A stretch of DNA of 61,368 nt, the filler included, from Squatina squatina (Eukaryota): NCBI GenBank assembly GCA_031763465.1. It is 4 parts of 4 records of this genome, joined end to end, with 100 filler letters (N's around TTAATTAATTAA, not from the genome) between each part and the next. Parts side by side here need not be neighbours in the genome. Positions count along the whole stretch, not along the records: positions 46,315 to 61,368 come from JARFOE010000080.1; 3 more parts are not named here. One strand, 5' to 3'. A program made the translations under genes and the position numbers. Below, in pieces: positions 1-61,368 of this stretch; position 1 is the stretch's first letter, and every line of letters begins with the position of its first letter. The notes below the pieces were generated by a model that worked only from the letters and a program-made list of their open reading frames with translations, made no database searches and was not told the DNA's origin.

Positions 1-14590: not shown

Positions 14591-14690
14591 NNNNNNNNNN
14601 NNNNNNNNNNNNNNNNNNNNNNNNNNNNNNNNNNTTAATTAATTAANNNNNNNNNNNNNNNNNNNNNNNNNNNNNNNNNNNNNNNNNNNN
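14591..14690. other. Artificial scaffold-joining linker
   Basis: N44-TTAATTAATTAA-N44, with stops in all six frames. Confidence 0.97.
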
Positions 14691-16192
14691 TTTCAACAAA
14701 GCAGCCTCTTTCAATTCATTTTCTATTAGGCTCAAAACTTCAGCAACCCTCAGGGTCCAAATTAGATCAAATATATTTAGATTCTAAAAGCTCTGAAACA
14801 TCCAAAATGGCTGTGCAATGAATGTTTACAACTTACTTCTAAATTGTAGTTGCACAACATACTGTGGGGACAGGGTATTTTTTGAGCTCTTAAAAGATTG
14901 AAAGTTACATGTCATTTTAGGACTGTCACAACAAAAAACATTTTAGGCTCGAGGGAAAAAACAGGAAATCTAAAAGAATAGAAATCTACAATGGAAGGCC
15001 ACTCTCTGTCACATCAATGTGTTGACGTGTCACACGTCAACAATGTTCCCTGTCACTACGGTACTTATTACAAAAGATCTGTCTTTCAATGAGAAAAAAA
15101 GGTTTTCAACATTAATCTTTTCAAAAATAGTTTTAAATGGAAGTTTTTCTGATGCACTCACTTCACTATCCTCTACACCTCTGAGATGAGCATACAGTTT
15201 ACCACAGTGGTTTATTTAATAACCTGTTCGAGTTACATTAAGTAAAGTGTTCTAACAAGGCCACAAGTTGCAATCAATTGTGTGGGACAGGTTCGATGGA
15301 CTTTACCTGTCCATCAGTGTTTGTATGTTTCTCCCAATCTCCCTCTATTACTTAGGTGGTAATTCTGCAGAAACTGTAAATTTTGCTTTTGCTTCAGGAT
15401 TTCCACCAATCTTCGCCAAATTATAGCGGGAAATAGGGAGAACTTTCACAGAAATTATGGTGTCTATTTTTGTCTTTCTAATTGATTATTCTACAGTTAT
15501 CCAATTTTTAAATCAAATAAAATCTTTCTTTCAAATTACATTCCACCAAAAACAATTACAAGTGATTTCCAAAACTACATTGCTCAGCATGAGCTTTTTT
15601 TTCATAACACATCGGGAAATATCATCAATTGGTGTTACCTTGGCAACCGCAATGTCTTGTCGTGTATATGTGCACAATAATTCAAGATGTACATAGAGAT
15701 ATGTGTACCAAATTTAAAAGATACAATGAAGAATGTAAGCACAATATCCTGAAAATCCCAAAGTAATTGTTTTAAATTTACCTCCAGTTGAATTGTATAC
15801 CAATTGTATTTCGAATTTGTGCATCTTTTTGACATTGTTTAGGTCTTCTAAAGCTCATCATTTGGGGACAAAAAATCATATACTTTCAAGTACTTTAATG
15901 TTTTGAGAATTTTCAGAAATGATATCTAATTAGGTACTAAATACTTTTATCATCTGACATTTTCACATTTGTTTTATAAAGCTGGATATTACTTGTTCCA
16001 CTTGTACAACATTAATTCCACTAATTCTGGTAATATGTGTTGTGGTTTTGTTATTAGTCCATCTTGTCAGGTTTCATATTTTGAAAACACAATTGGCAAA
16101 CTTATTTGCATTCATTAATGTTGAAAAATGTTGTGAAGGTTCATTAATTGTACAATTAAATTGCAATACCTGATCCGTTTGATTTCTTTCAG

Positions 16193-16243
16193 AGTCAGAT
16201 AACACTAATGGATGCACCAGTTTTTAAAGCTATTCAGCCTGAG
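16193..16243 (+). CDS. RALGPS1: Single 51-nt internal exon of a Ral GEF with PH domain and SH3-binding motif (RasGEF/CDC25 domain start)
   Basis: ttctttcag|AGT CAG ATA ACA CTA ATG GAT GCA CCA GTT TTT AAA GCT ATT CAG CCT GAG|gtaagt gives SQITLMDAPVFKAIQPE. Human RALGPS1 as recalled is SQITLMDIPVFKAIQPE; RALGPS2 has GQ..V..PD. Phase 0/0. Confidence 0.88.
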
Positions 16244-16440
16244 GTAAGTTCCTTCAGATTACTCAATAGTTTTTGGTAATGAACAGTGAAATAACTTATG
16301 ATATTAACATGCTTCCTGAAGATATAGTACTCATGACCATGATTACAGCTTATAATTGATCATTCCACAATCCTCCAACACCTCTCTTCCATACCCCTTT
16401 ACCCTATCTTTGTTCCATTCTGACATTTTTAAAATTAATT

Positions 16441-16574
16441 CAAGGGATATGGACATCGCTGGCAAGGCCAGCATTTATTGCCCATTCCTAATTATCCTAC
16501 AGAAGGTGGTGGGGAGCTGCCTTCTTGAACCGCTGCGGTGAAGTTGCCCCCACAGTGCTGTTTGGGAGCCTCTT
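16441..16574 (-). mobile_element. 3' tail of a CR1-group LINE
   Basis: Reverse complement reads GCAGCGGTTCAAGAAGGCAGCTC.CCACCACCTTCT...GGGCAATAAATGCTGGCCTTGCCAGCGA; same tail at 19195-19405 and 44411-44500. Confidence 0.7.
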
Positions 16575-17000
16575 NNNNNNNNNNNNNNNNNNNNNNNNNN
16601 NNNNNNNNNNNNNNNNNNNNNNNNNNNNNNNNNNNNNNNNNNNNNNNNNNNNNNNNNNNNNNNNNNNNNNNNNNATTGGGAAGTATTAAGCACCTCTAAC
16701 TGTATTCAAGGAGAATTGCTTTAGCACAGACTTCAAGACATTAAAAGAATAAAATACATTCTGCTTACACAATTGTGTTGAACCCCAAAGAAATATTTTG
16801 ATTTCTTCTATTCTGAAATGTAGGACAATTTACAACAGCAAGACTGTGAGGAAAATAGCAAACTGTACAAACATTGCTCCTGTGGTTTCACAGCCTGAAA
16901 AGAAATTGCCCATGTCTCAGGTACTCCATTTACTTACACTTATGTTAATGTAAAAATAACTTCACTGAATATTTGTGCATGGAGGTAAATAAAAACTTAC

Positions 17001-17214
17001 CAACTGGTTTTTCACAGACTAGGCCATCTGCCATTTCAGTGCACGCATAAGCCTTCAATCCAGCAACTTCAGCTCTTACGAGGTATGCACAGAAGCCAGA
17101 GTCGTTGGGTTCACCAGGAAGCCATTGCAGTGTAGTGTTTGTAAAAGGTGACATATCTTCCCAGCCCCAGTAGGAGATGTTGATCTTGCGCAATCCAACC
17201 CAAGGCGATATTTT
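17001..17214 (-). CDS. ATRNL1: Attractin-like 1 exon, C-type lectin domain (approx. human exon 16)
   Basis: tgatag|KISPWVGLRKINISYWGWEDMSPFTNTTLQWLPGEPNDSGFCAYLVRAEVAGLKAYACTEMADGLVCEKPV|gtaagt; 214 nt. Confidence 0.95.
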
Positions 17215-18070
17215 CTATCATAATGAAGGCAAAAGAGAAAGAACAATTAGCCCTTTTGGCTACACAAGTGTCATTTTCTCCTGTTTGAAATCAATACTGG
17301 TCTGATTGTGCATGGTTTCATTGATTTTTTTTTAAACTGTAACTTGCTGGAAAATATTCTGAACACATTCCAGTCACTAGTTTATTTCTTGTATTCCACT
17401 AGGAAATTGACATTAATACTAGTTCCAATTTACAGTAAAAGCAGGCTATGTTCATTGTGTACCATTATACATGACACAAAACTCCATCACAAGAAGCTGC
17501 TGTAATTTTCTTGGATTTAAGTAACATTGACAAACATGTTTGGTATTTTACAAATCTGTTAAAACTATTGTATCCAACAAAGCTGCTTAGAAGCTACATT
17601 AAATACATCATCCCCAATCCTTAACACAGGCAGAATACATAATTCATTTCTTCAACAGTATATGCATGCAGAACGCTTGGATATTCTTTCACAGAAAAGA
17701 TCTACCAAGTAGAATACTAGATTCTTCAAACATACAAAAGGCAAAATAAGCTTATATAATATGTAACATTCAGTTGGTTAAGATTGAAATGTTCTTCTAA
17801 ATTTTAAATGGTAAAACTAAAAAGTAGGGCATGTTAGAGGTGGGGAAACATCATGCCACAAGAAAAAGCACACTGTTCACTTTTGAACCCAGGTTAGAAT
17901 CCAGCCCAGGTTAATGTGATTAAAGTCTCATCCCTCTGCTGGGTGAAAAGATCAAAATAAGTTCGTGGGCAAAGCTTCAAATACACAACTGCCACTGCTG
18001 ACAATAAATTCACAAATTCAGTGAACAGTGGAAAACTGAACATTGCACAGTGTTCAGTTCCAGTCACAAG

Positions 18071-18396
18071 TCCTCAGATAATGAAGCAGTCCATACCCGA
18101 ATGCAGCAAGACCTGGATGACATTCAGACTTGGGCTGATACGTGGCAAGTAACATTCGTGCCACACAAGTGCCAGACAATGACTATCTCCAACAAGCGAG
18201 TCTAACCACTGCCCCTTGATATTCAACGGCATTACCATCGTCAAATCCCCCACCATCAACATCCTGGGCGACCATTGACCAGAAACTTAACTGGACCAGC
18301 CACATAAATACTGTGGCTACAAGAGCAGGGCAGAGGCTGGGTATTCTGTGGCGAGTGTCTCCCCAAAGTCTTTCCACCATCTATAAGGCACAAGTC
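18071..18396 (+). mobile_element. CR1/L2-group LINE reverse transcriptase fragment (degenerate)
   Basis: MQQDLDDIQTWADTWQVTFVPHKCQ...TIDQKLNWTSHINTVATRAGQRLGIL...SLSTIYKAQV, with frameshifts. Confidence 0.85.
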
Positions 18397-18823
18397 NNNN
18401 NNNNNNNNNNNNNNNNNNNNNNNNNNNNNNNNNNNNNNNNNNNNNNNNNNNNNNNNNNNNNNNNNNNNNNNNNNNNNNNNNNNNNNNNNNNNNNNNAACC
18501 TGGCTAATACAAGCAGCTTGGTGACAAAACAACCTCTCTTCCACTTTCTTGCATGTTTAACTAAATAGTGCTGTATTTGGTAACCACATTATTCATTTTA
18601 AAAAAAATATAAAGTGTATTGCAATGAAGGAGACAACAAAATTATTACTTCACCATTATAAAACATCTTCAGGAAGTTGCAATGATCATTTTATACTTAC
18701 AAGTTGAAACAATTACCAGAAATCAGTTGTCAGGTAGCCTCTAACAACATTAAAAGCTATACATTTTTGTAATATGCAAGTAGTTATTTTCAAGTGTATG
18801 TTTTGGTTTGTTCCGATTTTTAC

Positions 18824-18956
18824 CTGGCAAAGCTTGACACTCTTGGTTCCGCTGATCCCACTGGCAGTTTAGCTTTATTGAGCAGGTCTTGCAACTTGTA
18901 AGTTTGCTACAAACATGCTCATTTCGCACCCGGCATTTGGTACTGTTTGTCACAGA
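18824..18956 (-). CDS. ATRNL1: Attractin-like 1 exon, PSI repeat (approx. human exon 14)
   Basis: cccctag|[44 protein letters not shown]|gtaaaa; 133 nt. Confidence 0.95.
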
Positions 18957-19194
18957 CTAGGGGAAGAAATGTTTAAAATCAGCACTGGATATTTTACCAC
19001 TTTTTAACACAACCACTGTATAAAATATCACACAAACCCTTGTTTAATATCTAGTACTGCTTACGAATAAATACATTGTGTTCATATTGATTAATGTAGT
19101 TGTGTACAACTGCTCCAAATGTCACAAAGGATATTAAAATGTCTAGTGGAATAGTTTCGAATCTCTTGAAGTGCTTAATTTCAAATATTTTTTT

Positions 19195-19405
19195 TTTAAT
19201 TCCTTCCTGGGATGTGGGTGTCACCGACAAGGCCTGCATTTGTTGCCCACCCCTAATTGCCCGAGGAGGAGGTGGTGAGCTGCCATTTCAGAGGACAGTT
19301 AAGAGTTAACCACATTGCTGTGGGTCTGGAGTCACATGAAGTCCAGATGGGGTACAGATGACCTTTCCTAAAGGACATTAGTGAACCAGTTGGGTTTTTA
19401 CAACA
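19195..19405 (-). mobile_element. CR1-group LINE 3' tail-related repeat
   Basis: GGGATGTGGGTGTCAC.GACAAGGCCTGCATTTGTTGCCCA is shared with 16441-16574. Confidence 0.6.
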
Positions 19406-22149
19406 CACACAGCAGTTTGTATATTATTTAAATATTTCTTCAAAACTGCCACACCTAGGACATTCTCAATGTTATGGTTAGCAAAGTTGGTTAAAAATTC
19501 CCCCTTGATTATGTTTACTAGTCTTCTTGTAACAGTGGACGTTTGGTAACGTGTATTACCATAAATGACTTTGTCATTTTAACACCTACAATGCTAACTC
19601 TGTGGCATGCATCGTTAAAACATAACACAGTATCAGTTTTCAGTGGAAGTGGTAGAAAAATTACATGAAAAAAACCCTGAACTGATTGTATCACAAGCCT
19701 ATCACCTTTTGCACTTTAATCAGCTGCCAGGATTTGTTGTCCACCTCAACACATTTCCTGAACTCACAGCCATTATAGCAGTGGGGGAAGGATTACTGTG
19801 ACGCTATAACTGGCAAAATTTGAATCATATTAATCTTTTTGAGTGCATTTGGCATTACACACGGCAGGCACAGCACTTGTCTTCCCCCCTCCAGCCAACC
19901 CAATCAAGATTTTGTTATTGTTTTGCAAAACCAATATGGTGGAACCCATTTAAAGTAAAATCTTGTTTGCTGTGATAACATTTCCTTACATCAGGATTTT
20001 CAGCAAATACAGGAGAATTAATTGAGTGTTCCTGTTCAATATACAGATCAAACTCAAGCAAGCTGTGATCTTTTTAAAAAATGCCATGAGAAATAATTAC
20101 AAATGAATGCATNNNNNNNNNNNNNNNNNNNNNNNNNNNNNNNNNNNNNNNNNNNNNNNNNNNNNNNNNNNNNNNNNNNNNNNNNNNNNNNNNNNNNNNN
20201 NNNNNNNNNNNNGCCCTCCCTATTTCAATAAATCCCAGGACTTAGATATTATCTTATTTTTCCCATTTTGTGCCTCTGATCCCCTACCCCACCACTCCCC
20301 ACACACCCAACCACCACCACCTCAAATAATTTGCAACCATATATTTCTATCCCTTCCACCATTAGGTCCAAATATAATTCTGAATTCAACTGACCAGCAA
20401 GTACAAGATTGTGACAAATACCATCAAGTCCAATGGACTCAAGATGGCTGGTCCCAAATTAGGCATGTCTTAATTTTTTTTTTTTCTTTTTAAATTGTGT
20501 ATAGCAAGGCTGCAGATCCTGCTACCTGGCATCAATGTAGAACCGCATCAATGAATTCTCAGCAATCTGGCAAACCCCGAGTGAAAAATGTAATCACTGA
20601 TCGAACAAATGTCAACACAAGTAGTAATTATCCTCCGCTGCGTCTTGCACTATTCTGCCAATCATAATTCTTGATGCGGTGCACAACACCGAAGACATTG
20701 AGTACCAAGGTCGGAATTAAGCCTCCCCAATGTTCTATCAGATAGTTTAACCTTGGCTGCAGCCATATCATAAATTCTAGGAGGACTTGAACTCAGTAGT
20801 CCATTTTACTTCTCAGTAAACAGATGACTACACTTGCATCATCTTGCCAGGAACTTCAAGATAGCTGTACTGTTTGTGGCAGTGGATTCCATCAGCAACT
20901 TAGCCTCAAATATTTTAAGAAAATTGAGTGTACTAGCGGCTAAAAGATTTGTAGCCGGTCACACTTTCCCGATGTGGAGATATAGCATTCAGCACAATCT
21001 TTTAAATTAGGTGGCAGTAGCAGGGCTTGAAAAATATAGAAGCTTGATTGTTAGGAGAGATTCAACAGCTATTTGAAATGTCCAAGAGACTCGGTCATAC
21101 TTCATACTAGTGTAAACCTGATACAACATCCATTTTCTGGAGTGTTAAGACAGGATGAGTGAATTGCGCTTCCAGGATTGTTCAAAGTCAACCAGCAGAA
21201 CAACCACCAGCTAATTCACAGTCGAACAACATGATCAAAAGTCCATGCAAGAGTCAACAACCTGCTCAATCACAATCCTAATTATAAGAGGCCAAGCAGA
21301 ATTTATGGGTTTTATTAAGGAAGAGAAAGAATAAAATTCATAAAAGTAGTCAGAAGACAACTGAAGAAAACACCTAATCAGAAATCTCTCAAATTAGTGT
21401 CCATAAAAAGGTATCTAGATTTCTTAAAATGTTAGCTTAAGGTTTGTTCTTTCTCAGTCTGTAATCACTTCTATTATCCTACAAAAGCTGCAATGGTATG
21501 GACTTCACTTCATTACAAAGTTACACTACAATCCAACTAAAACAGACATCCAATTCAGAAGACTATGTCAGACTTTGACTAGCGTTTAGAATAAGTACCA
21601 TACTGTGAAGTCTTTTTTATCCTTGTAGCTGATTTTGATTTCCTATTTCTTATTACTCAAGGCTTGTGGGTTAATCGGTAACAAATCCTGAACAGCACAA
21701 AACTTGAATGCTGGCGGTAAAATTAAATTTTTCCAGAAAAAAAAGTTAGAACCATGCATATAATTTGCAAGAATTTCAGTGATTAGAAGTTTGCAAAAGT
21801 AAATTAACATTTAGAAATTAGCAATATGCGGCATATAATTGCATTTAACTTGGCCTTATCTTGTAGGTCACATACGGTTACACTATCAGAAAGAATGGAA
21901 ATATACGGTAAGTATCTATGCCCATTTCTTACACTTAGACAATCGCGTTATTCAAAGTCGTACGCGGGGCTCTTTCTGACGAATTTTACATTTGTGCCAC
22001 GCTGCACTTCATATGAACTTTTCAAATGTTTATGCTACAAATGGCTGTCTTTAATTGTGGGGAAACTGGACATGCAATTTATACTAAATAACCAGCGCAG
22101 TACATAAACATTAGAGAGGAGTCTCCACTTTTCCCAGCGTGTGCACAGC

Positions 22150-22226
22150 TATAGAAACATAGAAACATAGAAAATAGGAGCAGGAGTAGGCCATTCGGCC
22201 CTTCGAGCCTGCTCCACCATTCAATA
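22150..22226 (-). mobile_element. CR1 LINE 3' terminus
   Basis: (AGAAACAT)n followed by GGAGCAGGAGTAGGCCATTCGGCCCTTCGAGCCTGCTCC, the reversed CR1 3' end with 8-mer repeats. Confidence 0.8.
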
Positions 22227-22326
22227 NNNNNNNNNNNNNNNNNNNNNNNNNNNNNNNNNNNNNNNNNNNNNNNNNNNNNNNNNNNNNNNNNNNNNNNNNN
22301 NNNNNNNNNNNNNNNNNNNNNNNNNN

Positions 22327-22440
22327 GGGCGAGAGGGCGAGAGGACGGGCGGGCGAGAGGGCGAGAGGACGGGCGCGCGAGAGGGCGGGCGCGCGAGAGC
22401 GAGAGAGGGCGGGCGCGCGAGAGAGCGCGCGAGAGCACGT
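22327..22440. repeat. GA/GC-rich low-complexity tandem repeat
   Basis: Degenerate GGGCGAGA / GCGCGAGA units next to a gap. Confidence 0.85.
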
Positions 22441-22738
22441 GGGTGGAATAAAGAAAATAAGAGGGGAATGAGGCAGAGAATCAGACAGGGATATAATAAA
22501 TACATACATATATACGTGTGTAAAAGGATTCTTCTGACACATGAACAAGGGAATAGCTGCTGATTGTCATATTGGACTTGAGGACATGCAACATCAAATG
22601 GAAAACCCTGTAGAATTTCAACATTATTTCTGCAGCAATTTAGTCGAGTTTTTTTTAAAAATACAAGTTCTGAGCTTGAACTATCACCAAAGTGCATCAT
22701 ACTTTTGGAATGCAAAGGACAGTTTTGGCTGTACATAC

Positions 22739-22893
22739 CAATATCATACGCCAGGAAATCAGCAGAGAAACATTTGGCTCCGTTGCTCAGAGATGTGTCA
22801 TTATGAGTGTTCCCTCCAAAAACGAGCATAGCCCCACTGATGACGACAGCTGAATGTAGATAACGAGCAAATCCGCTTTCCTTAAGGATTGTC
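22739..22893 (-). CDS. ATRNL1: Attractin-like 1 exon, kelch repeat (approx. human exon 10)
   Basis: cttag|g TILKESGFARYLHSAVVISGAMLVFGGNTHNDTSLSNGAKCFSADFLAYDI g|gtatgt; 155 nt. Confidence 0.96.
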
Positions 22894-24238
22894 CTAAGTT
22901 TTTAAAATTTAAAAAAGACACTTTACTTGCANNNNNNNNNNNNNNNNNNNNNNNNNNNNNNNNNNNNNNNNNNNNNNNNNNNNNNNNNNNNNNNNNNNNN
23001 NNNNNNNNNNNNNNNNNNNNNNNNNNNNNNNACACGCTTACAAGAGTTGCAAATTCTTGCAGCTGGTTGAGCAATCACCATCACTGGGTGCCAGGGGGAA
23101 AAGCAGGCCTGCAGCCTCATACAAGATCTGTTTCTGTTAGCCATTAAATGCACAGATACCTAGCAATAATCAACACAATTTAGGCATCATTAAGTTTTCA
23201 TTCAATTATGCTCCACCTGTTCCCAAACTTCTCCCTCCCCACCTCTAAAACAGCAAAGTCCTTGGCAAGTGCAATCAACCTATTGCTTCTCGAAATTTTT
23301 CAGCAATTTGGTCAAGTTGACACTTCAATAAATAGTAATTGTAAAACTGCACGCATTGTTTCTGTATAGACCACAGTTAGGCTTTATTGATAATCTTTAG
23401 AGAGGTATAGTACATCAATGCTGTACAGGCCTTAAGGGGTTGTATTCCTCAGCTTTCAATCTAAAACTTGATGTTTGCATCAAAAAAAAGGGCAACAATG
23501 CCAAATTGCTACAAGCGAGTGGCATTTAAAATGAAGACTTTGCACCAAAATCAACACACACATTTGTAACATTTAGAATGAGCTGAACTTTCAACTATAC
23601 ATTGCCCAAGGCAAATATCAAATTGAATGAAGAAACTGCTGGTTGAGATACATCTTTAACTCAAAACATCGATNNNNNNNNNNAACATCGATAAAAAGGT
23701 GAAAAAAATAAAAGGTCAACTCGATAAACAGAAGTGGCAGTTCTTAAATCATAAATAAATTGAGCATTTTACACAAAATGAAATAATTCTCTCAAATAAT
23801 CATTTAACAGGACACAAAATATAATTAAGAGTGTATCTACTAAAGAATAACAATGTTACCAAGAACTGTAGCAACTTGCTCCCAGCTTCTGTTGCTAAAA
23901 TATACACAGAGGACAGACATGGACACACAGGTCTAAATCTCAAGGCACTGCTCATGTTGAGTTAGCAGTTAACTTGGAAAGACATTTGAGACACAGACGT
24001 GAAGTGTCTTTATTTATTTTCCATGAACTAAATGATGTATTTTTCTTATTCACTACAGAGAGTCATATCTAACTATAATATTAAATAATATCTAGTGAAA
24101 ATCCTACATCTTCACTTTGTCTATAAAACCTTACTTTGNNNNNNNNNNNNNNNNNNNNNNNNNNNNNNNNNNNNNNNNNNNNNNNNNNNNNNNNNNNNNN
24201 NNNNNNNNNNNNNNNNNNNNNNNNNNNNNNNNNNNNNN

Positions 24239-24395
24239 CACTCATACAGAAACTCGGATACAAGCATACACGCGCACAAATGGTCATTCACATACAAACA
24301 CAAAGGTGCACACAAGCACAGACACATGCTCATGCACACACACACACATCCCCTGAGCATACACACACACACAAACAAACCCTGATACACACCAA
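24239..24395. repeat. Degenerate (CA)n-rich tract
   Basis: Direct reading of the sequence. Confidence 0.8.
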
Positions 24396-24510
24396 CACTT
24401 TGTGTGGGATGGGCTGAATGACAGACAGGAAAGAACTACTGGTCCACTGTTCCTATGATCATACATTTCATTTCATACTGCTGTTGCAGGAGAAAAATCA
24501 AGCACCTCAC

Positions 24511-24716
24511 CTTGCCAGCTATCGTTACAGACACAGAGCTTCTCTCCAGTTAGGTCACAGTAACCATGGTCTGGACTCCCACAGTTGTCCTTGCAATATG
24601 GAATGTCACAAGCTTCCCCCTTCCAATATTTATCGCATTCACAGAACACATTACCAATGGTACTTCCAGTAACGCACTTTCCATGGCCTGAGCAATTGTT
24701 TGGGCAGGAATTAATC
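24511..24716 (-). CDS. ATRNL1: Attractin-like 1 exon, EGF-like repeats (approx. human exon 5)
   Basis: ttttttaaag|g INSCPNNCSGHGKCVTGSTIGNVFCECDKYWKGEACDIPYCKDNCGSPDHGYCDLTGEKLCVCNDSWQ g|gtgagg; 206 nt. Confidence 0.96.
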
Positions 24717-25734
24717 CTTTAAAAAAATAAGAAAAATTAAAAACCTTTTGAAAAGATATAGCACAATATAAGAATACACACCACTATAATTATGAATATT
24801 GCAGTTCTCCTCACAATTATTATATTACAAAGAACAAGTTTTTAAGAGAATCACCTATGGCACACGGAGGAAATTGGCCCCCATTGAGTAATTACATCGC
24901 TATTCATATCAGAAGGTCTCAGATTTAACCGCTAGTTTATGGTGATTTCGCTAATCTTAGGGAGGACAGAATTAAGGGCACTTCAGCTGTCTTCACTACC
25001 CATGAACCAGGAAATGAATTAAACAATAAATCAAGGTATTCAATCCTGATCTCGGTTGCGTGACCCCAGCTGGGAAATGCTAGTATGTGAACATCAGAGG
25101 GAGGCAATGATGGGCCCNNNNNNNNNNNNNNNNNNNNNNNNNNNNNNNNNNNNNNNNNNNNNNNNNNNNNNNNNNNNNNNNNNNNNNNNNNNNNNNNNNN
25201 NNNNNNNNNNNNNNNNNGAATTATATAGGTTATCTTTGGTACAGTTTCATTAACTCTAAAATTAGTTTCTGAAACTATGACAGTATTTTGTAACTGGAAA
25301 AGAACACTTAACATTCACATGCAAATGTTGAACACTCTGAAAGTCATCACAATGTAAGTTGATTAGATGCAGAAACAGTTATTAAACCCCTCGGCAACAA
25401 TCAAACTAATTAAAACAGAACATTTACTTTTCCTACAAGAACCGTACAGCAGCAAGATCTACTGAGTGCAAAGCATAACTTCAATCCCATAGCTAAAGAG
25501 ATCTTGCTTCAGATGTTTGTCGAAAGGAGGAATGCACCAGTCTCATATTTCTCCAAGTTGCAATGTTCAACGTTGTAAACTAACAAAATATACAACAGAA
25601 AATACACATGTTTTGAAAGTGAAATGCCAGGACATCAGTTTTCAATTTTTCTGCCTCCATTCTTCAATACAGGTACTTTATAATGCAGATTCTCAATATA
25701 AACATTAAATTGCATCTCATATTCTAATGAGAAG

Positions 25735-26013
25735 TGACCAGATAACTTGTTTTATTGATTGGTTTAGGGATAAATACTGGCTAGGACACAAGCATACCTC
25801 CCTGATCATCTTCAAATAGTGTTGGGGATTATTTTTTTATGTAAACATTCACCAAGAAGGCAGATGGGGCCTTGGTTTAACATCTTACCCAAAGATAGTA
25901 TAACGTTCCCTCAGTGCCGCACTGAAATTTTAGCATCGATTAAGTCTCTGGAGCGGGGCTTGAAACCTCAACTTCAGACTCACCAGTGAGAGTTACCACT
26001 GAGCAAAGGCTCA
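25735..26013 (-). mobile_element. Deu-domain SINE, degenerate, including tRNA-derived head
   Basis: GGGATAAATACTGGCTAGGACA...GGCAGATGGGGCCTTGGTTTAACATCT...CTCTGGAG.GGGGCTTGAA matches the other copies. Confidence 0.7.
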
Positions 26014-26201
26014 GTGTATTAACCCATTTAAAACAACAGGAATGTTGAACAGGCTAAGCATTCATAGTGCAAACAATCTAGGTTTAAAAGTTAATTCTAT
26101 TCTAGAACAATGTTAAAACTGGAAAAAATAGCAAAAATATACAGCAGCTCAGATGATCAAGATCAAATCTTAGCCCCAATAATGAAGTTCTTCAAACTTA
26201 C

Positions 26202-26315
26202 CTGAATACAGCTATCAAAGGTGCATATATTGAATCGCCATCATATACATACATATGGTCCCAGCTACATTCTGTGGCAAAGTGGTTAAACCTTAACCTT
26301 AATACTGCATTTGGA
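26202..26315 (-). CDS. ATRNL1: Attractin-like 1 exon, CUB domain (approx. human exon 3)
   Basis: ttttgtag|t PNAVLRLRFNHFATECSWDHMYVYDGDSIYAPLIAVF ag|gtaagt; 114 nt. Confidence 0.96.
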
Positions 26316-27078
26316 CTACAAAAGAAAAAAGAATTATTAATTTTAAAGTGGGTTTTGCAGTCCAAAAGACTGCTTTCAAAGATTTTTTTTTTTACAAACC
26401 AATTATGGTTACTACCTCCAGCAACTCATCCCCAAAGCCCTTCAGTATTTGGAGATGCTCGCCATCTAAGCTGGACAACTTTTATACATGTAAGTCTGAC
26501 TAATTTATAATGGCTTCCTTTTACATATTTATCTCCAGTAAAAGCTGTTCCATACGCTCTTCAATTAATCCAATAATCCCACCTTTACCTTCCTCTAAAA
26601 ACTCAAGCAAAATATTCAAGCATCTCTNNNNNNNNNNNNNNNNNNNNNNNNNNNNNNNNNNNNNNNNNNNNNNNNNNNNNNNNNNNNNNNNNNNNNNNNN
26701 NNNNNNNNNNNNNNNNNNNNNNNNNNNGTCCCAGGACGCGTTTACACCGCGGCGATAACAGCAAAATCCTTGTTACTGCAATGGAAATAATGCATCAGTG
26801 TCAAGGCTGGAATTTACAAATTGTTCAGGAATGCACTGTGTGCTATCATCGTTATTCCTCAGACTGGAGCTCCCAGCAAGTAGCCTGCCCTGGATCTGCG
26901 CGCTGTGTTGGGCATTACAACCTTAAAACGCGATTATTTCCAAATCTAACTGACTGGTAAAAACAAAAAAATTTTCACGGTTGAAAATGTACTTTTAAAT
27001 ATATGAGAATAGAAAGAGTGGAGTTGTTTTCCCTCCTCCTGAAGAGATATATATATATATTTTTTTTAATCGTCTTAC

Positions 27079-27353
27079 TTGAATCTGCCACCGCAGTGTT
27101 GACACTGCTCGCCGACCCAGCCTTGGTCGCAGATGCAGCTCCCATTCACACATCTGCCGTAGACACAGGTCGACTTGTCGCATTCCCGGCAGAGCCCCAG
27201 GCGGGCCGAGAGAACGAGGTAGAGCAGAGCGTAGCAGGCGCAGGACCGGCACGCGTCCAGCCCGTCCCGGGCCACCGGCCACCCTTTGCTCGCGTTCAGT
27301 TGATTCCAGCCCAGTCTCTTTTGCAGGTTCCCACCGCCGTTTGCAGCCGCCAT
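27079..27353 (-). CDS. ATRNL1: Attractin-like 1 first coding exon (signal region and first EGF repeat)
   Basis: MAAANGGG...CYALLYLVLSARLGLCRECDKSTCVYGRCVNGSCICDQGWVGEQCQHCGGRF(K)|gtaaga. CYALLYL resembles ATRNL1 CYGFLYL rather than ATRN. The ATG at 27353 has a strong context (AAAATGG); an in-frame upstream ATG lies at 27368. CpG-rich. Confidence 0.93.
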
Positions 27354-27402
27354 TTTAACCTGTATCATTCAGATTGGACGGAAACCACCCCCCAAACCAA
27401 AT

Positions 27403-27502
27403 NNNNNNNNNNNNNNNNNNNNNNNNNNNNNNNNNNNNNNNNNNNNTTAATTAATTAANNNNNNNNNNNNNNNNNNNNNNNNNNNNNNNNNNNNNNNNNN
27501 NN
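27403..27502. other. Artificial scaffold-joining linker
   Basis: N44-TTAATTAATTAA-N44. Confidence 0.97.
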
Positions 27503-29180
27503 ATCCAGCATGTCTTGCAGCTTATTTGCCTCATGAGATCCATTCACAATATAACGGTCATTCTTTGAATCAAACTGGGTCTGAGCTCCCAGCTCACAAC
27601 CAAAAAACTTGGTGGGATCTGCAAGAAAAATAGCACTTTGTTGAAGAAAAATGATTAGAGTTTTTCGATCCATGGTACATCCCAAGCGACCTCAATTTCA
27701 GCCAAGACAAGAGTGGAACGTACTTTTGCACCTCATACTAGAAGAGGGTGATCAGCAGCCAGAATTCACTATGCATGAACATACTAAAGAGGGTACAAAT
27801 GGACATCATGGAAGATTTAATTTGGCAGTAGCTAATTCCACACCCCTTTCTGGGAATATACCAAACAAAATTGACAAAAGTCACCACTGAGGGTACCAGG
27901 GGGCTGTTTGCAGTCATAGAAACATCTCAATTTCAATATCTGTTTAACTTATGCTGACAATCTACATGAAACAGGCAATTCAAATTGAAGCAACGGGACA
28001 AGATGCTCTCAAGCCCCAAGAATTCTGCCATTAAAACCCAAATCTCACTACTGCAGGTTTCTTCTGCTTGGCTTGTGGGCCCCAGTTGTTTTGAACAGGA
28101 TATTTTTAATGCTNNNNNNNNNNNNNNNNNNNNNNNNNNNNNNNNNNNNNNNNNNNNNNNNNNNNNNNNNNNNNNNNNNNNNNNNNNNNNNNNNNNTTTT
28201 TAATGCTTACTCCATTGGTAGATAAATTCTTACGTAATTCAAATGGACGGATTTAAAAAGCTTTTATGGCCAATAGTGCTCCATGGCACATATACACAGC
28301 AGACGAACACCTCTGGACTTAAAATGCCTATTACAATGGATAGTCAAATATAATGCAGTATAATCACATTTGATTACAAAATTCCCAGATTGCAGCAATT
28401 TAATGCAGTAATTTTAGCACCAGTGCAAAAAGACAACCATGGTTCTCTACTTAAGTCTTGAAAAATACAATGCTGACCCAAACACATGACTGGGAAATCC
28501 AAAAAGCTGCAAATTCCACAAGCAACAGCTTTTTGTGGCTGTTTTCCACAATCACATGGAACATCCATGACAGTTTAGATCTACAGCATATTGCAGGATT
28601 GTAGTCACCAGTTCCAGTGCTCTGGACTCATAACTTCAAGTGACCAATAGGTGGCACAATCCAGCTAATATGGCAAAACATTTTTTTTTGAATACAGGGA
28701 AGGGGAAAGCAATTAACAATCCACTTTACAAATATGTGTAATCTCAACAACCAGAATAGCAATGACATGAACTAGGTGACCAGTAAAAAAAGTCACAAGA
28801 ACTAGTGAGAATATAATGTTAGCTAATTAAGATTTGCAAAATATCCTTTAGGAATATTTTGCATATCTGTATTTAAGAGTTGAGAGATGTATAAAGGAAT
28901 TTCATAGCAACATGTAAAACCTCAGATTAGAGATTAGTTACTTTGGAACACCAAATTTAGGCAGTCAGCATTATGGAAGATAGATGGTTATAACTTAACT
29001 GGTACTTACACGTTGGAGGCCGATTAAGCGCCTTGGCAACATCAACCATGTTGACTATTACTGTCTTTATTCCATTCCCTTTGCCCTCGACCTGAGGAAA
29101 ATCATACATTTTAGTTTGTAACAGTGAGGTCCCAAACTAAAGCCAAGTCAAGTATTTCTAGTCAATCGTACCTTAGCAAT

Positions 29181-29333
29181 CAGACGGGGCCTCTGTGTTT
29201 ATCGACTCATTTGAAGGACAGCACCTCCGACAGTGCCTCAGTACTGCACTAGAGTATCAGCCTAGATTTTTGTCCTTAAGTCTCTGGAGTTGGACTTGAA
29301 CCTGCAACCTTCTGACTCAGAGGTGAGAGTGCT
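29181..29333 (-). mobile_element. Deu-domain SINE 5' part (tRNA-derived head)
   Basis: CAGACGGGGCCTC...GCACCTCCGACAGTG...AGTACTGCACT...GGACTTGAACC...CTTCTGACTCAGAGG.GAGAGTGCT. Confidence 0.75.
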
Positions 29334-29999
29334 CCAGGATTTTTCAGCAGTCAACATGGCCTAAGAAGCAGCTGCCACCATACACGGCATTACACTCGCT
29401 AGTCTGAGATACTCCTGTTTTAACAACAGGGGTGGAAAATCTTACCAACTGTCTCCTGTCAGCTTATCATGAAACACATTCTAGTACAATTGGAGATCAT
29501 TTTGACTGAGAAAGATTGCTTGTAGTGAACTATATGTTACATTGAGCCAGCAGGGGTCACCAAATGTACAGGCAATAAAGGGAAACAAAAAAAGAACAGT
29601 CTACACAATGAGAGTTAGGGCTTTTCTGCGGGGTGCTAAAACGACAATATGGAACAGAATAACATTGTAGTGTTGGTGTTGATGCATTTTCAAAATAATC
29701 TGCCATATTATAGCACACTACTTATTACCTTGTGTATATATTTATGTTGATACTCGTCAACACAAAATAATATCTGGAAACACATATAATATTACATAGT
29801 ATTTAAGGCAGAGAAACAGACCATTTGGCCCAACAGGTCCATGTCAGCATTTCTGCCCACTTGAGCCTACTCAAACCTCCTCCCATCCTTCCTCATCTAA
29901 CTCCATCTGCATAACCCTCAATTCCCTTCTCCCTCATATACTCACCTCGCTTCTCTGAAGGGGCATCTATACTATTTGCCTGAACTACTGCATGTGGTA

Positions 30000-30201
30000 T
30001 TCCAAAGCACTCATGGCTAGCCTCCCACATTCTACCCTACATATACTCGAGTTCATCCAAAACTCGGTGCCCTTGCCCTAACTCGCACCAAGTCCCGTTC
30101 ACTCATTTGTCTTGTAATATCCCTGTGCTTGCTGACCTACATTGGCTCCGGTTAAGCAACACCTCGTTTTCAAAATTCTCATCTTTGTTTTCAGATCCCT
30201 C
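30000..30201 (+). mobile_element. L2 LINE ORF2 C-terminal fragment
   Basis: Degenerate ..LEFIQNS..LTRTKSRSLI..PVLADLHWL..FKILIFVFRSL, the typical L2 'LHWLP..FKIL' region. Confidence 0.8.
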
Positions 30202-30301
30202 NNNNNNNNNNNNNNNNNNNNNNNNNNNNNNNNNNNNNNNNNNNNNNNNNNNNNNNNNNNNNNNNNNNNNNNNNNNNNNNNNNNNNNNNNNNNNNNNNNN
30301 N

Positions 30302-30815
30302 TGTGAGTCACTGCCCAGCACCGCCATGCGCAGCACGCACTCCGCACATTGCGGAGTTTAAAAAAAAACATACACATTTAAATGCATAAATCAAGCTACA
30401 TATATCGGCCCGACGCTCACCGAGAGCAGGTTACACTGCACTACTCGGAGAGGAGTCCGCCGCGGTTATAAACAGCTCCCGAGGTAAGTTGTGAGCCGCG
30501 CCAGTCCAGTTGGCGCATAGTGCGTCACACGGAGGGAGCCGCTAGCCGCTGACTGGGGCCGCTGGACGCCATTTTGAGAGGCTCGCGTCCTGCTCTTCCA
30601 ACACGTCCCAGTGCCTCGCCACCCCCCGCTCGCCCCTGAAGAATGCCCCCCCACTTACCCCTACGTACCGAATCACTTACCGTTGTCACAAAACAAAGAC
30701 ATAAACACAAGCCTAATCGCTCTTGGATATGTGAACTACTAGGACGGCACGTCACGGTGCCGCGACGCCGAACACCTTCTGTGCGCAAGAAATTAAAAAA
30801 AAAACCCTTCCGTGG
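30302..30815. promoter_or_regulatory. CpG-island-like promoter / first-exon region of an unidentified gene
   Basis: High CpG density with no recognisable repeat ends. YY1-type motif CGCCATTTTG at 30567-30576. Consensus donors GTAAGT on the minus strand (30675-30680, 30653-30658) and on the plus strand (30484-30489). Confidence 0.6.
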
Positions 30816-33653
30816 NNNNNNNNNNNNNNNNNNNNNNNNNNNNNNNNNNNNNNNNNNNNNNNNNNNNNNNNNNNNNNNNNNNNNNNNNNNNNNNNNNNNN
30901 NNNNNNNNNNNNNNNCTGTTGTGCATTTGCTGGGCAGGGTCACTTGCCCTATCTCTAAGTCACAGATGGTGTACAGCATGTGTTGATCAAAGGAATTAGG
31001 GTAGAAAACAACTTACAGAAAGAGGAGTTTGTAGAATGTGGGCAGGTCATTACTTTTTTGATGTCGATGGAAGATTTGTGAATATTGCGATTCTACCATT
31101 AACATTTATGTCAATTAAAAAATACTTTTTCTTTAGTCAATTTCACTAAAATAGCACCCTTGAATATCTGTTCACACAAAGATCTTGAAAGTGGGTGGAT
31201 CAAACAGATTGGAGCTGCAGGTTTCTGCTCATCTGCAGCCTGACCCAATTTCACAGGCAGCCCATGAGACAATGATAGAAGCAATAATCTCATTGTGGCT
31301 TTTTTCCCTGAAGTCAATAATTTTCTCCCTCTTTGCCCCTCCGAAGATAGTTAACACTTGCTGAGAAACAATTCCATGGCCCAGGTATTATTCCAGTACA
31401 TTGCACCCATGTTGTTATTCATAATTGAGCCCAATCCTGTCCTCACTCAACATCTACACTTGTTTAGTTCAAGCAGATGTTGCTTCATAGAGATCAGGAG
31501 TAAGAACCCTTGCTCATTTTTCTCTCCCCAACCCATATACTCACCAAATAAACTTGCTGAGCTGTACTAGGATTCTAGAAAAGTGATTATGATGTGAAAA
31601 AATAGTAACATCCAAATTACACACAAATCAGTCAATAAATGTTTAGAAAATATGTGCAACTTGTTCCCAATGCCTTAGATATATTGTAGTGCAGTGTTTT
31701 TCACCATTTATAAAGAATTCTTTGCTTAATTTAATTCAACACAGATTTCATTCATGATTGTTTAGATGCTGTTGTTGCAAAGTGTTTGTTCTTATGTGAA
31801 AAGAAGTGAGTTTTGTTTNNNNNNNNNNNNNNNNNNNNNNNNNNNNNNNNNNNNNNNNNNNNNNNNNNNNNNNNNNNNNNNNNNNNNNNNNNNNNNNNNN
31901 NNNNNNNNNNNNNNNNNNGAATTTCATGGGCATTCACTGGGCAGAAGTTGGGCAAATAACCCAACTCTTTGCCCGCGAATGCTATTTTCCCGGGGATGTA
32001 GCTGATCTGTCAAAAAGATTCTTGACGAATCGCAAGTTCCGGGATCCAGCACATTTGCTTCGCGAGTGAAAACCAGGAACTTGCGTGGCCCTTACAGGCA
32101 CCTACGTATTCCGTACGCACATGTAAAGGTTGCAAATCACAGGCCATTGTTGGTCTGATCTAGAGAGAGAACAATCCAAGTGTGACAGTGTCCAGACTCT
32201 GCTGCAGCCAGCATGTGGCTGCATAGCGGTTCTTGTGATATGACGCATGTACAAACAAGGTGTGACAGTTTACCAGTGTCCCTCTGTGACATACTGGTGG
32301 AATGAGACTGCATCATTATGTCACTTCAGTGAATCATCAGACATATTTGCATGCTGATGTTGTTACAATGATTACTGTGTATTTAATAGGTCCAGGATAA
32401 CTGGCAGCAGTGAGGAAGAGGCAGTAATAAAACACGTCTTCCTGACCATCAGTCTTAAAAAAACTGACAAGCTTAAGTTGCAGTCACCACCATTTGTGCG
32501 AGGACCATGTATCGGGAGCCGGAGGCACAAAAGCAATATAGTCAGATCTTAGATTCAAGTTTTCAGTCATTGAATTTACAGCAGGAAACACTGCAGTGTT
32601 TGATTCAGATGAAGCTGGCTCACATGCCTAAAGCAGCTAAGCTCATTTTCCTTCAACAAACGCATTGAGTAATACCCCCACCACTGTTAATCCTGCAGCA
32701 ATTACAGAAAACGGCAGTGTTTAGTCAGGAATTTGGAAACCTTGGAATCTGTGAAACTGAACGAGCATTTTTTTAATTCAGCATTGCAATCGCAATGTTT
32801 CTGTATTTGCTGTGGAATTGTTTAGCATTTGACGCAGTCAAGAAAATGTCACAGAAATATTTACAACTATATATACATGACCTTTTGGTAAAAGACTGAA
32901 AGGCTGATTTTTCCAGTCACTTGATTCTGGCGTGTGGAACTCAGGAAATTTGGGGTCTGAAAATCCATTGGCAGAATGGTGGCATGTCAGGCTCCAGAGG
33001 CCTGGAAAGAACAGAAATTTTGGTTGGAAGATTTAAGGCACTTATTTTTCACAGGGCCCTGTGGCGGGCAGAGTTCCTATCTACCCCAAACATCAGGGGA
33101 TGTGGGTTCAAAGGAGAGCTTTCCCAACACTAGGAATTTCTCCAGCTCTTGCCTCCCTTCTGCCCACTGGTCTGGATGCTGGGTTAAAAACTAATTGTGA
33201 ATAGGATCTGATTGTCAATCTTTGAATATTATCTTTACAGTTTGGCAGTCAAATATTAGTCATCAATATTTTGCTCTGGTGAAAAGTGAATTCTCAAGTC
33301 TTAATTCTAAATTATACAGATGTAAACACAACTTACTAGTAAATTTGTTTTAATTTATTTTAAGATTACACTGCGGAAGTATTTGCAAACAAAAGTAATA
33401 AACTCAAGGCATACATTGAATGTAGTATGAGTAGGAGCAGCTTAATAATTCTAGACAAGAATTTAGAGCAACNNNNNNNNNNNNNNNNNNNNNNNNNNNN
33501 NNNNNNNNNNNNNNNNNNNNNNNNNNNNNNNNNNNNNNNNNNNNNNNNNNNNNNNNNNNNNNNNNNNNNNNNTTCTCAGTTTGGTAAGAAGCTACTGCTG
33601 CCGTCCTTCAGAAATCATTTTTAGAATGTCTGTTTGATTTGTTCTCACCATAC

Positions 33654-33780
33654 CTTTAATTTACAAAACAAGGTCTTTAACAAAATGTCTTTTCTCCTCT
33701 TTTCCATTTCATTCAGAATTGAAAGGGCTTGCTCTTTCATCACAGCATTTGTGATTTTCTCATTTGTTTCAAGATAATTC
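33654..33780 (-). CDS. TNFAIP2/EXOC3L4-like (Sec6 family) internal exon
   Basis: ttttcag|g NYLETNEKITNAVMKEQALSILNEMEKRRKDILLKTLFCKLK|gtatgg; 127 nt. Resembles the TNFAIP2-type exon ending L...LF..LK. Confidence 0.72.
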
Positions 33781-34262
33781 CTGAAAACAGAATTAGAAAA
33801 TTAATGAAGCTCACATGTTTAAACCCAACAGTGCTTTGAGAGGAGACTTGCAAAGGTAAACTTATTGTGACTTTGGCGATAGTGTAAAACAGGTGATATC
33901 GAATCAGTTATATATCTCTACTGATTTTCATTTCCATTGTGATATTTAATGAGGGAGATTTATACTGAGATATTTATAGATAAAGGAATATTTCACTCAT
34001 GACAGGGTATTACTGTTGTTCTTCTGTACCATTTTCAAAAAGAGTTGACCACTCACCCTAAAGCTGAAGGATCCTGACTGACCTGACAGTATTTGCGACA
34101 CACCTTCCAGATAGGAGGTTATGTGACATCTCACTTGACATTAAAGGTGTGCTATCTTTATTGAAGTAGCTACATATCTCTGTTAACAGTGAACCGTGTG
34201 GAGCAACAAAAGGACAAATGATCAAGAGGAAAGTTATTGGGTGGAATTTTTTAAGACTGAAA

Positions 34263-34756
34263 GGGCGCCCAATTCGTGACTTTCTTTTCGTGTTAAAATG
34301 GCGTTAAATGCATCGGTGTTAACTTTTCAGCGCGAAATTCATCCCCCGCTAATGCCGGTGCTAAGCGGGCGCTAACCCCTTAAGGCCACAATCGCAAAGT
34401 TCAGCTTTAGAGTGTCCCGATGACGTCATCAGTGGGCGCAATGCCCAAAATGGCTGCCCGCTGTAGAATTCGACAAAGCTACAGTGCCTTAAATTTAGCG
34501 GTGTCTATGCCCCATTTTTTCGGTGCTGACAGGCCTCATCTCAGAACTTTTAGCGCTAATGAAAGCCCTGAGACTGGGCTTCATTCTCACTTTGTCTCCC
34601 AGCTCCATATCGATCAAATCATGTGACTTTTCACTTTAAAGCCTCACTCTGAGTCAGTGCTGACTTCTCTTTGGTTTGCCCTGAGCTTTGGCCATCTTGC
34701 AGATTTCGGCCCCAGTCGCCATGGGTGCTGCACTCACGGTCGAATGGATACTCATC
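34263..34756. mobile_element. MITE family B arm starting with GGGCGCCCAATT
   Basis: Reverse-complement match to 49627-50071 over about 420 bp. Confidence 0.85.
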
Positions 34757-34870
34757 NNNNNNNNNNNNNNNNNNNNNNNNNNNNNNNNNNNNNNNNNNNN
34801 NNNNNNNNNNNNNNNNNNNNNNNNNNNNNNNNNNNNNNNNNNNNNNNNNNNNNNNNCCAGAGTGACTTAC

Positions 34871-35516
34871 TTTGGATAACAATTGTAAATCCAATACAGA
34901 AATGGGTAAACATCTTTTCCTTTTAGTCCACTTTCTGCGATTAATGCGCTGAGAGAAGAAATTTTTTTGTGATAATATTCTGCATACTTTCCACATATAT
35001 CGTACTCTTGGGGATAACATGGTTTGATGCAGTTCACAATGGTGTCTAAATCCTCTTTGAGTTGGCTGCGAAGCTGCACTAAACACTGAGTGAGCCACTC
35101 GGTTTTGTTGTCATCAGAAGCACTGGGTAGTTCCCCTATTCTTTCATTCACAGAGTGCTGTAAAATGCTCAGCCATTTAGCTTCCCATCCTCTTGGCCCA
35201 ACCTCTGGAATACTTCCCGATTTTCCTTTTTCCTCTAGGTACATCTGATCGGATTTTTCTTCTTGGATTTTCACTTATACTGCCATTTTCAACAGATCTG
35301 GATTTTCTTTGGAAATGTTCATTGATTCTTTCACCACTTTGAAAATTGCAGCACTAAGCAGCTCATACAATGATTCGATTTCTTTCTTATCCTTTTTGAT
35401 GTTATCTTCATCCTTCTCCATAGTATCGTTAGTGTATCGCTCATATTCTAACTTGATGAGATACTGGTCAGCCTTAAAATATCTTTTTTGTTCAATAAGC
35501 TCTTTGATGTCTTTTT
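34871..35516 (-). pseudogene. TNFAIP2 (M-Sec)/EXOC3L4-like large exon with an in-frame TAA at 35275-35277
   Basis: cctag|aa KDIKELIEQKRYFKADQYLIKLE...LYELL...LLKMAV*VKIQEEKSD...GPRGWEAKW...LKEDLDTIVNCIKPCYPQEYDICGKYAEYYH...LYWIYNCYP aa|gtaagt. Sec6-family motifs PR.W, EDL..I...IKPCYP..Y.I and YH are present. Confidence 0.8.
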
Positions 35517-36182
35517 CTAGGCAGAAGAAAGTTACTATTGGTATTCAGGAAAGATAGACCAAGATTTCTGCTTGAATGTCAATTGAAAGTAGTCCAATAT
35601 TGAAAAGATTGTGAACTAAAACTAGCTTTCAGCCAACTTTATGCATGCCAGTAAAATTATCACCACATAAATATTCATCATCAATATTCTGGCTAAAGTT
35701 TAAGAAAATATATTCATAATTATAAAAGTAGATCATTGTACCATCAAAATCATGCTGTTAATTAGCAGAGAGGAAATTTTGCTTAGCTAAGTGAAAACAC
35801 AGTTAGCAAGGACTAAGGGGGAGAAATTTGGGATAGCCTGGTTTCGGGGTACTAACTTTTGAAAATTGAAAAAATTTGCGCTAGGCGCTAATGTTTTTTA
35901 GTTTTTTTTTAAATTGGCGTNNNNNNNNNNNNNNNNNNNNNNNNNNNNNNNNNNNNNNNNNNNNNNNNNNNNNNNNNNNNNNNNNNNNNNNNNNNNNNNN
36001 NNNNNNNNNNNNNNNNNNNNTAATCTGGTTATGCAAAGGATTGTGATCGAAAAGAGGAAGACATTATGCACAACGTGTGAGAAACTTAATCTAAAATGCA
36101 TTGTATTTATGTCAGTGATTACAGCTTGTTATTCACCTTCATTAAATCAGTTGAATGATACAATTCATCATTTAATTCATAC

Positions 36183-36300
36183 CTTCAATGCTTCAACATA
36201 TTTGTCCATGATAATTTCTGTAATCTTTTGGTCCAGCACAGGACCAAGTTCTTGTACGTTCACCTCTGGTGAAAGATCAGGATGACTCATAACATCTCCA
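36183..36300 (-). CDS. EXOC3-family (EXOC3L1/EXOC3L4/TNFAIP2-like) internal exon
   Basis: tttgcag|t GDVMSHPDLSPEVNVQELGPVLDQKITEIIMDKYVEALK|gtatga; 118 nt. Resembles the 'M.HP.L..E....LGPLL' exon of Sec6-family genes. Confidence 0.8.
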
Positions 36301-36769
36301 CTGCAAACAAAATGGCACATTTTAGGCACTAGATTTTCAGAAATAGACACTCTTAATCTGGTATACTGGTGAATTACTTTGATCTATATGAAGAACTAGA
36401 ATTCAATTAATTAAGGCAAGAATTTCAAGATGGCGGTTTCTGCTCACAATTCCCTGCAAAAATTTCAAATATGTCAGTTAAGTCTTTTATGCAGGAAACA
36501 AGGTTTATTCCCACGGTTAAGAGAGAAATGTTAAGATGGCAAGTCAACCTGGGCTGCGCTGACTTCCTAGTTGCTAATCGCAGAGTATGATTGGTAGAGA
36601 TCAGGGAGCAGGTCCTCTGTGCAGACCAACACATGATGCATAGAGTGTGAGGCTCTAAATACAGAAGAAAATGCGGGGGTGGGGACGTGGAAATAATAAA
36701 GATAAAGAGTACCATAACTAAAATAATAAAAAGTAAAATATGCATCTTTGAGGTGATAATATAAATAAA

Positions 36770-37001
36770 GATCGAGTCGACTAGGCCTATATTCCCAAGA
36801 ATTTAGGAGAATGAGAGGTAACCTCATTGAAACATACAAAATTCTTACAGGGCTCGACAGGGTAGATGCAGGGAGGACGTTTCCCCTGGCTGGGAGGGGG
36901 TCTAGAACCAGGAGTCACAGTCTCAGAACAAGGGGTCGGCCATTTAGGACTGAGATGAGGAAAGATTTCTTCACTCAGTGTTGTGAATCTTTGGAATTCT
37001 C
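36770..37001 (+). mobile_element. CR1 LINE ORF2 C-terminus
   Basis: RRMRGNLIETYKILTGLDRVDAGRTFPL...TRSHSL...FRTEMRKDFFTQ. Confidence 0.92.
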
Positions 37002-37770
37002 NNNNNNNNNNNNNNNNNNNNNNNNNNNNNNNNNNNNNNNNNNNNNNNNNNNNNNNNNNNNNNNNNNNNNNNNNNNNNNNNNNNNNNNNNNNNNNNNNNN
37101 NAGGTTTGCACAAAGATTAATGCTACTGTCCAGGAAGAATATATAAAGTCTTTGTACTTTTGACTGTGTCTGCCAGGTTTTTATGAACAACAATGGCTAT
37201 CTATAATAGTAGGAATAGGGGTTGTGTTGATTTGAAATCAAAATCAAATAATCAAAGCACATCGCTATTTCAATTTTGTGAGCAAAATGCCAACTGTGAG
37301 AAAAATGGAGGATAAGATGATTTACAATGTGATGCACTGACCAGGTACAGAAGATGTTACTATGGTAATCTGGCAAGATCGTGGGTATGATTATGTGACA
37401 CCTGACTTGAATTCAGTAGCTTTAGATTCATTTGAAACATTTACAAAGACTTGTAACTAGCTGCCTTACCTAGAAATACAATTGCAGACAATTACATATA
37501 TTGTACAAAGCTGATTTCTACAGTATAGGGATGATAACTCTTATGTCACCTTCCATAGAACCATCGAAAAGATACAGCACAGAAAGGGGCCATTCAGCCC
37601 ATCGTGTCCGTGCCAGCTCGAAGATCAATTAGGTGTCCATTTTAATCCCACCTTCCAGCACCTGGTCCATNNNNNNNNNNNNNNNNNNNNNNNNNNNNNN
37701 NNNNNNNNNNNNNNNNNNNNNNNNNNNNNNNNNNNNNNNNNNNNNNNNNNNNNNNNNNNNNNNNNNNNNN

Positions 37771-38330
37771 TGCTTTCTGTCTCTAGATGCTCTTCTATCA
37801 CTTATTTTAGTACAGGTTCCAGTATCTTTCATACCACTGATGTTAGCTATAGTTCCCAGGTTTTGTTCTATCTCCGTTTGTATATTGGAATAACATTAGC
37901 TGTCCATCAGTTCTCTGGCACTGTCCCCTCTTCTACGGAACTTTTCTATATATAAACTGGTGCTTCTGCTATCTCCTCCCTAGTTTCCTTGAGTATGCAT
38001 ACCATCTGGACCTGGGGTTTTATTCTCTTTTAGTTTTGCTCGTTTGTCAATTATTTTCTCCCTTTCTATCCCAACTTTATTAATATTTGTTTTCCACTCA
38101 TCCTTCTTTAGTAAAACCTGAGGTGAATTAGATATTCGATACTTCTGCCATTCCTCTGTCGTTACCTGTGAATTTATTTTGTTCATATTTAGTGACCCTA
38201 TCCCTACTTTAATTTTCCTTTTGCTGTTTATATGTCTATAGAACATTTTTTTCATTTTTTTTATATTCCTTGATAATTTGAATTCATAATTTCACTTTGC
38301 CTTCCTAATTTTTTTTAAAAGCTTCTCTCC
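37771..38330 (-). mobile_element. CR1 LINE ORF2 fragment (linker to RT start), degenerate
   Basis: KMFYRHINSKRKIKVGIG...KLKENKTPGPDGMH...; downstream NYS*HQ..KDTG. Confidence 0.85.
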
Positions 38331-38340
38331 TAAACTCTTT

Positions 38341-38730
38341 GGGGGCGAAATTGCATTTTTTTTTTGCCCTGTTCGTGTCTCGGAGGGGAGCGAACGGGGC
38401 GACAAATGTATTTTAACTGGGGCAGAGCGGCGATCTCACCTCCCAAGAAATTCCTCGGGAGGCACGGAGGCACAAGGCCCTTTGTGCCACTCCCTGCAAA
38501 TTTTGCCCAGGGCCAGTCAGCGTGCCACATCGTCATCGTGTGCGCTGACCCCTCAGCGCCCTAAGGTGACCCTTTTGCAGTTCACAGCTGGAATCATTCC
38601 ACGGGACGCGAGGCCCACTGCTGACAATGGCACCGACAGCTTTGCGGGGCACAAAGCTGTTGAACACTGGCACCTGGGGCCCTCCTTAAAGGGGAGATCT
38701 TTTACGCCCCAGGCTGCAACCTTTTTTTTT
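38341..38730. mobile_element. GC-rich MITE-like fragment
   Basis: Starts GGGGGCGAAATTG like the 10878 element and is abruptly GC-rich. Confidence 0.55.
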
Positions 38731-38732
38731 TA

Positions 38733-39294
38733 AACAGAGAATACTGGAAAAAAACTCAGCAGGTCAGGCAGTATCTGTGGAGAGAGAAACAGAGTTAACA
38801 GTTTCAGGTTGATGACCCTTCGTCAGAACTGGAAAAGGTTAGAATTGTAACAGGTTTTTAAGCACCTGCAGAGAAAGGGAAAGAGGGGAGGAAAGAAAGA
38901 ACAAAAGGACAGGTCTGTGATAGGGTGGAAGGGAAACAAAGTGCGAAAATAACTGAATGAAAAAAATAGAGGGCAGAGGTTATGGGCTGAAATTGTTGAA
39001 CTCGATGTTGAGTCCAGAAGGCTGTAAAGTGCCTAAACGAAAGGTGAGATGCTGTCCCTCGAGCTTACCTTGAGCTTCATTGCAACAGTGTAAGAGGCCA
39101 AGGACAGAGAGATCAGAGTGGGACTGAAGTGGAGAATTAAAGTGACAGGCAACCGGAAGCTTGGGGTCACGGTTATGGACTGAATGGAGATGTTCTGCAA
39201 AGCGGTTACCCAATCTGCGTTTGGTCTCCCCAATGTAGAGGAGATCACATCGTGAGCAGCGAATACAGTATACTAAATTGAAAGAAGTACAAGT
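38733..39294 (-). mobile_element. Penelope-like retroelement 3' part, GIY-YIG endonuclease (open frame 39294-38980) plus 3' non-coding region
   Basis: TCTSFNLVYCIRCSRCDLLYIGETKRRLGNRFAEHLHSV...PVACHFNS...FRLGTLQPSGLN: VY..YIG, R..EH, HF and P.GLN motifs of PLE endonucleases. Confidence 0.93.
38793..38830 (-). ncRNA. Minimal type I hammerhead ribozyme motif of the Penelope element
   Basis: AGUU-CUGACGA-AGGgucaucaaCCU-GAAA-CUG-UU-AACU: core CUGANGA and GAAA, stem II AGG/CCU, stem I AGUU/AACU. Confidence 0.7.
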
Positions 39295-41129
39295 NNNNNN
39301 NNNNNNNNNNNNNNNNNNNNNNNNNNNNNNNNNNNNNNNNNNNNNNNNNNNNNNNNNNNNNNNNNNNNNNNNNNNNNNNNNNNNNNNNNNNNNNAGATAT
39401 TTTCTCTCCCATTTCCTGCCTTTTCTCTACGAGGTTTGTTCTTTCTGAAACGAGTGCACTTTTGGAAACTGTATGTTGTTCACACTTGATTTGGGTTGGA
39501 TGGGATTCTTCAATTTCTTCCCTCCCCTTTCACGGTGGAGTATCGTACTACCATGTGCCATTGAATACTATGGCACTGCTGGAAACAGACAGACTTTGCC
39601 CAACCAATGCCAGCTTTTGTTTTATTTTTACTGGTGGGCAAAGATGCCACACAATTAGTTAGATTTTCATTGAACATTTCAATTACAGCATGCNNNNNNN
39701 NNNGCCATGTCATGCTTTCTTCTCAATGAATGTAGCTATTGTTTTAGATGACATGAGTAACAAACACTTTGATAGTGTCTGCATTTGTGTGTGTTTTTTG
39801 TAATAGTGGTATCATTCATTTCCTTGGGTATTTGTTTGACAGGCAAATAAAGTCAAAGCTATAATTTTTCCTCCTGGTAAGCATTTTGTTCATTTTCTAA
39901 TTGTGGTAACAATTGTCTGAAATATTGATTTATTTGTATTTCAATATTTTGGTACCAAATTGCGAGGGAGTAACATGTGCAGTCACAGTCAATGATGCTG
40001 TCTTCTGTAACTGGAAGATAATTATATCTGTTATCAGTCCAATTCAAAGGCTATCACATGCTGTTGGAAGGTGCAAACCTTGTAATTACTACATGACGCT
40101 CTGTTTTAACCCTCTGAGCACTGAGCTTATTCTCTACTTCACAACACAATTTCGTTTGCACCTCACCAGATATGTCAGGGGCACATTGAAAAGAGAAATG
40201 AGAAAAAAATAAACAGCAGCACTTTTATCTTTCATATGTTCCTAAGATATGAAAAGTCTCCATTTTCAGTTTATTTAAACTGCAAGGAATTGGCATAATA
40301 TCAAGCAGACAGAGGACCTGTGGCTACAATACTGCAGCTCTATCCCCACTGGGAGCATAAGATTCCAGAATCATTTGCAATGAGATTATAAATGCATTCT
40401 TCATGCACATATTTTTTCATTTTTGTGCAGATACAAACAGAAGAATCTTTCCATGCTCTTGTTTGTTTTTCTCTCTGATTTTATCTGCTCTGTTACATTT
40501 ATTTTAACATAGATTATATCCCAAGTGTAAAGATAAAAGTAAATTGGATGTCAGAAGTACATTGTGAAGTAATAAAACTATTCTGCTTAAATCATTAAAA
40601 TATTTTTCAGAAAACTTTCTTTCAGGAAAGGAAGGAGCCAGTGTCCTTGACATTTTTATTCTGAAGATGTCATGCTTCGGCGAAATGATGGTACATTTCA
40701 AAATTTATACGAACTTACCTTAGATTCTGGGGGCTTCAGAGATTTCAGCTTCTGGGCCTCTCTGGGAACCCATGGGTAGTGCCCACGTGTCCCAGGAATG
40801 TGTGCGCTTCATACAATCTGGGATCACGTGGGCCGGCTCAACAAATCAAGGACATTGTATTATAATTAGAATTAGCTTTGTAACTTATTTTTACAATGAG
40901 GAATGTGCATCTTTAAAATAACATTATCACTGAGACACAGTTGCAAAATATGTTGCATGCAACAGCTTATCTGCCTCCAGTTTTCAATGGAGTCGAGTGC
41001 AGCAGCCAGACATTCCCTGGCATTGCTATGTTGTTTGTTTAAGCATTGCTCTGTCGCGGGTGGGGGGAAAGTAATCATTGAACCTCATGTAGGGTAAGAA
41101 GTAAAATAATGAACTTGCTAAAGTAAACA

Positions 41130-41330
41130 ATAACTGTGCTATCTGTTGGGTAGGAAATTGTTTGGAATTGTTCCAAAATTGGTAAACACTGTATGTGTTT
41201 GTACTATTCAAGAAAGGAGGAAGAGAGAAAACAGGGAACTACGGGCCAGTTAACCTGACATCAGTCGTTGGGAAAATACTGGAATCAGTTATTCAGGAAG
41301 TGGTGGCAGGGCAATTAGAAAAACATAATG
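41130..41330 (+). mobile_element. CR1 LINE reverse transcriptase N-terminal fragment
   Basis: LFKKGGREKTGNYGPVNLTSVVGKILESVI. Confidence 0.92.
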
Positions 41331-44300
41331 GACCAGAAATTGCTGTCAGGGGCTTCCCGTGTGACCATAAAAATTTATACGAANNNNNNNNNNNNNNNNN
41401 NNNNNNNNNNNNNNNNNNNNNNNNNNNNNNNNNNNNNNNNNNNNNNNNNNNNNNNNNNNNNNNNNNNNNNNNNNNNNNNNNNNAGAACCTGATAGAGCTG
41501 TTTGAGTTGGTATCCAATTTAATAAGTGAAGCTATGGCCAGTACTACTTCCAGCTGTATGATGACGCCTTTGCTAAGCTGGTGGTGATAATTTCCTGCTA
41601 GTTTTCTGAAACATTTGTCTCCACAGAATTATTAAAAAAGCCAAGGAATCTCATTCCATGTTTCACACATCAGAATACATGAATTATTAGTTAATCTATC
41701 TAGTCAAAAAACAGGACATTTTATATGTTAAAAAGTGCAGCTGGCTTGCCTGTATATTCAATAGATTTGACTAAAGTACTTTGATTTAACCATCAATAAA
41801 TAGGGTGAAATATATTGTTGTGGATGATTCTTTCAGACTAAATACTATGATTTTTTAATTCTTCCAAGTACTGAATTGCAGTTAGATTTTGGGAAGCATC
41901 AAACATGGCATCAGTCATTTCTAGATTTCTGCAAGCTGAGTGTTGATGACAAACACACACAGCATTTAGAATTGTGACATGAATTACAAATAAGATCATT
42001 CGGATGTTGTTCAGCAAAAAGCGACACATTATTTGCATGATTAGATAGCATTATGATAAGATAGAAAAAGGAATTAAAGGTACTAATAGGGGAGTCAAAG
42101 CAAAACTCCATTAAAGGATATCAATAGCAGAGTTTATAAATCGGTATATTCTCCTTGTACTGACCCTTTAAGTCAAAATTTTATACACAAACTATATAAT
42201 TATATTTATTGTATCAAGAGTGCACCCATGGTGTATGAGAAAGTTTGTGTCACACTTCAAAATGCCCATTACATTTAGCTGATTGACTCATATCACTACT
42301 ATTTGTTAACTTAACCACGCTGATTTGTCCAAGAATAGACAGAAAGGAAAAACACGTACCATGTGATCATCTTGTCTTTGATAAGCAGATCGAACATACT
42401 TTCTCTCAGACTGAAACTTGGGCTATAAACCAACAGAAAATCTATTTAAATTAAAGAACANNNNNNNNNNNNNNNNNNNNNNNNNNNNNNNNNNNNNNNN
42501 NNNNNNNNNNNNNNNNNNNNNNNNNNNNNNNNNNNNNNNNNNNNNNNNNNNNNNNNNNNNAATTTGAAACATCTTTTTGCCAAAGGTCAGGAATAATTTA
42601 CACCTGCAAATTAACAGCTGCGCTTTCTGTCGATGTTACTATTTCCTGATGTCCCTGCAAAATGACGCCCACTGAATATGAATATCTGTTTGATTTTGGT
42701 TTTGCTACAGAGCTCCATGAGTACACTGGAACAATGTATTTCTCTGTTTACCATTTGGTGCTCACTGAATATAAATGTGAATTTAAATTGTATTTTGTAA
42801 TCAATGTTAATGGGTTCTTTAGAACAATGCAAACGTACTAAATATACTTTTGATACACAAGGCATATCAACAGAAAGTAGCTCGAACTAATTAAGTGATG
42901 TAGTATTACATATTTGCTTGCATCATAAAAATTTTAGCCTGCAATTACTAACATAACTCCACAACAATCTGAGAAAACTCAAGCCAATAAGTCACCAGGA
43001 CTTCAGTATCCTCTTTATAAAGCAGGAACACTTCAAGAACTGGTTCTGTAAAAAAAAAGCCTGAGGCTGCAGGTGCAGTGGAATGCATCCCTTTTACACT
43101 AACATCACCAAAGCAACTGCAAACAAAGGTGCACGCAAACACTTGCACAGCCAGGCTGAGAGCTCAGTCTGTTGCCACGGCCTCTAGAGGCAACATGGCA
43201 GCCTCATTTATTTTGCAGCAGTATTGTCAAAGTTGTGAATGCTGTCAGCAGCAATGCTGTAAAGTAATTTGGCCATAAAGCTTCAGGGTACTGTAAATGT
43301 TGCACATATTATTTACTATCATTGAGCTGTTCATGTTTTTGCAATGGAGGCCAATTTCAGAAATGTGCAATTTCTGTACCCACAGCAATGACTTCTGTTT
43401 AATACTATTGGTTCTAAGTATGCGATTGGCGGACACTTNNNNNNNNNNNNNNNNNNNNNNNNNNNNNNNNNNNNNNNNNNNNNNNNNNNNNNNNNNNNNN
43501 NNNNNNNNNNNNNNNNNNNNNNNNNNNNNNNNNNNNNNCAGATGTTGAGCATGTCCACCCAGGCATAACTGGGCATATTCAAATGATGCGTTACTGTCAC
43601 ATGGCATATTTCCCATTATTATCTCTACAGCAACTATGGATGGTAGAACTGTTGGTACATTCCTGGTACACTGTGGAAGGCACAAAGTAATTTAAATCTC
43701 CCCCTAAGGGAACGTAATCGATCCTAGAGTGTAAAAGTTGTAATGTGAAGGCAGGATTCGAGGCCACATATATATGCTTTAAAGGGCAACTAATATACAT
43801 CATGTTACATATAAATGCCAACCTTAATCCTGGTGCTTGTGCTCATAGTCATTTAGGTTGCTATTTATATGTAATTAATGAAACCAGTAAAAGAATACAT
43901 TAGTAGTGGCATGATGAGGGATCTACTAGTGCTCTATAAGGGGAGCACAGAGGAGCAAATGATGCCTGAAATAGAAGTGGCTTTTCATCGATTTGCTGCT
44001 GAATACATTAATGATGGTGTTTTTATTTTTTCCTGTTATTTTGATTCCGTCAGTTTGGTAGAGTCAGTAGTATTATCTGTGGCATTTCAAGTTGAGCGTA
44101 TGATTTAATTTGCGAACTGTTTCAAACTACCTACAGTGAACATTAAAGATTATAATTAACCATAGTTCTGGGAACATTTTTTGAGAATTACTATCTGATA
44201 GCTCCATAGACCAGAGCTATTGTATAAATAATTAATTCACCATGGCCAAGGGTATTATTTTAAAAAAAAAAGCTATAGTTTTTTTCTGCATTATTGCTAA

Positions 44301-44410
44301 AATATTTAGGNNNNNNNNNNNNNNNNNNNNNNNNNNNNNNNNNNNNNNNNNNNNNNNNNNNNNNNNNNNNNNNNNNNNNNNNNNNNNNNNNNNNNNNNNN
44401 NNNNNNNNNN

Positions 44411-44500
44411 CAGTTCAAGAAGGCGGCTCATCACCACCTTCTCAAGGGCAACTAGGGATGGGCAATAAATGCTGGCCTTGCCAGTGATCCCGGAACAAAT
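44411..44500 (+). mobile_element. CR1-group LINE 3' tail
   Basis: GTTCAAGAAGGCGGCTCATCACCACCTTCTCAAGGGCAACTAGGGATGGGCAATAAATGCTGGCCTTGCCAG. Confidence 0.75.
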
Positions 44501-46214
44501 GTTTTTTTTTTAAATTGAGGGGAAAAGCATTAGCTGAAGTGAAATTTTTCAAAATGATTTGTCTCCTAAATTATATATTTTTTTCCAATTCTGTTATCTA
44601 ATGATGAAATGATTAATTTTCAAAGATAGTTCCATTCAATGTGCACTAACAAAGTGAAGAAATAATTTATTTTAAAATTCAAATGTTGTCCTAATTGCGT
44701 TGAATTACATATAAAAGGCAACAGATGTTACCATGGCCTTTATGGGGCAAAAATATCTGTTTACAGTGAACTGTAGCTCGTGACAATATCCCATTGCCTC
44801 TTCTCTGTTTGAAGCCAGAATGAGTTCCAAGATAAAAGTGACTGAAGCTTTCATTGAAGTGTTTACTAATATATTCTATGAGCTGCACAATCATCTGAAA
44901 GTTCTATTGAAATGCTTGTCTATTCACAATGTAAAGAATGAATGACTGTCTGTCAGCAACAGTACATCTTCTACAGCTGCCGCTTGTGCTAAAACAAAAT
45001 TGTTACTGCTTCAGTCTCTGACAAAAGAGAGTCTAAATATAGGTTTGAAATTTTAGAAAATATCACTATCTATCTTTTTGGTACTTCTATGTTGCCACAT
45101 GCTGAATTTATGCTCTGCAGACAACCTGATGGTTTTCCCTGCACGGCTTTCTGAATCACTTGAGGCAAGTGATCGTCATGGCGACAATGTACAGACGTCA
45201 CTGACAGATTAAGGCATGCAAATTCACAAAAGTGAACAGAATGCTGAACAAAGCAGCTTTCTCTGGAGGTCTCAGTTGTGGGACAATAAAATAGTAGTCT
45301 GTAAGAGAATCTTGAACATTGTGCCTGGAAACTGTAGTATAAAATGTTAAAAGTGTTCTAATTTTTAATTGTAATTTGGGACGGTGCTTTGAGAGCATAG
45401 TTGATATATATGCAGTTAATTCCCCAGTGGCATTCAATGTAGAAGGTACTGANNNNNNNNNNNNNNNNNNNNNNNNNNNNNNNNNNNNNNNNNNNNNNNN
45501 NNNNNNNNNNNNNNNNNNNNNNNNNNNNNNNNNNNNNNNNNNNNNNNNNNNNGGCGATTTACTAGGCAGTTAATTGAAACCATTTGATCATATTATTTTA
45601 CCAGTATAATAAAATTTTTAAAGAATACTTATCAAATACCAAGAGGCATATTTGTTTATACTAGAGTTTTCTTATCTTTTATATGTCACATAGATCTATT
45701 TTATCTGTAAGGAAATAAAATTTAAGACAGCATTTTCTAATTCATTTTATTTTGAAACCATATGCACAAAACATTGTACTGTAATTACAGCTCAGCAGAG
45801 TATCAGAAACTTTGTTGAATTGTAGAAACAAGAAAGTGGCACATACACCTCTTGCTAAACAAACTACTAGAAACAAAGTCAGACCTGTCTTTTTCAGGTT
45901 ACAGTATCACAAATGTGCACATCTATTGTAAAGGCTGGTACTGAATTGGAAATGGTCACAGAACTGAGAACTGAGTTATTCTGTTGCCATATTAGGTTCT
46001 ATTGCTATAGCACAAAAAGTGGAAAATGTAGAGCTCTCACAAAAAAGAGTGAGCGCTTTGGAATCAGACAATGATTCAAACAATGTCCTTTTTGGAGACT
46101 AACATAATTTCAAAAATGCAGCGGAGGGAGGCTAACCTATCACCTACATTTGGTTTCCCTGTCTTTCTCCCATCAGCGTACTGCACAATTACAGTATTTC
46201 ATAAGTATGCAAAA

Positions 46215-46314
46215 NNNNNNNNNNNNNNNNNNNNNNNNNNNNNNNNNNNNNNNNNNNNTTAATTAATTAANNNNNNNNNNNNNNNNNNNNNNNNNNNNNN
46301 NNNNNNNNNNNNNN
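46215..46314. other. Artificial scaffold-joining linker
   Basis: N44-TTAATTAATTAA-N44. Confidence 0.97.
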
Positions 46315-47590
46315 GCATGCCCCCCAACGTGGACACTCCATAGTTGCCCCTGCCACCAGTGTCTGCTTGTGCTCACTTGTAAATTGTGAATCACCAGTTG
46401 AAAACCCAGCTGTCTAACTGAACCCACCGACGTGCGAGTATCTGCACTGGTGCATGGATATATGTCCTGCAGCAGTGCATCCTCAGAAGGAATGAGGTCT
46501 TCTGAGGAATCATCCTGTGACACGTGCTGTACGCATGAAGGCCTTGGAAGATAAATGAAAGGGATATGATTTAGTTGTGGCAAAGTCACAATACACACTC
46601 AGTCTTCTTATAGTTCAGTCATTGATGAAATGAAGTCAGAATATGTGTGTCAGAGATATTTGTAATTCTGTCGCCAGCTATCTGCGAGCTCCTAGTCTCT
46701 CCATCTTCAACAGAAAAGGACCCAGATGTGCCAGTTATCTCCAGGGCCTCCTCCTCTGCATCAGTGAGCTGGACTATTTGTGACAGGCCACCTACAATCC
46801 TCTCTCGCTCTCCCTTGCGTTTTGCACTTTGTCCTACAATGTGCAAAAAAACAGATTGTGAGTAAATGAAGGTCAGGTATTCACCCGATGGTGAAGTGCA
46901 TTTAATGACAGTGACTATGTGACAGATGCATCACGTTGCATAAGGATTGGGGTGAGTGGCAATGGCGGATGGATAAATGGGGAGGTGATGAAGTGCACAG
47001 AAAGTGAAGGCTGGATGCTGCTGAAAATTGAGTGGGTGTGAGGAGTGATGTGATGGAGAATGCTTGGCAAGACAGGGGTGAAAAGGAGCGGGGCTTAGAG
47101 CACAGAATGTAGTTGAATCAGCAAATGTACTCACTTTTCCTCACCTGGTTAGGTCATTAAACCACTTCCTTTATTGCATCCAAGATGTGGGCACAGATGC
47201 TGCTCACCTCCTCGACTACCTCTAACCACGCCTTCTTAGTGAGAGCAGCAGGTTTCTTTCTCCCCTTGCTGTGGAAAAGTATGTTCCTCCTCCTCCTGAC
47301 TGCACCTAGCAGTAATTCCAGTGGCACATCATTGAATCTGGGTGCTGCCCTTGCTCTATCTGCAGCGTCCATCGTAAACATCTCCAAGTTACATTTGTTC
47401 ATTGTCCCTTTGAATACAGCTGAGATCATGTCATGTGGATGCACATCACGCCCGCTGCACAGCTTGGCGATGCAAAGCCCGGAAGTCAAAATTAATTCAT
47501 ATAATTCAGTTGCGGTCCCAGATTCTGACCCGCTGAGATGACTTCTGGGCTTCCCCCGCGTAATTCCATCTCCCCCACCCAGAAGCCGCT
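46315..47590 (-). mobile_element. Degenerate PIF/Harbinger element, Myb/SANT-like gene (spliced, pseudogenised)
   Basis: RARAAPRFNDVPLELLLGAVRRRRNILF...KKAWLEVVEEVSS, then a frameshift into SWMQ*RKWFNDLTR*GK|gtgagt. A second exon-like block reads RERIVGGLSQIVQLTDAEEEALEI (46619-46846). Confidence 0.8.
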
Positions 47591-47884
47591 TTCAGATTGA
47601 TATGGGGGCCCCCACTGTGTTTCCAGCATTCTTGGCCTCTCTATCAATCGCTGTTAACAGGTGGGATCTACTTGTGGCTTATCTGAGCAAAATTAACCAC
47701 AGCTGAAGCTGGTGGAATCAGAAGGGTTTGAGGCTTAAAGAGAGAGCCTTTAGCCACACAGTACTGGATTGCCACAACCCAAACATTGTTAAATGTACTA
47801 TAAAATTACATTTCCAATTCCTGCTGTACTGCGCATTAGTTAAAACTTTAAGGCCAATGATCAACGTTACAATGTCAGACTTAC

Positions 47885-48036
47885 GGTGCAATAGCATCTT
47901 TTAAAAATTTCAAAAATGGTTCGGTGATCATCAGTGTAAGGACTTGAAAACTAAGTTCCGTCATGCAATTGTTCAGCTCTCCACAGTCATCCTCCAAGCC
48001 AGGCAAACCAAGTGATGCAAATAACTCTTTATTGTT
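47885..48036 (-). CDS. Divergent anoctamin (TMEM16) exon, TM5-6 loop and TM6, copy A
   Basis: ttttag|NNKELFASLGLPGLEDDCGELNNCMTELSFQVLTLMITEPFLKFLKDAIA cc|gtaagt; 152 nt; C..EL..Q....M motif. Confidence 0.88.
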
Positions 48037-48123
48037 CTAAAATTAAATTAGATCAATGATTAGTACTTTGGAGTTCTTATACAACCGGCCACTTTTTAAT
48101 AAATCATCAGATGCATTACCTAC

Positions 48124-48233
48124 CGTTCTGAGAAATGCAATGTAAAACAGAGATGAGTAACTGTTGGCAAACTGGAAGGCAAATAACTTTATTATCAGAG
48201 CATCATTGTAATCGGTCTGAGTCCTGTAGTTTT
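48124..48233 (-). CDS. Divergent anoctamin (TMEM16) exon, TM5, copy A
   Basis: ctgtag|aa NYRTQTDYNDALIIKLFAFQFANSYSSLFYIAFLRT|gtaggt; 110 nt. An 87-nt phase-0 intron leads to the next exon. Confidence 0.92.
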
Positions 48234-49626
48234 CTACAGAGAAAAGAAAGAATGAAATAAGCAATAGCAGTGATACATTGCAAAGTGCTTTGGAACATCA
48301 AAGGATGTGTGTTAAGCAGCTATATAAATGTAAGTTCTTATTTCTATACATTAGTATCATCTTCTGGTAAAAGTTAGTGTTAATGATATTATAAGGTAAA
48401 ACCACACTGTGAATACTGGCATACAGCCACATTAATGTTAACACACCAGTAGACTTCAGGTTATTTTTGATTCCCTTATTCAGCCATTATAACATTGGCT
48501 TTGTTAGTTTTCCTCATAGGGATGTGCATCCCTTCCGCATCCTTCGACCTTTCCATTGTCCTCTGGATTTGTGCTNNNNNNNNNNNNNNNNNNNNNNNNN
48601 NNNNNNNNNNNNNNNNNNNNNNNNNNNNNNNNNNNNNNNNNNNNNNNNNNNNNNNNNNNNNNNNNNNNNNNNNNNTACAAAAGCACAACAGTTTATACAA
48701 GAGGATTGTCAGTAGTGACATTAAAATTAATATTTTGCCCATAGTTGTATAAATGCTCTGGTTAGTGCCTTTGGAAATAGCAAATTTTGTCCCCTTAAAT
48801 GAACTAAGTTGTACATTGTTGTTTTAATAGCCACATTTTTAAACAACTATGAATGAAATAATGGTATCATCGCAACCTATTTTATCAAGGGAAGAATCTT
48901 TTCATTCAGAAGTACAATGCATTGAAAAAAATTGAACAATTCATTATACAAAAATATTCAACTTCATCAAGGACTTTGTTGCTATTCAGTGGTGTATCCA
49001 GACTGTGCGATTAGTTAGGAATACAGGAATAAAGTCCACTTTAGATCCCGTCATTTATGCAGAACCTATACATAAAAAGTGATTCATAGGTTAGTCTTGT
49101 ATTTCTAGGCCCAAGTCAATCTGCAAATTTTGTCAAGTAAGTATCTTCATGTTCTACAAGACAGGGTATACTGGCACTGTGCAATGAATGCGCTTACACT
49201 TTGTCCATTTTATTTAAAAAATTTAAGAAAAACTAACATTTTCATGCCTGTGTAATGGACTAGCACATTTGTAGTCCTATTACAATTTTTGGCTGTGGAA
49301 AGATAGGAGTCCGGTTTGGTGTCCTGGAGTGAAACTGGCAGGTGGTGAAACAAATGTAATGGTTGTCTAGAGAAGCCGGTGGGGAACTTGCCCAATTTCT
49401 GAGTTGCTCCTCATTTTCAGGAGATGAGTTGTCTATGGAGAGCACATTTTGCGCTGACAAGTATCTCATCAATTAGGAGGTGGGAAATTGGGCGCTCTTC
49501 AGGTTAAGGGCCTGCAGAAGATTAANNNNNNNNNNNNNNNNNNNNNNNNNNNNNNNNNNNNNNNNNNNNNNNNNNNNNNNNNNNNNNNNNNNNNNNNNNN
49601 NNNNNNNNNNNNNNNNNNNNNNNNNC

Positions 49627-50071
49627 TCAGGACAAACCAAAGAGAAGTCAGCACTGAGTCAGAGTGAGGCTTTAAAGTCAAAAGTCACGTGATTTGATCG
49701 ATATGGAGCCAGGAGACAAAGTTAGGATGAAGCCCAGTTTCAGAGCTTTCATTAGCGCTCAAAGCTCAGAGATGAGGCATGTCAACGCCCAAAAAATGGG
49801 GCGTTGACACCTCTAAAGTTAAGGCACTGTAGCCTTGTCGAATTCTATGGCGGGCGCCATTTTGGGCGTTGCGCCCACTGATAACGTCATCAGGACACTC
49901 TAACACTGAACTTTGCGATTGTGGCCTTCAGGGGTTAGCACCCATTTAGTGCCAGCATTAACAGGGGATGAATTTCGCGCCAAAAAGTTTAACGCCAAAA
50001 ACCGGCGTTAAGCACTTAATGCCCATTTAACGCCATTTTAGCGCTAAAAGAAAATCGTGAATTGGGCGCCC
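49627..50071. mobile_element. MITE family B arm ending in AATTGGGCGCCC
   Basis: Reverse complement of 34263-34685. Confidence 0.85.
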
Positions 50072-53000
50072 ATAGACTTTTACAATACAGAAACAGGTCA
50101 TTCAGCCCAACAGGTCTAGCTAGTGTTGATACTCCACACACACCTCCTCCTACCTTACCTTATCTAACCCTATCAACATAGCCTTTTATACTTTTCTCCG
50201 TCATGTACTTATCTAGCTTCCCCTTAAATTCACCTGTGGTTTAAAATGGATTATGGTTTTAAAACCCCAGGACATTTTAATTTATTCCATTTTTCCATAT
50301 ACATTTACAGATGACAACATCCTAGCTCTTTAATTTGCATGTAAGCAGTTTAACTATAACCTACATATTAAAATATTAATTTCTAAATCCTTTTTGCACT
50401 CTGTTTCTACCCCTCGGAAGGATTCTTGTCAGTATACAAACCACTTCAGGCAGAAAGGCGAGGTGGTAAAGCCTGGAGGTGTCTTGAGTCTGTGCCAATG
50501 ATGCTCTGCGGGCAGCCTGTGCAACGTGTGTTTTCAGCTGGCCAATGTTAGTTATTTTGTCCATCCATGGTGTTGTGGAGCATTCTACGTAACAGCACAT
50601 CTGAGATATTACATTTTCCCAACTAAAGTACAAGTTTCAGCAACAGGCAGCTCCTGTGACTTCAAATTTGGGAGTTTACAGTGTTAAGCGTTCAAACAAT
50701 TGAGATTTCTGTGCTGGTCTTTCTGGTACTAGTTATACTTACCTCTTGGAGACAAGTGAAAATAGCCTTTCCTCCAATCCTGTCTAATCTGAATTTTAAA
50801 AATAGTTCCCACCTCTGACTGAAAGCACAATACCTGACTCGGCGGCCATGGTTTTATGGTTAAAAGGAATTCCCTTGCTATAGTGCTTGACACTTGACTA
50901 ACACTACTGAACTGTATTTCCAACCTTGGATTGTGCACTCTGTCACAGCTATGTAACCATGGCTCAGAATCACGCATCGATTAACTATTCTATAAGTTTC
51001 ATCAGTATCTTCTATGCTGTTGGATGTAATATTGGCATTATGCCAACACTCCATATGAGATGGGGTGGATGATGAAAGACCAATTGCACTTCACAAGTCA
51101 ACAAACTCCATGGAAGTGCATGAATAGTTCCTAAAGAAATAAGCAAGTTTCAGGCGTATTACCAGACTACAGTGAGGCCTGTATGATGTTGGCATGCCCT
51201 AGCACGTGTAGGCAGAATTTGAAGCACACGTATCCCTGTGTGCAGTGTGCACACTGAAATCTTCCTCATAGCCTAGCGAGCAATCTTGTTTTAATTGTTT
51301 GGCATTAGAGTGACCTGAAAGTTTAACCAAGTGCATGTTTCTGGCACTTAAATGTATGTCTAATTTCATCCATGTGTGTGAAATGGACCTTTTTCACACT
51401 TAAAAGAAATTGGCAGACACATAAGGGGGCCATTGCACTAATGAGTCCTTTCTGCAGGAAGAACATCTGGAGGATTATAGGTGGACGAACACATTGAAAG
51501 ATTTTGATGATCTATTTATAAAAGTCTTAACAGATAAAATGCTCCCCTTTATATGGATACAAGTCTCAGTTTCTATTTGCTGATCCCGACTTTATTTGTC
51601 AACAAGACTAGTTGCTATGCAGTTTCGTACAGGACTAGAGTATGACAAATGCATTTTTCATTTTACTATTCTTTGATTCATGAATGAAATGTGTTTTTGT
51701 TTAGGAACAATTTGTGCAATCATTTTCTCTGAGCGAGTAAAAATAAATTGGTTGGGTAAGTGACCCTTGCCACTAGTCTATAGCTTTTCTGTCTTCAGCC
51801 ATTGCTGCTGTTTTGAAGTTTCTATTTTTCAACATTACTACAAATGTTGCTTCTCAGAACTTTCCTCCTAAAGCCTAAAGCCCAAACCACTTGTGAGCAG
51901 CATAACGAGAGCGAGTTTATTGGAAAAACCATTATACTGAAACCAAAGAGCAACTTCACGGTTGCAATCAAGAGTGCAGTTGACAATTTATGACCTACTT
52001 CTTTATGGTTTTAACGCCCTTTAATTAGGCTAATCATTCCCAGATATGGATTGTTTCACACACACCCCTGTGCGTCACCAAGCTGGGTATTTAATCAGCA
52101 CTGGAAGTGATTAAGCACCTGTCCAGCATCAAGAACTGTTTCATCACAAAGATTGAGGGCAGTTTACATTGTAGACCAGCAGCCTTGATTTTCTGTGGAG
52201 TTCCCTGCTCCCCAATCTCGGGTGGCAAGAAATGGACTGGAAACCTCTTACCATCACTTCTGGAATTTTCTGCTTGATGTCATGGCGATCACTAAACAGG
52301 GCGGCATTAAGATTGTGCAAGTCAGGAGTTCTGAGCGGATCCAGTGATAAATTTAACAATCTTGACCTTTATCGATGTCGAGGCGCAAAACTGAACCTTT
52401 GCAAGGCAAACAGCCTCCTGCTGCAAAAATATATCCGCTCAAACAGAGGTAGCCATATTCACGTTCTGAAGAAATGGTGGATTGACCTGAGATATCAAAA
52501 CTGCCAAAGCAATGTTGGATGCAAGCAACAGGTGTGCAGGAGGAGATTTAAAATTAAAGGTACAGGGCAATCAATTCTACTCCTCAGCACTGCAACATTT
52601 AGAAGCTTTCCAAAAAATGAATCTCTTCTGAAACCCCCTGCAAGCAGCCCAAGTTTCGCTGCTGCAGTCTACCGAGGCGGGCAACAGACATTTTCTTACC
52701 CCCGAGGTGGTCTCCCCAGCACAGGTGGAAACATTGCTGGAAGCCGTCACCCGAGAAAATTTATGGTGGATCAGGGAGCAAAGCCCACACTGCCAACTTC
52801 ATGCAGAAAATCGTAGCGGCAGTTTCAGTCAGTGTGAACTACCATTTCAGCAGCATGTGAACTTTAAACAGAATGGGATTTTGTGGCTCTGGACTGTCAA
52901 TTTTAATGTACCTGGGAGTTATACAGTTAGAATTTAAAAACAGTTTACCTGCTTATTGCTTTAGTTTGCCAATTCTGGATCCTTAATATGTAAACAAATT

Positions 53001-53204
53001 CAGCAGCCATTTTGCACATACAACAGTGACTGTGCTTAAAAAGTAATTAGATGTGAAGTGCTCTGGGACATCCTGAGGACAGAATACTGTATCAAGTTAT
53101 TTGTTTCTATACTGAACTGACTAAACACAAGTGATTTGAAATATAAAAAATAAACACAAATTTTGAATGATTTACCATAACATTGCAAGTGTTCAAAGAC
53201 TTAC

Positions 53205-53356
53205 GGTATGAAAATATCTGTCAGAAATTTGGGACACAGTTTGAAGATCATGAATATAAAGACCTGAATACCAAGCTCTGTCATACAATTGTTCAGCACT
53301 CCACAATTATCTTCAAAATCAGTTAGTCCAATCATTTGAAAAAACTTTTGATTGTT
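53205..53356 (-). CDS. Divergent anoctamin (TMEM16) exon, TM5-6 loop and TM6, copy B
   Basis: tttacag|NNQKFFQMIGLTDFEDNCGVLNNCMTELGIQVFIFMIFKLCPKFLTDIFI cc|gtaagt; 152 nt, same length and phase as copy A. Confidence 0.88.
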
Positions 53357-53674
53357 CTGTAAATAAATGCAACAAAAGTCAATGGTTAATACATTTAAAT
53401 ATCAATGTAAATACTTGTTAAAATATTCAAATCACTAACCTGCCTGTCTGGGGTGGGGTTATGTGCACACAGTCGAATGCACCCGAGTCGGCATGTTGGA
53501 GCCTGCTTCTGGCGGTCTGACATTTTTGCCAGCTTAAACCCCCCACCCATGCCCAGATCCACACACTCCTCAATGTTAAAATTCCCGCACAGTGTTTAGC
53601 ATTCGACTTTGCTGTGGTGCAAATAGTAGGAAATCCACAGACATGAGCTCAAAATCTGGGCTGTCTCTATAGCA

Positions 53675-53985
53675 TTGAGACATTAAACTGACGCCTGTCT
53701 GCCCTCTCAGGTGGACAAAATAGATCCCAGGGCACTATTTTTAAGAAGAGCAGGGGAGTTCTTCCTGGTGTCCTTGTTAATATTTATTCCTCAACCAACA
53801 TCACTAAAACCGTTTATCTGGCTCTTATCTCATTGCTGTTTGTGGGAGCTTGCTGTGCACAAATTGGCTGCCGCGTTTCCTACATTACAACAGTGACTAC
53901 ATTTCAAAAAGTACTTCATTGGCTGTAAAGCACTTTGGAAGTCCGGTGGTCGTGAAAGGCGCTATATAAATGTAAGTCTTTCTTT
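53675..53985 (+). mobile_element. Deu-domain SINE (SacSINE1/AmnSINE1-like), core and tail
   Basis: CTGCCCTCTCAGGTGGAC..AGATCCCA.GGCACTATTTT.AAGAAGAGCAGGGGAGTT...GAAAGGCGCTATATAAATGTAAGTCTTTCTTT. Confidence 0.85.
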
Positions 53986-54318
53986 TGGAGCCTCCAGGAA
54001 TTGAAGGCAAATCTCCAGGATACTGCTGCAAGCAAACCCAGGAGAAAAATCACAGGGGCATTAAAAACTTAGTAAACTTCTGTTTACTCCTTATAAAAAT
54101 ATTGGGCATGGGGAAAAAAAATTGCTGTTTGACTGATAGTCAAGAATCATCCAATCGGGTAATGAAGAGTCTGTCCACTTTCCGATTGATGTCGGAATGC
54201 ATCATGAGGATGGACATGTTGGGCGACCAATGGTGAGCGTGTGGGCGGGGCAGTTGGAGGCAGGAGGTCATGTGACTAAACCCCCAGGAATCGGTCCAAC
54301 CAGAGTTGGCAATCCTAC
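53986..54318. mobile_element. Probable non-autonomous DNA transposon fragment ending GTTGGCAATCCT
   Basis: The end resembles the GTTGGCAACCCT termini of vertebrate non-autonomous DNA elements; recognised from memory only. Confidence 0.4.
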
Positions 54319-55088
54319 CCAGGAAGCTGGTGTTCCTTGTGCAGCACATGTGTATGAACACGTAACATGTCCATTGGAAATTTCGTGTNNNNNNNNNNNN
54401 NNNNNNNNNNNNNNNNNNNNNNNNNNNNNNNNNNNNNNNNNNNNNNNNNNNNNNNNNNNNNNNNNNNNNNNNNNNNNNNNNNNNNNNNGCGGACTTTTCA
54501 GGGACAGAAGATGGTTCCCTCATTACTTTTGGAATTGCATGAGGCCATATCAGGTTCAGAAGGATGTTCCGTCATAACAACTGGAATGGCAAGCTGGACT
54601 TACAGTCCCAGAAAAAAAAATGATTTGAGCTGTCCCTGCAGCTCTCTCTTTAAGAAGGCTGCCTAATAATTAACTCAGCAATATGGGGTCTTCTCTTCAG
54701 CAGTCCAAGCTATGTCCCTGTCCTAGACCCCCAAGCTGGGTCCCACATCTGCCATTCAACATCCTGATACTCTTACTTTCACCAGGCATGCCAGAGTTTG
54801 CAAATGTGGAAACTCCCAAGTTAAAGAGCTCCTGACCCCAGGCCCACCACTCCTGTAACAATAGCCTTGTTTAGAGCAGATAGAGGCCCCTCCCACTTAA
54901 GTCAAAATGGAAACACTGAGGACCTAGATGCATTCTGGTCCTAACCTAATTTGATGCCCTTCTGCTGCAGTCCAACCAGTATTAGGACAGGAATGTGCCA
55001 CTGAGAATTTTTTTGCCTTCTTGTTTTCACCACAGGAATAAGATATTGCTTGTTGTTGCTTCCCTTTTCCCATTACTGCATTACTTAC

Positions 55089-55198
55089 CTTTCTAAGAAA
55101 TGCAATATAAAACAGGGCTGTGTAACTGTTGGCAAAGTGGAAGGCAAACAGCTTCAATATCAGAGCATCATTGTAGTCAGTCTGAGTCCTGTAGTTTT
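55089..55198 (-). CDS. Divergent anoctamin (TMEM16) exon, TM5, copy B
   Basis: tctctag|aa NYRTQTDYNDALILKLFAFHFANSYTALFYIAFLRK|gtaagt; 110 nt. Confidence 0.92.
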
Positions 55199-55705
55199 CT
55201 AGAGATAAAGACAGTTTGTTAATACTAATGTTGTCTGGTACAAGTCAGTATCNNNNNNNNNNATAAAGTGAAAATTCTCAATGGCTCTTTCTCGCCTTAG
55301 TGAGTGGCTCTGGAGCACTGTTGATGTTCTATTGTTTACTGGGAATATAAAAAGTGTAAAGTATTATAATGATTAACAGTGTGTTGAACAGAGAGAAAAG
55401 CCAAGATCTGATACAAATGTAAAAAGGCGAGAAAGTCCGATTTAGTTCAGGATAACATGGATCTTAAAATTAGTGATTTAGGTTTTCTTCAGGATAAAAT
55501 TTCTAAACCAGAAGTCAATTTGAGGCAGTTTAGACTTAACAGATGCTAATGTTTTTACTGCATTTCAGAATTTCATAAATATGTTAAGTCTTAGCACACG
55601 TCAGTGAATGACTACTGCAATTAAGAATTAAAATCACTATTCAGTCAGCATTTTTTCTTTACATCAGATCCAGAAAACCCAGTAGCCAAACACCATAAAG
55701 ACTTA

Positions 55706-55870
55706 AAACTTGCATTTATATAGTGCCCTTCACAACCGCAGGATGCCCCAAAGCACTTTACAACCAATGAATCATTTTTGAAGTGCAGTCATTGTTGTAA
55801 TGTAGGAAATGTGGCGGCCAAGTTGCGCACAGCAAGCTCCCACAAACAGCAATGTGATAATGGCCAGATA
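55706..55870 (-). mobile_element. Deu-domain SINE 3' part, cut by gap
   Basis: Reverse-complement match to 53815-53980. Confidence 0.8.
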
Positions 55871-55970
55871 NNNNNNNNNNNNNNNNNNNNNNNNNNNNNN
55901 NNNNNNNNNNNNNNNNNNNNNNNNNNNNNNNNNNNNNNNNNNNNNNNNNNNNNNNNNNNNNNNNNNNNNN

Positions 55971-56080
55971 CCAACTGTGGTCAATAAAAAGCTCTCAATT
56001 GAGTTCGAAGTAGTTATTCTAATCCTTGCCCAGGTTTTGTAAATAACCACTGCAAGGGCACTGGCAAATACCCAGAAGAC
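55971..56080 (-). CDS. Divergent anoctamin exon, TM3 into TM4 (3' end lost in gap)
   Basis: taatacag|VFWVFASALAVVIYKTWARIRITTSNSIESFLLTTV..; phase 0 and in frame with the 57144 exon; V..Y(R/K) motif at the end of TM3. Confidence 0.82.
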
Positions 56081-57143
56081 CTGTATTAATACAAAGCAGT
56101 GATTAGGTAGTTAGTTGGTTAAGTGGTTAGTGATCTCATTCATTTTTATTGATACGCTGCAGTCAACCATTCAGCATGTGATCACCTGAATGGACACTGC
56201 AGCAGGGCCGTCCTTGGGATTTCATGGTAGACGTAGCCTACTTCAGAGATGGTCCTGTGTACATGCAGGTTCTGGGCTCCATCATTTCATGCACCTTGTA
56301 CAGGCTGAGACACCAAATTCGACAAGGGCTTCAACTGGAGCACAGATTTCCGATAATGTGCTTTCCTGCAGATCAGTGGAAGCACTGAGCCACAGTCCAA
56401 TAGCAGGGACAGTCATGCAACGGGAGTGGAACATGTTGCCTTCTCAGGAGGAGAGCATGTCTGCACCATTGCGCCTCCCTCCACCAACATCTGCCCTGAT
56501 TATAGAAAGCCAGTTGGGCCATATTGCACTGGTAACCAAGTTCCAAGAGGTTGTTGATCATGAATGCTCATCTGAGCCATAGCAGCCTTCCACCTCATGA
56601 ACCCACAAAGACAAAACTTTGCAGAAGCAGGTGAGTGAGTCATCAAGATGGGCATTATGCACTCATCTGGGTAATTAGTTTTTAGGCATTTGTGCAAGCC
56701 AGTAAAATTAAATTTTGAAGTGTGTCTCCTGGTAACTGCAATTTCATGAATATCAATATTCATTTTTGGCAAATAGTTTGTTCTATAAAAAAGATTATAA
56801 CTCAAAGTAAAATTAGTATTAACAATAGTACTTAGGAAGACTCCATGATGATCAACCGGCTTTGTCCTTGATTATGGAGAAACCAGTACTCTGGTCTGGC
56901 CTGCAAGGAGTGCTTAGGGGAAAATAAATGCATCTGCCATATTGAACATAAAAATTAGCTGATTGAGCCATCATGCGTTTATGCACACCAGATTCCCCAC
57001 GGCTGGAAATCAGAACAATGACTGCAATTCTGCAGATGTCCTCAGCGCTGACTATACCTAGCTGAACGGCAGAATTGGGATAAAGTATAATTTGATCCAT
57101 AAAGCAGGGATGAAAAAGGATGGTGAAAGGACATAATACTTAC

Positions 57144-57233
57144 CATCAGAATCCCCACTAAAAAAGAAAGTAGCATTTTTGTGCGTCGCAGAGTACCTGG
57201 GTAGTAAGGTTCAATTTCACCTGTAACTGGGTC
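57144..57233 (-). CDS. Divergent anoctamin exon, first intracellular loop into TM3
   Basis: tttgtag|DPVTGEIEPYYPGTLRRTKMLLSFLVGILM|gtaagt; 90 nt; matches the TMEM16 (N/D)P.T...EP..P motif. Confidence 0.88.
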
Positions 57234-58049
57234 CTACAAAATTAATGAATATTGGGTGAAGTCACAGATGTTGCTCATTTTACACCAGCAGTTGAATGCT
57301 TTCTTTTCCAAGTAGAGACAAAATACCTTTTTAAAAAAAAAACTTCCATAATTTACCCTTCGTTATTTTGTAATATAGCAGCACTCGATACACACAAACC
57401 TTGGGGCTTAACACTCTCCCTCACCGTATAGGCAAACTCAGGCTGGCGATGGGCTTGATTGGGGTTTATTAAAATTCTAAATTTTTAAAAAGGGATCTTT
57501 GCAAAATTATCCAACCATGATAAATACATCTTAAACACCGAGATTAACTCAAAACCAGCTTTGTTATTTCCCCCAAGAGAAAGAAACGGCCAAGTTATAT
57601 TAACCAATATATACGGAAGCCTAATTTCAAGTCAGGAGTAATCCATCCTTGTGTAAAGCAACATGAATATTCTAAAAGTTAAAAAATGTGATCAGTCTGT
57701 ATAATGTTTCAAAATATTCAACAAGTAGTTTGCATCATTTGGCACTGCCCCTATTCATTATACAGAACTCATNNNNNNNNNNNNNNNNNNNNNNNNNNNN
57801 NNNNNNNNNNNNNNNNNNNNNNNNNNNNNNNNNNNNNNNNNNNNNNNNNNNNNNNNNNNNNNNNNNNNNNNNTTCTTCAACCAACATCGAAAACAGCTCA
57901 TCAGGTCATTTAACTCACTGGTGTTTGTGGAAGCTTGTTATGTACAGATTGACCACAACAGTTCCCTGCCACTTCAAAAGCACTTATTTGGGTCGCTTTT
58001 GGATGTTGTGCGTTGACGAAAGGCATTATGGAACTTCATTAAAATCAAA

Positions 58050-58890
58050 GCAGGAGAATAGTAACAGACTTCAGGAGGACATAAGCAGATTGGCAAAATG
58101 GGCCGACACATGGCAGATGAAATTTAGCAGCAGTGTGACTCGATACATTTTGGTAGGAAGAATGAGGAAAGACAATATAAACTAAACGGTACAATTTTAA
58201 AGAGGGCAGAGAAAGAGAGACTTGGGTTGCATGTACAGAAATCTTTGAAGGTGGCAGGACAAGTGGAGAAGGCTGTTAAAAGCATATTGGATCCTTGGCT
58301 TTATTAATAGAGGCATAGAGTACAACAGTGAGCAAGTTATGCTAAAACTTGATAAAAGACTACTTCGGCCTCAGGCTTCAGCCCTCAGCTAGAGTAGTGT
58401 GCTCAACTCTGCACACCACACTTTAGGATGGACAGAGGGTGCAGAAGAGATTTACTAGAATGGTACCAGGGCTGAAGAGTGACTGGAAAAGCTGGGGTTG
58501 TTCTCCTTCGAGCAGAGAAGAATTGAGAGGTGGTCAAAATCATGAAGGGTTATGATAGAGTAAATAAGAAGAAACTGATTCCAGTGGCAGAACAATCAGT
58601 AACCAGAGGGCACAGATTTTCCATGATTGGCAAAAGGACCAGAGGCAGCAAGAGGTTAAAAAAGTTATGCAGCAAGTTTTGATCGGGAGTGCACTGTGAA
58701 AGGGCGATGTGGTGGAAGCAGATTCAATAGTAAATTTCAAAAAGGGAAGTGNNNNNNNNNNTGGAGGGAACATTTACAGGTATATGGGAAAAGGGCAGAG
58801 GAGTGGGACTAGTTGGATAGCACCACCAAAAAAGAGACAGCACAAGCATGATGGGCCAAATGGCCTTCTGTGTTGCATCATTCCATGAAT
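58050..58890 (+). mobile_element. CR1 LINE 3' fragment, degenerate
   Basis: RLQEDISRLAKWADTWQMKF... through to a CR1-type 3' UTR (ATGATGGGCCAAATGGCCT). Confidence 0.9.
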
Positions 58891-59549
58891 ACATCAAAGG
58901 TCAGAATGTTCAAACTTCTCACTGCCACCCAACTGCACAATCAGCAGGACAGGTTTACATAAGTGAATTCCATTGCAAATGTGGACATAATCAAACAAAG
59001 ACAAAGGGTGACAAAAACATGATAGAGAAGTCAAACAGCATTAATGTGTGGGGGATACAGATAAATATATTCAAAAGCCTCAAATCAGGAGCCAAACACT
59101 TACTGAAAAGTTGAATTTTTCCATTTACTAGTAGCACAGGTTGCATGAAGTGCTTTCTCAATAATAATTTTCCTTCCAGCAATGTTATTACATACATCCC
59201 TGAAATAAAGCAATACAAGACATGGTTAGCTTTACCACAATGTGTGTTGATGTAGCTATCAGAGTATCATAAGTCACTGGCAAGAATACAGCCTAGTTGT
59301 AATAGTACAATACTTGAAAAGACCGTTCTGCTCCATTGGGCTTGTCCCAGAGTCCAGAAACATTTTGCTCACCACTCTGGCTCACTTACTTCTCAATCAC
59401 TTGCATTGTCATCCATGGAGCATGAGTGCTACCAGGTTTCAGATTTACAACAGAGCTCAGGACAGGTTTGCTAATATTGATGAGACTAGTGTTGGTTTCT
59501 GTGCAAGGTTGATAGGATTGACTTCTTTAGATCATGCCAGGAAATTGCT

Positions 59550-60654
59550 TCATTAGCAGTGAAAGGACCTTGGTGAGACCACACCTGTGTACAGTTTTGG
59601 TCTCCTTACACAAGAAAGGATATACATGCCATAGAGGGAGTGGAACAAAGGTTCACTGGACTGATTCCTGGAATGGTGGTTGGGGGGGTGGGTGGGGCAG
59701 AGCAGAAGAGATAGAGTAGACGAGGTCTATGTTCTAGAATTTAGAAGAGGGGATCTCATTGAAACACAAAATTCTGACCGGGCTTGACAGGGTAGATGCT
59801 GGGAGGAGGTTTCCCCTGGCTGGGGAGTCTAGAATTTGGGGTCAGTCATTTAGGACTGAGTAGAAATTTCTTCACTCAGATGGTGGTGAATCTTTGAAAT
59901 TCTCTTCCGAGGGCTTTGGATGCTCAGTTTGAGTATATTCCAAGACAATGATCAATAGATTTTTTAGATATTAAGACAATGAAGGGATATGGATATAGAT
60001 ATAGGAGATCTTGTTTGACAAATGGATGGATGGACGTTTAGCGGACAGATGGATGTCAAAATTTGCCGATGATACCAAACTTGGAGTTGTGGCAAACAGT
60101 GAGGATACCAATCGACTGCAACAGGACAGATAGGCTCGCAGAATGGGCAGATGGAATTTAATACAGAGAAGTGTGAAGTGATGCATTCTGGCCGAAGTGA
60201 TAGGGAGAGGCAATACAGACTTCATGGCACAGTTTTAAGTGTGCAGGGACAGATGGACCTGGGTATTCATGTGCATAGATCTTTGAAGGTGGCAGGACAT
60301 AGAGAAAATAGTTAGCAAAGCATATGGGATCTTGGGCTTCATATAGGAGTTAAGTACAAAAGTAGGAACCTTTATAAAACTCTAGTTAGGCCACAACGAG
60401 TATTGTGTCCAGCTCTGGTCGCCACACTTTAGAAAGGATGCAAAGGTCCTTGAGGGTGCAGGAGATTTAGCCTTATGTTTTCTGGGATGAGGGATTTTAA
60501 GCTACAAGTTAGGTTAGAGATACTAGGGTTGTTCTCCTTGGAGCAAAGGAGGTTGAGGGGAAATTTAACAGACCTGAACAAGATTATGACAGGTTTGGAT
60601 AAGGTAGACAAAGAAAAGCTGTTCCCATTAGCTAATGGCACAAGGACTAGGGGA
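59550..60654 (+). mobile_element. Adjacent CR1 LINE fragments
   Basis: LVRPHL..; SKFADDTKLG (RT motif); LGLFSLEQRRLRGNL..KIMTGLDKVDKEKLFPL..TRTRG. Confidence 0.9.
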
Positions 60655-61200
60655 NNNNNNNNNNNNNNNNNNNNNNNNNNNNNNNNNNNNNNNNNNNNNN
60701 NNNNNNNNNNNNNNNNNNNNNNNNNNNNNNNNNNNNNNNNNNNNNNNNNNNNNNAATTTTATTTTGTTTTTCTCTGCATGTGCCTTCCCAACTAAAATTA
60801 GAATTATGACATGAATTCAGTTTTACAAATATTTTGGTAGATTTCATGGGAAGTATGTCGTTGCCAAGTGCCTCAAAAGGGCTCATTGTTGAGTCTTGTA
60901 TGTTGTTTTTGGAAATTGCACTTCTACATAGCTATGGCTTCTATACATATGCGTGTGCTTTCTGTGACTGTCCGTGCAGTGGTACCTTGTTGGGATAATG
61001 GTGTGTGATAATATCTTTATTTCTGCAGCTGTCTGTATCTGTGAGAAATTTAAATTTGCTAGTTGATTAGAATTACAAAATGATAACACATATCTTCGGA
61101 GTGTGAAGTTAAGGATTGTATATTTCTAGAAAAATAAGTGTTTATGACTCCTGGAAAAGTAACATGATCTTGCCACTCATTACTGTATTTTTCATACTAG

Positions 61201-61289
61201 GCAGATTTTGTTAAGGTAGCACACCCAGACCCTTCATTTCGAGAAGCTGCGGAGATCACCTGCATGACCATTGGTACAGTGGTGGAAAA
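61201..61289 (+). CDS. MIPEP: Mitochondrial intermediate peptidase, single internal exon
   Basis: catactag|[29 protein letters not shown] aa|gtatgt; 89 nt. Human MIPEP as recalled is [30 protein letters not shown]. Confidence 0.92.
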
Positions 61290-61368
61290 GTATGTTTCCA
61301 AAATTGACCGTGCAAGAATTGTTTGTGCAAACTAAAGGTTTACTTCTGTGTAATTGCAGAAAATCAAA

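What the first reader, a model, noticed from the sequence alone, without database searches (positions are those of the whole stretch)
47885..55198. Two versions of the anoctamin pore module differ at both charge-tuning positions (Q/E versus H/K)
Seen: in TM5, copy A reads KLFAF-Q-FANSY and copy B reads KLFAF-H-FANSY; in TM6, copy A reads MIT-E-PFLKF and copy B reads MIF-K-LCPKF. Established: these positions align by eye with TMEM16A K588 (KAFLL-K-FVNSY, equivalent to TMEM16F Q559) and K645 (IMLG-K-Q), which shape pore electrostatics and anion/cation preference. Inference: copy A (neutral plus acidic) could favour cations or scrambling, while copy B (His plus Lys) could favour anions and be pH-sensitive. 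That would be a diversified, or splice-switchable, selectivity module.
Basis: partly seen in the sequence, partly recalled or inferred. Interest (0 to 1): 0.75.

Follow-up and report, generated by a model that had tools for sequence, protein, structure and literature searches.

The report
Shark tandem pair of worm-type anoctamins
The two versions are exons of two separate shark genes, squeezed together here most likely by assembly gaps; they belong with the worm touch channel ANOH-1 in an ancient anoctamin branch (likely TMEM16L, reported lost in vertebrates), and their different pore charges would likely tune chloride flow and calcium sensitivity differently.

Summary
The residues are as described and map to TMEM16F Q559/K616 = TMEM16A K588/K645. 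They are not alternative exons. A and B match two full-length paralogues, about 49-56% identical, found together in 13 shark and ray species; each forms its own clade. The window holds five B exons and two A exons on separate short contigs, no TM7-10 exons, and relatives' contigs suggest kilobases hidden in the gaps. Both genes, with chimaera, sturgeon and bichir relatives, nest among invertebrate anoctamins including Caenorhabditis ANOH-1 and show the marks of TMEM16L, reported lost in vertebrates. B has H/K in 17 of 17; A has Q/E in only 8 of 16 (E/K 4, E/H 3, Q/K 1); the ancestral state is likely Q/K. A's TM6 glutamate mirrors ANOH-1 K588E, which abolished worm touch-evoked chloride current. 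Functional divergence is plausible but untested; a clean cation/anion switch and His pH-sensing are doubtful. Interest moderate.

The parts
59104..59199 (-). Gene B exon, extracellular TM1-TM2 loop
   Evidence: tblastn; median identity 73% to B (12 of 17 with the segment) vs 45% to A (16); splice ends
57144..57233 (-). Gene B exon leading into TM3
   Evidence: median 90% to B (17) vs 53% to A (16); AG/GT ends
55971..56080 (-). Gene B TM3-TM4 exon, cut off by the N gap at 55871-55970
   Evidence: median 80% to B vs 70% to A
55089..55198 (-). Gene B TM5 exon, His at the TMEM16A K588 / TMEM16F Q559 site (codon 55139-55137)
   Evidence: up to 95% to B
53573..54336 (.). High-copy repeat inside the B TM5-TM6 intron (approximate limits)
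   Evidence: very high contig depth in these bins; inverted copy at 55705-55870
53205..53356 (-). Gene B TM5-TM6 loop and TM6 exon, Lys at the K645/K616 site (codon 53242-53240)
   Evidence: median 80% to B vs 56% to A
48576..49625 (.). Two 100-N gaps (48576-48675, 49526-49625) with an 850-bp contig between; the rest of gene B and the front of gene A are likely missing here
48124..48233 (-). Gene A TM5 exon, Gln at the K588/Q559 site (codon 48174-48172)
   Evidence: up to 100% to A
47885..48036 (-). Gene A TM5-TM6 loop and TM6 exon, Glu at the K645/K616 site (codon 47922-47920); 87-nt intron to the TM5 exon
   Evidence: median 73% to A vs 52% to B

Best explanation
The A and B exon pairs belong to two separate anoctamin paralogues, likely tandem neighbours duplicated before sharks and rays split, in the ANOH-1 clade (likely TMEM16L); both are predicted to be lipid scramblases that also pass ions, with B likely keeping ANOH-1-like chloride conduction and A's extra pore acid likely cutting chloride flow and raising calcium potency. 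Shown: separate full-length A and B proteins, their clades, the residue states and their mapping. Inferred: adjacency (shared chromosome size, consecutive accessions), exon loss in assembly gaps, the TMEM16L name. Predicted only: every functional statement. Odds: two genes rather than splice variants about 0.93; TMEM16L about 0.85; measurable A/B difference in the stated direction about 0.5.
For: Separate proteins: A-TM6 query returns 9 A-type proteins, B-TM6 query 16 B-type proteins; A and B both found in 13 species, 49-56% identical over about 750-850 columns in 6 of 6 pairs tested; same longest-contig length in 12 of the 12 species with a length for both; consecutive RefSeq numbers in Mustelus, S. 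torazame and Narcine. Trees: A (SH-aLRT 98-99) and B (100) each hold sharks and rays. Window: five exons type as B, two as A; no TM7-10 exon by tblastn with 15 queries or by HMM; 45 contigs, median 981 bp; in relatives a 5.9-kb contig runs 5.1 kb and a 4.1-kb contig 3.4 kb into the gap region with no A exon listed on them. Clade: 18 vertebrate rows (100) nest with nematode, chelicerate, spiralian, ambulacrarian and coral rows, apart from 24 other TMEM16 representatives (100); no hinge Gly in 122 of 122 clade members vs Gly in 17 of 24 outsiders, the trait Yuan et al. give for TMEM16L. C. remanei 841-aa protein has Lys at exactly 588 in the same TM6 motif. Function: K588E/A abolished ANOH-1 touch current; K645 or K588 to Ser/Glu raises Ca2+ potency of TMEM16A; their Ala mutants rectify; small residues at the F518 gate (A: Ala 16 of 16; B: Val 16, Ala 1) and Y563 gate (Ser/Asn/Thr), where Ala favours scrambling in TMEM16F; ANOH-1 promotes PS exposure. 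A carries exactly one acid at one of the two sites in 15 of 16.
Against: No expression or physiology for any vertebrate member. A's charge pair is labile (QE 8, EK 4, EH 3, QK 1), which also fits relaxed constraint. In TMEM16F the charge at 559 had little electrostatic effect, so B's His may act through its ring or not at all. This clade lacks the Gly hinge and has Pro and Lys nearby, so TM6 geometry may differ from TMEM16A/F; model coordinates could not be inspected. Loss of ANOH-1 K588E current could reflect folding or trafficking. None of my Macrostomum accessions matched the three TMEM16L accessions named in the preprint. Adjacency of the genes was not read from a genome. The piece table shows 32 of more than 567,000 pieces. 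Trees are quick IQ-TREE searches without bootstrap.
Confidence: 0.6

Rival explanations
1. Mutually exclusive TM5-TM6 exon pairs in one gene give a splice-switchable pore.
For: Equal exon sizes and phases, 262 nt per pair so that both pairs together shift the frame, canonical splice sites, no other anoctamin exon between the pairs.
Against: Homologous exons of paralogues share size and phase anyway. None of the 16 A and 17 B proteins scored combines the other type's residue pair, and the flanking exons differ between types. No downstream exon exists in the window for either pair. Pairs lie on different contigs.
Confidence: 0.03
2. In this species a real deletion fused gene B's front to a remnant of gene A, or A is a decaying relic.
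For: Only 2 A exons are present. Of the 6 listed differences in the A-TM6 exon shared by both relatives, 4 change the amino acid. No RNA was examined.
Against: Exons are missing at gaps inside gene B too, one cut mid-exon. A-TM5 is 100% identical to an A orthologue, frames and splice sites are intact. The difference table is truncated and the counts tiny.
Confidence: 0.07
3. Two real paralogues, but the residue differences are functionally minor; the genes differ mainly in expression.
For: Q559E/D and Q559H gave no clear electrostatic effect in TMEM16F, and Q559W left permeation unchanged. A tolerates K, E or H at the TM6 site.
Against: The TM6 site is basic in 84 of 84 invertebrate relatives and 5 of 5 non-elasmobranch vertebrates; His is fixed in 17 of 17 B; K588E abolishes ANOH-1 current.
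Confidence: 0.25
4. A is a cation-favouring scramblase and B a pH-gated chloride channel, a clean functional split.
For: Net charge differs (A -1, B +1 or more); K584H in TMEM16A titrates with pH; ANOH-1 with Lys there carries chloride current.
Against: Galeomorph and chimaera-type E/K and Heptranchias Q/K do not fit one A state; B lacks the K588 lysine of chloride channels; His titration in TMEM16F ran the other way.
Confidence: 0.12

Closest known systems
TMEM16L (ANO11) subfamily, Yuan, Zhu and Kadowaki, bioRxiv 10.1101/2022.04.22.489151 (parts 1-3 of 4 read, and passages; tables, figures and supplements not seen)
   Same: Taxon spread (cnidarians, spiralians, chelicerates, nematodes; no insect among the named hits), no TM6 hinge Gly, Met at the hinge and at the I551 site in anthozoans, both Pfam domains, five acidic Ca2+ ligands, sporadic tandem duplication.
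   Different: The preprint says it was lost in vertebrates, having sampled only human and zebrafish; here it is in sharks, rays, chimaera, sturgeons, paddlefish and bichirs, with an old elasmobranch duplication and acid or His substitutions at the two pore sites.
C. elegans ANOH-1 (PMC11830769 passages and sections 8, 10; PMC4464654 passages and section 11)
   Same: Same clade; same TM6 motif, K588 is the site in question; Q at the TM5 site as in gene A. It carries a Ca2+-independent touch-evoked chloride current and promotes PS exposure.
   Different: Those papers treat it as a homolog of ANO1 or TMEM16F; by this tree its vertebrate orthologues are these fish genes. A has Glu where ANOH-1 needs Lys; B has His at the TM5 site. 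C. elegans itself was not fetched; C. brenneri, remanei and tropicalis proteins stand in.
Mouse TMEM16F / ANO6
   Same: Best PDB match by sequence (E 7e-68) and by fold (TM-score 0.68, 24% identity); Q559/K616 equals the likely ancestral Q/K state.
   Different: No G615; N620 is Lys and N621 hydrophobic; M671 is Lys; gate residues F518 and Y563 are small; short TM8-TM9 loop.
Mouse TMEM16A / ANO1
   Same: Same fold and numbering frame; B keeps K645.
   Different: Neither gene has K588 or G644.
RefSeq 'anoctamin-7-like' models of cartilaginous fishes
   Same: These are the same genes.
   Different: Names are automatic and inconsistent (anoctamin-1, -2, -4, -5, -6, -7, -10-like for one clade).

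Membership tests
Anoctamin / TMEM16 | PF04547 (plus PF16178) above cut-off | tested here: met
   Orthologues P0034 (B) and P0011 (A): 397 and 407 bits, 86 and 85 bits. The window itself holds fragments only.
Anoctamin / TMEM16 | TMEM16 fold | tested here: met
   AlphaFold model of B orthologue P0034, pLDDT 88; all listed Foldseek hits are TMEM16F, K, A, nh/afTMEM16.
TMEM16L (ANO11) | One clade with cnidarian, spiralian, chelicerate and nematode members, apart from other subfamilies | tested here: met
   37 rows vs 24 hand-picked unnamed outsiders, SH-aLRT 99-100; quick tree.
TMEM16L (ANO11) | No Gly at the TM6 hinge; Met there and at the I551 site in the anthozoan member | tested here: met
   Gly in 0 of 122; Met hinge in Desmophyllum and Acropora rows; Met at I551 site in 6 of 6 coral-type rows; criteria.
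TMEM16L (ANO11) | Five acidic Ca2+ ligands in TM6-8 | tested here: met
   Kept in B (15-17 of 17, rest truncated) and in 9 of 16 A; 7 ray and skate-type A lack the E670 equivalent. Only the TM6 Asp is visible in the window.
TMEM16L (ANO11) | Grouping with the preprint's named reference proteins | tested here: inconclusive
   Same species and duplicates appear (Biomphalaria, Centruroides, Macrostomum), but none of 5 Macrostomum PAA accessions seen equals the 3 named, and LOC ids could not be linked; supplement closed.
ANO7 / TMEM16G (RefSeq label) | Orthology to ANO7 | tested here: inconclusive
   No named ANO7 was in hand. Outsiders with the Gly-Lys-Gln hinge and an ANO7-like motif (label recalled) fall outside the clade, and named best hits after fishes are invertebrates, not vertebrate ANO7: points against.
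TMEM16A/B chloride channels | K588 and G644 | tested here: not met
   Q/E/H at 588 and no Gly in all 33 A and B proteins.
Mutually exclusive exon module | Both variants spliced to the same flanking exons | tested here: not met
   A and B variants sit in different full-length proteins; no transcript of this species was seen.
Ca2+-activated scramblase or mechanosensitive anion channel | Measured scrambling, current, selectivity | not testable with these tools
   Needs expression and recording.

The most novel reading that the evidence does not exclude
Gene B is a vertebrate ANOH-1-like, calcium-independent or force-gated chloride channel, whose conserved lysines beside the calcium site stand in for bound calcium, kept in fishes with ampullary electroreceptors and used in lateral-line organs; gene A is its natural charge-reversed partner, having placed one acid at either pore site repeatedly.
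Probability: 0.08. Interest if true: 0.85.

Novelty: new variant of a known kind. Interest (0 to 1): 0.5.

Why it matters
It would correct the view that TMEM16L is absent from vertebrates and identify the likely true vertebrate orthologues of worm ANOH-1, which is now interpreted through ANO1 or ANO6. Sharks and rays would supply a natural series of charge states (H/K, Q/E, E/K, E/H, Q/K) at the two best-studied pore sites on one scaffold, making the channel-versus-scramblase and calcium-coupling questions directly testable without designed mutants. The splice-switch idea, which would have been more striking, does not hold.

Tried and rejected
Splice switch: rejected (see rivals). Whole genome: none held, so missing exons could not be sought elsewhere and synteny not read. 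A-TM6 exon alone against PDB sequences: no hit; mapping came from the full-length orthologue. Sequencing runs: no RNA holder listed; the four laid runs are contigs of relatives and say nothing on expression; parts without cover prove nothing. First tblastn failed on a gap setting, rerun. The careful tree did not finish; quick trees are reported. The TM8-9 loop count failed for 9 of 14 outsiders and is only a hint; its F518 column was off by one and was redone. Chimaera position (A, B or pre-duplication) unresolved. Electroreceptor link: paddlefish lateral-line supplement has no anoctamin (PMC5429088, 1 file); the sturgeon list has one ampullary-organ-high transcript labelled ANO4 (PMC7720607 file 2) that cannot be assigned to this clade. 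No teleost, gar, lungfish, coelacanth, amphibian, amniote or lamprey member appeared among the 120 of 231 listed hits; most of the 150 representatives are unnamed, so absence is weak. Literature: searches listed no paper on this clade in fishes (listings only; the library lacks most subscription journals, and the journal version of the preprint was not seen). Earlier scan findings: none.
Full report
Observation. The four peptides are on the minus strand as quoted. They lie in four intact exons with canonical splice ends: B-TM5 55198-55089, B-TM6 53356-53205, A-TM5 48233-48124, A-TM6 48036-47885; sizes 110 and 152 nt in both copies. Nucleotide likeness is 88% and 70%. An ungapped match puts the TM5 residue on TMEM16F 559 and TMEM16A(ac) 588; the TM6 residue aligns to TMEM16F K616, equal to TMEM16A K645 by the offset in the Fig. 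3 legend of Yuan et al..

Two genes, not two splice forms. The A-TM6 exon retrieves 9 proteins (of 26 candidates) at 67-80% identity; the B-TM6 exon retrieves 16 others (of 16) at 80-88%. Both types occur in 13 species. Within species A and B are 49-56% identical (6 pairs). In both trees A and B are separate clades, each with sharks and rays, so the duplication predates that split; sturgeon, paddlefish and bichir proteins are sister to them and the single chimaera cluster found is unresolved. In the window, the exons at 59.2, 57.2 and 56.0 kb and the 55.2/53.3 kb pair type as B, the 48 kb pair as A.

Why they look adjacent. The window is 45 contigs of median 981 bp joined by N runs. The A pair sits on its own 2.3-kb contig, two gaps from B-TM6. 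No TM7-10 exon of either gene and no other A exon was found, and B also lacks internal exons at gaps, one being cut mid-exon. Contigs of two unnamed relatives were laid (32 pieces listed of over 567,000): none listed joins A to B; one 5,855-letter contig runs 5.1 kb below position 50406 and one 4,127-letter contig 3.4 kb below 48841 with no A exon listed on them. So the gaps likely hide kilobases. The A Glu codon is not among the listed differences in these relatives, while 4 of 6 shared differences in that exon are amino-acid changing; a decaying A in this species is not excluded.

Which family. A search with the C-terminal half of an A protein lists, after fishes, molluscs, echinoderms, hemichordates, corals, flatworms and chelicerates at 42-53% identity (120 of 231 hits shown). 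The profile search ranks three fish clusters first. In a 61-row tree the 18 vertebrate rows nest with those invertebrates and two nematode-type rows, apart from 24 outsiders that I picked for their different motifs. Yuan et al. (bioRxiv 10.1101/2022.04.22.489151; parts 1-3 of 4 read) define TMEM16L as ancient, kept in some chelicerates and nematodes, lost in vertebrates and insects, lacking the TM6 hinge Gly, with Met there and at the I551 site in the anemone protein; their vertebrates were human and zebrafish. All these marks are met, but no accession matched and their supplement is closed, so the name is inferred. One representative is Caenorhabditis brenneri; the C. remanei long form has Lys at 588 in this TM6 motif, and in the short forms Arg falls at the offsets of R607 and R614 named in the worm paper's strain list. 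This identifies the ANOH-1 group.

Residue states. B: His/Lys in 17 of 17. A: Q/E 8 (sawshark, rays, skate-type), E/K 4, E/H 3, Q/K 1; never two acids. Other vertebrates: Q/K 4, E/K 1 (chimaera). Invertebrates: Q/K 71 of 84, TM6 basic in 84 of 84. So Q/K, as in TMEM16F, is likely ancestral; His is a fixed B change; A is labile but nearly always holds one acid. The whole clade also has Lys/Arg at TMEM16F N620, a calcium ligand, and Lys at M671, neither seen in 24 outsiders, and small residues at the F518 and Y563 gate sites.

Likely working. From published mutants: K588A and K645A hinder chloride entry in TMEM16A (PMC5470873 passages); Ser or Glu there raises calcium potency, more for 645 (PMC6195346 section 9); ANOH-1 K588E or K588A gave no touch current, a current that is chloride-carried and calcium-independent (PMC11830769 sections 8, 10); ANOH-1 also promotes PS exposure (PMC4464654 section 11); Ala at the gate and Asn at 588 favour scrambling (PMC8640346 passages). 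I therefore predict that both genes scramble and pass ions, B retaining ANOH-1-like chloride conduction and Q/E-type A conducting less chloride with higher calcium potency. Against: in TMEM16F, charge at 559 showed no clear electrostatic effect and His titrated the opposite way, though K584H titrates in TMEM16A (PMC6445582 passages and section 18). Nothing functional is shown for these genes.

Novelty. The genes exist as automatic RefSeq models under assorted names. Searches for TMEM16L, ANO11, and anoctamin with shark, elasmobranch or cartilaginous fish listed nothing on this clade in vertebrates (listings only). The fishes that keep it are ones I recall as having ampullary electroreceptors, but other electroreceptive groups were not found and two transcriptome supplements gave nothing assignable. 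Verdict: observation confirmed, splice switch rejected, paralogue divergence real, function untested; new variant of a known kind, interest 0.5.

Noticed in passing
proteins (not in window except B-TM6/A-TM6 Lys): Clade-wide Lys/Arg at the TMEM16F N620 calcium ligand and Lys at M671, absent from 24 outsiders; could neutralise the calcium site and bear on ANOH-1's calcium independence.
   Followed up: partly
P0009, P0010, P0016, P0045, P0050, P0052, P0053: Ray and skate-type A proteins have lost the TM7 calcium ligand equal to TMEM16F E670 while carrying Glu at the K645 site.
   Followed up: no
P0152 / P0282: Callorhinchus milii member with E/K, known only from C-terminal fragments; its place relative to the A/B duplication is unresolved.
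   Followed up: partly
window 35544-34870, minus strand: Long open stretch with a Sec6 (exocyst component 3-like) match, E 3e-18 for 35274-34870; lies between the anoctamins and the attractin-like gene.
   Followed up: partly
window about 27368-16948 and below, minus strand: Exons with EGF and C-type lectin matches, read by me as attractin-like 1 (name recalled).
   Followed up: partly
window 39294-38983, minus strand: GIY-YIG endonuclease fragment, likely a Penelope-type element (label recalled).
   Followed up: no
window 53357-55088: The B TM5-TM6 intron is about 1.7 kb here, but one relative carries the flanking stretches about 230 letters apart on one contig, implying a short intron like A's 87 nt.
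   Followed up: partly
window 14635-14646, 27447-27458, 46259-46270: 12-base islands between two 44-N runs; the one read (46259-46270) is an AT-only palindrome with stops in all frames, likely a scaffolding linker rather than genome.
   Followed up: no
window 46864-46661; P0002, P0001, P0004: The tail of the Pristiophorus A model matches a repeat here, and P0001 and P0004 carry long inserts: likely gene-model errors in the databases.
   Followed up: no
PMC7720607 supplementary file 2, row 526: A sturgeon transcript labelled ANO4 is in the ampullary-organ-high list; whether it is true ANO4 or this clade is unknown.
   Followed up: partly
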